NCBI GenBank assembly: GCA_965204375.1
Contig: OZ241986.1
Span: forward strand, 1,600,001 to 1,664,000
Direction of reading: 5' to 3'
DNA from: Candidatus Latescibacterota bacterium
GTDB lineage: Bacteria > Latescibacterota > UBA2968
Length of the DNA: 64,000 bases
A program made the translations under genes and the position numbers. This document shows, piece after piece, positions 1 through 64,000 of this stretch. How positions within the stretch are numbered: position 1 is the stretch's first letter; every line of letters begins with the position of its first letter. The notes under the pieces were generated by a model. It searched no databases and was not told where the DNA came from. It was given only the letters and a program-made list of their open reading frames with translations.

Positions 1-230
1 TTACACCCAGCGCGCGGATATGTCGGCGGTTGTGCTTGTGCTGGGGCGTTGAACCCCGTCAAATTACGCTGATCGACGATACGGATCGCATGGTTGCCGA
101 AGTTGAAGCGCGTTTGCTCTCTGAGGGCAATGTGCGTTTTGGAGATACGCTGGTGATTTTAGCTGGTGCGCCCATCACGGCGCGGGCCGAGACCAATTTG
201 CTGAAATTGCATCGGGTTGGAGAAATATAG
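1..230 (+). CDS. pyk: Pyruvate kinase, C-terminal fragment (gene starts before window)
   Basis: Frame open from position 3: TPSARICRRLCLCWGVEP...GDTLVILAGAP...TNLLKLHRV, typical pyruvate kinase C-terminal domain. Confidence 0.85.
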   Translation, partial: TPSARICRRLCLCWGVEPRQITLIDDTDRMVAEVEARLLSEGNVRFGDTLVILAGAPITARAETNLLKLHRVGEI

Positions 231-278
231 TATTGCTCTTCTATCATATCTTTGATTTTTATGACTTATTGTGCCAGA

Positions 279-2042
279 ATGAATTACAATGATTTCTTAA
301 GGGTCCTCATAACGAGGGCCTATTTTATACTGGCCGCTCTGATGGTCGTTGTGCCGGCCCATGGGGAAACGCCATCTGATGACCCCATTGTGAGATGGCT
401 ACACATTTCGGGTCATCGGGCGGTTTGGGGGGGGGAACTGAAAGTGCTGATGGTCACACGCGCTTCGCCATGGTTCGATTTTCTTCCCTGGGTCCACGCG
501 CGTAGATACGATCCTTTGACTCTTACCTCTGATCTAGAAAAATTAAGAGCATATTACCGCGATTTGGGATATTTAGCAGTCGCGGTACATTCGACCGTTG
601 AGCAACTTAGCGCAGATGAGATTGGGCTGGATGTACACATTACAGAGGGATCTTTGACACGGATTTCCAGGACGTCGGTCATTGGCGGTGAAGATATCGA
701 GAATGCTTTTGAACAGCTTGAGGGCAAGCCACTATCGAGCAACATAGTGAACAAGGGCGTATCGCAGGTTGTAAGCGGGTTGCGGAATAAAGGTTATGCG
801 TTTGCACAAGCCGAGGTCGAGACGACGATTGTGGCGCAACAGGCCGAACTCGTTCTAAAACTCACATCTGGTCCCGTATGCTCTCTAAGTACTGTTCACA
901 TATCGGGCAACAAAGCCGTATCTGAGAACACCATTTCGCGCGGATTGACATTTCAATCGGGCGATCAATTCAGTGAAGCGGCATTGCGAAACAGCCGACG
1001 TCTGCTCTACCGTGCAGGGGTGTTCCGTTCTGTGGCTCTGGCCTTAAAGGATAGCTCTAAAAATCGAGTAGATGTGGATGTGCGCGTGTCTGAGCGCCGT
1101 TTTCAAGTGTTGCACCTGGGTGCGGGATATGATACGGATGAAGACTTGTGGGTATCGGGGGCGTGGACCCATCGCAATTTTGGTGGGGGTGCTCGCCAGC
1201 TCAAACTGTCTGGGCGGATTTCCGGGAAGAATAGGGAAACAGTGCTGGGTATGCGGCAGCCATATTTTCTCAGCAGCAACAATTGGTTGAATATCAGCGG
1301 GTTTGTGCAGCGCGAACGGCAGGCAGCGTTTACGCAGGACGAGTTGGGAGGAAATTTATCTCTTGAGCGAAATATTACAACGACAGCGGATTTAATCGCT
1401 CAGTTCAGCGGTGGTGTGGTTGATTTTTCGGCCGATAGTGCGTTTGCCGAGATGGAGGTCGGGTTGCTCATGGACACTCGCGACGATATTTTTGACCCGC
1501 AATCGGGTATGCTCGCACAGTTCACAGTGCGTGAACGCGGGCAGTTTCTCAGATCTGATGGCGAATTTTTGCAGGCAACAGCAGAGGGGCGATGGTTTCG
1601 CCGCATGCCCTTGCGAAGTGTGCTGGCACTGCGCGTGCAGGGTGGCATGATTTTTGAACTGGGCAAGGCGGGGGGTGTGCCCAATGTCGAGCGGTTTTTT
1701 GCGGGGGGACTCAATAGCGTGCGAGGATGGGGGTTGAATGAATTGGGGCCAAAAGACCACGAGGGCAATCCAACGGGCGGTTTGAGTCGCGTAGAAATGA
1801 GCATGGAGATTAGAACACAGATATTTTTTTCACTGGGTACAGCCATTTTTGTAGATGTGGGCAATGTCGATGCGAAATCGGGGGCGTTTAATCCCGGATC
1901 GCTTAAATATGCTGTGGGTGCGGGACTTCGGTATTTAAGTCCGGTTGGTCCCGTGAGATTTGATGTGGGCTACCGTCTGTCAGATGATAGCACTGTGACG
2001 AAACGAATTCAGTATCACATCAGTTTGGGACAGGCGTTTTGA
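279..2042 (+). CDS. Omp85-family outer membrane protein (TamA/BamA-like)
   Basis: POTRA-like repeats (YRDLGY, LRNKGY, LYRAGVFRSV), RFFAGGLNSVRGW motif, GLRYLSPVGPVRFD, C-terminal GQAF; start codon uncertain. Confidence 0.88.
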   Translation: MNYNDFLRVLITRAYFILAALMVVVPAHGETPSDDPIVRWLHISGHRAVWGGELKVLMVTRASPWFDFLPWVHARRYDPLTLTSDLEKLRAYYRDLGYLAVAVHSTVEQLSADEIGLDVHITEGSLTRISRTSVIGGEDIENAFEQLEGKPLSSNIVNKGVSQVVSGLRNKGYAFAQAEVETTIVAQQAELVLKLTSGPVCSLSTVHISGNKAVSENTISRGLTFQSGDQFSEAALRNSRRLLYRAGVFRSVALALKDSSKNRVDVDVRVSERRFQVLHLGAGYDTDEDLWVSGAWTHRNFGGGARQLKLSGRISGKNRETVLGMRQPYFLSSNNWLNISGFVQRERQAAFTQDELGGNLSLERNITTTADLIAQFSGGVVDFSADSAFAEMEVGLLMDTRDDIFDPQSGMLAQFTVRERGQFLRSDGEFLQATAEGRWFRRMPLRSVLALRVQGGMIFELGKAGGVPNVERFFAGGLNSVRGWGLNELGPKDHEGNPTGGLSRVEMSMEIRTQIFFSLGTAIFVDVGNVDAKSGAFNPGSLKYAVGAGLRYLSPVGPVRFDVGYRLSDDSTVTKRIQYHISLGQAF

Positions 2043-2067
2043 ATCCGCAGATGGACGCAGATGGACA
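2043..2067 (+). repeat. CGCAGAT-type short intergenic repeat
   Basis: ATCCGCAGATGGACGCAGATGGAC directly after the stop codon; same motif at 9237 and 39671. Confidence 0.7.
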
Positions 2068-2242
2068 GGTATAAGAAAGTCAAGTGATAAAAGTGCCAAA
2101 AACGAGAGTCGAGCGGTTAATCCTGCCGGTTATGTCTCAGGGCTTTACACAGGTATGTCATCGAGGGTCTGTGCCCTTAAATTGCTTCATTCAAGCTCCT
2201 GAGAGGCAGGCGAACACGTCACACAGATAGAGACGATTTGAG

Positions 2243-5200
2243 ATGAGTAGGCGAGCGAAATCAATAATCTGGATCTTGGTCGGCGCAGGCATTGTGCTGG
2301 GATTAGGGGCAATACTGGTCGCGGGGGGCTATACCAATGGTATTTTGCGCGGGTTGGCGCAACGCGCCCTGTCCTGGCAAGGGGATGAGGTCTGTTTGAT
2401 TGGCGAGGTTCAGGGCAATCCACTGGGGGATTGTCGCATCGTGGATGTGCAGGTTGGAGATTGGGTGCATGTAGATACGCTCGATGTAGAGTACAGTTTT
2501 TGGGGCCTGCTAACAGGGAAGGCTGTGTTTCATCGGCTGAGGTTGTCGGGGATTGAAATGCGGATTGACGCCTCTGATGAAGAGACCGAGACGTCGAGGT
2601 GGGATGTTCCGCCACCCCTGGATTTAGACATCGAGTCGCTGGAGATTGCGGATGCCAATGTCGTAGTTGATGGTACACAAGTGCGCGATATCTCGCTAAA
2701 GGGCGCTATTTTCGCGGGAGAATCTGAGTGCCGTTTGATCCTGGAGCGTTTTCGCTCGGTGCAATTCGATCCGCCGCTGGAGGTGACCAATCTATCTGGT
2801 ATTGCCATTTTGCAGGCCGGTCACTTGCAATTGAACAATGTGGCATTGCACACTCATGGCTCTCGTATTTTATTGAGCGGATTGGTGCGACAATTGGATA
2901 ATCCCGAGGTGGATCTCGTTTTGAAAGCCGATTCTCTATGGCTGGCAGATCTCAGGAATCTGGTCGATCTACCCACACGCGCTGTGCAGGTGCGTGGAAA
3001 CGTGAAAGGAGGGCTGCAATACCTTGTTACAGAATTGGTTGTAAAAGATGAAGAAGTTTTAATTGCGTTTAATGGCGTCATGGGAATTGCACCGTTTGAA
3101 GTGCGCGGAGACGCTGTTTTTGAGATCGAGACACATGATCTCATCTCGTTGGGATACACAGGACTTGATACTGATTTACCTCGTATCAGTACAAGTCTGG
3201 ATGGGATGATCACTTTCGCGGTGGATTCCTCTGGCGTAGAAAATGCCGTTGCTGAGGGTGTTTTTCGGCGCATGCAATTTGGGGATGCGCGGTTCGATTC
3301 CGTGCGTTTTTCCGTCAATTTGGCAAATGACCTGTTGCGAACGCAAGTCACTGCTAATGGGCCAAGCGGCAATATAGTGGGCAATGGGGAAGCGCGGTTG
3401 ACCACTTGGGATGGCAAATGGGAAATGCGATTCCGCGATCTATATGCTGAACATTTACCCGGTGTACCCAAAAAAGTCGGGCGCGTGACGGGGCGTATTG
3501 ATGGTGCGAGATATGTAGATCAACAGCTTTTTATCGATCATTTTGAGACACAATTGCAGAATTGGAGAACGCGCGTCAATGGGAATGGGCAGTTGCATTT
3601 TGAAGGAGAAAAATCGGCTATTGCGGGGAATGTTCAGGCGGAGGTGGCGTTGCCACATTTAACGGGTACAAACAGATGGGGTACATCGCTGACGCTTGCT
3701 GGAAATGTGGATGGCATCACAGGTGACGATTTGATGGTTGAATTGACGGGGAATATCGCGGGCAATGCCGCGGCTGATAGTTTGCATATTTCTGCATTGG
3801 TCAATTCTGAGGGACGATCTGATATTCGCGCGGATCTGTCGGGGACGGGTGGGGTGTTTTCCACTCAGGGGCATATTGATCGGCATTCCGAGGGCCAATG
3901 GCTGATGGATGTACAGGATTTAGAGGCGATAGGTGAGGTGGTGGGTGTGGATTTATCGGGGACGTTGGCCCTATCGGGCACATGGTCGGGAACGTTGGAT
4001 GCGCCTGGTTTTTCTGCACGAGGTAGCGCAGATAGCCTCGTCGTGGCAGGCATTCCGATAGAAAACCTTGCGATAGAGACGCAGTGGGCGCGGCCTGATT
4101 CGGGTGCTATTAACCTGCAAGTGGATCGTTTGATCTGGGGTGAACGTTCATTGCAGGAGGTGTTTTTCGAGGCGGTGTACGCACATGGCGAAACATCATT
4201 TTTGTTGGGTAACGGCGCACAAGTAGATGACCGCATCCTTTTTCGGGGACGCGCAGGGCAAAAAGAAGATTATTTCCAGGTGGCGATGGATTCGCTGTAC
4301 ATTAAGGTCGATCAGGTCGTGCTGCACAACGAAGGGCCTGTTAGATTTGCGTATTCGCCATCTCGGGGCGTTCACATCGGGCATCTGGTGCTTTCTGGCC
4401 CAGCGGGGCGTCTGATTGCGCGGGATCAACAGGGTTTTCAGGCGACTGTGGAAGTGTTGTTAAAAGATCTGGATTTGCGCCCCTGGGCATTTCTGGCGGG
4501 TGCTTCAGGTATGGGGGGTATTCTCAATGGTGAAGTGCTTTTTGCTGGCACATTGACCGATCCCCTTATTTTTATTCATTTCGCGCTTGCAAAGGGCAAA
4601 ATATCGGGTGTGGGATTCGATAGTGCCGCAGGAGAGATGTCCCTGGGCAATGACAGGATACACTTTGAGGTGAAAGTCGTACCCGATGGAGATGAGATGC
4701 TGGCACTGTTTGGCAGTTTTCCCATTGCAGGTACAGGTGATATGCACCTGCGCGCGCGATCTGATGGGATCGCGCTGAGAACGCGCCCGAACCTATCGGA
4801 TGAAAAAACGGAATTGGTCGGGATAAGACGATCCGAGAGATTGACATTTGGCACAGTGCCAAACGCGTTTTTAGGTGCCGCTGAGGGGATTTCAGGGATG
4901 TTATCGTTCGATCTGGAAGCGCGCGGTCGTTTTGAGCAACCGGACATTCGGGGAGTGCTCGAAATTCGAGATGGGGTATTCCGCTTGCCCGATCTGCAGC
5001 GGTCTTACACACCTGTTTCGGGACGTGCTGTGGTTGGCGACGGAAAAATTCAGATTGACAGTCTTTCGATTGGGACTTCGGCGAATCTTTCCGGTGACAT
5101 AATGCTTGAGGGTTTTTTGCCGAACAAATGGAATTTATCTGCGCAATTCCGCGATTTTGAACCGGTGGCCCGGCCCGAACTACAACTCGTGACGGATGGT

Positions 5201-6130
5201 CAATTGCAGATCACGGGAACGCTGCAGGGCATCAAAGTTGTGGGCAAATTGGCGATGAAACAGGCAGAGATTCGCCTGGCGGAATTGCTCGGAGTACCGA
5301 GCCTGGCGACGAAACAGGCGGAGATTCGCTTAACGGAATTGTTTGAAGAACCGAGCCCGGAAATGCCAGCATTTCTGAGGGATCCGGAAATACACCTGCA
5401 AGTGTCTGCTGACAGACAGGTGTGGTTGCGCGACCCGACGTTTGAGGTGGAAATTGGAGGCGATCTGGATGTGATAAAAAATCGCGAAGATTCGCGTATT
5501 TATGGCACGATGTCAAGCCGCCAGGGCAATTACATCTGGCAAAACCGCCGCTTGCGTATTACACGAGGTGAAATTCAATTTCAGGGCAGACCTGACTGGA
5601 ATCCCGATCTGGATATTCGCGCCGAGACGCGCGTGCGCGCTGTGACTGCAGTAGGCGAAAAGCCAGGACCTGTCGATATTATTGTCACAGTGGCGGGGAC
5701 ATTGACGTATCCGCAGATTTCGTTTGACATTGACAGCGATCAGCCACTTGGAGAGGATGTGGGGAATATTGTATCTCTACTGTTGACAGGCAGACCGGCT
5801 GGTCATTTTCAGTTTTCCCGCGATCATACGCTGGATCTGGTTGCGGGGGTTGTTGCAAATCGCCTGGGGCGGCACATTGGGCAAAAATTGCGTCTGGATC
5901 TGGTGGAGATCGATAGTGGCGAGGGCCGCCTTCTCCCCAGGATTAGATTGGGCAAGTATATTGGGGACAGGTTGTTTATAAGTTATGCACAGGATTTTTC
6001 GAGCACGGCTTATGAAGCGGCGATGGAGTTTGAGATCTTCCCAGAAGTGATATTGGAAGCGAGTCAGATAGAAGAGGTGAATCGACGCAGGCGAGGATCG
6101 GTAGGGTTATTCTGGAAGAAGGAGTGGTGA
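2243..6130 (+). CDS. TamB-like translocation/assembly module protein
   Basis: 1295 aa, N-terminal signal anchor, beta-taco-like repeats, DUF490-like C-terminus (NPDLDIRA, RLGKYIGDRLFISY); adjacent to Omp85 gene. Confidence 0.85.
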   Translation: MSRRAKSIIWILVGAGIVLGLGAILVAGGYTNGILRGLAQRALSWQGDEVCLIGEVQGNPLGDCRIVDVQVGDWVHVDTLDVEYSFWGLLTGKAVFHRLRLSGIEMRIDASDEETETSRWDVPPPLDLDIESLEIADANVVVDGTQVRDISLKGAIFAGESECRLILERFRSVQFDPPLEVTNLSGIAILQAGHLQLNNVALHTHGSRILLSGLVRQLDNPEVDLVLKADSLWLADLRNLVDLPTRAVQVRGNVKGGLQYLVTELVVKDEEVLIAFNGVMGIAPFEVRGDAVFEIETHDLISLGYTGLDTDLPRISTSLDGMITFAVDSSGVENAVAEGVFRRMQFGDARFDSVRFSVNLANDLLRTQVTANGPSGNIVGNGEARLTTWDGKWEMRFRDLYAEHLPGVPKKVGRVTGRIDGARYVDQQLFIDHFETQLQNWRTRVNGNGQLHFEGEKSAIAGNVQAEVALPHLTGTNRWGTSLTLAGNVDGITGDDLMVELTGNIAGNAAADSLHISALVNSEGRSDIRADLSGTGGVFSTQGHIDRHSEGQWLMDVQDLEAIGEVVGVDLSGTLALSGTWSGTLDAPGFSARGSADSLVVAGIPIENLAIETQWARPDSGAINLQVDRLIWGERSLQEVFFEAVYAHGETSFLLGNGAQVDDRILFRGRAGQKEDYFQVAMDSLYIKVDQVVLHNEGPVRFAYSPSRGVHIGHLVLSGPAGRLIARDQQGFQATVEVLLKDLDLRPWAFLAGASGMGGILNGEVLFAGTLTDPLIFIHFALAKGKISGVGFDSAAGEMSLGNDRIHFEVKVVPDGDEMLALFGSFPIAGTGDMHLRARSDGIALRTRPNLSDEKTELVGIRRSERLTFGTVPNAFLGAAEGISGMLSFDLEARGRFEQPDIRGVLEIRDGVFRLPDLQRSYTPVSGRAVVGDGKIQIDSLSIGTSANLSGDIMLEGFLPNKWNLSAQFRDFEPVARPELQLVTDGQLQITGTLQGIKVVGKLAMKQAEIRLAELLGVPSLATKQAEIRLTELFEEPSPEMPAFLRDPEIHLQVSADRQVWLRDPTFEVEIGGDLDVIKNREDSRIYGTMSSRQGNYIWQNRRLRITRGEIQFQGRPDWNPDLDIRAETRVRAVTAVGEKPGPVDIIVTVAGTLTYPQISFDIDSDQPLGEDVGNIVSLLLTGRPAGHFQFSRDHTLDLVAGVVANRLGRHIGQKLRLDLVEIDSGEGRLLPRIRLGKYIGDRLFISYAQDFSSTAYEAAMEFEIFPEVILEASQIEEVNRRRRGSVGLFWKKEW

Positions 6131-6143
6131 TGAAAAGGAAAAA

Positions 6144-6186
6144 TAAAAGGAACTGCCTCCAGATATTTTTTGGACGGCAGTTTTTC
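6144..6186. terminator. Bidirectional intrinsic terminator between convergent genes
   Basis: AACTGCC-TCCA...TGGA-C-GGCAGTT stem with A-rich and T-rich flanks. Confidence 0.6.
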
Positions 6187-6187
6187 T

Positions 6188-7888
6188 TTATGGGGCAATT
6201 TTCAATAGTTCAGCCACTTCTTCTGATGTGCGGTATTTGCCGTCGAAAAGTTGGATAAGGTAGAGTTGATAGGTCAGGTAGCGACTCAGGACGCTCGTGT
6301 GATCTTCACCTGCGAGGTGGCGTTGCCAGAGTTTGGAGGTATTAGATGTGTTGTAGAGAAGATGGTCGCCCAAGTTTTTGCCAGGCGATTGGCGTAACCA
6401 ATTCGCGTAATCGGCAAAGGTTCGGGGCGTGCGGTTGCGCAATCCTGTGAGTCTCCGCAGAATTTTGACCGTCCAGGAAGAATGGGATATGGGAAATCCC
6501 GTGGCCTGATAGGGTATATCCTTGAAATATTCGGGAAAGGTTTTGAGAAGCATCTGGCGGTAGAGACGATTGTTGGCTTTTTGTTGCAGGGGAATAGAAT
6601 AGAGAAATTCCTGCACCTGATTGTCGAAGAATGGCAAGCGGTATTCGAGGCCGTGCAAAAGTCCCAGACGGGGACCGTGAATGGTGAACCCGCGCATGCG
6701 CCAGTCTATGTAAAAAACGTGTGCCGATCCCGCCTTGTTAAATGCGGTTTTGAGGTGTTGGGTCGTGTTGCGATCCGCCTGAATGTGTAGCTTATTTTTC
6801 AGGTAAGCAGAGAGTCCTTTTGGATGAAAAAGATGGCCTGCACCTGCTAATCCATCACCTCCTGCGCCGTTGAGGCAGATGTCACAGGCTTCTTTCTGTT
6901 GTTTGAAGTGTTCAATGCCGTGCATGTGGAGCAGGTCAAGTGCACCGTCGGCATACCACACGCCGGAGATTCTCGGCAAGAGCCAATTTTGGCTGTGGAT
7001 GGGGAGAACAGTGTGTGGCGCGTTTTTTACGGATGCGGCCTGGGCTGCAATGCGAACATCTGCGCTGTCGGGGTGACCAAATGTGAAGATTTGAGACGTG
7101 CGAGGCATGGCGGCGAGGATCGCACGCGAATCGAGACCGCCGCTGAGGGCGAGACCTGTTTGTGGCGAGGTTCTCTGTTCTACAGCGGTGCGAAAGCGCG
7201 CGCCCAATTCATGTCCCAATTCGCGTTGGCTGTGATGCCCCGCAAGGGGGACAATTTTATCCCAGGACCAGTAGCGTCGCTGTGTAAGACTACCGTCGGA
7301 GATGCGAAATGTCATTTGCGTTGCAGGAGGCACGGGCGCGACGTCTTTGAGCCAGGTGCGATCGGAAGGCAATTGTCCGGTGGCGAAAAATATGTCGCGA
7401 GAAATGGGGTCAATCACGGGCGCAAATTCGGGAAGCGCGAGGAAGACTTTGGTCTGAGACGCCCAGGCAATGCGATTGCCCAGGCGCGTCCAGTAGAGCG
7501 GACGCAAGCCATAGCGGTCGGTGATAATGTGCAGTTCGTTTTTGTGTGTATCAAAAACCACGCCAGAAAAAATGCCATCGATGAGGTTCAATTGTTCGCG
7601 CTCACCCGTGATAGCCTGAACCAAAAATTCTGGGTCAGAAGTAGCAGATTGAGCCAGCGCGGCGCGGTTAAAAAATTCGCCATCGAGATAGGCAATATGT
7701 CCCGTTTGTGTCTGACAAACTGGGGGTGTGGTGCGCCACTCTGGCGCGAATGCAACGCCCGAAATATGCGGGGCAAAGACGATACGGTGCGCTTTTTGGT
7801 GTACGACAAGGCTACCTACCATGCGAGTGAGCGAACGGGTGAGTTCGCGAGGGGTAAGAGGCGATTGGGATATGAATCCTGCGAGCAT
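6188..7888 (-). CDS. Asparagine synthetase-related (glutamine amidotransferase-like) protein
   Basis: TDRYGLRPLYW, LSGGLDSR PP-loop, NGAGGD, RLPFFD; start placed at MLAGF. Confidence 0.8.
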   Translation of the reverse strand: MLAGFISQSPLTPRELTRSLTRMVGSLVVHQKAHRIVFAPHISGVAFAPEWRTTPPVCQTQTGHIAYLDGEFFNRAALAQSATSDPEFLVQAITGEREQLNLIDGIFSGVVFDTHKNELHIITDRYGLRPLYWTRLGNRIAWASQTKVFLALPEFAPVIDPISRDIFFATGQLPSDRTWLKDVAPVPPATQMTFRISDGSLTQRRYWSWDKIVPLAGHHSQRELGHELGARFRTAVEQRTSPQTGLALSGGLDSRAILAAMPRTSQIFTFGHPDSADVRIAAQAASVKNAPHTVLPIHSQNWLLPRISGVWYADGALDLLHMHGIEHFKQQKEACDICLNGAGGDGLAGAGHLFHPKGLSAYLKNKLHIQADRNTTQHLKTAFNKAGSAHVFYIDWRMRGFTIHGPRLGLLHGLEYRLPFFDNQVQEFLYSIPLQQKANNRLYRQMLLKTFPEYFKDIPYQATGFPISHSSWTVKILRRLTGLRNRTPRTFADYANWLRQSPGKNLGDHLLYNTSNTSKLWQRHLAGEDHTSVLSRYLTYQLYLIQLFDGKYRTSEEVAELLKIAP

Positions 7889-8040
7889 AAAAAACACCTG
7901 TCTGAATACCAATTGGAGTTTATCCGGGATTAGGTGTAATCAATATAAGAAAATCTTTAATAATTTCACTTTTCATTTTTTGCTTTTATAGGTACAATAA
8001 GGCAGTTCTAATATCGTCGCATTTAACCACAGAGGTCGGA

Positions 8041-9258
8041 ATGGCAGAGAAAAACTACAAGGTTCGCGCGGCGCATTGCAATTGGCGAGCATCGGAGGAA
8101 GAAATATACCAGACGTTGCGCCGCATTACAGACCCATTGCATCGGTCATGGGAAAAGCTGGAGAAAGCCAATCGGATTGTGATCAAGTTCAATATGATGA
8201 AGCTACACAATCGCATTATTTACTACATGGGACGACGGCGCGAGCTGGTCGATGACATGGTTGCACGTGCTGTATTGCGTTTGTTGCGAGAACGAACCCG
8301 TGCGGAAATTATTGCGACGGATACCAATCCCTATACGCGTGAACATCTGATGGGTGAGGATTTTAATTACGCGTATATTTTAAAAAAATACGATGTGGGG
8401 TTTGTCGATTCAAATGCCCCGCCGTTCAAACAGTATGATGTGCCGGGTGGCGGATGTATGTTTGATCGCTATACACTCAGCGCGTGTTTTGAAGGAGCAG
8501 AGGTGGTTTCTGTGGCAAAGATGAAGAATCATCTGTTTATGGGGGTTACGCTTTGCATGAAAAACCTCTTTGGCCTGCCCCCAATCACGCTGCCACACGG
8601 CCGCGTGCGATCCTATTATCACCATTTTATCCGCCTATCCTATGTGTTGCCCGATTTGGGATTGATCACCCAACCCTGTCTGAATATTGTCGATGCACTA
8701 ACCGGTCAATGGGGTAGAGAATGGGGCGGACAGGGGCGTATTTGCAATGCGTTATTAGCTGGTGACCAGGTAACTGCTACTGATGCATGTGGTGCCCATT
8801 TGATGGGTCACGACCCCACGTCTGATTGGCCTATTCCGCCGTTTCGACGCGACCGCAACCATTTGTTGATCGCAGATAGGCGCGGTTTTGGTACGGTTGA
8901 TTTGCGCGAGATTGATTTTGAGAGCGAAGTATCTGCGCCCCTGGCCGAGTTTGATTCAGAGCGTACAGATAGCGAGGAAATAGTGGAAAGCTGGCGTCGC
9001 ACCACCTGTGAGCAGGCCCTGTTTTACCAGGACCGTCGGCGAAATATCGTTGACCGGTATCGGAATGAATTTATCTTTTTGCAAGATGGCGACGTGGTCT
9101 GGCACGGTGCAGATCCCGCCAATTTGGGCAGCCGCAGACAGTTGAGCGGACAAAAAAAGGATCAGGGGATGTGGCTCAAGCTGGTCGATCCCGAAGAAAC
9201 CGAAGGCGAACACTTTGAGACTTATGAGGCGTGTTTATCCGCAGATGGACGCAGATGA
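8041..9258 (+). CDS. DUF362-family protein
   Basis: IVIKFN, VSVAKMKNH...GVTLCMKNLFG, LNIVDA motifs. Confidence 0.75.
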   Translation: MAEKNYKVRAAHCNWRASEEEIYQTLRRITDPLHRSWEKLEKANRIVIKFNMMKLHNRIIYYMGRRRELVDDMVARAVLRLLRERTRAEIIATDTNPYTREHLMGEDFNYAYILKKYDVGFVDSNAPPFKQYDVPGGGCMFDRYTLSACFEGAEVVSVAKMKNHLFMGVTLCMKNLFGLPPITLPHGRVRSYYHHFIRLSYVLPDLGLITQPCLNIVDALTGQWGREWGGQGRICNALLAGDQVTATDACGAHLMGHDPTSDWPIPPFRRDRNHLLIADRRGFGTVDLREIDFESEVSAPLAEFDSERTDSEEIVESWRRTTCEQALFYQDRRRNIVDRYRNEFIFLQDGDVVWHGADPANLGSRRQLSGQKKDQGMWLKLVDPEETEGEHFETYEACLSADGRR

Positions 9259-9324
9259 GCGCAGATAAAAGGCGAAGCAGATAAAAGGCGAAGCAGATAA
9301 AAGGCGAAGCAGATAAAAGGCGAA
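9237..9324 (+). repeat. CGCAGAT repeat followed by four perfect 16-bp tandem units GCAGATAAAAGGCGAA
   Basis: Units at 9261, 9277, 9293, 9309, ending immediately before ATG 9325. Confidence 0.9.
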
Positions 9325-10056
9325 ATGGATAGGTTGCGAACCGATACCGCCCATGTCTGGGCAGTGGATTTAGAGCGCGAGACATTTGATGGTCACATGT
9401 TGGCCGAGACGCTATCGGCAGATGAGTGGATGCGTGCCGACAGGTTTCTCTTTGAAAAGCACCGGGCGCATTTTGTTGCCGCACGCGGATGTCTGCGCGC
9501 GATTCTCGCCAAATACATGGAGTGCAAGCCAGGTGAACTGGCTTTTTTTTATGGCGAACACGGCAAACCCGCTCTGGCATCCCCTTGGGACAAATCCCAA
9601 TTGCGATTCAACCTGAGCCATGCGGCTGGGCTGGCTCTTATCGCGGTTTCTCTGCGTCGTGAAATTGGGGTTGATGTTGAGCATCTCAATCGCAAGGTCG
9701 GTCAGATGAAAGACATTGCGAAGCGTTTTTTCGCACCTGGCGAATACGAGCGGTTGTGCGCGTTGCCACGAGAAGAACAACGTCGGGCTTTTTTTTGTTG
9801 CTGGACGCGCAAAGAGGCCTATCTGAAAGCGATGGGCACCGGTCTTACTCATTCATTAAAAAATTTTGAAGTCAGTTTGGGACGCAAGGCAGAATTGTTG
9901 TGGATAAAAAAAGGCAATATAGAGGATTGGACGCTGCGACACCTCGAACCCGCAAAGGGTTATGTCGGCTCGGTGGCGATTGCAAAAAAAGATGTTGAAG
10001 TGAAGGTCGTGAAACACTTGTTGCGCGATCTTTGTCTGAATAAAGGTGTGAATTAA
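9325..10056 (+). CDS. Sfp/HetI-type 4'-phosphopantetheinyl transferase
   Basis: GKP, FNLSH, IGVDVE, WTRKEAYLKAMGTGL motifs. Confidence 0.92.
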   Translation: MDRLRTDTAHVWAVDLERETFDGHMLAETLSADEWMRADRFLFEKHRAHFVAARGCLRAILAKYMECKPGELAFFYGEHGKPALASPWDKSQLRFNLSHAAGLALIAVSLRREIGVDVEHLNRKVGQMKDIAKRFFAPGEYERLCALPREEQRRAFFCCWTRKEAYLKAMGTGLTHSLKNFEVSLGRKAELLWIKKGNIEDWTLRHLEPAKGYVGSVAIAKKDVEVKVVKHLLRDLCLNKGVN

Positions 10057-10088
10057 AGCGCAAGGGTGGCCCTCCGATTCAGGAGCAG

Positions 10089-12317
10089 ATGATGGATCGT
10101 TTACTGGATAATGAACAAAACGGTAGTTTGAATTGGTTGAAATATGCTTTGCCCGAAGGTGAAGATGAACTTATCCGGGTGCAGACCGATTTGGATGAAA
10201 AAGGCGACTTCGGAAACCAATGGGTAGTGGTGACGCGCAATCGCGTGCTGGTACGGCAAAATGGCTCGATTTCGGATATTCCTATTTCCGAAATTGAACT
10301 GGCGCGAACCGAGGCTCTGGTGGGCGGCGCGCGTCTGGAAATTCACCGAAAAAATAAACCGACTATTCACGTTCCGTATTCCCTGACGCAGGCACAAAAA
10401 TTTTCGGAGACCACGCGGGGGATCGAGCAGTTGCGCAAGGAACAAGAATTTTTTATCAACGCGAACCTGGATCGCACAATCTGCGAATCGTGTGGCCGCC
10501 TATTACCCGAAAAAAATGGGATATGTCCGGCCTGTTTGAACAAATTTGCAACGTTGGGACGCATTGCATCGTATTTGAAGCCCTACAAAATACGCGCGCT
10601 TGTGCTGGCTCTGGCGTCTATTGTGACGACAGTCGCCGAATTGATTCCGCCTTATGTGACCAAGCTCATTGTCGATGATGTGCTGGTGCTGCCCGAGGGC
10701 GCGGAAATGCTGTACGACGAGCGGCTCAGTTTGCTCGGCTGGCTCGTGCTGGCTCTGGTGGGTATCCGGCTGATAACCTGGGGGGCAGAATGGGCGCACG
10801 GCTGGACAGTTACGTGGCTTTCCGCACGGGTGACGGCGGATATACGCAGCCAGCTTTACAGGCGTTTGGAGTTGCTTTCCCTGCAATTTTACGACAAACG
10901 GCAAGTTGGCGCAGTGATGTCCCGCGTGACGACGGATAGCAGTCGTTTACAGATGTTTTTGGTTGATGGACTGCCCTATCTGGTAATCGAGGCGATGATG
11001 TTGCTGGGGATTCTCGCCGCGCTGTTTATGATGAGTTGGTCACTGGCTATTCTGGTGCTGATTCCCGTTCCGTTAATCATGATCTGGGGGTATGCGTTTT
11101 ATCGGCGGATGCGGAAATATTTTACCAGTTGGATGCAGTCCTGGTCTGACACTATGGCGCGAGTCAATGAAGCGCTCACGGGCATTCGCGTGGTGAAGGC
11201 GTTTGCACAGGAAAAGCAGGAAATCAGGGTGTTCAAAAGGCGCAATGATAAATTGACGCGCATCGGCATTACTACAGAGGTTAACCGGGGCATTTTTTAC
11301 AAAACGATGACCCTATTGACCGCGGCTGGCGTGATTATTGTATGGTATTACGGGGGGCTGGAGGTGATCGATGGGGAATTGACGCTCGGCACTTTGATGG
11401 CTTTTTACAGTTATATGATGTTGCTCTACGGTCCGCTGGAATGGTTTGGGATGGTCAATTCCTGGATGACGCGCGCAATGGCCGGGGCTGAGCGCATTTT
11501 TGAGATTATCGACACGCCCTCCGAAGCGTATCAAGACCCCAATGCCGTGCCGGTGCCCGATATTGAAGGGCGCGTGAAGTTTAATGACGTCACATTTGGA
11601 TACGACAAGAGCAAGCCCGTGCTACACGAAATCGACCTCGATGTCAAACCGGGGGAGATGGTCGGGCTGGTGGGAAAATCCGGCGTGGGCAAAACGACAA
11701 CGGTAAATCTGATTTGTCGGTTCTACGATGTGGACCGCGGAAGCATTGAGGTAGATGGGGTGAATTTGCGCGATATTCGGCTGGAGGATTTGCGATCTCA
11801 AATTGGCATTGTGTTGCAAGAACCGTTTCTGTTTTCGGGCAGTATCGCAGAAAATATCGGCTATGGCAAGCCGGGGGCGACATTCGATGAGATTGTAGAA
11901 GCAGCCAAGACTGCCCATGCACACGACTTTATCGTGACAAAGCCCGATGGCTATGATACGCTTATCGGCGAGCGAGGAGAATCGCTTTCGGGGGGTGAAC
12001 GGCAGCGCGTGTCCATTGCACGGGCCATTTTACACGATCCCAGGATTTTGATCTTGGACGAGGCCACGTCGTCTGTCGATGTGCAAACGGAAAAGCGCAT
12101 TCAAGATGCGGTTGCGCGATTGGTCAAAGGACGAACGACTTTTGCAATAGCCCACCGTTTATCCACCCTTCGCAATGCCGATCGGCTGGTGGTCATGGAT
12201 GCCGGACGCATTGTGGAAATGGGAACGCACCGAGAATTGCTTGAAAAGAAGGGCATGTTTTACAAATTGGTGCAGATGCAAGAAGAGATTTCACAGATTA
12301 TTGCGATTAAGGAATAG
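10089..12317 (+). CDS. ABC exporter (fused TMD+NBD) with N-terminal extension and zinc ribbon
   Basis: Walker A GKSGVGKT, LSGGERQR, ILDEATS; CESCGR...CPAC before the TMD. Confidence 0.9.
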   Translation: MMDRLLDNEQNGSLNWLKYALPEGEDELIRVQTDLDEKGDFGNQWVVVTRNRVLVRQNGSISDIPISEIELARTEALVGGARLEIHRKNKPTIHVPYSLTQAQKFSETTRGIEQLRKEQEFFINANLDRTICESCGRLLPEKNGICPACLNKFATLGRIASYLKPYKIRALVLALASIVTTVAELIPPYVTKLIVDDVLVLPEGAEMLYDERLSLLGWLVLALVGIRLITWGAEWAHGWTVTWLSARVTADIRSQLYRRLELLSLQFYDKRQVGAVMSRVTTDSSRLQMFLVDGLPYLVIEAMMLLGILAALFMMSWSLAILVLIPVPLIMIWGYAFYRRMRKYFTSWMQSWSDTMARVNEALTGIRVVKAFAQEKQEIRVFKRRNDKLTRIGITTEVNRGIFYKTMTLLTAAGVIIVWYYGGLEVIDGELTLGTLMAFYSYMMLLYGPLEWFGMVNSWMTRAMAGAERIFEIIDTPSEAYQDPNAVPVPDIEGRVKFNDVTFGYDKSKPVLHEIDLDVKPGEMVGLVGKSGVGKTTTVNLICRFYDVDRGSIEVDGVNLRDIRLEDLRSQIGIVLQEPFLFSGSIAENIGYGKPGATFDEIVEAAKTAHAHDFIVTKPDGYDTLIGERGESLSGGERQRVSIARAILHDPRILILDEATSSVDVQTEKRIQDAVARLVKGRTTFAIAHRLSTLRNADRLVVMDAGRIVEMGTHRELLEKKGMFYKLVQMQEEISQIIAIKE

Positions 12318-12323
12318 GTTCAC

Positions 12324-14603
12324 ATGAATTACGTACCTGGAAGACCTTTGATCGAAAAACTCCCCCCATCCGTGGCAAAGAAACTGAGTGCGGCGAAGCC
12401 CAATGGCGAGACTGTACTGATGCAGGTGGCAACGGATCTGGACGAGTCCATAAATTACAACCCGCAGTGGGTGGTGGTGACCGATCAACAGGTGCTGGTG
12501 ATTCCCGAATCGGATGTGGATGGTACGCAGTCGATGGCGATTGGCGATGTGGAAGACGTGAAAGTGGAGGAGCGCGTGGGATTGGGCGCCCTGGCATTGA
12601 CGCACAAAGCAGGCCCCGGGATGCATGTACCTTATTCGCCATCTCTTACCACTGTGTTTGCCGAAGTGGCCGATGGGATTCGACAGTTGAAGGACAAAGA
12701 GCCGCTAACATTGCCCACAGATCTGGAGCAGACGCACTGCGAGGATTGTGGCCGTCGATTGCCCGAAAAAAATGGGGTATGTGCTGCGTGTTTAAAAAAG
12801 TGGCAGACGTTTCGGCGCATTGTGGGTTATATGGCAGCTTATCCCGTGCGCCTGATTACAACCATAGTTCTGACGTTTGTCAGCGCTTTATTTACGCTGT
12901 TGCCGCCCAAAATTACGGAGTATGTGATTGACGGTGTTTTGACAGCGGGCTGGGACGCGGTTGCAATTCCATTTATTGCGTCAACGGATCGCCTTGATCG
13001 ATTGGGGCTGTTGATTTTAGGGCTTGTTATTATACGGCTGCTGATCTGGGGTGTCGATGTGGTGATGGCGGCTCTGAGTCGGTCGTTGGGGTTGCGTGCC
13101 ATCGGCGATTTACGGGAAGATCTCTACCGCGCGTTCCAGATGGTGCCCGTTCGCTTTTACGATCGGCGAAAAGTGGGTGCGCTGACGTCCCGCATGAATA
13201 ATGATACGGACCGCATGGAAGTGATCATGACGTATGATTTTTATTATGTGTTTTCCAACAGTTTGTTATTTGTCGGCATTCTGGGATTTCTGGCGTGGAT
13301 GAACTGGCAACTCACGCTATTTGTAATAGCACCTATTCCGCTGATTGTACTCGCCGGTACACGGATATGGTACCGCATTATGACTTTCTGGACGCAGTGG
13401 TCGGGAAAGTGGGGCAGGCTTTCAGCGCAGTTGAATGAGTCGATTCACGGTATTCGCGTTGTGAAGGCATTTGCACAGGAAGCAAAGGAGAGCGAGCGTT
13501 TTGACCAGTACAACGAAGATCTGCGCGATGTGGATACCCGGGGCGAACGGGCCTGGTTTGTTTTTTGGACCGTGACAAATCTGTTTATGAACATCGGGGT
13601 GTTTTTTGTGTGGTATTTTGGTGGGCGACAGATTCTGGGCGGAGAATTGACGCTGGGTGCGTTAATCGCATTTATGAGTTATCTCTGGATGCTGTACCAG
13701 CCATTGCGCTGGTTTGGCGATTTTTACAGTTATATTTTGCGGGCATTTGCCGGTGCGCAGCGCGTGTTCGAGGTGATTGATTCCGAACCCGAGCCATACC
13801 AGAAACCCGATGCCGTGCGCTTGCCCAAAATTGAGGGTAGTTTGAAGTTCGAGTCCGTTTTTTTTGGTTATGATCCCGGCAAACCCGTGCTCAAGAGGGT
13901 TGACCTGGAGGTGAATGCGGGTGAGATGATTGGACTTGTGGGCAAATCGGGAGCTGGCAAGTCAACTCTGATCAATCTGGTGTGTCGATTCTACGATCCT
14001 GACCGCGGGCAGTTGATAGTGGATGGCGTGCCGATGACCGATGTGAATTTGCGCGATTTGCGATCCCAAATTGGAATGGTGCATCAGCAACCCTTTTTGT
14101 TTGACGGCACGATTGCTGAGAATATTGCCTATGGAAAACCCGATGCGACCTTTGACGAGGTGATGCGCGCTGCAATCGCAGCCGAAGCGCACGAGTTCAT
14201 TGTGAAAAAACCCGATGGTTATGACATGCGGGTGGGGGAAGGCGGCGGCCGTCTGTCGGGCGGCGAAAAACAGCGGGTGTCTATTGCGCGGGCGATTTTG
14301 CACAATCCGCGGATTCTCATTCTCGATGAAGCCACGTCTTCGCTGGATACACCGACCGAGAAGAAGATCCAGATGGCGATTGCACGCCTGGTTGAAGGGC
14401 GCACGACATTTGCCATTGCACACCGTTTGTCAACCCTTCGCAGCGCGGATCGGCTCGTGGTGATGGATGAAGGCAATATCGCCGAAGTCGGTACGCACCA
14501 GGAGTTGATGGATCGAGAGGGCATTTTTTATCGTCTGGTCAAGACACAACAAGAGACGACATTGGATATGTTTATGACTGCGGTGGGGATAGAGTTGGAG
14601 TAG
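12324..14603 (+). CDS. ABC exporter paralogue with N-terminal extension and zinc ribbon
   Basis: GKSGAGKS, LSGGEKQR, ILDEATS; CEDCGR...CAAC; colinear with upstream gene. Confidence 0.9.
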   Translation: MNYVPGRPLIEKLPPSVAKKLSAAKPNGETVLMQVATDLDESINYNPQWVVVTDQQVLVIPESDVDGTQSMAIGDVEDVKVEERVGLGALALTHKAGPGMHVPYSPSLTTVFAEVADGIRQLKDKEPLTLPTDLEQTHCEDCGRRLPEKNGVCAACLKKWQTFRRIVGYMAAYPVRLITTIVLTFVSALFTLLPPKITEYVIDGVLTAGWDAVAIPFIASTDRLDRLGLLILGLVIIRLLIWGVDVVMAALSRSLGLRAIGDLREDLYRAFQMVPVRFYDRRKVGALTSRMNNDTDRMEVIMTYDFYYVFSNSLLFVGILGFLAWMNWQLTLFVIAPIPLIVLAGTRIWYRIMTFWTQWSGKWGRLSAQLNESIHGIRVVKAFAQEAKESERFDQYNEDLRDVDTRGERAWFVFWTVTNLFMNIGVFFVWYFGGRQILGGELTLGALIAFMSYLWMLYQPLRWFGDFYSYILRAFAGAQRVFEVIDSEPEPYQKPDAVRLPKIEGSLKFESVFFGYDPGKPVLKRVDLEVNAGEMIGLVGKSGAGKSTLINLVCRFYDPDRGQLIVDGVPMTDVNLRDLRSQIGMVHQQPFLFDGTIAENIAYGKPDATFDEVMRAAIAAEAHEFIVKKPDGYDMRVGEGGGRLSGGEKQRVSIARAILHNPRILILDEATSSLDTPTEKKIQMAIARLVEGRTTFAIAHRLSTLRSADRLVVMDEGNIAEVGTHQELMDREGIFYRLVKTQQETTLDMFMTAVGIELE

Positions 14604-14626
14604 GGTAATTTTGATCGGAGATTTTG

Positions 14627-15196
14627 ATGGCTACAGATATGCTGGAGATGGAAGTGGAAGAGATTGAAGAAAAAACAGAGGAATGGAAGCCGATACCCAT
14701 TGAGATGGTGCATCCCGAGTCGGTTGATCCGCGTAAGATTCGCTTGTTTAAGGAGCCGCAGTGGATTTTGCGGATGACGATTGAAGGGGATCGGTCCTAT
14801 ACCCGTGTGAAAGTGGTAAGAGCCGCACCTTTGACAGAGCCGGATCGCTATTTTTGCATTCTGGATATCAAGGATGAAGCGATCTGTATGATCAAAGACC
14901 TGTCCGATTTGCCAGAAGAGAGCCAGGCTCTGGTGTATGAGGAATTAGACAATCGGTATTTGACGGCGGAGATCCAGAAGATCGTGGCGTTGCAAAATGA
15001 ATACGGCGTGACGTACTGGACTGTCGATACCGACCGGGGCAGGCGCGATTTTGTAGCCAAGTCCGTCGCTGAAAACGCGCAGTGGCTGGGAGAGACGCGA
15101 TTGATGATTTTTGATGTGGATAATAACCGTTTTGAGGTGCCCGATATACGGACGCTGGATCGCCGCAGTCAGGGGTTGTTGGAATCGGTTGTGTGA
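14627..15196 (+). CDS. DUF1854-family protein
   Basis: VVRAAPLTEPDRY, YWTVDTDRGRRDF, IFDVDNNRFEVPD..LDRRS; typical position after ABC exporter. Confidence 0.8.
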   Translation: MATDMLEMEVEEIEEKTEEWKPIPIEMVHPESVDPRKIRLFKEPQWILRMTIEGDRSYTRVKVVRAAPLTEPDRYFCILDIKDEAICMIKDLSDLPEESQALVYEELDNRYLTAEIQKIVALQNEYGVTYWTVDTDRGRRDFVAKSVAENAQWLGETRLMIFDVDNNRFEVPDIRTLDRRSQGLLESVV

Positions 15197-15226
15197 TGCG
15201 AGGGCATCTTGTCGGCGTCATTATTC

Positions 15227-15256
15227 AAAAGGGCATTTAGAAAATGCCCTTTTTTT
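15227..15256 (+). terminator. Intrinsic terminator
   Basis: AAAAGGGCATTT-AGA-AAATGCCCTTTT followed by T run. Confidence 0.75.
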
Positions 15257-15373
15257 CTTGTATGGTCAGTCTTGAATCACTAACTTGTCGAAACTCAGTG
15301 AGACATTTATGCGTCTCACTGCAATCTAAGCAATATCAACAAGTCATTTTAATCCGGTTATCAGGAGGATTTT

Positions 15374-17128
15374 ATGCGCAGGAAAATTGGTCGAATTTTG
15401 GCGTGGATTGGTGGGATTACGGTTGGGCTGGTCGTCCTGACGATCTTATCAGTTGTATTGCTATCTGGCGAAGATCCCGTGCCCGATCAAGTGATTTTGG
15501 AGATCAACCTGGAGCAGGGGGTTGCGGAATATGTGCCAGAAGATCCGTTTGCAAAATTGTTTGCCGATGAGATGCGCTCGCTCCGCGATGTGGTAGGTGC
15601 TTTAGACGCAGCGGCTTCGGATGACCGCGTTTTGGGATTGCTGGCTCGTGGGGGCGGAGCACCGATGGGCTTTGCGCAGGCACAAGAAATAAGAGATGCG
15701 GTTCTGGATTTTGGAAAAAGCGGAAAACCCACCGCGATTTTTGCCGAGACATTTGGCGAATTCGGATCGGGAAATGTCGGATATTATCTGGCGACAGCAT
15801 TTGAGCATATCTATCTTCAGCCCTCGGGAGATGTGGGTTTGATCGGACTGGCAATGGAGCATCCCTTTGTGAAGGGAACATTGGATTCGCTTGGGATTGA
15901 CGTGCAGATGGATCACCGGTATGAGTATAAAAATGCGATGAACCTATATACTGAAACCGAATTTACAGACGCACACCGCGAGGCGAGTGAGGTACTTTTG
16001 AAGTCGATGTACGATCAGATGGTCCTGGGTATTTCACAGGGGCGAGATACAACGCCCGAAGCCGTGCGCGATCTCATTAACCGCGGACCTTTTTTGGCCT
16101 TATCTGCCCATGCCGAAGGCCTGGTGGATAGCCTGGCGTATTGGGATGAGGTGCGCGATCTGGTGAAGCGCGAGCATGGCGAAGATGCCAAATGGTTGGA
16201 TATAAAAAATTATCTCAAGCGTATCGATGAAAAGCCTTATGGCGAAGGGACAAAGGTGGCGTTGATATACGGCGTGGGACCTGTGCTTCGCGGGAAGAGT
16301 GCCTACGATCCCTTATATGGGTCTGCTACAATGGGCGCGAGTACCTTGACCAAAGCTTTTCGCGATGCTGTGAAGGATAAGGATGTACGTGCAATTTTAT
16401 TTCGAATAGACTCTCCTGGTGGGTCTTACGTTGCTTCTGATGCGATCTGGCGCGAGGTTGCCAAAGCTAAGCAGACGGACAAACCCGTGATTGTATCAAT
16501 GGGCAATGTGGCCGGTTCTGGAGGATATTTTGTGGCGATGAGTGCCGATAAAATTGTGGCGCAACCCGGTAGCATCACGGGATCCATTGGGGTATTGGCG
16601 GGAAAGTTTGTGACAACTGAATTTTGGGAACGCCTGGGTATGACCTGGGATACGGCGCAGGTGGGTGAAAACGCTCTGATATGGGGCACGGGTGCAGAAT
16701 TTACACCCGAGCAATGGACGAAATTCCAGACGTGGCTGGATCGCATTTACGAAGATTTTACGGCAAAAGTTGCCGAGGGTCGCGACATGTCACAGGCTGA
16801 TGTTCATGCCGTGGCAAAGGGACGGATCTGGACCGGTGAAGATGCCAGATCGCATGGCCTGATTGATGAATTAGGCGGCCTGAAAACCGCGATGAGCCTG
16901 ATTCGGGAGGCATTGGAATTGGAAGCTGATGCATCTCTCAACCTCGTTGTATTTCCCAAAGAAAAGACGCTGATAGAACAGGTGATGGAAAAAGGATTGA
17001 TCCGCACGCTGAGCAATGTCGATGCGTTGGCGAGACTCACCACAGAGTTGCAACCCGTTTTTCGCTTTGCGCGCACAGTGGGACAGCCACAACAAGTTTT
17101 GGAGATGACACCCGTGGATATTCGGTAA
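15374..17128 (+). CDS. sppA: Signal peptide peptidase SppA (long form)
   Basis: YYLATA, YKNA, RIDSPGGS, SMGNVAGSGGYFVA, TGSIGV, GRIWTG motifs. Confidence 0.92.
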   Translation: MRRKIGRILAWIGGITVGLVVLTILSVVLLSGEDPVPDQVILEINLEQGVAEYVPEDPFAKLFADEMRSLRDVVGALDAAASDDRVLGLLARGGGAPMGFAQAQEIRDAVLDFGKSGKPTAIFAETFGEFGSGNVGYYLATAFEHIYLQPSGDVGLIGLAMEHPFVKGTLDSLGIDVQMDHRYEYKNAMNLYTETEFTDAHREASEVLLKSMYDQMVLGISQGRDTTPEAVRDLINRGPFLALSAHAEGLVDSLAYWDEVRDLVKREHGEDAKWLDIKNYLKRIDEKPYGEGTKVALIYGVGPVLRGKSAYDPLYGSATMGASTLTKAFRDAVKDKDVRAILFRIDSPGGSYVASDAIWREVAKAKQTDKPVIVSMGNVAGSGGYFVAMSADKIVAQPGSITGSIGVLAGKFVTTEFWERLGMTWDTAQVGENALIWGTGAEFTPEQWTKFQTWLDRIYEDFTAKVAEGRDMSQADVHAVAKGRIWTGEDARSHGLIDELGGLKTAMSLIREALELEADASLNLVVFPKEKTLIEQVMEKGLIRTLSNVDALARLTTELQPVFRFARTVGQPQQVLEMTPVDIR

Positions 17129-17139
17129 TAAAGGAGGGC

Positions 17140-17901
17140 ATGATGATTACCGCAGATTTTGAAGCGTATTTGACAGATGACTGGTATGGGCAGCAGATAA
17201 CGGTTGACGCTTTGTTGGAATGCGAAGCCGAAGCGGGATTTGAGATGGCGGTGGTAATGCCGCAGACTAGGCCCCTTCCAGATAATGATGGGTTGCTCGA
17301 CAAGACAGCGGGACATCCCCAGCTTTTGCCCTGTCCGCTCGTGGATCCACATTGGGGCGAAGAAGGAATTGCAGCATTAAAGGGTTATGTTGATCGCGGT
17401 GCTCAGGGCGTGAAGTTGATGGGGGCTATTCACAAATACAATGTGGATGACCCCATGGTCGTTCCGTTTGTTGAGACGGCGCGCGATCTGGGGATTGTGG
17501 TATCAATTCATTCGGGGCGCGACAACTGCAGTGCCGAGCGCATTGGCAATGTAGCGCGACAAGTGCCCAGCGTGCCGATTATTATGGATCACATGGGCTT
17601 TCCCGATGGATTTGACACAGCGCTTGAAGTGTGTCGTGAATGTCCCGATGTATATCTGGGCACAACGATTCTGCGATTTCACAAGTTGTGGGCCATTAAT
17701 CCCGAAGAAACCGTGCCGCATGAGGTCAAACAGGCCGTTGAAGAATTGGGGCCAGAACGGATTGTTTTTGGATCCAATTTGCCGGAATATCGCCCGATTC
17801 AGGTCAAGCGGGTAATTCAGCGGTTGGAATTGGGCGACGAGGCGGAAGCTCTGATTTTTGGGGGTAATTTGGGACGGATTTATGGGATTGAAGACGGCTG
17901 A
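17140..17901 (+). CDS. Amidohydrolase_2-family metal-dependent hydrolase
   Basis: GVKL, SIHSG, IIMDHMG, ERIVFGSNLP, IFGGNL. Confidence 0.75.
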   Translation: MMITADFEAYLTDDWYGQQITVDALLECEAEAGFEMAVVMPQTRPLPDNDGLLDKTAGHPQLLPCPLVDPHWGEEGIAALKGYVDRGAQGVKLMGAIHKYNVDDPMVVPFVETARDLGIVVSIHSGRDNCSAERIGNVARQVPSVPIIMDHMGFPDGFDTALEVCRECPDVYLGTTILRFHKLWAINPEETVPHEVKQAVEELGPERIVFGSNLPEYRPIQVKRVIQRLELGDEAEALIFGGNLGRIYGIEDG

Positions 17902-17921
17902 TCGTTGGTTTGTAAGACGTG

Positions 17922-17953
17922 AAAAGGGCGGCCCGTGGGCACGTCCTTTTTTT
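17922..17953 (+). terminator. Intrinsic terminator
   Basis: AAAAGGGCG-GCCC-GT-GGGC-ACGTCCTTTT stem followed by T run. Confidence 0.6.
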
Positions 17954-18176
17954 ATTTTTCACCTTTATCTGTGTTCACTGGTGATTTTTTTCTGATTTTC
18001 CTTGATTTTTTTTGATAAACTTGTTTAAATTTTCGGTCTTAAAAAATTAGTCGTCCTTCCCCCTTTACTCTTCAGGGTATGGACAGTTTTCGTCACGAGC
18101 CAAATCTGTGCCGATGTTGGGCGAGTGCCAACCTGAGCGCAGAGCACAGCACAACTCTCAGGAGGTTAGTTCCAGA

Positions 18177-19121
18177 ATGATTCGAGTTGAGAATTTGGAG
18201 AAGTACTACGGCGACATTCATGCACTCAAGGGCATTGATTTTGAGATTGACGACGGGGAAATCGTCGGGTTCTTAGGTGCAAATGGCGCGGGTAAATCCA
18301 CGACATTGAAAATTATGACGGGCTTTTTAGCACCAAGTGTCGGCAATGTATTTATAGACGACCTGAATATTCAGGACCATTCGCTGGATATTCGCGAGCA
18401 AATCGGCTATTTACCCGAAATGAATCCCCTGTATGGGGAAATGAGAGTGTATGACTATCTCGAGTTTATATCTCAAATTCGCGGTATAGACGCCGGAGAG
18501 TTCAAAACGGCTTTGGACCGCGTGGTTGAGCAATGTGGTTTGCACGAAGTAATTCATCTGCCCATTTCTTCGTGTTCAAAGGGGTATAAACAACGCGTCG
18601 GGCTGTCTGCCGCGATTTTGCACGATCCCAAGGTGTTGATCTTTGATGAGCCGGTCTCGGGGCTGGACCCCAACCAGATTGTGGAGATTCGGAACCTGAT
18701 TCGGGAATTGGGCCAGCAGAAGATGGTGATTATATCCAGCCATATTTTGCAAGAGATTGAAGCCACTGTGGATCGCATTGTGATTATCGATCACGGCGAA
18801 ATTGTGGCCAATGGGACGAGTCAAGAATTGATGGCGGGATTTATGGGGCGCACGCAACTGACACTCGATGTAAAATACGCCAATGAAGAGAGCCTTGCCG
18901 CGCTGACCAACAGCGTTGATGAGATCGAAGTTGCAAATATAGAGGTGGTCAATGGCCACAGTGTTCTGTCGATAGAATACGCCCGTGAGATGGATCCTCG
19001 TGAGGCGATTTTTGATTATGCCAAAAACAGTGGCTGGGCCATTTTGGAGATGACGCAAAATCAAGTTCACCTCGAAGATGTGTTCCGCGGATTGACCAGG
19101 GAAGGAGGGAACGATGAATAA
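18177..19121 (+). CDS. ABC transporter ATP-binding protein (GldA-like)
   Basis: GANGAGKSTT, SKGYKQRVG, DEPVSGLDPNQ; SD GGAGG upstream of ATG 18177. Confidence 0.9.
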   Translation: MIRVENLEKYYGDIHALKGIDFEIDDGEIVGFLGANGAGKSTTLKIMTGFLAPSVGNVFIDDLNIQDHSLDIREQIGYLPEMNPLYGEMRVYDYLEFISQIRGIDAGEFKTALDRVVEQCGLHEVIHLPISSCSKGYKQRVGLSAAILHDPKVLIFDEPVSGLDPNQIVEIRNLIRELGQQKMVIISSHILQEIEATVDRIVIIDHGEIVANGTSQELMAGFMGRTQLTLDVKYANEESLAALTNSVDEIEVANIEVVNGHSVLSIEYAREMDPREAIFDYAKNSGWAILEMTQNQVHLEDVFRGLTREGGNDE

Positions 19122-19827
19122 TGTGATGGCGATTTATCGCAAAGAAGTCGGCGCGTATTTCAAGAGTCCCATGGCGTATATTTTCCTAGTATTTTTCGCC
19201 CTGTTTAACGGCTACTTCTTTAGCAACACGTTCTTCTTGTTCAGTCAGTCCGATATGCGGGCACTATTTAATATTACGCCGATGATTTATCTGATTTTTG
19301 TGCCCGCGGTCACGATGGGGGTGCTCGCGCGCGAGAAAAGCGCGGGCACACACGAGTTGATGGCGACACTTCCGATTAAAAATTTTGAACTTGTGATTGG
19401 GAAGTACTTGTCGGCGTTTACTCTGGTGTTGGCCGGGCTGGGTTTTACGCTGATACATTTTTTTACGCTTCTGGCCGTCGGTACAAATATCGACTACGGC
19501 GGCGTAATCTGTGGGTATTTGGGACTGGCTCTGGTAGGTGCATTTTACGCGGCTATTGGCACATTCACGAGCAGTTTGACGGATAATCAGGTGGTTGCAT
19601 TCATTCTCGCGGCGGTATTCGTGTTGGGATTTTATCTGCTCGATAAATTGCTGATTTTTGTGCCTGCAGCCCTTGCCGGGCCCATTCAGTTTATGGCGGT
19701 TGATTACCATTTGTCCAATATGTCGCGCGGGGTTGTCGATTCGCGCAATCTGGTGTATTTCGGCTCGCTGATCTGGTTGTTTTTGGCGCTTACAGTACGC
19801 GTTATTGACATGCGGAAGTGGAGGTAG
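19114..19827 (+). CDS. ABC-2 permease (GldF-like)
   Basis: KEVGAYFKSPMAY, GTHELMATLP, SSLTDNQVVA; multiple TM segments. Confidence 0.85.
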   Translation: MNNVMAIYRKEVGAYFKSPMAYIFLVFFALFNGYFFSNTFFLFSQSDMRALFNITPMIYLIFVPAVTMGVLAREKSAGTHELMATLPIKNFELVIGKYLSAFTLVLAGLGFTLIHFFTLLAVGTNIDYGGVICGYLGLALVGAFYAAIGTFTSSLTDNQVVAFILAAVFVLGFYLLDKLLIFVPAALAGPIQFMAVDYHLSNMSRGVVDSRNLVYFGSLIWLFLALTVRVIDMRKWR

Positions 19828-19829
19828 TC

Positions 19830-21338
19830 ATGCCAATTATTGATTCCCAAAAGAGCTTTGTAATTTTTATTGTGGTTGCTATCGCGCTCGTGGCACTCGG
19901 CAATCTGGTTTCTCGCAACTTTTTCTTTCGGCTGGACCTGACGGAGAATCAGATTTATTCGCTGTCGCCATCGAGCAAGGTGATACTCGAGAAGATCGAC
20001 GATTTTTTGACTGCTAAAGTCTATTTTTCCGAAAATTTGCCCGGACAATACGGCAATACGCGGCGGTATTTGCAGGATATTCTGGAAGAATATGCCGCGT
20101 ATTCTGATGGCAATTTTCGGTTTGAGTTTTACAGGCCCGATGACGATGAAAAATTGGCGCTTGACGCGCAAAAATCCGGTATTCAGCCAGTGCAATTGCA
20201 GGTACTCGAAAACGACAAATTTGAGGTGAAGCGCATTTATATGGGAATGGTGCTGCTCTACGGCGACAAACGAGAGGTGTTGCCGGTTATTCAAACGACT
20301 ACGGGGCTGGAATACGAGATTACAACGCGAATTAAAAAACTGGTTGACGATAACCGATCGGTAGTTGGGGTGGCGAATACCGGGGCTTCGGCACCGGCAA
20401 TGGAGCGGGTGAGTGCGCGACTTCGGGAAGCCTACGACGTGCGCTCGGTCTTTTTGAGTGCCGGTGTGCCCGACGATATTGAAATGTTGCTCGTCAATGG
20501 GGTTGTCGATTCTCTTTCTGAAGATGCACTCGGCGCGCTGAGGAACTATATCAACTCGGGAGGCAATCTGTTTTTGGCGCAAAGTAAGATCAATGGCGAC
20601 CTTCAGGCGCAGCGCGGGACGCCCATTCAGTCCAATATCTTCGAGGTGCTCGAACCATTTGGCGTGAGTCTGGCTGACAATCTGGTGATGGATCGGATTT
20701 GTGGCACGGTTACGGTGTCACAGCAGCGCGGTTTTTTACGCTTTAATTCGGCGGTGGAGTATCCTTTCTTTCCCGTGTTGCAATCTTTTCCCGATCACGA
20801 AATAGTCAGTGGCTTAGAGCAAGTGCAGATGTTGTTCTCCAGCGAGATTGTTTACGATACGGCTGATTCAACGCGCCTTGTAAAGCCTTTGCTGGTCACA
20901 TCGGATCATTCGGGTGCAGCGGCCGGGTTTATCAATCTCAACCCCATTCAAAATCAGGCATTTCAATCGCTTAACGAACCGGGCAAGGTGGTGGGAGTTT
21001 ATGCGACAGCTACCTCTGATAGTTTGGAAAATGTGATGAGCCAATTGGTGCTGGTGTCGTCCTCCGATTTTCTGCTCGACAACGGAGGAGGACAGGTGCC
21101 GTCCAATGGGATTTTTGTGATGAATGCGGTAGATGTGCTCATTGGTGACCGCGACCTCGTGGCTTTGAGATCGCGTGAGATTACAACGCGACCATTGCAA
21201 ACTATGGAGGATACGACTCGAACCACGGCAAAAACCCTCAATATTGCGCTGCCCGTGCTGCTGGTCATTGTTTTAGGTCTGGTGCAGTGGCGGCTTGTGG
21301 TGGCACGTGCAAAGCGATTGGAGGCACTCTATGAATAA
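19830..21338 (+). CDS. GldG-like ABC auxiliary component
   Basis: RLDLTENQIYSLS, LEYEIT, FVMNAVD.L.GD..L..LRSR, C-terminal TM. Confidence 0.85.
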   Translation: MPIIDSQKSFVIFIVVAIALVALGNLVSRNFFFRLDLTENQIYSLSPSSKVILEKIDDFLTAKVYFSENLPGQYGNTRRYLQDILEEYAAYSDGNFRFEFYRPDDDEKLALDAQKSGIQPVQLQVLENDKFEVKRIYMGMVLLYGDKREVLPVIQTTTGLEYEITTRIKKLVDDNRSVVGVANTGASAPAMERVSARLREAYDVRSVFLSAGVPDDIEMLLVNGVVDSLSEDALGALRNYINSGGNLFLAQSKINGDLQAQRGTPIQSNIFEVLEPFGVSLADNLVMDRICGTVTVSQQRGFLRFNSAVEYPFFPVLQSFPDHEIVSGLEQVQMLFSSEIVYDTADSTRLVKPLLVTSDHSGAAAGFINLNPIQNQAFQSLNEPGKVVGVYATATSDSLENVMSQLVLVSSSDFLLDNGGGQVPSNGIFVMNAVDVLIGDRDLVALRSREITTRPLQTMEDTTRTTAKTLNIALPVLLVIVLGLVQWRLVVARAKRLEALYE

Positions 21339-21936
21339 TTTAAAATGGCTTCTCATCGGGATTGCAGTACTGCTGGGTCTTTACGCGCTTTTGCAGGTGC
21401 GAGAGAGCGGATATACGACCCCTACAGGCCAGGTCTTTCCCGAGGATACTGATGATATTTACAGGGTTGAAATGACGACAAAGGGCGATAGCCTGACGCT
21501 GCAAAAGAAGGATCTTGAGTGGACGATTGTCGGACACGATACCCTGAAAATTCGGGATATGCGAATCACGGCACTATTTGAACAGGTACTAAAGGTGAGC
21601 CGCGAGACCCTGATGACGGACAAGTCTGACAACTGGTCTAAGTATGCCATAGATGACGCGATGGGAACGCATGTCAAGATCTATAATGCGAAAGATGAGC
21701 TGCTCGCGCATGCGGTATTCGGCAGGTCGAGTACCGATTGGGCGCGCAATTATGTGCGGATTGGCGATGGTCCAGAAGTGTATTTGACGGACAGAAGCAT
21801 CGTCTATCAGGTCAGCACCGATGCGACATTCTGGGGCGAAAAACCCCCAGAACCCGCGCCCTCAGCGGCGGATTCTGCAGCTGTAGCCCCCGCACCTGCA
21901 ATGGTGGATTCTGCTCAAGCAGGGGATGGAGGATAG
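21331..21936 (+). CDS. DUF4340-like protein
   Basis: N-terminal anchor, YVRIGDGPEVY; usual fourth gene of GldAFG-like operons. Confidence 0.65.
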   Translation: MNNLKWLLIGIAVLLGLYALLQVRESGYTTPTGQVFPEDTDDIYRVEMTTKGDSLTLQKKDLEWTIVGHDTLKIRDMRITALFEQVLKVSRETLMTDKSDNWSKYAIDDAMGTHVKIYNAKDELLAHAVFGRSSTDWARNYVRIGDGPEVYLTDRSIVYQVSTDATFWGEKPPEPAPSAADSAAVAPAPAMVDSAQAGDGG

Positions 21937-21963
21937 ACATACAGGTAGGAGGAATAAAAAAGG

Positions 21964-24900
21964 TCAGGGTGATTTAAACCGTGGCCTTTTTTTTATGCAT
22001 CGAAAAAATCCGTAAAGACCAAAAGAGAGTGGACCGAGACCTACGACCAGAACGCGCCAGAGGATTTTTTGGTCGGAGGACAAATAGGAAAAGCCCGGCG
22101 CGATTTTTCTGCGGGCTTGAAGATCGGCAAATTGCGGGCCATGTGTGAGATAGGCAACGGCATTGAGCAGGAATTGCTCGTGTTGAAAACCCGGCGCATA
22201 GAGATACTCGTTTTTGAACATTTCAGAACTGCCGACCAGCAGCAGGTGGCCTTGGGGATTGGGAATTGGGTGCGTAAGTGTGAGATCTGGAGCATTGAAT
22301 TCAGCTATGGGAAATGTGCCTGTCACGAGTAGTGCGAGAGGCTGATGGCCCAATAGGAGTGAATCTGGGGAAAATGCGGTTTTGGGCAACCATCCGCCCG
22401 ACCAGTGGTATGCCCAGGTGCGGTCTGACGTGCTGATTAGAGGCGTTACCGTTAGATTGTGCATCTGCAACCGATGCAGGTCTGGCACAAAGCGATTGCC
22501 CCAGATCAAGAGCTGATCACCGAGTTGTCGTGTAATGGGCAATGAGGTATCAAAATTTGGTGGAACAGCCCGGATGAGAAAGGGCAGAGCCACTTCCTGG
22601 GCGTCGTATTCGCGGACTGCGCGTCGATAAATCTGGGTTTCAAGCGCGAGGCGCGAGCGGGTTTGGTCCATGAGCACTTCGCGCGCCTGTGGAATGCCCA
22701 GGGGTTCCAGATAGCGGTTGAGGTCCTGGTATTGGGGCTGAGGCCAGTACACGGTTTCAAAATCCCCACCCGAATACTGGCGCTGTTGGATATTGTAGTG
22801 TTGTAGTGCGACAATAGTGCCGCCACCTCGAGCGAGGTGCTGGCTTAAGAGGGCGATCATGGGACTGGCATCTCGGCGTGGTTGCATCCAGATCACGAGG
22901 TCGGTTTGCGGCGGGAGATGGGGTGTGCGCGGATTGACATAGCTTACGCGGTATCCATAAGTACGCAAAAGCGTTTTTAGTTCACTGAATACATCGGCAC
23001 CTCTGGGAGGCGACAGGTGTTTCTGGCGATATTCATGCGCTTCGGCGGGGGAAAGACGCGGGGATTCAACGACAAGGGTAATATGGGGCATTTTACCCGT
23101 GGATAGACGAAGAGCAGCCGTTGCGAGTAAAAATTCGAGGTGATCTGTTGTTCGGTCATCTAAACGCGGGATGATAGTCGCGCTACCTGGGCGGTACAGC
23201 AAGAGACCGCTGATGATGGACTGCGAGATTTCCACGTCATTCTGCACAATTTTCACCTGATATGGGCGCAGGCCAATGCGGCTGAGATAAGCTGTTGACA
23301 GATCTTTGGGCCGTCGAATAGTGTAGCTTATGCCGAGGCTGTTGAGTCGCGCAATGGTCTCGGTTTCTACTTTTTTTAAGGCGGGGGGAAGATGAGCGCG
23401 AGTAGGGATGATCAGATCAGCTTTGGGAATTTGATTTTGAATTTGCTCCCGAGAAAATGGCAAAGGAGTATGTATTTTTTCGGCTGTGAGGTCGAGTAAT
23501 TGGCCCCACTGGTAGGACCAGAGGGGGGAGGCAATAATCAGCACCGCTATCGCAATACATGCACGTAAGGAGAGATGTCCAAAAGATACGCGCATCTGTC
23601 TGTTATAGTACAAGCACACGCCCAGGGTGAGGAGGATCAAGGGGACAACGAATACGACACAGACACGCCAGATCACGCGCGAAGTCGCGCTTAGTTGTGG
23701 TATTGGCGGCGATGATGGTCTTTTAACGCGACCGCGCACAATGCGATCGTGGTCGGTGAATGTGTGCATGATTGTCTGAAGAAAGACGCGATGGGCGTAG
23801 TTGGGTTGATTAAATATGCCATCGCGAAACGGGCTGGACGTTGCGAGCACCAGAAGTTTTCCTTTCCACGGATCTCGGTGCCTGAGACGCAGCATCACAT
23901 TTTGTTTTCCTATTGTGATTATTTCCTTCAGGTGGATGTTTGTAAATGGCTCTGTTGGAAGGGGTTGTATATACGTATTATCCGTGGTTGTGCCCAGAAT
24001 ATCGAGGTGATAGTCGGATACCGCACGCGAATCGACTGTTAGAGCACCTGCCGATACAAAATTCAGCGCGCCTCTGGCTGGTGATAAAAAGCCTTTGAGG
24101 TCGTAAAAACCCGGCATAACGCGCAGGTGAAAGGGGGCATTGATCTGGTGGATTTTGTTTTTTGCATCGCGGAATAAGATCGTTCCCTGGCTCTGATCCA
24201 TCAAAAGATCGGATTGTGGGCGTATTCCCAGAGGTGCTAAAATTTTTTCCCAGGTCGCGTTGAAATATGCGCGGTATGTTACGTCTCCAGTATCATTGAC
24301 CGCGTAGTCGATGGAATAGGGGCTACCGGCAAGTACGACCGTGCGGCCTTTGTCAATCGCATTTTGAAGGGCACGGGGGTTGGCGGTTGTGGGATCAATC
24401 CAAAAGATGATATCGGCATCTGATGGAATCGCGTTGGAATCGGCGAGGGCAATATCACCCCATTGGCCGAGAAATTTTGTGAAGAGACCAAATTGTTGTG
24501 GCGCAGAGACCGCAATGACAGGGCGTGGGGGATGGGCGAGTGCTTTGAGATGGGCCAGCAGTAGATGTTCGAGATAAGGTATATCTGAGGATGTGATCCT
24601 GGGGATCAAAATTTCGGGGTGATCGCCATAAGCGATGACGAGCGAAGACCAGACCGCTTGTTCGCTGTGTTCGTCGCGTTGAATATCGCTTACATGAAAG
24701 GGGGCGACTTTTTTTTCGATGGCATAAGTACGTCCAAATTCAGAGTCGGGATCCACAATGCGATAATCTATGCGGTCAGGAGCCAGTGCCTTGAGGCGCG
24801 CGAGAAGGTTTTGCACGGGTGTTCTCACACCCATTAGATGCTTCGCGATATACGTCAGGGAAAGGGGCACTTCGAGTTTGGTATAAAAGGCTTGTGAATC

Positions 24901-25047
24901 GGTCGAAAGCGTTGCCGTCAGATGCAGGCGTCCTGTGTTCTGATTTTCCAAAAGACGACCTGTGTAAAATACCAGGGCGAGAAAAAAAAGAAAGACCAGA
25001 AGAAATTTTATCCCACTATATGTGCTGTAGTTGCTTTTCATTTGCAT
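21964..25047 (-). CDS. Tandem double-domain GldG-like protein
   Basis: Two GldG-like halves (LLMDQ, PFHLR/PFLIR, SSPFRD/SSEMFKN, LDLTAEK) separated by TM segments. Confidence 0.7.
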   Translation of the reverse strand: MQMKSNYSTYSGIKFLLVFLFFLALVFYTGRLLENQNTGRLHLTATLSTDSQAFYTKLEVPLSLTYIAKHLMGVRTPVQNLLARLKALAPDRIDYRIVDPDSEFGRTYAIEKKVAPFHVSDIQRDEHSEQAVWSSLVIAYGDHPEILIPRITSSDIPYLEHLLLAHLKALAHPPRPVIAVSAPQQFGLFTKFLGQWGDIALADSNAIPSDADIIFWIDPTTANPRALQNAIDKGRTVVLAGSPYSIDYAVNDTGDVTYRAYFNATWEKILAPLGIRPQSDLLMDQSQGTILFRDAKNKIHQINAPFHLRVMPGFYDLKGFLSPARGALNFVSAGALTVDSRAVSDYHLDILGTTTDNTYIQPLPTEPFTNIHLKEIITIGKQNVMLRLRHRDPWKGKLLVLATSSPFRDGIFNQPNYAHRVFLQTIMHTFTDHDRIVRGRVKRPSSPPIPQLSATSRVIWRVCVVFVVPLILLTLGVCLYYNRQMRVSFGHLSLRACIAIAVLIIASPLWSYQWGQLLDLTAEKIHTPLPFSREQIQNQIPKADLIIPTRAHLPPALKKVETETIARLNSLGISYTIRRPKDLSTAYLSRIGLRPYQVKIVQNDVEISQSIISGLLLYRPGSATIIPRLDDRTTDHLEFLLATAALRLSTGKMPHITLVVESPRLSPAEAHEYRQKHLSPPRGADVFSELKTLLRTYGYRVSYVNPRTPHLPPQTDLVIWMQPRRDASPMIALLSQHLARGGGTIVALQHYNIQQRQYSGGDFETVYWPQPQYQDLNRYLEPLGIPQAREVLMDQTRSRLALETQIYRRAVREYDAQEVALPFLIRAVPPNFDTSLPITRQLGDQLLIWGNRFVPDLHRLQMHNLTVTPLISTSDRTWAYHWSGGWLPKTAFSPDSLLLGHQPLALLVTGTFPIAEFNAPDLTLTHPIPNPQGHLLLVGSSEMFKNEYLYAPGFQHEQFLLNAVAYLTHGPQFADLQARRKIAPGFSYLSSDQKILWRVLVVGLGPLSFGLYGFFRCIKKRPRFKSP

Positions 25048-25073
25048 CCAACTGCGGACTATTATTCCGAACT

Positions 25074-25112
25074 CATCCGCGCCATCCGCGTAATCCGCAT
25101 CATCCGCGATCC
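25074..25112 (-). repeat. GCGGAT-type short repeat cluster overlapping a stop codon
   Basis: Minus strand GGATCGCGGATGATGCGGATTACGCGGATGGCGCGGATG. Confidence 0.6.
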
Positions 25113-25861
25113 CGTTTGAGAGACAGATCGTTCATCCAGAGAAAAAAGGCACTTAGCAAGGTGAAATAGAGCACTGCGGGCAGGGCAATGATGCCGCGGG
25201 TAAAGGCACTGTAGTGCGGGGCAATGGAGAGCGATTCATAGAGCAGGCTACCGATATGATATGCGGGGGCCAATCCGTCGAGAATTTCAACCACTTTTTC
25301 GTGTCCACTCAAAACAAATACAAACCCCAATAGCACTGCGATGACATAAGCAACAATTTGATCGCGCGTAAGACCCGATGCAAACAGGCCAAAAGCAAGA
25401 AAAAATGCGCCCAGACAGAGCGCGCCCAAATAGGATGAAAAAATCAGACCGAGGTCTGGAGACCCCAGAAAGAGCAGCATGAAAACGATGGGCAAGGTGC
25501 CCAAGAGAACGATCAGGTAAAACACAAGGGCGGATAGATATTTGCCCAGTACAATCTGGATGGATAGAAGAGGCATGGTCATCAATAATTCAATGGTGTG
25601 TTGCGAATGTTCTTCGGCCCATGCACGCATGGTTATGGCCGGGATAAATGGTATGAGAAAAAAGGGGAGCAAGTCAAAATAAGGTGCCATATCGAGTACG
25701 CCTTTGAGAAAAAAGGCGTTCATAAATGTCGAACAGGACAAAAGGAGGAAAACCGAGGCATAGACATAGGCGATTGGCGCGTCAAAATAGGCATTGATTT
25801 CGCGGACAAAGATCACGCCAATGCCCCGTGCAAAGTCCTTTGGGCGCAAGCGATTGGGCAT
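25100..25861 (-). CDS. ABC-2 permease (GldF-like)
   Basis: REINAYFDAPIAY, TIELLMTMP, SGLTRDQIVA. Confidence 0.85.
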   Translation of the reverse strand: MPNRLRPKDFARGIGVIFVREINAYFDAPIAYVYASVFLLLSCSTFMNAFFLKGVLDMAPYFDLLPFFLIPFIPAITMRAWAEEHSQHTIELLMTMPLLSIQIVLGKYLSALVFYLIVLLGTLPIVFMLLFLGSPDLGLIFSSYLGALCLGAFFLAFGLFASGLTRDQIVAYVIAVLLGFVFVLSGHEKVVEILDGLAPAYHIGSLLYESLSIAPHYSAFTRGIIALPAVLYFTLLSAFFLWMNDLSLKRDRG

Positions 25862-25874
25862 GCGCGGTTACTCC

Positions 25875-26597
25875 TTAGTTTTGCAGATGTACAAGATGGG
25901 TAAAAATGGCCTCGAGATCTTTGGGCTGCCCCGTTTTTTGCGCCAGATTATCTATGCTGCCATCGGCTAATAAATTGCCCTGATGTATGATAAGCACGCG
26001 GTCAGATAGGGCAGCGACTTCATGTATAATATGGCTGCTAAATAAGATAATCCGATTTTCGCTGAGGGATTGGATCAGGTCTCGAAATGCCAGAACTTGC
26101 AGGGGGTCAAAACCGTGTGTGGGTTCATCGAGCAGGAGAATAGGTGGGTCGTGGATAAGAGCAGCCCCTACACCGATGCGCTGACGAAATCCCGTGGAGC
26201 ACTGGTCGATGCGTTTGTAAAGATGGGGGGAGAGGCCGCATATATCGACAACCCAGGCGAGTTTTTTTTCGAGTATATCGCCAGAAAGTCCACGCGCTTT
26301 GCCGCAAAATCTCAAAAATTTATCTACGCGCATGGCCTGATAGAGCGGTGTGTCGCCGGAGAGGTAGCCGATTTTACGGCGTATGGACAATGGGTGGGTT
26401 ACCACGTCGAGGCCATCAATTGTGATTTTGCCCGAGGTGGGTAAAAGATAGGTCGCCAGCATTTTGAGCACGGTACTTTTGCCCGCACCATTGGGACCGA
26501 CAAATCCTACAATTTCGCCAGGCTCGAGCGAAAAACTGATGTTTTCAACGGCCCTGATTGAACCGTACCATTTTGTGACATCTGTGACTTGAATCAT
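25875..26597 (-). CDS. ABC transporter ATP-binding protein (GldA-like)
   Basis: GPNGAGKST, STGFRQRIG, DEPTHGFDP; start at MIQVTDV. Confidence 0.88.
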   Translation of the reverse strand: MIQVTDVTKWYGSIRAVENISFSLEPGEIVGFVGPNGAGKSTVLKMLATYLLPTSGKITIDGLDVVTHPLSIRRKIGYLSGDTPLYQAMRVDKFLRFCGKARGLSGDILEKKLAWVVDICGLSPHLYKRIDQCSTGFRQRIGVGAALIHDPPILLLDEPTHGFDPLQVLAFRDLIQSLSENRIILFSSHIIHEVAALSDRVLIIHQGNLLADGSIDNLAQKTGQPKDLEAIFTHLVHLQN

Positions 26598-26731
26598 AGG
26601 AGAGTAGGGAAAAGCAATATTAAAATCTGAATTTGGGATTGGAAAGGATGAACACAATGGGTATATTGGGCACAACTTTATCATATGTGTAAAGGGGGCA
26701 GATTCAGGATTTTGCCTCTATCGCTAACTAC

Positions 26732-27697
26732 ATGAAATCTATGGACAAACCTATAACAAAAAAAGGCTTTTGTGCCTACTATCTGGGCGGTCTGTTTGTC
26801 AGGATGAGCGATAACAACCTCTTTTTGCTCTGTGGAGGCCTGGCATTTGCTACTCTTTTGTGTCTCGTTCCCCTGGTTTTTCTACTCTTCTTCGTATTTG
26901 AAGTCATTCTGGACGTCGGTGCGATAGCTCACCTGATCAATCGAACGGTGGATGTACTCATCCCATATACAGAAGAGGCCGGGTACCTGAAGGAAGTTTT
27001 ATCCGCGCGTGTCTCAGGCGTCATGACCTTCAAAGAGGCTTATGGGGTTTCGGGTTTGCTGATTTTGATCGTGAGCGCCAGCAGTCTGTTCAGCAGCATG
27101 AGAACCTTGCTCAATGCGGTCTTTAAGGTCGAGCATAGTTCAGGACAGAAAGAGGGCGAGATAGACCTGATCACGGTGGAACAGTTAAAAAATATGGATA
27201 CCCCAGGACGCTGGGTAAAATTTTTGTATGGCGTTTTGCCAATAGTAGTGGGCAAACTGAAGGATCTCACTATGGTACTCCTGGTAGTGTATATTTTTCT
27301 TCTATTAGTCCTCTCACTGCCCATCCTATCTGCCGTCATCGACATCGCTCCGTCTCTGATCGCCTATGTGACCTACTTTTACGGTCTCACCTCCTTCGCC
27401 CTGATTTTTGCCGTGTTTCTGGGGCTATACTGGCTGGTTCCACACCAGAAAATCCAGATAAAGATGCTGGTCACAGGTGCTTTTTGGGCTGCTTTACTGT
27501 GGAAAATTACCGAATGGATTTTTGGCTATTATCTGAGTCACTTCGCATCTATATCGTATCTGTATGGGGCTTATGTTCTGCTGGTAGTCGTGGCCTTGTG
27601 GATATACTTCTCGGTAATCATTTTTATTATAGGTGCTCAGATCGCCCAACTCTGCCGCGAAAGGCCATCTGCTGACCTTCAAAGTTCTTTATTTTAA
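26732..27697 (+). CDS. YihY/BrkB-family membrane protein
   Basis: GLAFATLLCLVP, LYWLVP, YGA...VVVALWIYFS..IFIIGAQI. Confidence 0.85.
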   Translation: MKSMDKPITKKGFCAYYLGGLFVRMSDNNLFLLCGGLAFATLLCLVPLVFLLFFVFEVILDVGAIAHLINRTVDVLIPYTEEAGYLKEVLSARVSGVMTFKEAYGVSGLLILIVSASSLFSSMRTLLNAVFKVEHSSGQKEGEIDLITVEQLKNMDTPGRWVKFLYGVLPIVVGKLKDLTMVLLVVYIFLLLVLSLPILSAVIDIAPSLIAYVTYFYGLTSFALIFAVFLGLYWLVPHQKIQIKMLVTGAFWAALLWKITEWIFGYYLSHFASISYLYGAYVLLVVVALWIYFSVIIFIIGAQIAQLCRERPSADLQSSLF

Positions 27698-27738
27698 AAA
27701 AAGAAGCCGAGTTTTTTGAAAAACTCGGCTTCTTTATT
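27696..27738. terminator. Bidirectional terminator
   Basis: AAAGAAGCCGAGTTTTT / AAAAACTCGGCTTCTTT perfect inverted repeat. Confidence 0.8.
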
Positions 27739-27754
27739 AATTGGCCTACAACAC

Positions 27755-30421
27755 TTAAAATTTGAAATCGTAACTGGCTTTTGCGTACAGGAATGTGCCG
27801 CCAAAACCATAAGGGCTGTACTCGCCGAATGGCCTGCCCACTATGGGGCCAGGGTTGACGCCTTCTTCGATATTATTGGGCTCGACATTGAGAATATTCT
27901 GAATGCCAGCGGTTATTGTCGCTCCATTGCCAATCGAGAAGCTGGACTCGATATCGACCAAAAATGCGTCACCAAAGACTTGATGCCCCACGCTCCACTC
28001 ATCCCAGGAACCGTAATAATTGACGCGCCCCAATGCACTCCAATAAGACGTTATGGGTTTTGACAGAGTCAAATTTCCGCGATGCCTGGGAAGGCCCTTT
28101 TCCAATAGCGTGATGCGCTGTTCGTCGAGAAGGGCCGGGTCGTGTTTGGTCACTTCGGTGTTGGTGTAGTTATACGCGACACTCAGTGCGCCATAACACC
28201 AAACTGGCGCCGTGAGAACAAAGTCAATCCCCTGGGTTTGCGTTTCAAAGTCGTTGGTAAAGAACGCGAATTCTTGCAGGTTTCTCGCATTGATGCCCGT
28301 AGCCTCCAATTGGTCAATTTGTTGCGGTGTAAGTGCCTTGTCGCTGGAGGTTGTCATGCGATCTTTCACTGAAATATTGAAATAGTCTATCGTTATATTG
28401 AGCGGGGCGATATTGGTATCAACGGGATAAACGTGCTTCGTGATAATAAGGCCCGCCGAGATATTGATCGACTTTTCCGGTTTAAGCCCCTCGCCGCCTA
28501 CCAGCGAGGCTGCGGGATGGATAGAGGGAATCGTGCCTCTATTGACCAGGATAAAATTGCCGTCGTCATCTTCTCCAAACTCGGTCGTGACATTAAAGGC
28601 ATTTTGCTGCCCCGGCGAGGGTGCTCTGAAGCCCGTGCTAAAACTGCCGCGCACTCTCACATTTTCATTTACTTCGAAGTTGGTCGCCAGCTTGAAATTG
28701 GTCGTGGCACCAAAATCCTCGAAGTTTTCAAAGCGCAGTGCAGCACCGAGCAACCAGTTCTCCTGTGGATTAAATTCGGCATCTGCATAAATCGCCCAGT
28801 TGGAACGGCTCCAATTCCCGGAGGCAATATCGCCGAAACCGGGAAAGCCGTTGGAAGCCGAGCTAAATCTCTGGCTCGCCAGAGGACCTATTTCAAAAGA
28901 CTCGCGCTGTCCGGGCACAACTTCAAAGTTTTCAATGCGATATTCAAGACCGGTAGCGAAAAAGAATTCTTCGCTGAACGGATACGTCACATCAAAATTG
29001 AAATTGGTATCCGTCTGGATATAGTCTCCGGGGTTAAATTCCGTTGGCGTGTTGGGCCCCAGAGAGGCATTCACCGTATTGAAGATGAAGAAATCAGAGT
29101 GGTGACGACCATAAGATGCGCTGAGGTCCCATGTCAGCAGCGACCGCGTTCCCCTGATACCCGCCAAAAAGGCACGATCTACCGTATTTCCGCCAAATCG
29201 GGGGGTAAAACCACCGGGAAAGAGTTCCTGGAATGTGAACAAATTGGGATCGTCGAAAACCTGTTTTAAGGCTATCGGATCTGGCTCCGAGCAGGTTATG
29301 GCTACCACAGGAACATCGCCACCGCTCATGTTGCCAACGAGCAATGTCGCGACCAGATTGCCGTTTACGCCATCGACAATCCCCAAGGCTTCGGCTTCCG
29401 ATTTCGTGTAATAGTTCGTGCCATCCCACATCAATACGGGTCCCTGATAGACGGCACCGCGCGTATTGGGATTGCGGAAGTAGAAACCACCCTCAACTTC
29501 CTTGCTCGCATAGTTACCGTGCCCGTAAAACTCGATATTCTCGTTAATATTAGCACCGTAATTGGCAAAAATTTTCAGGTCGTCTCTAACAAAGGGTTGC
29601 CCCCAGTTTTGTGCGGGATCCTTCACATGGGTATTGCCAACGCGAATCAAACGCGCGGCATCGTCGCGTTGAACAGCTCGGTCAGTTTCATCCGTATTGC
29701 CGTATTCCACGCTGAGGTTGATCCAGGTATCGGGTGTACCCAGACCGATATTGCCAGCCAGGGCGTAAGTACCTCCGTCCCCTTGCCGGAAAATACCGGG
29801 TTTGATTTCAATAGAGCCGCCTTCGTAATTGTCTTTGAGTTCAAAATTCAACACGCCTGCAATAGCGTCAGAACCGTATTGCGCGGACGCGCCATCGCGC
29901 AGGACTTCCACGCGCTTGAGGGCAATACTCGGGATAGCGGATATGTCGGGACCTTGCGCGGCATTGGAGAGACCATTGCCCAACCAATAAATTACGGATG
30001 CGCGGTGACGTCGCTTGCCGTTGACGAGCACCAGCGCGTGGTCGGGGGCCAGTCCTCGCAGATTGGGCGGTCGCACGACGGTTGCCGCATCACTGATCGG
30101 TTGGAGGTTGACATTGTAAGAGGGCACAACATTTCTCAGCAAGTCCTGTACATCGCTACCGCCTTGCTTGACGAAATCTTCGCCGGTAACCACATCGATG
30201 GGCACGGCGGATTCGGTGACAGAACGCGGTTGTGCGCGGGTACCGATGACCACCAATTCTTCGAGCACGACCACTTCTTCGAGTATGTCTGTGAGCGGGG
30301 GTAAGGCAGTTGTATCCGCGCTTTCGGTACGCGGTGCTTCCTGTGATACGACAGCACCACTCATCGCAAGCAGGGCAACGAGGCCAAGGGCGAGAGACTT
30401 GAAATGGGATTTCTGTTCCAT
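27755..30421 (-). CDS. TonB-dependent receptor
   Basis: Signal peptide, EELVVIGTR TonB-box region, plug RVEVLRDGASAQYGSDAIAGVLN, STGFRAP, C-terminal Phe. Confidence 0.92.
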   Translation of the reverse strand: MEQKSHFKSLALGLVALLAMSGAVVSQEAPRTESADTTALPPLTDILEEVVVLEELVVIGTRAQPRSVTESAVPIDVVTGEDFVKQGGSDVQDLLRNVVPSYNVNLQPISDAATVVRPPNLRGLAPDHALVLVNGKRRHRASVIYWLGNGLSNAAQGPDISAIPSIALKRVEVLRDGASAQYGSDAIAGVLNFELKDNYEGGSIEIKPGIFRQGDGGTYALAGNIGLGTPDTWINLSVEYGNTDETDRAVQRDDAARLIRVGNTHVKDPAQNWGQPFVRDDLKIFANYGANINENIEFYGHGNYASKEVEGGFYFRNPNTRGAVYQGPVLMWDGTNYYTKSEAEALGIVDGVNGNLVATLLVGNMSGGDVPVVAITCSEPDPIALKQVFDDPNLFTFQELFPGGFTPRFGGNTVDRAFLAGIRGTRSLLTWDLSASYGRHHSDFFIFNTVNASLGPNTPTEFNPGDYIQTDTNFNFDVTYPFSEEFFFATGLEYRIENFEVVPGQRESFEIGPLASQRFSSASNGFPGFGDIASGNWSRSNWAIYADAEFNPQENWLLGAALRFENFEDFGATTNFKLATNFEVNENVRVRGSFSTGFRAPSPGQQNAFNVTTEFGEDDDGNFILVNRGTIPSIHPAASLVGGEGLKPEKSINISAGLIITKHVYPVDTNIAPLNITIDYFNISVKDRMTTSSDKALTPQQIDQLEATGINARNLQEFAFFTNDFETQTQGIDFVLTAPVWCYGALSVAYNYTNTEVTKHDPALLDEQRITLLEKGLPRHRGNLTLSKPITSYWSALGRVNYYGSWDEWSVGHQVFGDAFLVDIESSFSIGNGATITAGIQNILNVEPNNIEEGVNPGPIVGRPFGEYSPYGFGGTFLYAKASYDFKF

Positions 30422-30494
30422 AAAAAAACTCCTTTGTGTTGTGAACACGGGGGAGAGATACGGTTTTAGACTGTACGCATTCCAGATTAGACAA

Positions 30495-30523
30495 AAAATA
30501 ACTTGAGATTTACGCAGCGTCAA
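30495..30523 (-). promoter_or_regulatory. Putative sigma70 promoter of TBDR 1
   Basis: TTGACG-17 bp-TATTTT, same boxes and spacing upstream of paralogue. Confidence 0.6.
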
Positions 30524-30543
30524 TATCTATTACAAATTATTAC

Positions 30544-30575
30544 AAAAAAGAAGCCGCGAAAAAACGCGGCTTCTT
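30544..30575 (-). terminator. Intrinsic terminator after TBDR 2
   Basis: AAGAAGCCGCG-AAAAAA-CGCGGCTTCTT; T run on minus strand. Confidence 0.75.
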
Positions 30576-30609
30576 AGCTATCGGGTGAACAATCCTTTTG
30601 AACAACGAC

Positions 30610-33336
30610 CTAAAAGCCGAAGTTGTATTTGGCATACCAGAACGCGCCACTAAAACCAAATGGGCTGTACTGGCTGTACAAATGGCCAGAACCCTCCCTT
30701 GCAGTTGGATTGATGTCGGGATAGATATCGAGGATGTTCTGAGCGCCAACGGTTATCGTTGAGTGCTCGGCAATGGTATAACTAGCTTCGGCGTCCAGTA
30801 TCCATTCGTCGCCATAAACGTGGTTGTCTTCTTGATCGTACCATGAACTGTAATACCGGAGGCGACCCAGTACCTCAAACATATCGTTCAACGGTTTGAC
30901 CACCGTCAGATTGCCGCGGTGTTTGGGCAAAGCCCCTTGTATTTCTCGAATCCTTTGATCATCCATGGTTGCCGGATTGTGTTTGGTCACTTCGGTATTC
31001 GTAAGGTTATACGCCAGACTCAGTTGACCATCACACCACACCGGAGCCGTGAGAACGACGTCAATACCCTGGGTTTGGGTGTCGAAGTCATTGATGAAAA
31101 ACTTGAAATTGGTAATAAAATTCGCAGCCGTGATACCCGCTTTGAGCAGTTCATCGACCTCTGCTGGGGTCAGGGAGAAATTCTGCGAGAGCGTCAAGCG
31201 TCCCTTCACCAGGATGTGGAAATAGTCAACTGTGATATTGATAGGGGGGATACCGGTATCTACGGGAAAAACGGGAATTTCAAAAACAATACCGGCCGAG
31301 ATATTGGTCGATTTTTCGGGATCGAGCGGCTCACCACCCTTGGATTCTGCTACGGGATTGTTTGACGGAATTGTGCCGTCATTGGTCAAATCACCGATTG
31401 CGGGGTCAAAGATCGTGGATACGTTAAAGGCATTTTGCTGTCCGGGCGTGGGTGCTCTAAAGCCCGTGCTAAAACTGCCGCGCACTTTTGTATTCTCGTT
31501 AAGCCCGTAATTGGTCGCCACTTTGAAGTTGGTCGTGGATCCAAAATCATCGAAGTTTTCAAAGCGCAGCGCTGCACCGATCAGCCAGTTCTCTTGCGGG
31601 TTAAATTCGGCGTCTCCATAAATCGCCCAGTTGGAGCGGCTCCAGGTGCCTGCGGCAATTTCACCAAATCCCGAGAACCCGTTGGACGCGACAGTAAATC
31701 CATACTCTGCCAGCGGGCCTTTTACCCATGATTCTCGTTGCCCCTGCACAATTTCAAAATTTTCTGTGCGGTATTCAAGACCAGCGGCAAAGAAAAACTG
31801 TTCGCTAAACGGATAGGTGATATCAAAGTTGAAATTGGTATCTGTCTGGATATAGGTTCCAGGATCAAAATACGGTGCATCTTCGTGACTGGGATCAACT
31901 TGTGGTCCATTTGGCCAGGGTTGGTTGGGACCCAAAGAGGCATTTACAGTATTGAAGATGAAGTAATCGGCTTCGTTGCGCCCATAAGACGCGCTGAGAT
32001 CCCATGTCATCAGCCCTTGCGTTCCCTTGATACCCGCCAGAAAGGCGCGGTCATCCATAAACGCGCCAAATCGGGGCGTGAAGCCACCGGGAAAGAGTTC
32101 CTGGAATGTGAACCAATCCGAGTTGTCGAAAACGCGTTGTAAGGCTGCTGCATCCGGCTCATGGCAAAATATGCGTACGATGAACTCTTGGGGAATTCTA
32201 AGACCAGTATCTTCGGAAGGTTCGAGAACCTGACTCAGATTGCCGGTGAGTAATGTCGCTGTCAGCGTTCCGTTTACGCCATCGACAATACCGAGTTCAG
32301 CAGCTTTGTCCGGAGAATAATAATTGGTCCCGTCGAACATCAATACGGGGCCTCTAAATACGCCACCTCGCGTATTGGGATTTCGGAAGTAGAAACCACC
32401 TTCAACTTCTTTGCTCGCATAGTTGCCATGTCCGTATATTTTAACATTGTCGTTGATGTTAATACCGTAGTTGACAAAGAGTTTCAGGTCGTCTCTAATG
32501 TAGGGTTGACCCCAAATTTGTGCGGGATCTTCCACCCGGGTATTGCCCACGCGTATCAACCGCGCGGCATCGTCGCGTTGTACGGAACGATCGGTTTCAT
32601 CCTCGTTGCCATATTCCGCACTGATGTTGACCCAGGCATCTGGGGTACCCAGACCGATATTGCCAGCGAAGGCATAGGCGAGACCATCGCCTTGCTGAAA
32701 AATACCGGGTTTGACCTCAAAAGAACCGCCTTTATAATTGTCTTTAAGCTGGAAATTCAACACACCGGCAATGGCGTCAGAGCCGTACTGTGCTGAGGCG
32801 CCATCGCGGAGGACTTCCACGCGCTTGATGGCAATAGAGGGGATAGGAGCTATGTCTGGTCCCTGTGCGCCATCGGCGACACCATTGGTTATCCAGTGAA
32901 TAACGGCGGCGCGGTGGCGGCGCTTGTTATTGATGAGGACCAGCGTGTGGTCTGGAGCCAGACCCCGCATGCTGGGCGGACGCACAACGGTTGAGGCATC
33001 GCTAATCGGGTTCGTATTCACGTTGTATGAGGGCACCATATCTCTCAGAAGATTTTGTACATCCGTGTCGCCTTGCTTGACAAAATCTTCGCCCGTGACG
33101 ACATCGATGGGCACAGCAGACTCGGCGACAGAACGCGGTTGTGCGCGTGAACCAATAACCACCAATTCTTCGAGTATGACCACTTCTTCAAGTATGTCTG
33201 TAAGTGGGGGTAAGGCAGTTGTATCCGCGGTTTCTGTACGGGGCTTTTCCTCTTCCTGTGATATGGCAGAGCCACTCATTGCAAGCAGGGCGACGAGGCC
33301 AAGCGCGAGAGACTTAAAATGAAACTTGTGCAACAT
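30610..33336 (-). CDS. TonB-dependent receptor (paralogue of 27755-30421)
   Basis: Same plug motif, near-identical N-terminus, C-terminal Phe. Confidence 0.92.
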   Translation of the reverse strand: MLHKFHFKSLALGLVALLAMSGSAISQEEEKPRTETADTTALPPLTDILEEVVILEELVVIGSRAQPRSVAESAVPIDVVTGEDFVKQGDTDVQNLLRDMVPSYNVNTNPISDASTVVRPPSMRGLAPDHTLVLINNKRRHRAAVIHWITNGVADGAQGPDIAPIPSIAIKRVEVLRDGASAQYGSDAIAGVLNFQLKDNYKGGSFEVKPGIFQQGDGLAYAFAGNIGLGTPDAWVNISAEYGNEDETDRSVQRDDAARLIRVGNTRVEDPAQIWGQPYIRDDLKLFVNYGININDNVKIYGHGNYASKEVEGGFYFRNPNTRGGVFRGPVLMFDGTNYYSPDKAAELGIVDGVNGTLTATLLTGNLSQVLEPSEDTGLRIPQEFIVRIFCHEPDAAALQRVFDNSDWFTFQELFPGGFTPRFGAFMDDRAFLAGIKGTQGLMTWDLSASYGRNEADYFIFNTVNASLGPNQPWPNGPQVDPSHEDAPYFDPGTYIQTDTNFNFDITYPFSEQFFFAAGLEYRTENFEIVQGQRESWVKGPLAEYGFTVASNGFSGFGEIAAGTWSRSNWAIYGDAEFNPQENWLIGAALRFENFDDFGSTTNFKVATNYGLNENTKVRGSFSTGFRAPTPGQQNAFNVSTIFDPAIGDLTNDGTIPSNNPVAESKGGEPLDPEKSTNISAGIVFEIPVFPVDTGIPPINITVDYFHILVKGRLTLSQNFSLTPAEVDELLKAGITAANFITNFKFFINDFDTQTQGIDVVLTAPVWCDGQLSLAYNLTNTEVTKHNPATMDDQRIREIQGALPKHRGNLTVVKPLNDMFEVLGRLRYYSSWYDQEDNHVYGDEWILDAEASYTIAEHSTITVGAQNILDIYPDINPTAREGSGHLYSQYSPFGFSGAFWYAKYNFGF

Positions 33337-33414
33337 AGCGAAACTCCTTTGCGTTGAAAACGAGGGAGAATGGCAGTTTTGGACTTTAAGCAGTCCAGCG
33401 GTCCTATTTGTATA

Positions 33415-33443
33415 AAAATAACCTTACTGATACAATTCGTCAA
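33415..33443 (-). promoter_or_regulatory. Putative sigma70 promoter of TBDR 2
   Basis: TTGACG-17 bp-TATTTT. Confidence 0.6.
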
Positions 33444-33603
33444 CTTATATCTGCTATGTGTCAAAACCTGCCTGGGAGAATTTTAAGGTATCAAACAAAC
33501 GTATGTATCTGCTAATTTGCAATTAAGAGCTTATTTATTTATATTTCTGAATTCGTGTATTGAGGCGAAAGATCCACCAGATTCACCTGAAGGAGGTTGT
33601 GTT

Positions 33604-33765
33604 TTGAAGTCCAGTTACGTAAATAAAGATCTTGAGGAAACCAGACGTTTACTTACGCAGGTGAGGCAGGGGGGCAAGCGAAGCAAAAAGGCGCGTAAGA
33701 AATTAGAGGCCAAAGGCATCAGATATTATACATCTGAAGAAGCCGAAAGTCTCGGTATTGAATAA
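33604..33765 (+). CDS. Small basic hypothetical protein (53 aa, TTG start)
   Basis: SD GAAGGAGG upstream of TTG; hairpin follows stop. Confidence 0.5.
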   Translation: MKSSYVNKDLEETRRLLTQVRQGGKRSKKARKKLEAKGIRYYTSEEAESLGIE

Positions 33766-33802
33766 AAAAGAAAGGCCTGCAAAAGCGGCCTTCTTTCTTT
33801 TT

Positions 33803-34408
33803 ATGAACTGCTCTGGAATCATCCTAACAGGTGGCGAAAGCAGGCGAATGGGGAAGCCCAAGTGCAGCTTGCCCTTTGGCGATGAAACCCTGCTTCAGCG
33901 AAGTGTCAGAAATCTGAGGGGCGTTGTTTGTCCCATTGCGGTCGTGGGTGCGCCCGGACAAAACTCGCCAGACATCCCCCATGTTTTATCTATATATGAT
34001 CCCGTTGCCAATCAAGGTCCGTTAATGGGACTCATGACAGGATTAAAACATGTTGAAGGCGTCTCTGAATGGGCATTGGGAACAGGTTGCGACATGCCAT
34101 TTATCAGTAACGAATTGATCCAATGCCTCAAATCGCACAGGACAACAGATTCAGAGATCGTCATTCCTTTCATAAATGAACATTTTTATCCTTTGTGCGC
34201 GCTTTATCGAACTGCTCTGTGGCGAAAGGCCAACACACTACTCGAAAAAGGGGAACGACGGCTTTTGACATTGGTTGATGTATGCCGCGTTCAGACCGTT
34301 GAACAAGACGCACTCGCACGGATTGACCCCAATCTTCGATTTCTGATGAATATCAATACGCCTCAATGTTATCAAAGTGCTCTTGAATTGGCTGGTTTGC
34401 GGCAGTGA
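33803..34408 (+). CDS. mobA: Molybdenum cofactor guanylyltransferase
   Basis: ILTGGESRRMG.PK, GPLMG, CDMPF, PLCALY, NINTP. Confidence 0.88.
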   Translation: MNCSGIILTGGESRRMGKPKCSLPFGDETLLQRSVRNLRGVVCPIAVVGAPGQNSPDIPHVLSIYDPVANQGPLMGLMTGLKHVEGVSEWALGTGCDMPFISNELIQCLKSHRTTDSEIVIPFINEHFYPLCALYRTALWRKANTLLEKGERRLLTLVDVCRVQTVEQDALARIDPNLRFLMNINTPQCYQSALELAGLRQ

Positions 34409-34499
34409 GGTTAGGCGGATAGCTGACCGCTGTTGACGACATTCTTTTTTCGCTTATATTGCCGCGTATCCATTTACTCATCACCAAGGAGTTATCACA

Positions 34500-34802
34500 A
34501 TGGCTATTGAAGACAAAACCCTGCTGACCGAAGATGAGATTCGCGCAGAGGTTGCTGATCTCGAAGGGTGGAAATATTTGGAAGACACAAAAGAATTGCA
34601 ACGCGTTTGGCATTTTGAGAAATTTGTGCCGACTATGGCTTTTGTACGCAGGCTGACAGAGATTATGGATGAAAATAATCACCATTCGGATATCAGCCTC
34701 AACAGCCGAACAAAAACCCTCACAGTGACGGTGACGACCCACAGCGAAAATGCTGTTACCCGCGCAGATCTCGACTTTGCCGGAGCGGTAAATAGAGGGT
34801 AA
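34500..34802 (+). CDS. phhB: Pterin-4-alpha-carbinolamine dehydratase
   Basis: NHHSDI, TTHS..VT..D motifs. Confidence 0.85.
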   Translation: MAIEDKTLLTEDEIRAEVADLEGWKYLEDTKELQRVWHFEKFVPTMAFVRRLTEIMDENNHHSDISLNSRTKTLTVTVTTHSENAVTRADLDFAGAVNRG

Positions 34803-34833
34803 AGTTCAGCAAAACAAGCAATTTGGAGGTGGG

Positions 34834-36186
34834 ATGAAGGTGAATGTCAATATTCAGCCTGGCGATCTAAAAGTCAGGCTGAATCGTTTTTTTCAACTGG
34901 CTGCACAGAAAATTCGCAGTATCGATTCGACGTGGGATCCAGGCCAGGGGACGCCGGTATTTACAGCAGGGGGCAAATACACCACGCGCGGGTGGACCGA
35001 ATGGACGCAGGGATTTCAATTTGGATGCGCCATTCTGGGATATGAAATTACGGGAGATAAAGACCTGCTACAGATTGGGCGCAAGGGCACGCTCGATCGC
35101 ATGGCGTCTCATGTGACGCATACAGGAGTACACGATCACGGTTTTAACAATGTATCGACCTATGGCAATTTGCGACGATTGATGCGAGAAGGTATAATTC
35201 CCGAAAATGAATGGGAGCAGCATTTTTATGAACTCGCGCTCAAAGCATCTGGCGCTGTTCAGGCTGCTCGCTGGACGACTATTGGCGATGGGAAAGGGTA
35301 TATTCATTCATTTAATGGACCACACTCCCTGTTTTCAGACACGATCAGGTCATGTCGCGCATTGGCTGTGGCACACGATCTCGGTCACGTTTTGATGGGG
35401 GAGAATGATCTCGCAATTTCGTTGCTCGAGCGCTTAATTCATCACGCCGAGACGACCGCGCAGTTCAATGTGTATTACGGCGAGGGGCGCGATCGATACG
35501 ATGTGCGGGGACGGGTTGTACACGAGTCCATTTTTAATGTCAACGACGGCAATTACCGCTGCCCGAGTACGCAGCAGGGTTATTCACCGTTTTCGACGTG
35601 GACCCGGGGATTGGCCTGGATCGTGACGGGCTATGCCGAATTGCTCGAATATGTAGAGCACCTGTCAGATGACGCGCTCGATTTTTATGGTGGTAGGGAT
35701 GCGATCAATGGCTGGATGCTCAAGGCGGCCTGTGCAACGGCAGATTATTATATCGACAGTATCACATCTACCGATGGTATTCCGTTATGGGATGCGGGTG
35801 CGCCGGGCTTGGTTGAGGGTTATGGCGATAAAATATCGGATCCTTATAATACAAGCGAACCCGTAGATAGTTCTGCTGCTGCCATTGCAGCGCAAGGGCT
35901 TTACCGTTTGGGCAAATATATGGACGATGCGCGTTACCGGCAGGCTGCATTAACCGTGGCCCATACGTTATTTGATGCGCCCTATTTGTCCGAGGCCGAG
36001 GAGCACCAGGGTCTTATTCTCCATTCTATTTATCACAATCCCAATGGGTGGGACTATGTGCCCAGTGGGCAAAAAGTCGCCTGCGGCGAGTCTTCGATGT
36101 GGGGAGATTATCACGCGATGGAATTGGCTGTTTTGCTCCAGCGGGAGATGGATAACGCGCCGTATCTGACGTTTTTTGATCAATGA
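34834..36186 (+). CDS. Glycoside hydrolase family 88-like protein
   Basis: WTQGF, HDHGF, QGY...STWTRGLAW, DSSAAAIAA, WGDY. Confidence 0.75.
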   Translation: MKVNVNIQPGDLKVRLNRFFQLAAQKIRSIDSTWDPGQGTPVFTAGGKYTTRGWTEWTQGFQFGCAILGYEITGDKDLLQIGRKGTLDRMASHVTHTGVHDHGFNNVSTYGNLRRLMREGIIPENEWEQHFYELALKASGAVQAARWTTIGDGKGYIHSFNGPHSLFSDTIRSCRALAVAHDLGHVLMGENDLAISLLERLIHHAETTAQFNVYYGEGRDRYDVRGRVVHESIFNVNDGNYRCPSTQQGYSPFSTWTRGLAWIVTGYAELLEYVEHLSDDALDFYGGRDAINGWMLKAACATADYYIDSITSTDGIPLWDAGAPGLVEGYGDKISDPYNTSEPVDSSAAAIAAQGLYRLGKYMDDARYRQAALTVAHTLFDAPYLSEAEEHQGLILHSIYHNPNGWDYVPSGQKVACGESSMWGDYHAMELAVLLQREMDNAPYLTFFDQ

Positions 36187-36962
36187 ATAAAGTCATTGCC
36201 TTGATAATCGGCCTCTTATTCGCTGGATTCGCGTCTCAAAGTGGAGCCGAGACATTTGATTATGCACCGCTCAACCGCACGCTCGGTCGCGTTGTAAATG
36301 CACAGGGGCGCGTGGATTACGAGGCCGTAAAAACAGATGCGGATTTGCAGGCTTTTGTAGATCAACTCGCGCAGATCAGTCCCGATACGCATCCCGAGTT
36401 TTTTCCCAGCCGCGCAGACAGCCTTGCCTTTTGGATCAATGCGTACAACGCCTGTGTACTTGCAGGGGTCTCAAAAGCCTATCCCATTTCTTCTGTCACA
36501 GAAATCGCGCCTGCTTTTGGCTTTTTTAAAATATATCGATTTGTCGTTGGCGAGCGTCGGCTCACATTGGACCAAATCGAGCACGAGATTATTCGCAAGC
36601 AGTTTGCCGATCCGCGCATTCACGCAGCAATCAATTGCGCGGCAGTGAGTTGTCCGCGTTTGCTAAACGAAGCATTTATACCCGATAAATTGGATGATCA
36701 GCTCAATTCGGTTATGCAAGATATGATTCGCAGCCCAATGCACGTTCAGATCCATCGAGAGACGAGGGTTGTGAGTCTATCTGCGATTTTTAATTGGTTT
36801 TCCTCTGATTTTACGTCTTATGTGCAAGCGCATGAGGCAGGTGAGACTGTGTTGGATTATGTCGCCCTTTTTTTGTCGCAAAACGATATCCTGTATTTTA
36901 AAAATCACCCCGATCTTCAAATTGTGTTTTTAGATTACGATTGGTCTTTGAATAATCAGTGA
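36183..36962 (+). CDS. DUF547-family exported protein
   Basis: LAFWINAYNA, TLDQIEH, DPRIHAAINCAAVSCP, YDWSLN. Confidence 0.88.
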   Translation: MNKVIALIIGLLFAGFASQSGAETFDYAPLNRTLGRVVNAQGRVDYEAVKTDADLQAFVDQLAQISPDTHPEFFPSRADSLAFWINAYNACVLAGVSKAYPISSVTEIAPAFGFFKIYRFVVGERRLTLDQIEHEIIRKQFADPRIHAAINCAAVSCPRLLNEAFIPDKLDDQLNSVMQDMIRSPMHVQIHRETRVVSLSAIFNWFSSDFTSYVQAHEAGETVLDYVALFLSQNDILYFKNHPDLQIVFLDYDWSLNNQ

Positions 36963-36964
36963 AA

Positions 36965-38662
36965 ATGAGTATCTCAGATATACAAGTATCTTTGGGCGCG
37001 TTTCAGTCAGCAGTTGATCGCGCTTTGAAAACATGGTCGAAAAATGGCAATACAGCGCGGCTGTGGCGCGGCGATGCCACACTCTGGTCGGGGACGGATG
37101 AGTCCAATTGGTTGGGATGGCTTAATATCGCACCTCAAATACGCGATCGTGCAGACGCCCTATGCGCTTTTACACAGCAGGTGCGCGATAGGGGAATAAC
37201 GGATATCCTGCTTTTGGGAATGGGCGGTAGCAGTTTGTGCCCCGAAGTGCTGGCGATGACTTTTGGCTGTCGGGAGGGTTGGCCCAGGTTGCTTGTGCTG
37301 GACTCTACGGTTCCCGCGCAGGTGCAGCGGTTCGCCGATGCTGTAAATTTAGAAACGTCCCTTTGCGTTGTCGCCAGCAAATCTGGAACCACAACCGAAC
37401 CCCACGCATTTTGCGAGTTCTTCTGGAAAAAAATGCAGGGAGCAATTGGGGATGCGGCGAGGCAGCACTTTATCGCCATTACAGATCCTGGCTCTGACCT
37501 GGAAGCGCTTGCCAGAGAGCGAAATTTTCTGTCTGTTTTCTATGGTTTGCCAGAGATTGGCGGCAGGTTTTCAGCGCTTTCAAATTTTGGGATGGTGCCC
37601 GCAGCATTGATCGGCATCGATGTGCGAGAATTTTTAGAACGCGCAGTGGCGATGGGAAATCGATGCAAGGCATTGGACGAGCAGAATCCCGGTCTCTTGT
37701 TGGGCCTTATTCTGGGTGAGTTGGCAAAAGCAGGGCGAGACAAAGTGACGCTTGTAACCTCTCCCAAACTGTGGGATTTGGGTGCGTGGCTGGAGCAACT
37801 TTTAGCCGAAAGTACTGGGAAAAATGGTCGGGGTCTCATACCTGTTGATTTAGAAGAGATTGCCACGCCCGATATGTACGGTGAAGATAGGATCTTTGTC
37901 TATATCCGACTAAAAGACGAGGCAGACCCTGAACAGGATGCAAGTATAGAAAATCTGCGTGCGGCTGATTTCCCAGTTATTCAGATTGATATGGCAGATC
38001 TATTAGACCTGGGGGCAGAATTTTTCCGGTGGGAATACGCAACCGCGGTCGCTGGCGCGGTTTTGAATATCAATCCCTTTGACCAACCCAATGTACAGGA
38101 GAGCAAAGATTTTACGGCGGAATTGACGCAGGCTTATGAAAAAGAGGGAACATTACCGGCTCAAACGCCGTTTTTTATTGATGAGGATGTCCTGGTTTAC
38201 GCCGATGTAGCCAACTCGCAGGCGTTGGGAAAAATTGAATATCTCGATAGTTGTATTGCTGGACTGCTCAATCAGATTCGGGCGGGCGATTATGTCGCTT
38301 TGTGCGCTTATCTCGACATGAATGAAGATAATATCACCGCTTTACAGGCTCTGAGACATCGGATACGCAATGTATATCGAGTAGCTACCACATTAGGATT
38401 TGGTCCGCGGTTCTTGCATTCTACAGGGCAATTGCACAAGGGGGGACCGAACCAGGTGGTAGTTGTGCAACTGACAAGCGAAGATGCAGTAGATGTGGAT
38501 ATTCCAGGGCGAGCGTTCTCTTTCGGCGTGCTCAAGCAAGCACAGGCTCTGGGCGATGCCCACGCTCTTTCGAGTCGAAAAAGACGGGCGATTCGCATTC
38601 ATTTTAAAAAAGATATAATTGCTGGCATACATCGGGTGAAGCAAGCGGTTAGAGAGGATTGA
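36965..38662 (+). CDS. pgi: Glucose-6-phosphate isomerase (type found in Tal/Pgi fusions, here stand-alone)
   Basis: GMGGSSL, SKSGTT, IGGRFSALS, EQLLAESTGK, NPFDQPNVQESK, HSTGQLHKGG. Confidence 0.85.
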   Translation: MSISDIQVSLGAFQSAVDRALKTWSKNGNTARLWRGDATLWSGTDESNWLGWLNIAPQIRDRADALCAFTQQVRDRGITDILLLGMGGSSLCPEVLAMTFGCREGWPRLLVLDSTVPAQVQRFADAVNLETSLCVVASKSGTTTEPHAFCEFFWKKMQGAIGDAARQHFIAITDPGSDLEALARERNFLSVFYGLPEIGGRFSALSNFGMVPAALIGIDVREFLERAVAMGNRCKALDEQNPGLLLGLILGELAKAGRDKVTLVTSPKLWDLGAWLEQLLAESTGKNGRGLIPVDLEEIATPDMYGEDRIFVYIRLKDEADPEQDASIENLRAADFPVIQIDMADLLDLGAEFFRWEYATAVAGAVLNINPFDQPNVQESKDFTAELTQAYEKEGTLPAQTPFFIDEDVLVYADVANSQALGKIEYLDSCIAGLLNQIRAGDYVALCAYLDMNEDNITALQALRHRIRNVYRVATTLGFGPRFLHSTGQLHKGGPNQVVVVQLTSEDAVDVDIPGRAFSFGVLKQAQALGDAHALSSRKRRAIRIHFKKDIIAGIHRVKQAVRED

Positions 38663-38664
38663 AT

Positions 38665-39663
38665 ATGGCACTGGCAGCAATGGATTTGATGCAAATTGTG
38701 GGCGACGATCACAAGACCGATTTTGCGAGCAAACTTCGCGCTGAACAACTGGAACTCACGCGCAATCGATTGGATATTTTGCAGGTCAATGTCGGCAAGT
38801 TGTGCAATCAAGCCTGTCACCACTGTCATGTAGATGCCAGTCCGATCCGCACAGAGATTATGACCCGAGAAACCATTGACCGTATTCTATCATTTCTCGA
38901 AACATCCGATATTCAGACGGTTGACATAACGGGTGGCGCACCTGAGTTAATTCCAGATTTTCGCTATTTTGTCGCACAAATACGCGAGCAGAGCCGTCGC
39001 GTGATGGTGCGCTGCAATTTAACCGTGATCTTTGAACCCGGACAAGAAGACTTACCTGAGTTTTATCGCGAGCACGAAGTTGAATTGGTGTGTTCGCTGC
39101 CGTGTTATCTCGAAGAAAATGTGGATGAACAACGCGGGCGCGGTGTCTTCACGAAAAGCATACGGGCATTGCAGATTCTCAATGAAATTGGATACGGACG
39201 CCCCGACACGGGGTTGGAACTCCACCTGGTCTATAATCCCGTTGGCGCGTCTTTACCCCCTCCTCAGGTTGAACTCGAAGCCGATTATAAGGAAGAACTA
39301 AAAGCCCGTTACAATATTGATTTTAATAAGCTCTACACCATTACCAATATGCCCATTAGTCGGTTTGAAGAATTTCTAAAACGCCGGGGCATATACGACA
39401 GCTATATGCAGACTTTACAGGATAATTTTAATCCACATACGATCGCTAATTTGATGTGTCGCTCTCTAATTAGCGTTGGATGGCAGGGTGAGGTTTACGA
39501 TTGTGACTTTAATCAAATGCTCGATATGTATTCTTTTGGGCGCGAAGTCAAACTCTGGGAACTGACCGTTGAAGACCTGATCGGATGCAATGTGCGGGTG
39601 CGAGACCACTGCTTTGGATGCACTGCGGGTGCGGGAAGCAGTTGTGGGGGAGAGCTTGTTTAG
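38665..39663 (+). CDS. Radical SAM protein, ArsS/DUF3641 family
   Basis: CNQACHHCH, DITGGAPE, YDCDFNQML, C-terminal HCFGCTAGAGSSCGG. Confidence 0.85.
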   Translation: MALAAMDLMQIVGDDHKTDFASKLRAEQLELTRNRLDILQVNVGKLCNQACHHCHVDASPIRTEIMTRETIDRILSFLETSDIQTVDITGGAPELIPDFRYFVAQIREQSRRVMVRCNLTVIFEPGQEDLPEFYREHEVELVCSLPCYLEENVDEQRGRGVFTKSIRALQILNEIGYGRPDTGLELHLVYNPVGASLPPPQVELEADYKEELKARYNIDFNKLYTITNMPISRFEEFLKRRGIYDSYMQTLQDNFNPHTIANLMCRSLISVGWQGEVYDCDFNQMLDMYSFGREVKLWELTVEDLIGCNVRVRDHCFGCTAGAGSSCGGELV

Positions 39664-39670
39664 AAGTGTA

Positions 39671-39705
39671 ATCCGCAGATGACGCAGATGAAACGCAGAT
39701 GAAAC
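39671..39705 (+). repeat. CGCAGAT-type repeat (3 units)
   Basis: ATCCGCAGATGACGCAGATGAAACGCAGATGAAAC, 7 nt after the stop codon. Confidence 0.7.
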
Positions 39706-39742
39706 TCAATCGCTGCAAGAGGGCACCGAGATAGGTGCCTTT

Positions 39743-42031
39743 TTATTTTATGTTTAGTGCTATAGTCTGTGGTGGCAGGCATCGCGTGCTGTCGCATGCT
39801 TGATATGTGAGTAATAGCGAGAGGGTTTGTGGTCGGGTTTTGAATGATAGAGTGAGGAGTACATTGAGACTGTCTGCATAAACGGCAATGGCGCGCTCGG
39901 CAAAGGGAAACAGTAAGTCCTTGGCTGGAGGATAGTCGATTTGGGTGATTTCGGCAATGTCCGTGTCCAGTGAGAGGCGTGTAGGGATCAAATAATCGTC
40001 GGTGGGATTGGATGCTTGAATATGCCAGCCCGAAGTGATATTCAGGCGTACGTTCACTTTGAGGATATTCGCGCTATCAGAGGGCAAGGCTGTCGCGGAC
40101 GCAGTGACGAGACTATCGGGTGTAAGCGTTGCGATGGGAGAGGATGTCATCATTGTGCCGTGAATAAAGTGCAGGAGCGCGCCCGGCGTATTTTCTGCAA
40201 GGGGAGCAAAGCTGTTGGTGAGCGCGAGCGCGCGTTGGGCATACAGGGGGTTTTGTGTCAATGTCCGAAGTTCCCACAAAACGTGCAGGGCAACGGCATT
40301 GCCAGAAGGCAGGGCACTATCGTAAAAACTCTTGGTACGCACAATCATTTCATTTTGACTCTGCGTGAGAAAATATCCGCCATCTATCGTATCCCAAAAT
40401 GCGGTGTGCATCCGTTCTGAAAGCGATAGCGCGTCCTGGAGGTAGCGGGCAGAACGCGTTGCGCGATAGAGGTGGAGGAGGCCGTCGATTAAAAAGGCGT
40501 AATCTTCCTGATAGGCTTCTCCTTTGCGCTGTCCTTCGCGGTAGATGCGATACAGACCGCCATTTGCATTGCGGAGATTGTTGTGGATAAAATCGGCCGC
40601 CTTTTGTGCGACCTTCAAGTATTCGGAATGACCGAGGACTTCATAGGCACGGGCATACGCGCCGATCATGAGACCATTCCACGCTGTGATAATTTTATCG
40701 TCGAGGAGGGGGCGGGTACGTTGGCTGCGAGTGTTCAGAAGTTTTTCTTTTAGTGGGGATAGGCGCGTGCACAGAGTTGTGGCGTCGATTTGATGGCGGA
40801 CTGATAGCGCGCTGTCTGTATCGGTTTTATATATGACGCCGGTCGATCCTTCGGGCATGGGCGCGAGTCCATAACACGAGAGAAAGAAGTCGGCATCTTT
40901 CTTCAGGGTCTGGCGAATATTTTGTTCTGTCCAGGTATAATACGCGCCTTCTTCTGCTTCGGTTTCTGCGTCGAGAGCAGAGTAAAATCCGCCTTTGGAG
41001 TCTGTCATCTCTCGTGAAACAAAGCCCAGAATTTCCTCTGCTGCAAGGCGATAGGCCATTTTATTGGTGATCTGATAAGCGCGAAGAAAATTGTGGGTGA
41101 GGAGTGCCTGATTGTAGAGCATTTTTTCAAAGTGCGGTACGCGCCATTGTGCATCTGTCGCATAGCGATGAAAACCACCTCCGAGGTGATCGCGGATGCC
41201 GCCCAGTGCCATGTGATGCAGTGTTTGCTCGACTATGGCGAGGTACTTTGCCTGGGGATCTTGTCGATAGGCTGTCAGCAACAGGTTGAGCGCGTGATCG
41301 GGTGGAAATTTCGGGGCTGTGCCCAGGCCGCCGTTGATGGAATCAAATCGCTTTTCTATGTGGTCAATCGCCTTGTCAATCAGGTCTCTTTCCGATTTCT
41401 CTGAAACGGCGCGTGTCGTGTGAATGCGCGCGATAGATTGCGATATCTGATCGGCCTGTTTTTCGAGTTCCTGTCTCTTTTCCTGCCAGGCTACATGCAG
41501 TGCCTGAATCACGCGCGGAAATCCCGGACGCCCATGTGAATCTTCGGGGGGAAAGTAAGTACCGGCAAAAAAGGGTTTGAGATCTGGGGTGAGAAAAACA
41601 GAATTGGGCCATCCGCCGTGCCCGGTCATGAGCTGGGTAGCCGTCATGTAAATTTTGTCGATGTCAGGACGTTCTTCTCGGTCAACCTTGATGTTGACAA
41701 AAAACTGATTCATTAAGTGGGCAATATCCGGATCTGCAAAGACCAGCCTTTCCATGACATGGCACCAGTAACAACTCGAATATCCCACGGATAGAAAGAT
41801 CGGTTTGTCCTCGCGGCGCGCTTTTGCAAGTGCTTCTTCTCCCCAGGGATACCAGTCCACGGGATTGTGTGCATGAAGGCGCAAATACGGGCTTAGTTCC
41901 TGGCTGAGGCGATTTTGATGCGTGGGGGAGGGGGTAGAAGGATTTTTAGAAGAATAAACACCCCACCAATACCCCGCAGCAATGGCGAGGAGAATGATGG
42001 GGATGAATAGGAGACGTTTGGCGATTGCCAT
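39743..42031 (-). CDS. YyaL/SSP411-like thioredoxin-domain protein with C-terminal DsbD-N-like domain
   Basis: [38 protein letters not shown]; C-terminal GWHI...YQACD..RCLPP. Confidence 0.85.
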
Positions 42032-42042
42032 GTCATCAGGCC

Positions 42043-43275
42043 TCAAGCTGCAAACGCGCGTTTGATTCTGGCGACAGCTATTAAAATATCGTCCATATCG
42101 TCCCGTTCGCCCAGCAACATGTTTTGCAAGAACCAGATACTGGAGGCGCATATTGCTTCCACCTGGGGACACGGCAAACGGCGAATCAGATGTGGATGTC
42201 GATCCATCACGGTTTTGAGACCGCCTTCATCGGTTAAGGGCCGCTGATAACCAGGTGTGCAGGGAATGCCTTCGGCCTGCAAGGCCGCGATAAATTCATC
42301 GCGTGTTTTCCCTCCAAATGCTTCGCTGTCGTAGCGCATCATATACAGGTGATAGCCGTGCTGCGTGACCCAGGGATGCCATCGCGGTGGTTCTAATCCG
42401 CCAATTTCGTCTAGGCCCTTGCTGAGATAAGCCGCATTTTTATTGCGTAAATCGATTTGTGGTTCGAGTTTGGACAGTCGTTTTAATAAAATGCCTGCCA
42501 GATACTCAGAAGTGCGATAATTCCACCCCAGGCGGGGATATTCCCATCGCTCACCCTCAGGGCGTCTGCCCACATCGCGAAATGCCCATGCCCGGTCTCT
42601 GAGATCTCGATCATTGGTGAGAAGACACCCACCTTCACCCGAAGTCAAGTTTTTGCTCGACTGAAAGCTGAATGCGCCCACATGGCCCAAAGAACCCACT
42701 TTGCGGCCTTTGTGCTCGGCTCCGTGCGCCTGAGCGCAGTCTTCGATGACTTTGAGGTTGTGCTTACTGGCAATGTCATTGAGTGCATCCATGTCTGCCG
42801 GGTGCCCCCCCAGGTGAACGGGAAGGAGCGCAACGGTCTGATCTGTGATGGCGGCTTCGGTGGCTTCGGGCGACATGGTAAAACTCACCGGATCAATATC
42901 GACCAGAGCCAGAGAGCACCGCACCGAGAGGGGCGCGCTTGCAGTGGCAATAAAAGTGTAATTGGGAATGATGACTTCGCCGCCATCGACGAGGCCATCG
43001 AGGTCGAGCGCGGCGGATAATCCAGCCGCAATAGATGTGGTTCCGCTGGGCATCATCACGCCATAAGCCGCATCGCAATAGGCGGCAAATGCCTGACCAA
43101 AGCGGTGCCCCACAGGTGCGGGAAGTCCTTCGGTTTGATCGAGATAGACTTCTTTGAGGATGGGGGCGATTTCTTCTTCCCATTCCCGTTCTGTGTTATC
43201 CGGCCAGGTCGGCCACTGCGACGCTTCGGCATCGCGCACGGGAACACCACCATCTATTGCGAGTGTTTCTGACAT
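42043..43275 (-). CDS. DegT/DnrJ/EryC1/StrS-family PLP aminotransferase
   Basis: [31 protein letters not shown]. Confidence 0.9.
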
Positions 43276-43303
43276 GTAAAGCTCCTTAGTTGGATATATT
43301 GGA

Positions 43304-43343
43304 GACTACGCGCCTTGACCCGTAGTCAGGCGGGATGTATATT
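43304..43343 (+). promoter_or_regulatory. Putative sigma70 promoter with overlapping inverted repeat
   Basis: TTGACC(43315)-17 bp-TATATT(43338); GACTACG-N10-CGTAGTC flanks the -35. Confidence 0.55.
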
Positions 43344-43408
43344 TAATTTGCAACTCAAGGTACGATTTATAGATTGATTGTCAAGTTATCAAGAGAGGAT
43401 GATTGACG

Positions 43409-46270
43409 ATGAACCTCGCTGGAATGTTGATGCAAAAAATTGAGGGCGAAGTGCGTTTTGATAAGATGTCGCGCATTCTTTACAGCACTGATGCGAGCAT
43501 GTATCAAATTGAACCCGTTGGCGTTGTTTTGCCCAAACACAAACAAGATGTTTTGCATGTCATCAATCTCGCCAATGAACACGAGGCCCCGATCATTCCC
43601 CGAGGCGGTGGCACCGGGCTTGCCGGCGGTGTGGTGGGAAGCGGTATTGTGATGGATATGTCGAAATATATGAATCGCATTCTCGACTTCAATGCCGAAG
43701 AAGGTTGGGTCAGGGTCGAGCCTGGCGTGATACTCGATGAACTCAATGCATTTCTCAAACCGCACGGATTGCAATTTGCGCCCGATGTGGCAACCAGCAG
43801 CCGTGCGACAATCGGGGGCATGGTGGCCAATAATTCGGCAGGCGCGCATTCGGTTATTTACGGCAAGACTATAGATCACGTATTAGAACTCGATTTGGTC
43901 TTGTCCGATGGCACTGAAATAACAGTAGGGGAGTTAGACGAGCCTGCTGTGCAACAAAAATGCGAGCAACAAAACCTCGAAGGTCAGGCGTATCGGGAGG
44001 TAATCCGCATAGCGCGGGAGAATGCGGAAGAAATCGAGCGACGATATCCCAAAATTTTGCGGCGGGTCGGCGGATACAATCTCGATGAATTTATCAAAAA
44101 GCAGCCGTTCAATCTCGCGCGTATGGTTATAGGTTCTGAGGGTACTTTGGCGACCGTTGTCGGGGCAAAGCTCAGAGTAATTCCGTTGCCCCGGGCAAAG
44201 GTGCTGGGCATTGTTCAATTTAACGACCTGATTGCGTCTATGAAGGCTGTTGCGCCGATCTTAGAAACGGCTCCGGCCGCAGTAGAGCTGATCGATAAGA
44301 TGATTCTGGATCAGACCAAAGGGTCTATGGAACTGTCCAGGATGCGTTCGTGGGTGCAGGGCGATCCAGAGGCTGTGCTCGCTGTTGAATACTACGGAGA
44401 TTCAGCGAGTGCACTGGCCTCTAAGCTGGACGAACTCGAGGTCGTTTTGGGCAATCTAAATCTCGAATATACTTTTTCCCGTGCTATTTCCGATATCGAG
44501 CAGGCCAATGTTTGGAATGTGCGCAAAGCGGGGCTGGGTTTGCTCATGGGGGTAAAAGGGGATTCTAAACCCATCGCTTTTGTCGAAGACGCTGCTGTAC
44601 CGCCAGAGAGGCTACCCGATTATATTTCTGAGTTTGGAGCTTTGGTGAAATCGCTCAACACGCGTGCGGGTTATTATGCACACGCCAGCGTGGGCTTGCT
44701 ACACGTTCGGCCGATGGTCAATCTCAAAGAGGCCGATGAGATCGCAAAAATGCGCTTTATCGCCGAATCCGTGCGCGATCTGGTGATGAAATACGGTGGT
44801 GCCGTAAGTGGAGAACACGGCGATGGCCTGGTTCGGAGTTGCTGGAATGAAACGTTCTTTGGCACGACACTTTACGAGGCTTTTCGGGAGGTCAAACGCG
44901 CTTTTGACCCCAAAGGACTGATGAATCCCGGTAAAATTGTCGATGCGCCGATGATGACCAAAAATTTGCGGTATGGGGCAGACTATCGCGCACAAGAGAT
45001 AAATACCCACTTCGATTTTTCTGCCGATGGGGGATTTCACCGCGCCGTTGAAATGTGCAATGGGGTGGGCGAGTGTCGCAAAAAGCTGGTGGGCACGATG
45101 TGTCCGTCTTATATGGCAACGCTGGAAGAAGAGCATTCGACGCGAGGGCGGGCAAACGCGCTTCGAGCGGCGATTTCAGGGCGGTGGGAAGGCGGGCTTA
45201 CGGATCATCGCATCAACGATGTCCTCGCACTTTGTCTGGAATGTAAGGCATGCAAAGCCGAGTGCCCATCCAATGTGGATATGGCGAAAATTAAGTATGA
45301 ATTTAAGGCGCATTATTACGCCAAACACGGACGACCCTTGCGGTCTATTTTATTTGGCAATGTGGAATTGATGGGCAAACTCGGATGCATCGTCGCACCC
45401 CTTGCCAATCGTCTGTCCAGGACGAGTATTTCAAAGTGGATGATGAAACGTCTCGGGATCGCGCCTGCGCGGTCACTGCCGCCATTTGCACGTCAGACAT
45501 TTACACACTGGTTCGCCAGTCGCAATGCGCCTTCGAAAAATAAACGCGTCGTGTTTTTTGCCGATACGTACATGACCTACAACTATCCCGAAATTGGCAA
45601 GGCAGCGACAGCCTTGTTTGAAGCAGCGGGTTATGAGGTGATTTTGGCCGTAAAGCGATGTTGTGGACGTCCGATGCTTTCGAGTGGTTATATCGATCGC
45701 GTAAAAGAAAACGCCCTGTTTAATATCGAGACTCTCTATCAATATACCGAACAGGGATATCCCATCGTGGGATTTGAACCGTCGTGTGTTTCGATGTTTA
45801 CGGATGAATACGGCGATTTAATTGACGATCCGCGCGTGCGTGCCGTAGCCGACAATATTTACACGTTTGAAGCATTTGTGCAGACGTTTTTCGAACGGGG
45901 CGAATTTTCCGTACCATTTACCGATCTTAAAAAAGACATCTTGCTCCACGGCCACTGCCACCAGAAGGCTCTGTGGGGGATCGGACCGTCTGAGGCTGCG
46001 TTGGGATTGCCCGAAGGCTTTCGCGTGACGCCCATTCAATCGGGTTGCTGTGGCATGGCGGGTTCTTTCGGCTATGAAGCCGAACACTACGATGTGTCGC
46101 TCAAAGTGGGTGAGTCGCGGCTGCTTCAGGTGGTTCGCAACGCAGATGACACAACCGAAATTGCCGCAGCAGGTTTGTCGTGCAGGCAGCAGATTGCACA
46201 CGCCACAGGGCGCACTGCCCGTCATCCCGTCGAGGTATTGGCAGACGCCCTGGATAAGGGCGATGGGTAA
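43409..46270 (+). CDS. FAD-linked oxidase with Fe-S and CCG domains (GlcD/GlcF-like fusion)
   Basis: YSTDAS, RGGGT, GEHGDG, CNGVGEC, CLECKACKAECP, CCGMAGSFG. Confidence 0.9.
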   Translation: MNLAGMLMQKIEGEVRFDKMSRILYSTDASMYQIEPVGVVLPKHKQDVLHVINLANEHEAPIIPRGGGTGLAGGVVGSGIVMDMSKYMNRILDFNAEEGWVRVEPGVILDELNAFLKPHGLQFAPDVATSSRATIGGMVANNSAGAHSVIYGKTIDHVLELDLVLSDGTEITVGELDEPAVQQKCEQQNLEGQAYREVIRIARENAEEIERRYPKILRRVGGYNLDEFIKKQPFNLARMVIGSEGTLATVVGAKLRVIPLPRAKVLGIVQFNDLIASMKAVAPILETAPAAVELIDKMILDQTKGSMELSRMRSWVQGDPEAVLAVEYYGDSASALASKLDELEVVLGNLNLEYTFSRAISDIEQANVWNVRKAGLGLLMGVKGDSKPIAFVEDAAVPPERLPDYISEFGALVKSLNTRAGYYAHASVGLLHVRPMVNLKEADEIAKMRFIAESVRDLVMKYGGAVSGEHGDGLVRSCWNETFFGTTLYEAFREVKRAFDPKGLMNPGKIVDAPMMTKNLRYGADYRAQEINTHFDFSADGGFHRAVEMCNGVGECRKKLVGTMCPSYMATLEEEHSTRGRANALRAAISGRWEGGLTDHRINDVLALCLECKACKAECPSNVDMAKIKYEFKAHYYAKHGRPLRSILFGNVELMGKLGCIVAPLANRLSRTSISKWMMKRLGIAPARSLPPFARQTFTHWFASRNAPSKNKRVVFFADTYMTYNYPEIGKAATALFEAAGYEVILAVKRCCGRPMLSSGYIDRVKENALFNIETLYQYTEQGYPIVGFEPSCVSMFTDEYGDLIDDPRVRAVADNIYTFEAFVQTFFERGEFSVPFTDLKKDILLHGHCHQKALWGIGPSEAALGLPEGFRVTPIQSGCCGMAGSFGYEAEHYDVSLKVGESRLLQVVRNADDTTEIAAAGLSCRQQIAHATGRTARHPVEVLADALDKGDG

Positions 46271-46547
46271 TATCAAGCGCGTTCGCGTGATAATCAGCGG
46301 ACGGGTTCAGGGTGTTGGATTCCGCTATGTCACACAGCGAGAAGGCGAGCGCCTCGGGCTGGTCGGATGGGTAAAAAATTTACCCAATGGCGATGTTGAG
46401 GCTGAAGCAGAGGGGGATGAGGCGCAAGTCGCTGAATTTGTAAAATCGATGCGGCGGGGACCTGCTACATCTCGCGTCCTGAGTTGTCAGGTTGACGAGA
46501 TACCTGCGACCCACTGGGATATAGTGTTTGGTATCATGTTTTTTTAG
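46263..46547 (+). CDS. acyP: Acylphosphatase
   Basis: ISGRVQGVGFR, GWVKNLPNGDVE; ATG 46263 overlaps upstream stop. Confidence 0.92.
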   Translation: MGNIKRVRVIISGRVQGVGFRYVTQREGERLGLVGWVKNLPNGDVEAEAEGDEAQVAEFVKSMRRGPATSRVLSCQVDEIPATHWDIVFGIMFF

Positions 46548-46568
46548 TGAATTTTAAGGGAGGAAAGA

Positions 46569-47081
46569 GTGGATTTAATGGGCTTTATTCGCGATGTGCC
46601 CGATTTTCCCAAAGCGGGCATTTTGTTTAAAGATATTACGCCTCTGCTCGGCGATGCGGATGCGCTTCGCGCGGCGATAGAACGACTGGCGCAACCCTAT
46701 CGCGATGGGGCTGTCGATCTGGTTGTGGGAATCGAGTCGCGTGGTTTTATTTTTGGGACTGCACTCGCGCGAGAACTCGACGTGGGCTTTGTGCCGATCC
46801 GCAAACCCGGCAAACTGCCAGCAGATGCGATTTCTGCGAAATATGAATTGGAATACGGAACTGATAAGATTGAGATACACACAGACGCAATCGCCAAAGG
46901 ACAAAAAGTCGCGATCGTGGATGATTTGCTGGCGACCGGTGGCACAATGGCTGCTGCGTGTCAGCTCGTATCTGAACTCAAAGGGAAAATTGTCGGTATC
47001 TCTTTTGTCATAGAACTGGGCTTTTTGAACGGGCGCGAAAAACTCGGGGATTGGCCCATTCACAGGCTGGTTCACTATTGA
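46569..47081 (+). CDS. apt: Adenine phosphoribosyltransferase
   Basis: PDFPKAGILFKDI, ESRGF, RKPGKLP, YELEYG, VDDLLATGGT. Confidence 0.95.
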   Translation: MDLMGFIRDVPDFPKAGILFKDITPLLGDADALRAAIERLAQPYRDGAVDLVVGIESRGFIFGTALARELDVGFVPIRKPGKLPADAISAKYELEYGTDKIEIHTDAIAKGQKVAIVDDLLATGGTMAAACQLVSELKGKIVGISFVIELGFLNGREKLGDWPIHRLVHY

Positions 47082-47132
47082 TATTATCATATGTGCCCCT
47101 GTAGCTCAGAGGATAGAGTAGCGGATTCCTAA

Positions 47133-49576
47133 GTGCGCCGCTTCACGGTAGGAGTTCCTACCCAGTAACTGGGTATGAGTTGCAGGATAACTCGTAGATT
47201 AACCGATTCACTGAAATCTGAAAGGAGGAAGGGAAAACAGCATATCGGTAAAGCTGGTGGACAGGACAACCACAAAGAATGTCGCACTGGCAAAATCTGT
47301 ATCCTATGATTAAGGCTAAACTGCTTGAACCTCAACAACCAGTGGGAGAAAACCCGCCTCCTCTTGGAAATGTGGTTGACACCAAGACCTCACAAGATTC
47401 TGAAAGGATTAGGAGTTCAGAATACCTGACAACGTGGGCACGACTTGCAGAGAGCGAGTATAAGGTAGTGAATGAGGAATCTAAGGGATACTAAACGGAA
47501 CTCAGACACGGAAAGCGGGAATACCTAAGTGTCGAGAGACATAAGGTATCGGAGCCTCCGTAGTAGTCAGAGAACGGGAAAGCCGTTTACAAGGCGAAGG
47601 GAGGCAGGTAAGTTCGACTGTAAGGACAAGGAGGGATGCGTAATGCAAACAGCCAAAACTGTTCTTGAGGTCATCCATCGAAGGGGAATGGAAGGTAAAA
47701 CGCTTGAAAGGCTTTACAGGCAATTGTTCAACGAAGAGATATACCTGAAAGCGTATGCGGAAATCTACTCAAACAAGGGTGGATTAACCAGAGGTATTAG
47801 TAAAGAAACGATTGATGCAATGTCAGTTAAACGTATTCATAGCATCATAAAACGTCTCCGAACTGAAACATACCGATGGAAACCAACACGCCGAGAGTAT
47901 ATCCCAAAAAAGGACGGCAAAAAGAGACCACTTGGAATCCTCTCTGGGGACGACAAGATACTCCAAGCTGTTCTTAAAACCCTGCTTGAAGCCTATTATG
48001 AACCGCAATTCAGTGACCGCAGTCACGGATATAGACCGAATAGAGGCTGCCACACAGCACTTCAACAAATTGGTAGAAAACACCATACGGTCAGTTGGTT
48101 CATAGAGGCAGATATAAGAGGCTGCTTTGATAACATCGACCACGACATCTTAATTGATATACTGAGCGATAAAATCAAAGACGGAAGGTTTATACGACTT
48201 CTCAAACATCTTATGAAAGCAGGATATGTTGAAGATTGGAAATGGCATAAGACATATAGCGGAACACCGCAAGGTGGCATCATAAGCCCGCTTCTGTCAA
48301 ACATCTACCTGAACGAATTAGATATATGGGCAGAGAAAGAACTTATGCCAGAATACAATCGTAAGCCAAAAAGCGGTAGGAAGAAAATGAACCCTGAATA
48401 TAAGCGATATGCCTATAAAAGAGGCAACGCCAAAAAGCAGGGCGACTGGAAATCCTACAAACATTACGGAAATCTGATGAAATCACTTCCAACAACGATA
48501 GAAGATGATAACTACCGAAAATTGGAATATATCAGATACGCCGATGACTTTCTGTTAAGTTTCGCTGGCCCTAAAAAGGAAGCTAACGAAATCAAAGAGA
48601 AGATCAGGAATTTTCTCAAGGATAGATTAAGACTTGACCTATCATTGGAAAAAATCCTAATCACTCACGCCAGAACCAAAAAAGCCAAATTCCTGGGATA
48701 CGATCTGCGAGTCAGACAATCACGGGAAAGGCGAGTAGCAAATGGATCAATATGGTTCGGGACACCAACAGAGAGCAAGTTGAGAGCCATAAAGAAATAT
48801 AGGGAGAAAAACAAGGCGAAAGTAAGATTTGAACTGGTCGAACTGAGTGACTATGATATAGTAACGCAGTATCAATCAGAATACAGAGGTCTTGCGAACT
48901 TCTACGTAATGGCTCACAACAGACATACCTTAAACAAAGTAAGGTGGGAAGCGGAAAAATCCCTAATACGGACACTTGCAAGAAAGCACCGAACATCGGT
49001 CAAAAAAACCTATATAAAATATAGGGGCAAGATGAACGGTCATGCGGTGATAAAGGTGCAAGTAGAAAGAGAAGGGAAAGACCCACTAACCACATACTTT
49101 GGAGGAATTTCCCTGAAGAGAAACCCATACGTAAAGTCTATAAAAGACGAGTACACGAACAATTGGATCAAAAGAAGTCAGCTTATAGAGAGACTACTGG
49201 TAGACCAATGTGAAATGTGCGGACAAGTGGGGAATATCGAAGTCCATCACGTAAGAAAGCTAAAAGATGTGAACATACCGGGAAAGAGGAACAAACCCGC
49301 TTGGGTGCATCGAATGGCAGCTATCAGACGTAAAACTCTGATGACCTGCGTAAAATGTCATAAGGCAATACACGCAGGTAAACACCTTACGGAATGGGAT
49401 GTATGGAAGAACTTACTGGAGAGCCGTGTGCATTGAAAGGTGCAAGCACGGTTCGGAGGGAGGGTGCAGGAAAAGTGACCTAAATCCGTTTTGGTTTGAC
49501 TACGATGGAGCTAATATAGCTCTCTAGTGGACAACCAAAACGGCATTAGGTCAAACTCGCTTGCTCCCTACCCTAC
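47133..49576 (+). mobile_element. Group IIA intron (LtrA/ML-like), 2,444 nt
   Basis: 5' GTGCG; domain V GAGCCGTGTGCATTGAAAGGTGCAAGCACGGTTC (49421-49454); 3' end CCCTACCCTAC with branch A at -7 (49570); EBS1 hairpin 47397-47423. Confidence 0.95.
47643..49436 (+). CDS. ltrA: Intron-encoded reverse transcriptase/maturase with HNH endonuclease (597 aa)
   Basis: SD AAGGAGG; KRPLGI, FIEADIRGCFDNI, GTPQGGIISPLLSNIYL, YIRYADD, FLGY; C-terminal CEMC...EVHH...CVKCH. Confidence 0.95.
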   Translation: MQTAKTVLEVIHRRGMEGKTLERLYRQLFNEEIYLKAYAEIYSNKGGLTRGISKETIDAMSVKRIHSIIKRLRTETYRWKPTRREYIPKKDGKKRPLGILSGDDKILQAVLKTLLEAYYEPQFSDRSHGYRPNRGCHTALQQIGRKHHTVSWFIEADIRGCFDNIDHDILIDILSDKIKDGRFIRLLKHLMKAGYVEDWKWHKTYSGTPQGGIISPLLSNIYLNELDIWAEKELMPEYNRKPKSGRKKMNPEYKRYAYKRGNAKKQGDWKSYKHYGNLMKSLPTTIEDDNYRKLEYIRYADDFLLSFAGPKKEANEIKEKIRNFLKDRLRLDLSLEKILITHARTKKAKFLGYDLRVRQSRERRVANGSIWFGTPTESKLRAIKKYREKNKAKVRFELVELSDYDIVTQYQSEYRGLANFYVMAHNRHTLNKVRWEAEKSLIRTLARKHRTSVKKTYIKYRGKMNGHAVIKVQVEREGKDPLTTYFGGISLKRNPYVKSIKDEYTNNWIKRSQLIERLLVDQCEMCGQVGNIEVHHVRKLKDVNIPGKRNKPAWVHRMAAIRRKTLMTCVKCHKAIHAGKHLTEWDVWKNLLESRVH

Positions 49577-49615
49577 TCCGTTGGTCGCAGGTTCGAGTCC
49601 TGCCAGGGGCACTTT

Positions 49616-51001
49616 GAGGTATATTCAAAAGTTGTGGATGAGTAAAAGAAAAGAGCGTATCCTATAGTATCACAAAAACCTAAAATCCCTCCAGGAGGGA
49701 GAAAGGACACGCTCGTGAAAGAATATACCCCATTTGAAGTGGAAAGCATAGTGCAAGATACACTGGCCGAGAGCCTCGAAGAAGTCATAAGAAATGGTGC
49801 GCGTAAGATGTTATGTGCCGCCTTGCGGTATGAAGTGAATGAATACATAGCCCGATTTGCTGATCAGGTGGATGAAAAGGGTCATCGTGAGGTGGTCAAA
49901 AATGGGTATCATCCTGCCCGAGAAGTCACCACTGGTATTGGTAAAATACCCGTCAAACAACCCCGCGTTCACGATCGTCGAGACGGGGAGCACTTCACCA
50001 GTGCGATCCTGCCTAAATATGCCCGTCGCAGTCCGAGCATTGATACATTGATCCCCACACTGTATCTGAAAGGGGTCTCTACCTCAGCCTTTCCCCAGGC
50101 ACTCGAAGCGATCCTCGGCAAAGGCGCACCAGGGCTTTCACCAGCCAATATCACGCGCTTAAAGCGTATTTGGGAAGACGAGTATAAACAATGGCAAAAG
50201 CGCGACTTGCACGATAAAGCCTATGTCTATATCTGGGCAGACGGTATCTATTTTAACGTACGCCTGTCTGATGATCGCCCCTGTGTTCTCGTGCTCATTG
50301 GTGCCACAGCAGAAGGTAAAAAGGAAGTCCTTGCCATAGAGCAGGGACAGCGTGAGAGCACCTTATCTTGGAAAACCCTCTTACTGGATGTCAAAGCACG
50401 CGGGTTGCGCCTTGCCCCTGCTCTTGCCATAGGCGATGGGGCAATGGGCTTCTGGCACGCATTGGAAGAGACATTCCCTGCCACGAAACATCAGCGCTGC
50501 TGAGTGCATAAGAGTGCTAATGTGTTGGATAAGCTACCCAAATCTGTGCAGCCGGATGCCAAGAGACTCCTTCAAGATATGTATCAGTCGCCGACAAAAG
50601 AGGCCGCGCACAAGGTCTATGACCACTTCTTGAGTCTGTATCAGGATCGCTATGAAAAAGCCTGTGACTGCCTCACCAAAGATTTTGAGGTGCTCTTCAC
50701 CTTTTATGATTTTCCTGCCAAACACTGGATCCATTTACGCACCACCAACCCGATTGAATCGACTTTTGCTACCGTCAGGCATCGCACGAGGCAGACAAAA
50801 GGCTGCGGATCGGTCAAAGCCACAATGGCGATGGTGTATAAACTGGCTCTTGAAGCTGAAAAAACATGGGTCAGATTACGCGGTTACAAGCTCATACCCC
50901 TCGTCATTGACGGGGTGAAATTCGTAGATGGTGAACGCAAAATCGCTGCATAATCATAAAGGATGCGTTCTAAACCCATCCACAACATTTGACAATATCT
51001 C
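49616..51001 (+). mobile_element. IS256-family insertion sequence, 1,386 bp
   Basis: 28-bp imperfect TIRs (GAGGTATATTCAAAAGTTGTGGATGAGT vs rc GAGATATTGTCAAATGTTGTGGATGGGT); 9-bp direct repeats GGGCACTTT at 49607-49615 and 51002-51010. Confidence 0.93.
49715..50953 (+). pseudogene. IS256 transposase with one in-frame stop (TGA 50501-50503)
   Basis: KNGY, PRVHDRR, LYLKGVST, YIWADG, IGDGAMGFW, QRC*VHK (family motif QRCWVHK), RTTNPIES; both halves in one frame. Confidence 0.9.
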
Positions 51002-51050
51002 GGGCACTTTTTAAAAACACAGACCCTTTAAAACTGCTATGGATTGACCG

Positions 51051-51242
51051 ATGAAACGCGTTCTGACCATATCCAAATTTGATCCAAATGAGAAAGCATG
51101 CGATCATACGCGACATCTCACAGGTGATGAACGGGTATCCCTCCTTGAGCAACTACGCCGAGAAATGTCTAAGGTAAGCCATCGTGAATATCCAAAAAGA
51201 CTTCGAAGAGTTCTTACAGTTGCTAAACGCAACAGGGGTTGA
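51051..51242 (+). CDS. Small hypothetical protein overlapping the nucleotidyltransferase gene
   Basis: 63 aa, charged, ERVSLLEQLR..RLRRVLTV; coupled to next gene. Confidence 0.55.
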   Translation: MKRVLTISKFDPNEKACDHTRHLTGDERVSLLEQLRREMSKVSHREYPKRLRRVLTVAKRNRG

Positions 51243-51639
51243 ATTTGTCATTGTTGGTGGCTATGCTGTTGCTTTTCATGGCTATGTACGCACCACTGAC
51301 GATATGGATTTGTTCTTCCGCAATACCCCTGAGAATATCGCAAGAATCCGCCAGGCCCTCCAAAAATTTGGTCTTTCTACAACCGAACAGCAGGCCGCTG
51401 AATTTGCCGTTCCAGAAAATATCATCCGCATGGGAATTGCCCCGGTGCGAATTGAAATGATGAATAGCATAAGTGGGCTTACATTTGATGAGGTGTGGCA
51501 AAACAGGGTCTCGGGAATCTACGGAGAAACCCCTGTCTTTTACATCTCCCGGTCAAACCTTCTTCACAATAAACGGGAATCCGCTCGCCCTAAGGATATT
51601 GCAGATGTGGACGAATTGGGCGGTAATAGAAACACTTAA
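51184..51639 (+). CDS. Nucleotidyltransferase-fold protein (DUF6036-like)
   Basis: VIVGGYAVAFHG.VRTTDDMD, NK..SARPKD..D. Confidence 0.8.
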   Translation: MNIQKDFEEFLQLLNATGVEFVIVGGYAVAFHGYVRTTDDMDLFFRNTPENIARIRQALQKFGLSTTEQQAAEFAVPENIIRMGIAPVRIEMMNSISGLTFDEVWQNRVSGIYGETPVFYISRSNLLHNKRESARPKDIADVDELGGNRNT

Positions 51640-52290
51640 TCACTTTTCAAGCTTATGACCTTTTGTTTTGCCTCTGCAAGAGCGTAGCCTCGTTCTACAT
51701 CATCTCTTGCTCTATTTGGCTTTTTTGCTCCTCCAGGTCGATAATTTTTTGACTGACAGCTTTGATATCAACCTTGCGCCCATTTAACGCCAGAAGTCAA
51801 AGAACATGCCGCAAAAAAATTGAGAGAGTGGTTTGAGTGATCAACCTCCGCATTGAGTGCGGCTAAAACCATCACAAAAAAGTTTGTGCAAAGCAATTTC
51901 GCAATCTATTATGGTATTGGAAGAACCGATCCTCATAACTTCAAAGAAAGGAGCAACACAGGCTACCTCGTGCATTATGGGAGCCGGTCTTTCTGTTTGT
52001 ACTGGCCTCCTCCGTTACCGCTTGGTCTGGATAGTTGGAAAAGAGGACTTCAATATATCTGCCCATCCTCGGACAAAGCTCTGACCGAGCTGTAACTGAT
52101 AGACTATGGACGTAAAATCGGATTGAGAATAGCCAGCGAATTGGTCATAAGCGGAGAACCGTTGCAAAAACACCTGAGCTTAGAAAATGCGATTGGCCTG
52201 AAAAATTGCGTGATTGTGTCGGACAACCTCTAACGCCTCGTCCTATGCTCGAGTACAGCAAAAATCTGGACCAACAGAAAGGAGAATGGA

Positions 52291-52665
52291 GTGAAAATAA
52301 TACTTGCTATTTCGCTGATGTGCTTGGTTGGGTGTGCCTGTACACGGCCCGACCAGAACGCCACAAATGCGGCGCATTATGGCGGATACGTAAGCCAGGA
52401 GACAGGGGAACGCCTGGCAAAAGCGTACTTCAGAGAAATACTCAAAGACCCGTATTCCGCGCAGTATCGGTTTGACCGGATTACAAGAGGCTGGATTCAA
52501 GACGCGCCCATTGATGGCTGCAAAACCCATTATGGTTATCTTCTCAGAGTAGGTGTCAACGCAAAGAACAGCTATGGCGGGTACACAGGAGAAAAACCTT
52601 ACGCATTCATTATCCGAGATGGGGGGATCGTCAAAGTCTCTTACCCGCCGCCCGCCCGATACTGA
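52291..52665 (+). CDS. Predicted lipoprotein
   Basis: SD AAGGAG, GTG start, lipobox LVGC, LKDPYSA...VNAKNSYGGYTG. Confidence 0.7.
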   Translation: MKIILAISLMCLVGCACTRPDQNATNAAHYGGYVSQETGERLAKAYFREILKDPYSAQYRFDRITRGWIQDAPIDGCKTHYGYLLRVGVNAKNSYGGYTGEKPYAFIIRDGGIVKVSYPPPARY

Positions 52666-53061
52666 TTCTAAGATGCTTTGAACCTACTTTAGGAGCGATA
52701 AATCCCTGTTAAATCACAGCAACACACACAACAGCCCGGTCGTTTTTTTGTATTCACAGCCCTCTCGATAGCCCTCTTTTCGAGTTCTCAGGCCCGATAT
52801 TGGCACTTTTTTGGCGCAAACATACTCCCAAAAAGGCACTAAAAAATAGATTTCTAGCCGCAATAAGACACTCTTTTATAAAAAATTTGGCTCAGATATC
52901 AGGCACGACACTACCAAACGGCGACAAAAATAGAGCAGCTAATGCTCGCCTCGAGTACAATACAAAAGTCCGGGTAATTTTGTGTGGACTTGACCTGTTT
53001 TAGTGGACAACTTATCTCTTTCAGAGAAAGGAGTCCAAAAGACGAAAGGATTTGTGTAACG

Positions 53062-56000
53062 ATGACAAAGTTTCAACCTTTAGGCCAGGTTCAATCTACT
53101 GCCGACACAAGTCAGATCGGCACGATTATCAAAGCTCTTCCTAAACATGCGGGTATGCAATATTATGAGGTGGATTATGGTGGGGGGCCGCGTGTTATAG
53201 TAGCTGAGAGCAACTTGAGACCTTATACGAATTTACAGAAGCCAAGCGAGTATCTGCTGGCTGGACTAATGGGAGGGTATCAGGAATTTCAAAGGCTTAT
53301 GACACATCGGCGGTTGCTTCGAGAACATACTTTAAGAAACAATATTTATGCTTTTAATGCGTCCAGAACCCAGTTTTTTCCTTACCAGTTCAAACCGCTT
53401 CTCAAACTTTTGGATTCTACACGTCATCGGCTACTCATTGCAGATGAAGTTGGACTGGGTAAGACAATAGAAGCTGGATTGATTCTAACCGAATTGATGG
53501 CTCGGCAGCATTTGCAGCGGGTACTGGTAGTCTGTCCATCCAATTTGATAGGCAAGTGGCGGTTAGAACTCAGGAACAGGTTTGGTGAAGATTTTGAGAT
53601 TGTGAAGTCTACCAGATTTCTGGATTTTCTCGAAGATTATGAAGACCGGCCTGAACATACCCGTATAAAAGGGATTATATCGCTAGAAAGCATCCGTAGA
53701 AACGCTGTTCTGGACCGCTTGGATGAGCTTGCGCCAGATTTTGACTTGGTAATTGTAGATGAAGCACACCACCTGCGAAATTTTTCCACTAAGCAGCGTC
53801 AGGCAGGTGTCCTACTCGGACAGGGTGCAGGCACGATGTTGATGTTAACGGCAACGCCTATACATTTGGGTAATGAAAATCTTTTTAGCCTTTTGAATAT
53901 TCTTGATGAAGAAGATTTCCCCGATATGTACACGGTTGACAGACGATTCCGAAACAATGAACCTATTGTTAGTGCCCAGATTTGTGTCGGACAGGTACCA
54001 CCAAACACCGAAAAAGCTCTTGAGCTTTTGGAAGGCATTCGCTATGCACCGGAAATTACTGAAAATCCACTCTACTCCGAAGTAATCTCTAGTCTGAAAG
54101 ACCTTAAAAGTAGAGATCACCCTGAATCCGAGCAGATGAGGATCCTATTGGAAATACAGAGGGATCTTTCTGAGCTAAACCTGATTGGTCATATCTTTAC
54201 GCGCACTCGAAAGCGGGAAGTACAGGAGCATGTAGCAGAGCGACAGGCTTTTCCTTTACAACTCCAGTTTACGGAAGTTGAACAGCAGTTCTACCGCGCG
54301 GTTACTGCATATGTAAGAGAGGAGAGTAAACGCAGGACGGATTCTCCTATTATTCGGCAGTGGATTCTCAACACACCTCAGCGCAGGGTCGCTTCTTCAA
54401 TTCCAGCGATGGTCAGACATTATCAGAATCATCTGGGACTTGATCGGGAAGACTTGTCGGAAGATCTTGACACATCAAGCATGGAAGGCGTATCAAGCCA
54501 GGCCGGAGCACTTGAAGTAGCTCGGCAACATCTTCAGCAAATCGTAGCAGACTGGCCTGTGGATGGACCTGACTCGAAATACGAGAAATTTATCGAAATT
54601 CTCAGGCAGCTCAAAAGCCAAGAAGGCAACATCAAAGTTGTTGTTTTCGCCTTTTTCAAAGCGACTCTGAATTATCTTCTGGAAAGGCTAAGAAAAGATG
54701 GTATCTGTGCGGTTTTGATCAGCGGAGATGTAGATGCGGATGAAAGGCCAGGTATTATTGAAAGATTTCGAACAGATCCTGAGATAGAAGTGTTGCTGTC
54801 TTCCCGGGTAGGCAGTGAAGGGCTTGATTTTCAGTTTTCTAATACACTTTTTAATTATGATCTGCCCTGGAACCCCATGGAGGTTGAGCAGAGAATCGGC
54901 CGTCTAGATCGTATCGGCCAGGAGTCGAGAATCATTCGGATCTACAACTTTTCGATTGAAGGCACAATTGAACAACGGATATTGGATCGCCTTTACGAAC
55001 GATTAGATATTTTCAGACGGTCTATTGGCGAACTGGAGGCCATTCTGGGTGATAAGCTTCAAGACCTAGAACGAGATTTCCTTGTGCAAGATTTGAGTCC
55101 TGAAGAAGAAGAAAGGCGTATCGTCGAAACTACCAGGGTCATTGAACAAAGGCTGAAGGATCTGGAACAACTCGAAAATGAAACTGCACAGTTTCTGGGC
55201 GTTGATCAGTATTTTGAGGAAGAAGTGCAGAAAATCAGGGATTGCAGACGGTATATCACTGGTGAACAGTTGAGACGGTTTTATGTGGACTTCATCAAGC
55301 ATACTTGTCCGAGAACGAAGCTGGAATACGATATAGACACCAACACGGGCAAGCTGTATCCTGACGAAAAGCTTCGAAATTTTATTACGCATCAACAAGC
55401 GTCGGGAGATATTATAGAATATTTGAATCGGTCAGGGCGCGGCATTTCGATTACATTCGATTCTCAGACGGCTTTCAATCATCCTAATCTAGATTTCATC
55501 AATATTCTGCATCCACTTACTCAGGCTATATCCCGCTATTACGGTCAAAATTCAGATCAATTGTCTAACGCCCATCATGTCGTTTTGGATACACAGAGCC
55601 TTCAGCCAGGCTTTTACTATTACAGTATATTTTTTGTTCGAACGTTGGGAGCACGTAGTGCCAATACGTTGGAAATGGTTATCTTAAACGACCAGATCAA
55701 AGAGGCTTGTTCACAGATGGATGCGGAGGTTGTCCTTGGAGAAATGGTTGAGAAAGGTGAAGACCCGGTTGGTGCTGGTCTTGAAATAGATCCACAATGG
55801 ATTCAAGAAGCAGGTAGTTACGCAGATACAATATTCTTGGAGCGAGTTGGTGCAATCCGTGATGCTTTGGAGCGAAGTAACGACTCATTTGTAGATCGGA
55901 GGCTAGTCAGCTTGCGTAGCTTTTACAACAAAAGAATCGATAAACAGCGTGATCTTCTACGAAGGGGTGAAACTGCACAACGGCAGGAGCGATATTTGCG

Positions 56001-56133
56001 GATGCTTCGTGGGACACTAACACGACTGGAGAGCGAATTAAAAAGTAAAGAAGATGAATTGGAGCAAAGGAGAAAGGTGGGGGTTGATCATGAAGGCATT
56101 GCTGCAGGAATTCTTGAAGTTTCTGAAAGGTAA
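53062..56133 (+). CDS. SNF2/RapA-like SF2 helicase
   Basis: LIADEVGLGKTIEAG, VDEAHH, LTATP, GSEGLDFQ, YDLPWNPMEVEQRIGRLDRIGQ; C-terminal coiled coil. Confidence 0.92.
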   Translation: MTKFQPLGQVQSTADTSQIGTIIKALPKHAGMQYYEVDYGGGPRVIVAESNLRPYTNLQKPSEYLLAGLMGGYQEFQRLMTHRRLLREHTLRNNIYAFNASRTQFFPYQFKPLLKLLDSTRHRLLIADEVGLGKTIEAGLILTELMARQHLQRVLVVCPSNLIGKWRLELRNRFGEDFEIVKSTRFLDFLEDYEDRPEHTRIKGIISLESIRRNAVLDRLDELAPDFDLVIVDEAHHLRNFSTKQRQAGVLLGQGAGTMLMLTATPIHLGNENLFSLLNILDEEDFPDMYTVDRRFRNNEPIVSAQICVGQVPPNTEKALELLEGIRYAPEITENPLYSEVISSLKDLKSRDHPESEQMRILLEIQRDLSELNLIGHIFTRTRKREVQEHVAERQAFPLQLQFTEVEQQFYRAVTAYVREESKRRTDSPIIRQWILNTPQRRVASSIPAMVRHYQNHLGLDREDLSEDLDTSSMEGVSSQAGALEVARQHLQQIVADWPVDGPDSKYEKFIEILRQLKSQEGNIKVVVFAFFKATLNYLLERLRKDGICAVLISGDVDADERPGIIERFRTDPEIEVLLSSRVGSEGLDFQFSNTLFNYDLPWNPMEVEQRIGRLDRIGQESRIIRIYNFSIEGTIEQRILDRLYERLDIFRRSIGELEAILGDKLQDLERDFLVQDLSPEEEERRIVETTRVIEQRLKDLEQLENETAQFLGVDQYFEEEVQKIRDCRRYITGEQLRRFYVDFIKHTCPRTKLEYDIDTNTGKLYPDEKLRNFITHQQASGDIIEYLNRSGRGISITFDSQTAFNHPNLDFINILHPLTQAISRYYGQNSDQLSNAHHVVLDTQSLQPGFYYYSIFFVRTLGARSANTLEMVILNDQIKEACSQMDAEVVLGEMVEKGEDPVGAGLEIDPQWIQEAGSYADTIFLERVGAIRDALERSNDSFVDRRLVSLRSFYNKRIDKQRDLLRRGETAQRQERYLRMLRGTLTRLESELKSKEDELEQRRKVGVDHEGIAAGILEVSER

Positions 56134-57721
56134 ACGAGAAGAACCTCAAGAAACTTCTGGTAGAAAATTTTCTCAGAACAGTGTCTCTAAGTCTGTGCAG
56201 AGACACGCAAGGGATGAAGTAGATCAGATTACCCAAAAACCGATTAAGCAAGCAGAGGCGAAAAAACAAAGACTATCTGGACCGGTTCGGCGGCGGGTTG
56301 AAAAGATACAGATACAGGTAGGATTGGATTTTGGCACCAGCAGCACAAAAATCGCGTATGCGCCGATCAGCGGTGTTGGACAGCGTCCAGTCCGTCCACT
56401 GATATTCGATCACAATTTGAAAACATATGAGACTTTCTGTCTGCCGTCGCTCGCTGCTTTTGATCGAAATCGTAAGTTACTTTTAGGTATTGAAGCAGCA
56501 AAATTACTGGAAAATGAGCCTTGGGATTCCGGATTAAGACGGCTCAAAGTTGTTGTGGCAGGAAAATATGAGCAGTCTTTTGTCGATCCCAATACGAAAA
56601 CGGCTTTTGACAAGTATTTGGAGCAGCATGATATAAAAACAAAAACCCATTCACCAGAATTGATCACTTCGGTTTACTTGGCCTATGCGATGCGTCAGGC
56701 CCGACTTGCCATACAGAATGTGCCGGACTTTCGCAACCACGAGCTTGATCTGCTTTTTAATGTTTGTGTTCCTATTGATCACCTGGAAAAAAGACGTGTG
56801 CTGCTCGCTTTTCATAATATCCTTGCCTGGGCCGAGGCTATCGAAGAAGCTTGGAATCAGTCAAATGGTTCATTTGATCCACTTGAATTTGCACGCAAGG
56901 TCAAGAAGAATGTTGAATATCGCCCGGCAGATCGATACGGTCTAAGTCGGCAAGATAGTGAAAGGCGAGTTTTTGCTGTCCCGGAAGCAGTTGCAGAAGC
57001 AGCTTCATACTTGACTTCCTTACAGAGACAGGAGGGTGTTCACGCTATTATTGATTTGGGTGCAGGGACCACGGATGTCTCTTTTTTTAATCTCAGACCT
57101 GAAAACGGAGGTCTCAAACCGTTCTGGTATTCAGCAGGAAATATTCCTGAAGGAGGATATAAAGTTGAGCGTGTTATTGCTGATCATCTAATAGCGAAAA
57201 AAGGCGGTTGTAGCTCTGGTGATATTCTCGAAGTTCTTCAAGTGCTCGATAGAAGTCGCCAAGGAAGCAAACTTTATAGTGATGACATCAGACACAAAGT
57301 CAGAAAAACTCTGGAAGGTATTCATTTAAAAGCTACAGATGTCTGGCGAGCAGCTTACAGGGACAAACTGAAGAGGCAATCTTTATGGGAAGATGTGCAG
57401 GTCTTTATTTCAGGGGGAATCGCTAACATACCTTCTGTTAAGAGCGTTTTTTCGGCACCTTGGATGCAGCAATTAAAAAATATCAGATACCCTGTTCACT
57501 ATCTCCCAACCCCCGAAGATTACGACTCAGCGAATGGAGAGGTACCTTTTCGACGGATGGCTGTTGCCTATGGTTTATCGCGTCCTGCTCCAGAACTCGG
57601 AGAGTTTATATTGCCAGCAGACTGTCCCAATCATACACCAGATCCTCTACCCATTAAAACACACGAAGGTAATCGAGATGGTAGTGGCCTTAGACCTAAT
57701 TCGGATTGGCTCGGAAGGTGA
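56090..57721 (+). CDS. Hsp70/actin-fold ATPase-like protein
   Basis: GLDFGTSSTK (phosphate 1), VPEAVA, IDLGAGTTD (phosphate 2), VFISGG (adenosine), AVAYG; overlaps helicase end. Confidence 0.75.
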   Translation: MKALLQEFLKFLKGKREEPQETSGRKFSQNSVSKSVQRHARDEVDQITQKPIKQAEAKKQRLSGPVRRRVEKIQIQVGLDFGTSSTKIAYAPISGVGQRPVRPLIFDHNLKTYETFCLPSLAAFDRNRKLLLGIEAAKLLENEPWDSGLRRLKVVVAGKYEQSFVDPNTKTAFDKYLEQHDIKTKTHSPELITSVYLAYAMRQARLAIQNVPDFRNHELDLLFNVCVPIDHLEKRRVLLAFHNILAWAEAIEEAWNQSNGSFDPLEFARKVKKNVEYRPADRYGLSRQDSERRVFAVPEAVAEAASYLTSLQRQEGVHAIIDLGAGTTDVSFFNLRPENGGLKPFWYSAGNIPEGGYKVERVIADHLIAKKGGCSSGDILEVLQVLDRSRQGSKLYSDDIRHKVRKTLEGIHLKATDVWRAAYRDKLKRQSLWEDVQVFISGGIANIPSVKSVFSAPWMQQLKNIRYPVHYLPTPEDYDSANGEVPFRRMAVAYGLSRPAPELGEFILPADCPNHTPDPLPIKTHEGNRDGSGLRPNSDWLGR

Positions 57722-57786
57722 GATGGATTTCTGGATGGGAGGAAATCCTAACACAAAACAGGTGTTTCAACTCTTAATAGCGTGAC

Positions 57787-58077
57787 TTGCTCGGTGTTGC
57801 CAGCGCTTCGGAGAAATCACCTGGGCGTTGGGATCTCGGGCTTCCTCCAGCCCGGTATGGCACTTTTGTTCTGTTATGTGAAGATACAAAAGGCGAAATC
57901 CATACGTTCATTGCATCCAGAGATTTTACACAGAAATTCATAGACAAACTCAGCCGTGACTATAACGGCCAGATCAAATTAAACGTTAAAAAAACCGGCT
58001 CCAAATTTTACCTAACCATACCGGGAAGTCCCGATGAGTCGATTGTAAATCTGAAGGATCAATTTGAGAATATCTAA
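57787..58077 (+). CDS. Hypothetical protein, possibly N-terminally truncated
   Basis: Protein-like 96-aa frame, but TTG start without a clear SD and in-frame stops just upstream. Confidence 0.4.
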   Translation: MLGVASASEKSPGRWDLGLPPARYGTFVLLCEDTKGEIHTFIASRDFTQKFIDKLSRDYNGQIKLNVKKTGSKFYLTIPGSPDESIVNLKDQFENI

Positions 58078-58088
58078 GGAGTCAGAAA

Positions 58089-59141
58089 ATGGAACAGGAA
58101 TTTCAGGAGCGTGTCGTAAGGATAGAGCCTCCGAAACGTCACTTCGTATTTCTGATTGCACCTGACGGTTCTATGCTCGGCCTTGATGAAAGTAGCGAAC
58201 TCGCCTTGCACGACGAAGCCGACGATCGTGTGATCTGGGATCGCACACCAGAAGGCATAAAGCACGTGGCAACCGGTAAAGATGTATCCACCGATATCGA
58301 TGAGGATGTCTGCACATTGTCTGTCGGTTCAGACGAGATGACCTTCACCACCTATCACGGCCCTGAAAAATTGCCGTCTGAATATCTCGAACACTTAAAG
58401 CGCGAAGGGTGGGTCTGTCTGACCTGTATTCTGCCACCAGACATTTTAGAAGATATGGAACGCGTCGCCGGTACAGATCGTTACGAACACTTGGAAATGA
58501 ACACCGACATGCCCAGGATCTGTCAGAGTGTCTCTGTTGCCAGAGCATCCATTGAGCCCATCTCCATTTGGTTGGCCAGGCGGTATATGGGAGCCCACGA
58601 TTTACACCTCTCGCATCCACCCGGTTTTAGAATCGAGTACCCGGATGATGGCAAAAGAAAACTGGGCGGTTGGCACTCTGATTTTCCCTATTCGGCGTCA
58701 ACCGGTGGCAATGAGCCTCCCGACAGAAAGGGACCCATTAAGGCCATGCAACGTAATGTCTGTGTGTCTGACTTTACCAAGATTCGCGGTGCAACAGCAT
58801 TTAAACTGGGCTCACATCTATCAGACACACCCCCACCACCAGAATGGAACGACACACAAGCGAGTCGCTTTCCCTATCACGGCCCTGAAGCCGATGTGAT
58901 AGAAGCGCCCGGTGGTAGCGTCATCCTCTACGATGCCAGGGTGTGGCATCGAGCAGGCATCAACCGCAGCCAGCAGAAAAGAGCTGCAATGCTACAATCG
59001 TTCCAAGCACCAGATGTTCTGCCCAAAAACGACACCACAGCCACGTATGAACGCCTCGTGGAGAGTCCCATTTTCAATGAACTAAATGATAGAGAACAGA
59101 AGGATATAACAGCACTGCTGACCAATACAGTGGAAAAATGA
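58089..59141 (+). CDS. PhyH-family 2OG/Fe(II) dioxygenase with N-terminal extension
   Basis: WHSD...WHRAG triad, DFTKIRGAT..GSH, APGGSV; SD AAGGAG. Confidence 0.8.
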   Translation: MEQEFQERVVRIEPPKRHFVFLIAPDGSMLGLDESSELALHDEADDRVIWDRTPEGIKHVATGKDVSTDIDEDVCTLSVGSDEMTFTTYHGPEKLPSEYLEHLKREGWVCLTCILPPDILEDMERVAGTDRYEHLEMNTDMPRICQSVSVARASIEPISIWLARRYMGAHDLHLSHPPGFRIEYPDDGKRKLGGWHSDFPYSASTGGNEPPDRKGPIKAMQRNVCVSDFTKIRGATAFKLGSHLSDTPPPPEWNDTQASRFPYHGPEADVIEAPGGSVILYDARVWHRAGINRSQQKRAAMLQSFQAPDVLPKNDTTATYERLVESPIFNELNDREQKDITALLTNTVEK

Positions 59142-61369
59142 TGGAATCAAATTTTCGTGGCAAGATAGGCATCTCCTACAAGGATTCAGAGCCAGATTGG
59201 CTTTCCCCCCCATCGTCAGACGGTGCTCCAAACGTCCTTGTGATTCTTCTGGATGATACCGGATTCGGCAATCTGGGTTGCTATGGTTCGACAATCGAAA
59301 CACCAAACATGGACGCCCTCGCAGCAAACGGGTTGCGGTACAACAATTTTCATGTCACGCCCCTATGTTCCCCGACCCGAGCATCTCTGTTAACCGGCCG
59401 TAACCACCATGCCGTTGGTATGTCGACGATAGTCGATGGCGGTGATGCTGGGTTTCCCAACTGTCGAAGTCGCGTGAGCCGACACGCGGCAACCCTGGCA
59501 GAGATGCTGAGCGAAGAAGGCTTCGCCACCTTTGCCCTGGGCAAATGGCATCTCAACCCCAGTACACAAAACTCAGCTGGTGGATCTCGTGAAGAATGGC
59601 CATTACAGCGCGGGTTCGATCGCTTCTACGGATTCTTACCCGGTGCAACCGATCAGTTTTATCCAGAACTGACCTATGACAACCACCCTGTATCGCCCCC
59701 AAAAACGCCTGAAGAAGGTTATCACCTCACAGAGGATCTGGTAGATCACGCCATCGAGTTTGTCAATGACCTCAAGGCCATGCGTCCCGAAACACCGTTC
59801 TTCATGTACTTCGCGCCCGGTGCTATGCATAACCCACATCAAGCGCCAAAAGAATACATCGATAAATACAAAGGTCGTTTTGACGAAGGGTGGGACGTTA
59901 TCCGTGAGCGCTATTTTCAAAAGCAAACCGAACTTGGGATTATCCCTGACGGCACTCGCCTGCCACCCAGGAATCCTGGCGTACAGCCCTGGGAAACACT
60001 GAGCCAGAATGAAAAGAATTTCGTGTGCCGGCTGCAGGAAACATGGGCAGGTTTCCTTGAGCATACGGATGCACAAATCGGACGACTGATCGAACATCTG
60101 CGCGCTATTGATCAACTGGATAATACACTCCTGATACTCACCGCCGACAACGGCACCAGCCAAAACGGTGGTCCTTACGGTGTTATGAACATTGGTCCAA
60201 GTCCCCTGCGCAATGCCGCAAACAATGGGCAGACCGTAGGCGGGAAAACCGGTCGCGCTTTACCAGAAGAAGATTTCGATGCCATACAAGAAAAACTGGA
60301 TGACATCGGGAGCCCGCACAGCTACACCGATATCCCCTGGGGTTGGGCTCAGGTGGGCAACACACCCTTGCCATGGTACAAGCAGGATACACATGCGGGC
60401 GGTGTACGCGTGCCGATGATCATTCACTATCCCCCAGCTATAAAAGATGCGGGCGGTGTAAGGGGACAGTTCCACTTCGTTTCAGATCTCACACCAACAA
60501 TACTTGAAGTACTCAATTTACAACCTCGGTCGTGCTACCGTGGATACGATCAGATGCCTATTACGGGAACGAGCATGGCCTACACTTTTGACGACAGAGA
60601 TTGCCCTACGCAAAAACCTGTTCAGTATTTTGAAATGATGGGCAACCGTGCGCTCTGGCTCGACGGCTGGATGGCCGTTACCAGACACGACCCAGACGAC
60701 GATTACAATGATGACGAATGGGAATTGTATTATCTCGATGAAGATTTCTCGCAATCCAATAACCTCGCAAAGGCCGAGCCAGATCAACTGAAAAAGCTGA
60801 TTGAAAGATGGTGGGTAGAAGCCGGACGCTATGGCGTCTTGCCTCTGCGCTCTGGGCTGCCACCGCGCCCGATCACTGCGGAACCCGATTCGCTGACGTA
60901 TCATTTTGTTCCGCCAATGGCTCGCATTGCATCAAAACAATCGCCCGCACTGGAACAGGGAAACTGGTCATTAACTGCCGAAGTTGAGATCCTGCCAGAA
61001 ACCGAAGGCGTCATCTATGCCCAGGGAAAATCCCTCGATGGATTTTCTTTATTCATACAGAATGGCACACTGTGCTTTGTGTATAATGCGCTGGGTCAAA
61101 CAATCTCAGGTCGTTCCACAACGACGCTTCCCAATGGTCGTATTACCGTGGGCGCTGCGTTCAAACCAGCCGACGATGGCACGGGAACCATCACTCTCAC
61201 GGGAGATGGCGAGACAATCGGTTCGATCCAAATTCCAGACGCCACACGCAGGTCAAAGATGCGCGGTGTAGAAGTCGGTCGCAACCGACATTCACCCATC
61301 GCGGGCGTTTCACCTTTTGAATTCACTGGCGTTATCCATTTTGTAGATATATGCGTAGAACTCAGGTGA
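59138..61369 (+). CDS. Arylsulfatase (Cys-type)
   Basis: LLDDTG, LCSPTRASLLTGR, GKWHL, RGFDRFYGF, ADNG. Confidence 0.92.
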   Translation: MMESNFRGKIGISYKDSEPDWLSPPSSDGAPNVLVILLDDTGFGNLGCYGSTIETPNMDALAANGLRYNNFHVTPLCSPTRASLLTGRNHHAVGMSTIVDGGDAGFPNCRSRVSRHAATLAEMLSEEGFATFALGKWHLNPSTQNSAGGSREEWPLQRGFDRFYGFLPGATDQFYPELTYDNHPVSPPKTPEEGYHLTEDLVDHAIEFVNDLKAMRPETPFFMYFAPGAMHNPHQAPKEYIDKYKGRFDEGWDVIRERYFQKQTELGIIPDGTRLPPRNPGVQPWETLSQNEKNFVCRLQETWAGFLEHTDAQIGRLIEHLRAIDQLDNTLLILTADNGTSQNGGPYGVMNIGPSPLRNAANNGQTVGGKTGRALPEEDFDAIQEKLDDIGSPHSYTDIPWGWAQVGNTPLPWYKQDTHAGGVRVPMIIHYPPAIKDAGGVRGQFHFVSDLTPTILEVLNLQPRSCYRGYDQMPITGTSMAYTFDDRDCPTQKPVQYFEMMGNRALWLDGWMAVTRHDPDDDYNDDEWELYYLDEDFSQSNNLAKAEPDQLKKLIERWWVEAGRYGVLPLRSGLPPRPITAEPDSLTYHFVPPMARIASKQSPALEQGNWSLTAEVEILPETEGVIYAQGKSLDGFSLFIQNGTLCFVYNALGQTISGRSTTTLPNGRITVGAAFKPADDGTGTITLTGDGETIGSIQIPDATRRSKMRGVEVGRNRHSPIAGVSPFEFTGVIHFVDICVELR

Positions 61370-61416
61370 GGGACTAATCGGGGAATGATATATGGCTGAA
61401 GTTGTCAATTGGAGGA

Positions 61417-63663
61417 ATGATGGAACATGACAGGCATTTCAATGGGACCATCGGTCGGACCTTTGAAGACTCAACTGCATCATGGATCACGAAACCGACT
61501 GAGTTAAAACAGTCGCCCAACATCGTGATGATTGTGTTAGACGATGTCGGGTATTCACAATTGGGCTGTTATGGTTCTGACATTGAGACACCTGCGCTGG
61601 ACAGTTTGGCAGAAGATGGCTTGCGATATGCCAATTTCCATGTAACCCCACTGTGTTCCCCTACCCGCACTTGCTTGTTGACGGGTCGAAACCATCATAG
61701 TGTCGGTATGGGCCGCGTGACTGAGATGAACAACGGCTTTCCCAATACACGCGGGTTTATTTCCAAAGAAGCCGCCAATCTGGCTGAACTATTGCGACCC
61801 CATGGCTATCAGACCCTCGCCGCAGGCAAATGGCACTTGAATGCCATCGATGACACGAGTCCGGCAGGGGCCTATGATCACTGGCCTTTACAACGTGGCT
61901 TTGACCGCTTCTATGGTTTCCTGGCTGGCGAGACCAACCAGTGGCATCCCGAACTCGTCATGGGCAACGAGCGCATTGAACAGCCACCCACCGAGGGCTA
62001 TCACCTGTCGGAAGATATCGTCGACCAATCTTGCAAATGGCTTCGGCAGTTGGTTTCGGCAGACCCCGACAAACCCTTCTTTCTGTACCTGGCATTTGCG
62101 GCTGGTCACTCACCCCACCACGTGCCACGAGAATTTGCAGACAAATACAAAGGTCGGTTTGACGGTGGCTGGGATGTTGCGCGTGACAAAACCCTAACTC
62201 GACAGAAAGCATTCGGTCTATTGCCTGATGATCAACGTCTCGCCTCGCGGAATGATGGTGTACAACCCTGGAACGAGCTGAGCGCAGATGAGCAACGCCT
62301 TGCATCCAGGTTCAAGGAAGTCTTTGCTGGCTTCATGGAACACACCGATGTTCAAATCGCCCGTTTGCTTGCCCAGTTGGATGCACTCGGTAAACGCGAC
62401 GAAACCATTGTGATCGCCCTTTCTGACAATGGCGCAGCATCTCTGGGTGGTCCTCACGGTAGCTACCATCATCTGCGTTCTCGCATAGGAGATCCACCCA
62501 CAGTTGAGGAAAATCTCGCCCACATTGATGACCTCGGCAGTCCTCTAAGCTATCCCATTTATCCTTCCGGCTGGGCGATGGCGGGCAACACGCCGTTCAA
62601 ACGCTATAAAGGAAATACCTATGCAGGCGGTGTCCGCGCACCGCTGCTCATCCGTTGGCCAGCGGGTATCCAGGCCAAAGGCGAAACGCGGCGACAGTTT
62701 TATCATGTGGTGGATATAACCCCGACCTTGTTAGACCTTCTGGGGCTGGATCTGCCCAATCAGGTGAACGGCATAGAACAAATCCCTTTGCATGGTACGT
62801 CGATGGCTCACACACTGAATGACAATACGGCGGATACCCGAAAAAAAATCCAGTATTTCGAAACGACTGGTCAAAGAGCGATCTGGCACGAAGGCTGGAA
62901 AGCCGTGACCTTCCACACCAGAGGCACCGACTTCGATACAGACGAATGGGAGCTTTATCATTTGGATCAGGACCTGGCCGAGATAGACAACCTGGCAGAT
63001 CAGCATCCTGAAAAATTAAGAGAAATGATCGACCTCTGGTGGCGTGAAGCGAAGCAATACGGCGTCTTACCTCTGGATGATATAGGTGGCAGAAATGGTG
63101 TGGGCTGGTGGCCTGAACCCAAGGATCGCTGGGTATTATACCAGGATGCGGTACTGCCCCACCATTTTAAATCCGGCCCAAGAGTGCTCGGTCTCTCACA
63201 TCGCATTACCGCACGCATTGAACGTAAATCAACGGACGTCGAAGGTACTATTGTCGCCGATGGTGGTCGATTTGGTGGCTGGAGCTTATTCATCCACGAC
63301 AATCGCCTGCACTATACAAACAACCACTCCGGCGATCAAAAACGCATCTCTTCATCAGTGACAATTCCACCGGGCAATGTAACACTTCGTCTTGATGTGG
63401 TGAAAACCGGAGAAGATGAAGGGCGTGCACGTTTCTTCGTAAATGACCAGCCTGCGGGCGAAGGTCTTATATCACCATTTCGCCAATATAACTTTGTCAA
63501 CGAACCCTTTGAAGTGGGGCGAGATAGCCAGACACCCGTTGACGATCACTACAACGCCCCGTTTGTATTCTCAGGCCAAATCGTCGATGTGGTGATCGAG
63601 GCCGTAGGTGAAGAGATCGTGGATCAAAATACCCTGCTTGAAGAACTGATGAGTAGTCAATAG
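61417..63663 (+). CDS. Arylsulfatase (Cys-type), paralogue
   Basis: VLDDVG, LCSPTRTCLLTGR, GKWHL, RGFDRFYGF, SDNG. Confidence 0.92.
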   Translation: MMEHDRHFNGTIGRTFEDSTASWITKPTELKQSPNIVMIVLDDVGYSQLGCYGSDIETPALDSLAEDGLRYANFHVTPLCSPTRTCLLTGRNHHSVGMGRVTEMNNGFPNTRGFISKEAANLAELLRPHGYQTLAAGKWHLNAIDDTSPAGAYDHWPLQRGFDRFYGFLAGETNQWHPELVMGNERIEQPPTEGYHLSEDIVDQSCKWLRQLVSADPDKPFFLYLAFAAGHSPHHVPREFADKYKGRFDGGWDVARDKTLTRQKAFGLLPDDQRLASRNDGVQPWNELSADEQRLASRFKEVFAGFMEHTDVQIARLLAQLDALGKRDETIVIALSDNGAASLGGPHGSYHHLRSRIGDPPTVEENLAHIDDLGSPLSYPIYPSGWAMAGNTPFKRYKGNTYAGGVRAPLLIRWPAGIQAKGETRRQFYHVVDITPTLLDLLGLDLPNQVNGIEQIPLHGTSMAHTLNDNTADTRKKIQYFETTGQRAIWHEGWKAVTFHTRGTDFDTDEWELYHLDQDLAEIDNLADQHPEKLREMIDLWWREAKQYGVLPLDDIGGRNGVGWWPEPKDRWVLYQDAVLPHHFKSGPRVLGLSHRITARIERKSTDVEGTIVADGGRFGGWSLFIHDNRLHYTNNHSGDQKRISSSVTIPPGNVTLRLDVVKTGEDEGRARFFVNDQPAGEGLISPFRQYNFVNEPFEVGRDSQTPVDDHYNAPFVFSGQIVDVVIEAVGEEIVDQNTLLEELMSSQ

Positions 63664-63711
63664 GAGCACGCAAAACATGAACACAGAATCAACACGAGAA
63701 ACGAGGATTGA

Positions 63712-64000
63712 ATGATCTATACCATCCGCACATTTCACGTCCACCGCAAAGACTACGCCGAATTTGTTCGCTTTAGCGAAGAACAGATCTGGCCAGCCAT
63801 CGAAGAAAAAGGAGCGCGTGCACTCGGCCTCTGGGTCGCTGCCATAGGTGGCCCCGAACGCATCTTTCTCATGACGCGATACGACAGCCATGGTCATTGG
63901 GAAGAAACCCGAAACTGGGACAATCTCGCCAATGAAGGCAGTGGACGTGCCGCACTCGTACACGAAACCGAATGTATTTCCCTCTTGCCCCTCACGCAAA
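63712..64000 (+). CDS. NIPSNAP-family protein, runs off window end
   Basis: My translation: MIYTIRTFHV...IWPAIEEKGARALGLW...IFLMTRYDSHGHWEETR; SD GAGGA; absent from ORF track because no stop is reached. Confidence 0.65.
   Translation, partial: MIYTIRTFHVHRKDYAEFVRFSEEQIWPAIEEKGARALGLWVAAIGGPERIFLMTRYDSHGHWEETRNWDNLANEGSGRAALVHETECISLLPLTQ

Follow-up and report, generated by a model that had tools for sequence, protein, structure and literature searches.

The mobile Lactococcus lactis group IIA intron Ll.LtrB, a member of the ML lineage that encodes the protein LtrA, has a conjugative relaxase gene as its host. In plastids, the trnK gene carries a IIA-type intron with the maturase reading frame matK in the tRNA anticodon loop, and splicing is required before the tRNA can be used; the portions of a review concerned with MatK state that it no longer has reverse transcriptase (RT) motifs 0-4 or mobility, that its inheritance is vertical and that several introns are served by it (PMC4424553). 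The red-algal plastid gene trnMe is likewise described, for florideophytes only, as a tRNA gene split by a maturase-encoding group II intron (PMC13578239). Bacterial tRNA introns are stated in reviews to belong to group I, and bacterial group II introns to avoid housekeeping genes for the most part (PMC4033280, PMC4424553); alpha-proteobacteria have such a group I intron in tRNA-Arg(CCU), and cyanobacteria have one in tRNA-Leu(UAA) (PMC2504315, PMC4033280). Splitting of a tRNA by a group II intron is well known in chloroplasts, whereas we found no published account of a bacterial tRNA gene with a group II intron in the literature searched, to which the supplementary tables of one survey (PMC8919778) and the Zimmerly intron database did not belong.

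Here we describe a tRNA-Arg(CCU) gene of a Candidatus Latescibacterota bacterium that is split by such an intron. The analysed DNA, referred to as the window, is a stretch of 64,000 nucleotides. The source bacterium is sponge- or coral-associated.

A tRNA-Arg(CCU) gene split in its anticodon loop

The gene and its neighbourhood comprise the following features.

46569..47081, + strand: apt, adenine phosphoribosyltransferase-like (Pfam Pribosyltran, E 6.3e-18)
47095..47132, + strand: tRNA-Arg(CCU) exon 1, 38 nt (ARAGORN after joining of the exons, and on native DNA when introns were permitted)
47133..49576, + strand, as the tRNA: group II intron, 2444 nt, ML/IIA type (boundaries, Rfam, ARAGORN)
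49577..49611, + strand: tRNA-Arg(CCU) exon 2, 35 nt (sequence reading and ARAGORN)
49715..50953, + strand: IS256/Mutator-family transposase, a neighbour outside the intron (ORF coordinates, Pfam Transposase_mut)

The stop codon of apt lies 13 nt upstream of the tRNA gene. Downstream, the transposase reads as two in-frame ORFs with one stop codon between them, which match positions 12-253 and 256-377 of the Transposase_mut profile.

Exon 1 contains the 5′ acceptor strand, the D arm, the 5′ strand of the anticodon stem and the entire anticodon loop TTCCTAA, and ends in ...GCGGATTCCTAA. Exon 2 opens with TCCGTTGG and supplies the 3′ strand of the anticodon stem, the variable loop, the T arm, the 3′ acceptor strand and A73; CCA is not encoded at its 3′ end. 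After the exons had been joined in a script, ARAGORN called tRNA-Arg(cct) with a perfect cloverleaf and the anticodon CCU, and when introns were permitted it returned i(39,2444) for the native DNA, that is, an intron after nucleotide 38. Both runs bear out the earlier note, which had read a split tRNA-Arg(CCU) from the letters of the sequence, and confirm that 47095-47132 and 49577-49611 form a real tRNA gene interrupted between positions 38 and 39. The note had placed the plastid trnK and trnA introns at this same position, for which a review passage gives 37/38 (PMC4033280). The gene is easily overlooked, as the note had expected of standard finders: of the two tools run, ARAGORN with default settings reported 0 tRNAs in the window, and Rfam at gathering thresholds yielded no tRNA there, its sole match being Intron_gpII at 49419-49576.

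No second tRNA-Arg(CCU) was found among the 50 tRNA genes of the source genome. As the CCU copy is single, tRNA-Arg(CCU) would be obtainable only by splicing, which agrees with the note on this point as far as gene content goes. The codon AGG makes up 7.0% of arginine codons (4.7 per 1000 codons in 1802 long ORFs), so that tRNA-Arg(CCU) is in demand. The genome also encodes tRNA-Arg(UCU).

Ribozyme elements and the encoded protein

Within the intron the following elements were located.

47354..47357, + strand: candidate EBS2, CCGC (alignment of related introns)
47406..47416, + strand: EBS1 and delta, hairpin loop GGATTAGGAGT (complementarity scan, local fold)
47643..49436, + strand: intron-encoded protein, 597 aa (Pfam domains; start set by alignment with 24 homologues)
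49421..49454, + strand: domain 5, 34 nt (Rfam RF00029 match, MFE fold)
49476..49553, + strand: extra palindromic hairpin inside domain 6 (self reverse-complement match, fold)
49570, + strand: bulged adenosine of domain 6, candidate branch point (MFE fold of the last 165 nt)

The intron begins with GTGCG at 47133 and ends with ...CCCTAC at 49576, in agreement with the GUGYG/AY rule, and its 5′ 528 nt align along their full length with eight related introns. The covariance search that the note had proposed gave a clear match to Intron_gpII (RF00029), with 60.5 bits against a cut-off of 40 over model positions 1-77 of 77 at 49419-49576. In the MFE fold, domain 5 shows the AGC triad, a 2-nt bulge and a GAAA loop, and A49570 is bulged 7 nt before the 3′ splice site. 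Domain 6 contains an extra hairpin of ~78 nt. The span from domain 5 to the 3′ end, taken from Rfam match lengths, is 158 nt here; among the 19 relatives for which it was measured it ranges over 76-134 nt, with 16 of these at 90-99 nt.

The loop at intron positions 274-284 pairs, through 11 bp, with the exon stretch from -8 to +3, ATTCCTAA|TCC. Eight of these pairs are EBS1-IBS1 with the 5′ exon and three cross the junction, where GGA directly 5′ of EBS1 pairs as delta with bases +1 to +3 of exon 2. Such a delta-delta′ pairing beside EBS1, in place of a separate EBS3, is a criterion of the ML/IIA class. A scan for EBS2 complementarity of at least 6 nt upstream of IBS1 gave no result; the 4-bp candidate, pairing with exon positions -12 to -9 (GCGG), comes from the alignment. 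It was placed where the related introns L041 (AACCA/TGGTT) and L052 (TCGGG/CCTGA) appear to pair with their own exons in a covarying manner, a putative assignment drawn from three introns. Together, EBS1 (8), delta (3) and EBS2 (4) pair with an unbroken run of 15 bases at the splice site.

The reading frame of the protein is preceded by a Shine-Dalgarno-like AAGGAGG. Pfam detected RVT_1 (2.7e-37, profile positions 1-204 of 205, with the YADD motif), Intron_maturas2, or domain X (2.2e-12), and an AI2M-like HNH domain (2e-12). Among solved structures, LtrA was the top match (E 4.6e-117; next 8.6e-40), with residues 5-576 aligning to LtrA 5-594 of 599. The note's description of a group IIA intron with intact RT and HNH domains therefore stands. 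By the LtrA match, the RT-X-HNH domains and the delta element, the intron classifies as LtrA-like ML/IIA.

Its protein aligns with that of Ll.LtrB over the full length, and both introns have the RT-X-HNH order, place the ORF in domain 4 and carry delta beside EBS1. It differs in the domain 6 hairpin and the tRNA host, the two introns having been compared at the protein level only.

Empty sites in related genomes

The tRNA-Arg(CCU) gene is uninterrupted and adjoins apt in 29 of 29 relatives examined, and the insertion is therefore recent. The joined exons agree at 70-73 of 73 positions with the genes of 20 related genomes (L010-L029), in several cases at 73/73, and this match to apt-adjoining tRNA genes is far beyond chance. 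In eight further genomes (L031-L038) the tRNAs are 75 nt long, and their positional identity of 18/73 is an offset artefact and not divergence. With identities of up to 73/73 the exons have not decayed; because the insertion is recent, this says little on selection.

The full intron was found in the source genome only, out of 41 genomes searched. Spread among kin was therefore not seen (0 of 40 relatives), though the exact 15-base target is kept in all 29 of the relatives examined for it. Across the phylum, matches to the intron protein with E 1e-60 or better occurred in 8 of 168 genomes, the source genome included, and none of 10 such loci examined had a tRNA host.

Metagenomic and transcript evidence

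In another study, a sponge metagenome yielded a DNA contig of 2504 nt that reaches from 47103 to 49606; it takes in both junctions, with 30 nt of each exon, and shows 3 differences. Of the 24 runs listed (10 studies overall), 14 contain half or more of the words sampled.

We aligned to the region the contigs of four runs, three of them metatranscriptomic and one of DNA; stretches left uncovered carry no meaning. Intron RNA is present in contigs of all three metatranscriptome runs. One RNA contig of 582 nt starts exactly at intron base 1 and gives a weak hint of excised intron, given that contigs cannot prove RNA ends and that DNA carry-over in RNA libraries is possible. The RNA contigs did not include a spliced junction of this strain. 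The only exact joint of 47132 to 49577, in run X17, lies in a contig whose 141 nt of apt and exon 1 show 12 mismatches and 2 gaps; it was rejected as proof of splicing, as this contig most likely derives from a relative with an uninterrupted gene. The other three of four joints have other letters between the two sides and come from other tRNAs. We infer that splicing of the tRNA-Arg(CCU) intron is likely.

Related introns and further tRNA residents

The proteins closest to that of the window intron, with 59-64% identity, are encoded by introns in ssb, and further related introns reside in other protein genes. In two Caldilineaceae MAGs (L039 and L052) ssb is interrupted at the same codon, ...GNLG(R/N)DPEMR|(Y/H); the metagenomic locus L119 has an ssb-like 3′ flank, its 5′ flank being absent from the contig data. 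These three introns resemble the window intron in belonging to the starred clade of a quick tree of intron proteins, in the alignable 5′ half of the ribozyme and in interrupting a conserved host gene. They differ in their target, the ssb coding sequence, and their EBS1 loops differ to match. Since ssb is generally essential, the clade is implied to splice well in vivo.

Among 154 related loci, in-silico excision of the intron revealed two more independent tRNA cases. In a Poribacteria MAG (L061), an ML intron separates bases 34 and 35 of tRNA-Leu(UAA), and no second tRNA-Leu(UAA) was found in this MAG. In a Ktedonobacteraceae MAG (L051), an ML intron interrupts the 3′ acceptor strand in the acceptor stem of tRNA-Sec. 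Both tRNA genes are uninterrupted in the relatives examined. Searched for in the phylum of the source genome, the L061 intron gave no match beyond the flanking tRNA-Met and some weak RT segments, and the tRNA-Sec of the source genome was too diverged as a query to find even the split gene in the L051 genome. The three tRNA-resident introns come from three different genomes and occupy three separate clades of the quick tree.

A protein-alignment scan of metagenomes added 64 loci (best identity 59%), in which ARAGORN, run with introns permitted, detected no tRNA; many of the contigs break off close to the intron, with flanks too short to judge the host gene.

In tRNA-Leu(UAA), the group I intron is located at 34/35. 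The site occupied in L061 is presumably that of this ancient cyanobacterial and plastid intron. More generally, the bacterial group I introns described in the review passages share the host tRNAs of the window and of L061, self-splicing and the anticodon loop; they are an unrelated ribozyme class, in contrast to a group II intron with a reverse transcriptase.

On balance we lean towards the view that LtrA-like group II introns repeatedly colonise bacterial tRNA genes as splicing-dependent residents, of which these would be three independent recent cases.

Proposed explanation and alternatives

Drawing on the observed anatomy, single copy, recency, target match and intron RNA, we consider it probable that a complete, still-mobile ML/IIA intron recently retrohomed into the sole tRNA-Arg(CCU) gene, between positions 38 and 39. 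The tRNA precursor would be transcribed, probably together with apt, and the protein translated from domain 4 would then bind the intron as a maturase. EBS1, delta and EBS2 would hold exon positions -12 to +3 while the bulged A49570 attacks the 5′ splice site; ligation of the exons would restore the loop TTCCTAA and the anticodon stem, and RNase P, 3′ trimming and CCA addition would complete the tRNA. Lariat and protein could reverse-splice into empty tRNA-Arg(CCU) genes, the target being conserved in relatives. Counting against this explanation are the EBS2 pairing of only 4 bp, the absence of the intron from all 29 relatives that keep the exact target, and the large domain 6 hairpin, which might affect branching.

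The same hairpin, being atypical, would fit a dead-end insertion with little or no splicing, by which tRNA-Arg(CCU) was effectively lost and AGG is read through wobble by tRNA-Arg(UCU). With this second tRNA present a non-splicing insertion might be tolerated, and E. coli can do without the CCU isoacceptor; a recent origin of the insertion, its absence from 40 relatives and RNA contigs devoid of a strain-matched spliced junction would also be expected. We nevertheless judge a dead end unlikely, as the catalytic and exon-binding elements and the maturase ORF are all intact, AGG is not a rare codon, the tRNA is kept in every one of the 29 relatives, the same allele recurs in the metagenome of another study and the sister introns reside in ssb. 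Misassembly of a repeat could have joined the intron into the tRNA gene: short-read assemblies break at the intron ends, and many relatives lie on contigs of 2.4-2.7 kb. In a one-contig genome of 6.34 Mb with a single copy of the intron, an independent contig across both junctions and an EBS1/delta loop matching exactly this junction, such an artefact is hardly credible.

The earlier note went further and saw a retroelement specialised for tRNA homing and possibly a model for the matK ancestor. Exon-binding sites that match an anticodon arm identical in 29 of 29 relatives, the two other ML introns in tRNA genes and a domain X that matches Intron_maturas2 can be cited in favour. The relatives do not follow this pattern, however: the other members of the clade reside in ssb and further ones in other protein genes, related loci in tRNA genes amount to 2 of 154, both in other clades, and the quick tree places the three tRNA residents apart from one another. 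The window intron also differs from trnK/matK. It is a strain- or species-specific insertion with an intact RT (YADD) and HNH endonuclease, unlike MatK as described in the review sections (PMC4424553), and shows neither a degenerate RT without endonuclease nor fixed vertical inheritance; from the red-algal trnMe intron, to which it is likened by description (PMC13578239), it differs in not being organellar. The retained YADD motif and endonuclease therefore mark an ordinary mobile intron, at most an analogue of MatK and not its ancestor, and a tRNA-homing lineage ancestral to trnK/matK seems improbable to us.

If recent retrohoming into the tRNA gene is the correct explanation, an organelle-style arrangement can arise directly from ordinary retrohoming, and annotation pipelines can wrongly call a tRNA missing. 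The locus would offer a tractable system for studying how group II splicing coexists with tRNA folding and RNase P processing and, for retrohoming, a universally conserved target. If repeated colonisation is also true, the three cases would constitute the first bacterial equivalents of the group II introns in organellar tRNA genes and a natural starting state for the rise of trnK/matK-like arrangements. The intron in tRNA-Arg(CCU) also suggests that tRNA anticodon arms, which do not vary between species, attract homing retroelements just as they attract group I introns.

The split tRNA-Arg(CCU) gene

Direct reading of the sequence confirmed the layout described in an earlier note, in which the exons of a tRNA gene flank a group II intron:

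47095-47132: tRNA-Arg(CCU) exon 1, 38 nt, ending ...GCGGATTCCTAA
directly after exon 1: group II intron, 2444 nt, starting GTGCG and ending ...CCCTAC
49577-49611: tRNA-Arg(CCU) exon 2, 35 nt, starting TCCGTTGG

Scripted joining of both exons gave a canonical tRNA-Arg(CCU), and ARAGORN with introns allowed returned i(39,2444) for the unspliced gene, which places the insertion after nucleotide 38; removal of the intron restores the full tRNA, as had been claimed. The gene was also overlooked by standard finders, as anticipated: default ARAGORN reported no tRNA in the 64-kb window, and the only Rfam match at gathering thresholds was Intron_gpII at 49419-49576 (60.5 bits, cut-off 40). The genome holding the window, G000, is a single contig of 6.34 Mb with 50 tRNA genes detected by ARAGORN, among which the Arg anticodons ACG, CCG, UCG and UCU occur once each and no second CCU tRNA was found. 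The core reading, an intact IIA intron interrupting the only copy of a tRNA gene, was thus upheld, as was the conclusion that this tRNA-Arg(CCU) depends on the predicted splicing of the intron. Of the Arg codons in 1802 G000 ORFs of at least 400 codons, 7.0% are AGG (4.7 per 1000 codons overall). In the intron ORF, 34 of 54 Arg codons are AGA or AGG (23 and 11, respectively) compared to 15.6% in the long ORFs of the host, so that translation of the maturase may itself make use of the tRNA which its intron interrupts.

Ribozyme, intron-encoded protein and neighbouring elements

The following elements were assigned within and beside the intron, where negative and positive exon positions refer to exon 1 and exon 2, respectively:

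47406-47416 (intron 274-284): exon-binding element EBS1 and adjacent delta in a hairpin loop, 11 consecutive bp with exon positions -8 to +3
within the 5' 528 nt of the intron: candidate EBS2, CCGC, 4 bp with GCGG (exon -12 to -9), placed by alignment at the position used by the related introns L041 and L052 for base-pairing with the respective exons
47643-49436: ORF of the intron-encoded protein, 597 aa; Pfam RVT_1 (2.7e-37), Intron_maturas2 (2.2e-12) and AI2M-like HNH (2e-12)
49476-49553: additional palindromic hairpin of about 78 nt in domain 6, from self-match and predicted fold
49715-50953: IS256/Mutator-family transposase just 3' of the tRNA, frame broken by one in-frame stop (50501-50503)

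The translated ORF contains a YADD motif, and LtrA of Lactococcus was by far its best match among solved structures (E 4.6e-117, residues 5-576 against 5-594 of 599; runner-up 8.6e-40), which groups the element with the LtrA-like ML/IIA introns. Together with the three Pfam domains, this match bears out the earlier description of a group IIA intron with intact reverse transcriptase (RT) and HNH endonuclease. The 5' 528 nt are conserved along their entire length in an alignment with eight related introns. Domain 5 is predicted to fold into a helix of 34 nt, interrupted by a 2-nt bulge and capped by a GAAA loop, and the predicted fold of domain 6 bulges A49570, 7 nt before the 3' end. The span from domain 5 to the 3' end measures 158 nt compared to 76-134 nt in 19 measured relatives (90-99 nt in 16 of them). 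The palindrome in domain 6 is absent from the closest relatives and has no further copy in the genome. Metagenome depth climbs sharply at the transposase, which suggests a multi-copy element.

The intron is single-copy in G000, and its G+C content of 43.5% lies below that of the genome (50.8%), consistent with a foreign origin. A second ORF for a group II intron-like RT (L192; G000:C1:3937672-3939336, minus strand; 40-43% identity) lies 2.3 Mb away. Its upstream sequence ends ...GGGGATTGAAAC, resembling a CRISPR repeat, and another ORF follows directly where no D5/D6 is evident; this RT may be domesticated or CRISPR-associated.

Empty sites in relatives and evidence from sequencing runs

In a search of G000 and 40 relatives (41 genomes), the full intron was found in G000 alone, with partial, distant matches in three others. 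A query of exon 1 plus apt, the gene upstream of the tRNA, matched 39 of the 41 genomes. Of 30 loci retrieved, one was the truncated locus of G000 itself, and in all 29 from relatives an uninterrupted tRNA-Arg(cct) adjoins apt. These genes agree with the joined exons at 70-73 of 73 positions in L010-L029 and at 65 in L030, whereas the positional count for L031-L038 is distorted by an offset and was set aside. The insertion is therefore recent. The exact 15-base target (-12 to +3) is present in 29 of 29 relatives and the exact stretch from -25 to +10 in 15; empty target sites are plentiful, and none of them has been colonised by the intron.

The stretch occurs wholly or partly in 20 of 24 listed sequencing runs (10 studies); 14 listed runs contain at least half of the sampled words and six of the 20 are recorded as RNA. 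In X5, a sponge metagenome from another study, a 2504-nt contig spans 47103-49606 with three differences and 30 nt of each exon, and loose ends indicate that uninterrupted versions of the gene co-occur in this run. Contigs from three metatranscriptome runs cover parts of the intron. One metatranscriptome contig (582 nt, depth 41.7, 17 differences) starts exactly at intron base 1, a weak hint at excised intron RNA. The sole exact exon-exon joint came from a 231-nt contig of the RNA run X17. As proof of a spliced G000 product it is ruled out by 12 mismatches and 2 gaps across the 141 nt that fall in apt and exon 1; most likely, it derives from a congener with an uninterrupted gene, and splicing in G000 accordingly stays inferred.

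Related introns in protein genes

Homologues of the intron protein number at least 7999 (of 8000 scored candidates). The cluster at ≥90% identity has 24 members from several assemblies, and the next best match shows 72%. Caldilineaceae MAGs head the best 80 genome-contig loci (53-64% protein identity); a metagenome scan gave 64 loci with a best identity of 59%. The 3' ends given by Rfam, together with EBS/IBS checks, defined the boundaries of related introns. Among the nearest relatives, L039 (2442-4887) and L052 (994-3416) interrupt ssb at the same codon, and their downstream exons match Pfam SSB (E 1.4e-21 and 1.9e-22), with alignments that begin at profile position 18 or 19. The 3' flank of L119, the side covered, is SSB-like, and L041 splits a solute-binding-protein-like ORF with a Pfam match under the cut-off. 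Residence of the nearest relatives in ssb contradicts the tRNA-homing specialisation proposed earlier. As ssb is generally essential, an intron clade with residents there probably splices well in vivo.

In L052, L060 and L120, a few kb or less separate the first copy from a second Intron_gpII D5/D6 match or a second intron 5' end, suggesting tandem or nested copies. In L198 (locus G146:C1:2312029-2315417), a related protein is broken into two pieces (65% and 55% identity) by about 1.6 kb of inserted DNA, which may represent a nested insertion.

Further tRNA hosts

In-silico excision at every plausible boundary pair of 154 related loci (20,063 joins, products analysed with ARAGORN) produced a tRNA across the junction in only two:

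L061:2441-4955: tRNA-Leu(UAA) with a 2427-nt ML-type group II intron (GTGCG...CTCTAC) between U34 and A35, in a MAG labelled Candidatus Poribacteria
L051:2373-4908: tRNA-Sec with a group II intron (2464-4900) in the 3' acceptor strand (...CATACAC / CTCTGCCA), in a Ktedonobacteraceae MAG

The L061 intron protein is intact (43% identity to that of the window) and the EBS1/delta match comprises 11 bp. The tRNA-Leu(UAA)/tRNA-Met pair is uninterrupted in 14 of 14 relatives of this genome; a search of the L061 MAG for a second tRNA-Leu(UAA), with that of G000 as query, matched only CAG, CAA and AAG isoacceptors. For L051, protein identity is 49% and the EBS1/delta match 9 of 10. Even without excision, ARAGORN calls a tRNA-Sec here, which it completes with the opening bases of the intron. 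Complete tRNA-Sec genes were detected by ARAGORN in 14 loci from 13 relatives, and in the seven loci whose 3' ends were inspected the sequence, CATAC(G/A)CCTCTG, runs unbroken across the insertion site.

A quick maximum-likelihood tree built from 61 intron proteins places the protein of the window in a starred five-row clade with Caldilineaceae rows and the three tRNA-resident introns in three separate groups, so the invasions were independent. Of the 154 related loci, these two are the ones flanked by tRNA halves, an arrangement which the earlier note had proposed to seek among close homologues; both lie outside the group of the window's intron.

Relation to known introns

The tRNA intron table of PMC4033280 lists only group I introns for bacteria, and one sentence there refers, with a plastid paper as its source, to introns of groups I and II at 37/38. 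PMC4853749 and PMC2504315 describe bacterial tRNA genes with group I introns, among which tRNA-Arg(CCU) is referenced. The tRNA passages of PMC8919778 name no bacterial tRNA host. According to PMC4424553, housekeeping genes are not the usual location of bacterial group II introns and host some introns of the ML and CL classes. Of the plastid tRNA genes, trnL contains an intron of group I and red-algal trnMe one of group II that encodes a maturase (PMC13578239). Among the passages retrieved by full-text search of open articles, none describes a bacterial tRNA gene with a group II intron. MatK, the plastid trnK intron maturase, is RT-degenerate (PMC4424553), whereas the protein of the window has RVT_1, YADD and HNH. 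The proposed likeness to a matK ancestor was not sustained: rather than forming a tRNA-specialised or MatK-like lineage, the element belongs to the ordinary, presumably mobile ML introns and has only lately been retargeted to a tRNA. Of broader reach, and of greater interest, is the finding that group II introns have invaded bacterial tRNA genes repeatedly.

Follow-up and report, generated by a model that had tools for sequence, protein, structure and literature searches.

Introns of bacterial tRNA genes have been described as group I introns, and the table of a review names, in the available text of that source, no bacterial group II case (PMC4033280). Most bacterial group II introns are located outside housekeeping genes (PMC4424553). 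For Ll.LtrB, the IIA intron of Lactococcus lactis with its protein LtrA, pairing with the target extends from position -12 to +2 (PMC2435150), and an EBS2 placed within a terminal hairpin loop is the IIA arrangement (PMC8643678). In the accessible text of the literature consulted, supplements and subscription papers aside, no group II intron was encountered within a bacterial tRNA gene (PMC4033280, PMC4424553, PMC8919778, PMC8450103, PMC4853749, PMC7938551), which is not proof of absence.

Here we describe such an arrangement in a 64-kb stretch of DNA (64,000 nt; hereafter the window) from a Candidatus Latescibacterota bacterium. With a probability of roughly 85%, as judged from sequence comparison, two of the intron's hairpin loops are the exon-binding sites (EBSs) of an LtrA-like mobile IIA intron whose cognate site would be the anticodon arm of tRNA-Arg(CCU), and the pairings would guide both splicing and retrohoming.

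A group II intron in the tRNA-Arg(CCU) gene

When the unspliced 64-kb window was searched with ARAGORN, no tRNA was detected. After ligation of the exons in silico at 47132/49577, the same program reported a 74-nt tRNA-Arg(cct), and its intron mode called the same gene with a 2444-nt intron at position 39, i(39,2444). The 5' exon (47095-47132; this and all following features lie on the + strand) comprises tRNA nt 1-38, its last nucleotide being the end of the anticodon loop. It ends in GCGGATTCCTAA at 47132, and GTGCG stands directly after it. The 3' exon (49577-49612) runs from nt 39 to the end of the tRNA; it reads TCCGTT from 49577, and TCCGTTGG directly follows the terminal CCCTAC of the intron at 49576. 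The insertion point lies between nt 38, where the anticodon loop ends, and nt 39, with which the 3' stem strand begins. Within the exons, IBS2 occupies positions -12 to -9, IBS1 -6 to -1 and delta' +1 to +3.

The genome consists of 6.34 Mb in one contig and holds 50 other tRNAs, among which there is no second tRNA-Arg(CCT). Every other listed C34-reading tRNA is present, as is tRNA-Arg(UCU), by which AGG could be read, and the split tRNA-Arg(CCU) gene need not be essential. An IS256-like element adjoins the 3' end of the tRNA, in place of the T-rich tail of the orthologous tRNAs.

The intron itself spans 2444 nt (47133-49576), beginning with GTGCG and ending with CCCTAC, as delimited by RF00029 and by homology of its 5' part to the 5' parts of related introns. 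Domains V and VI were assigned to 49419-49576 by Rfam RF00029 with 60.5 bits against a cut-off of 40. The group II hallmarks are present: the 5' GTGCG at 47133, which fits GUGYG, a domain V of 34 nt with the AGC triad (49421-49454 in the Rfam alignment), and a domain VI (49455-49576) with a bulged branch A at 49570 and the 3' end AC, which fits AY. Domain VI carries a long insertion, and an inverted match lies inside it at 49476-49553. The intron is the only group II intron of the genome, both by DNA comparison and by RF00029. A search by nhmmer with the 143 nt at the 3' end returned six weak matches only, and the 3' ends of related introns were placed by Rfam instead.

The intron-encoded protein (IEP; 47643-49436) has 597 aa with RT, maturase and HNH domains (Pfam RVT_1, Intron_maturas2 and AI2M-like_HNH). 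The stop codon of its reading frame at 49434-49436 falls within domain V, which the frame overlaps by 16 nt. In a phmmer search against the PDB, the best solved match was LtrA (5g2x), with an E value of 4.6e-117 over residues 5-576, whereas IIB and IIC RTs reached about 1e-33 to 1e-39 and matched the RT part only. A tblastn search of the IEP against plasmids gave no Lactococcus record among the 40 matches listed. By the match of the IEP and the position of EBS2 in a terminal loop, the intron is classed as the LtrA-like (mitochondrial-like, IIA) mobile type. The 3' exon would be recognized in the IIA manner by delta directly 5' of EBS1, as opposed to an EBS3 coordination loop.

Exon-binding loops and their counterparts in related introns

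The hairpin containing EBS1 and delta (47397-47423) consists, in the MFE and consensus folds, of a perfect 8-bp stem with the strands ATTCTGAA and TTCAGAAT and an 11-nt loop, AGGATTAGGAG. The EBS1 element at 47409-47415 comprises TTAGGA (47409-47414), which is Watson-Crick complementary to exon positions -6 to -1, equal to tRNA nt 33-38 with the anticodon CCT (34-36), and G47415, which forms a wobble pair with T-7 (tRNA nt 32). Directly upstream, delta GGA (47406-47408) is complementary to positions +3 to +1 of the 3' exon, corresponding to tRNA nt 41-39 on the 3' strand of the anticodon stem; A47405 is unpaired against G+4. The EBS2 hairpin (47344-47362) is formed in the consensus folds by GGGAG (47344-47348) and CTCCT (47358-47362) around the terminal loop AAAACCCGC (47349-47357). 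Its core CCGC (47354-47357) complements GCGG at -12 to -9, which is tRNA nt 27-30 on the 5' strand of the stem, and C47353 stands opposite A-8 as a mismatch. Jointly, EBS2, EBS1 and delta pair with exon positions -12 to -9, -7 to -1 and +1 to +3, that is, with the anticodon loop and both strands of its stem, so that the arm is fully covered with the exception of A31. Direct reading confirmed both hairpins and their pairings with the ligated exon, as they had been proposed in a preliminary description of the window.

Within its 2444 nt, the intron contains a single copy of the 9-mer that complements the junction, at 47406; of 5000 mononucleotide shuffles, 87 (1.7%) contained this 9-mer at any position. 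When all positions of the intron were scored for six EBS1 and three delta pairs, the maximum of 18 was reached solely at 47409, with a runner-up of 13. The 4-nt EBS2 match alone is not significant (CCGCT at intron nt 6-10, for example, is complementary as well), and EBS2 was assigned because the loop is homologous to the EBS2 loops of related introns.

In the precursor, EBS2 (CCGC) would pair with tRNA nt 27-30, EBS1 (TTAGGA with the additional G-U pair) with nt 32/33-38 including the anticodon, and delta (GGA, the three nt directly 5' of EBS1) with nt 39-41, and these pairings would bring both splice sites to the catalytic core. Because IBS2 forms one strand of the anticodon stem and delta' the other, this stem would have to be open for splicing and would re-form only once the exons are ligated. 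Identical pairings with DNA would steer retrohoming into intron-less tRNA-Arg(CCU) genes. We infer that splicing and homing occur and that re-formation of the stem aids product release. The earlier suggestion that the ribozyme reads the anticodon itself follows directly from the predicted pairing, since IBS1 equals tRNA nt 33-38.

For comparison, 80 loci encoding IEP kin of 38-66% identity, mostly in Chloroflexota MAGs, were collected; 5' ends were mapped in 44 of them and 3' ends in 32, and the 5'-terminal 420 nt of 35 relatives were aligned with MAFFT. The two loops of the present intron align with intron-specific loops that are complementary to each relative's own 5' exon at -6 to -1 and at about -12 to -8, and the loops aligned with EBS2 pair with the relatives' own exons between -12/-13 and -7/-9. 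In L006, for instance, TGAAGG matches CCTTCA and CTTGC matches GCAAG, and L003, L015, L049, L051 and L061 behave likewise. Alignment of homologous introns, which the preliminary description had called for, revealed that both loops covary with the relatives' own exons. In the consensus fold of the EBS2 stem, the pair of columns 10 and 22 varies between UA, UG, GC and AU. The EBS1 stem was assessed in 21 mutually related sequences chosen for the best EBS1 match at the expected place (11 others were omitted) and aligned without gaps, anchored on EBS1. In this set, 83.3% of 168 cells were paired, compared to 55.9% in shuffles (none of 500 reached the observed value) and 28.6-36.3% in slid registers, and changes on both sides occurred in all eight pairs. 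For the 90-nt region, the EBS1 hairpin was absent from the RNAalifold prediction owing to misalignment by insertions in L003 and L071.

Together with the LtrA-like IEP and the terminal-loop position of EBS2, the covarying loops of the relatives and the covariation of the EBS1 stem uphold the earlier proposal that TTAGGA is the EBS1 and the second loop the EBS2 of a IIA-type intron. The assignment of the loops as exon-binding sites is well supported by this comparative evidence. Across 27 distinct target sites, no conserved position that the present site shares was found outside the pairings. G-21 and A-20 of the present site are the same as in the Ll.LtrB site (PMC8643678), a match from which we conclude nothing.

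The preliminary description had further proposed that changes in EBS1 could retarget such introns to other tRNA isoacceptors, and one natural example was found. L245, a metagenome relative with an IEP 46% identical to the present one, has an intron at 124-2696 (RF00029, 66.3 bits) whose exons ligate to an 86-nt tRNA-Leu(taa), cut between anticodon nt 34 and 35. Its best EBS1 and delta site, at intron nt 284, belongs to a hairpin of the same architecture as in the present intron, with a stem of 7 bp and a loop of 11 nt, and this loop matches the junction with five EBS1 and three delta pairs. The L245 intron also bears an intact second tRNA-Leu(taa) at 647-734. According to a quick phylogeny of 139 distinct IEP sequences (FastTree, rooted at the midpoint), the present intron pairs with L003 at a support of 0.996. 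The smallest clade containing both it and L245 comprises 125 leaves, so that the two tRNA-resident introns are not sisters.

Exon ligation gave a tRNA in none of the 32 relatives with both ends mapped, and a search for relatives with the L245 IEP returned no close kin (best matches at most 52% identical, partial and not in a tRNA). Comparison of 236 candidate 5' flanks with the genome's tRNAs by blastn-short gave 11-12-nt matches only and was too insensitive, missing L245; the intron mode of ARAGORN on 160 relatives' loci recovered the present intron as a control and likewise missed L245. The counts of tRNA-resident relatives are lower bounds, as both flank screens missed this case. One ARAGORN prediction within L026, located on the opposite strand and recurring in L299, was taken as spurious.

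Pairing of three nucleotides between delta and delta' had been regarded as an unusual extension, which does not hold among the relatives. Counted over the 22 distinct relatives whose EBS1 matched well, which are kin, so that the figures are not independent, the number of contiguous 3'-exon pairs 5' of EBS1 was zero in two, one in four, two in nine, three in three and four in four. Hence, at least two pairs are formed in 16/22, at least three in 7/22 and at least the +1 pair in 20/22. When 3' exons were swapped, 21% of 448 combinations reached two pairs and 12% reached three. The delta-delta' pairing can occasionally cover two or three positions (PMC8643678), and that of Ll.LtrB reaches +2 (PMC2435150). 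By the relatives' counts and these two sources, three delta pairs are normal for this lineage. Both tRNA-resident introns found here, the present one and L245, have exactly three delta pairs, and delta' and IBS2 belong to opposite strands of the anticodon stem. One might accordingly see in the 3-bp pairing an adaptation to tRNA targets, in which additional pairing with the 3' strand keeps the stem melted and tRNA residents need a longer delta. We regard this as unlikely, as seven of the 22 relatives, in protein genes, have a delta pairing of equal or greater length and two cases cannot establish a trend.

Insertion and fate of the locus

In none of 40 related genomes was the intron found in tRNA-Arg(CCT); the exon halves match adjacent DNA there. 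At each of the ten same-genus loci examined, the tRNA-Arg(cct) is intact, shares the identical anticodon arm and lies 3' of the same phosphoribosyltransferase gene, and in two of the ten (the intron-less L089 and L090) the tRNA is identical throughout to the ligated exons. By this comparison the insertion is recent, since the intron is absent in the 40 related genomes and the tRNA intact at the ten same-genus loci. The intron-less allele matches EBS2, EBS1 and delta.

DNA runs of several studies, labelled as sponge or coral metagenomes, contain 0.74-1.0 of the words of the stretch. In a run of another study (X4), two DNA contigs correspond to 47103-48191 and 48174-49606 with two and one differences, respectively; they extend 30 nt into each exon, bridging having been defined by 31. 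Besides this run, 12 further ones hold at least 0.74 of the words. Parts of the intron are represented by contigs from three RNA libraries, among them a 582-nt contig that begins exactly at 47133; such contigs indicate neither transcript ends nor transcription, and the parts that they leave uncovered carry no meaning. The RNA-library contig X17 contains the exact 47132-49577 join and was rejected as evidence of splicing: its flanks are unlike those of the window and resemble intron-less relatives, and because of these flanks it was assigned to an intron-less relative. The exact 14-mer of the junction occurs in at least 119 stretches of genome contigs, of which the 11 most similar contexts included no tRNA, and these were taken as chance matches. 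The 19-mer of the junction had no match in metagenome contigs.

The exons are identical to those of intact orthologues, the 597-aa reading frame is open with all three domains, domains V and VI are intact together with GTGCG and the branch A, and all 13 Watson-Crick pairs with the exons are kept. In addition, the allele recurs with about 99.9% identity in the run of the other study, next to the 12 further runs with at least 0.74 of the words, and the genome keeps every other C34 tRNA. These features argue against a dead-end insertion, in which the tRNA-Arg(CCU) gene would amount to a pseudogene, with AGG decoded by tRNA-Arg(UCU), and the complementarity would be a mere footprint of insertion. 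Such an outcome, which we consider distinctly unlikely, would agree with the single copy of the intron in the genome, its absence from the tRNA-Arg(CCT) of all 40 relatives searched, the presence of tRNA-Arg(tct), the IS256-like element replacing the T-rich tail of the orthologues, and the origin of the only exact RNA-run join (X17) in an intron-less relative; in view of the single-copy intron and the abutting element, the locus could be decaying. That the complementarity arose by chance and the hairpin is not an exon-binding site has nothing but the shortness of the 4-bp EBS2 match in its favor, and it is extremely improbable given the unique maximum-score site, the 9-mer frequency of 1.7% in shuffles and the positional homology with the covarying loops of relatives.

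Comparison with described systems

The loops are most probably the exon-binding sites of a mobile IIA intron directed to the anticodon arm. If active, this intron would make it possible to study in a tractable bacterial system how group II ribozymes cope with a highly structured exon, how plastid tRNA introns may have originated, and how conserved tRNA anticodon arms can act as portable homing sites. Together with L245, it also raises a broader possibility, which we put forward tentatively and rate as somewhat less probable than its opposite. LtrA-like mobile IIA introns may have adopted bacterial tRNA anticodon arms more than once (Arg(CCU) between nt 38 and 39; Leu(UAA) between 34 and 35), and the spare tRNA-Leu(UAA) in domain IV of L245 could offset the interrupted gene. 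They might then be a living bacterial equivalent of the group II introns in plastid tRNA genes, with EBSs that melt the stem and a re-formation of the stem after ligation that releases the product and blocks reverse splicing.

The present intron resembles Ll.LtrB in that the IEPs are equal in length and domain order, EBS2 occupies a terminal loop, and EBS1 lies in the loop of a hairpin, directly preceded by delta. Pairing covers -12 to +2 in Ll.LtrB (PMC2435150) and -12 to +3 here. The host of Ll.LtrB is a relaxase mRNA, whereas here it is a tRNA, so that the exon partner is itself a stem-loop. Further differences from Ll.LtrB are the 3-nt delta, the 4-bp EBS2 pairing, the reading frame extending 16 nt into domain V and the enlarged domain VI.

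Plastid tRNA group II introns (trnK/MatK) likewise are IIA introns in a tRNA gene with a maturase-type protein (PMC4424553, PMC13578239), and in both cases the EBSs must pair with the tRNA body because the host is a tRNA gene. However, the plastid introns are organellar and immobile, and MatK lacks RT motifs 0-4 (PMC4424553), while the present intron is bacterial, encodes a complete RT-X-En protein and appears recently inserted. The group I tRNA introns of cyanobacteria and alpha- and beta-proteobacteria are also of a self-splicing type, reside in the anticodon loop and use a guide sequence that pairs with this loop (PMC4033280), but they belong to another ribozyme class with another mobility mechanism. 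In targetrons, which are retargeted Ll.LtrB introns, specificity is set by changes in EBS2, EBS1 and delta (PMC2435150, PMC8643678); these are engineered, whereas the present intron compared to L245 would be the natural equivalent. The pairing scheme is textbook IIA recognition and adds nothing new to the known mechanism. The peculiarity lies in the bacterial tRNA host, together with a second, independent tRNA-resident relative.

A related intron in tRNA-Leu(UAA)

A second tRNA-resident group II intron related to that of the window was found on a metagenome contig (L245:124-2696, within the locus 90-2819), where it interrupts a tRNA-Leu(UAA) gene between anticodon nucleotides 34 and 35. This intron also contains a second, complete tRNA-Leu(UAA) with CCA (L245:647-734), which is placed between the 5' domains of the ribozyme and the start of the intron-encoded protein (IEP) at 778. 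At IBS1 and delta' the spare tRNA is the same as the interrupted host gene, but the two are different at positions -7 and -8. Judging from this arrangement, the L245 intron itself may supply a substitute for the tRNA that it interrupts.

The window intron and its surroundings

In the window intron, the stop codon of the IEP ORF falls 16 nt into domain V. Domains V and VI (49421-49576) together comprise 158 nt, compared to 89-100 nt in the scanned relatives, because domain VI carries an insertion, an imperfect inverted repeat at 49476-49553. The tRNA interrupted by the intron reads AGG, a codon that is used in its own IEP; among the 54 Arg codons of this ORF (47643-49436), 11 are AGG and 23 are AGA.

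On the 3' side, the end of the tRNA-Arg(CCT) gene is adjoined within a few bases by the start of an IS256-like (Mutator family) transposase element (49613-50953), which occupies the place of the T-rich tail found at orthologous loci. The transposase is present as two ORFs, interrupted by a stop at 50501-50503, and a 45-nt end of the element occurs at least five more times in the same genome.

One genome of the same genus (G016; locus L084) harbors two chromosomal copies of a stretch that is 66% identical to nucleotides 325-1119 of the window intron, corresponding to part of domain I through the initial part of the IEP ORF. Both copies are located elsewhere in the chromosome, and the tRNA-Arg(CCT) gene of G016 itself is intact.

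Insertion sites of the Dehalococcoidia relatives

Many Dehalococcoidia relatives (L006, L012, L037, L042, L043 and others) occupy one conserved site, ...GGCACCGGCAAGACCTTCA, a coding motif of the P-loop-like type GxGKTF. EBS1 and EBS2 of these introns complement the site, a homing site of the housekeeping type that is common to different metagenome-assembled genomes (MAGs). Several of the introns residing there measure 2.8-3.3 kb and exceed the 2.4-kb norm. In some Dehalococcoidia MAGs (L009, L010, L035), a copy of the related intron begins immediately 3' of ...CCTATCCTAC, the sequence with which a further copy terminates at its 3' end; such copies are tandem or nested introns.
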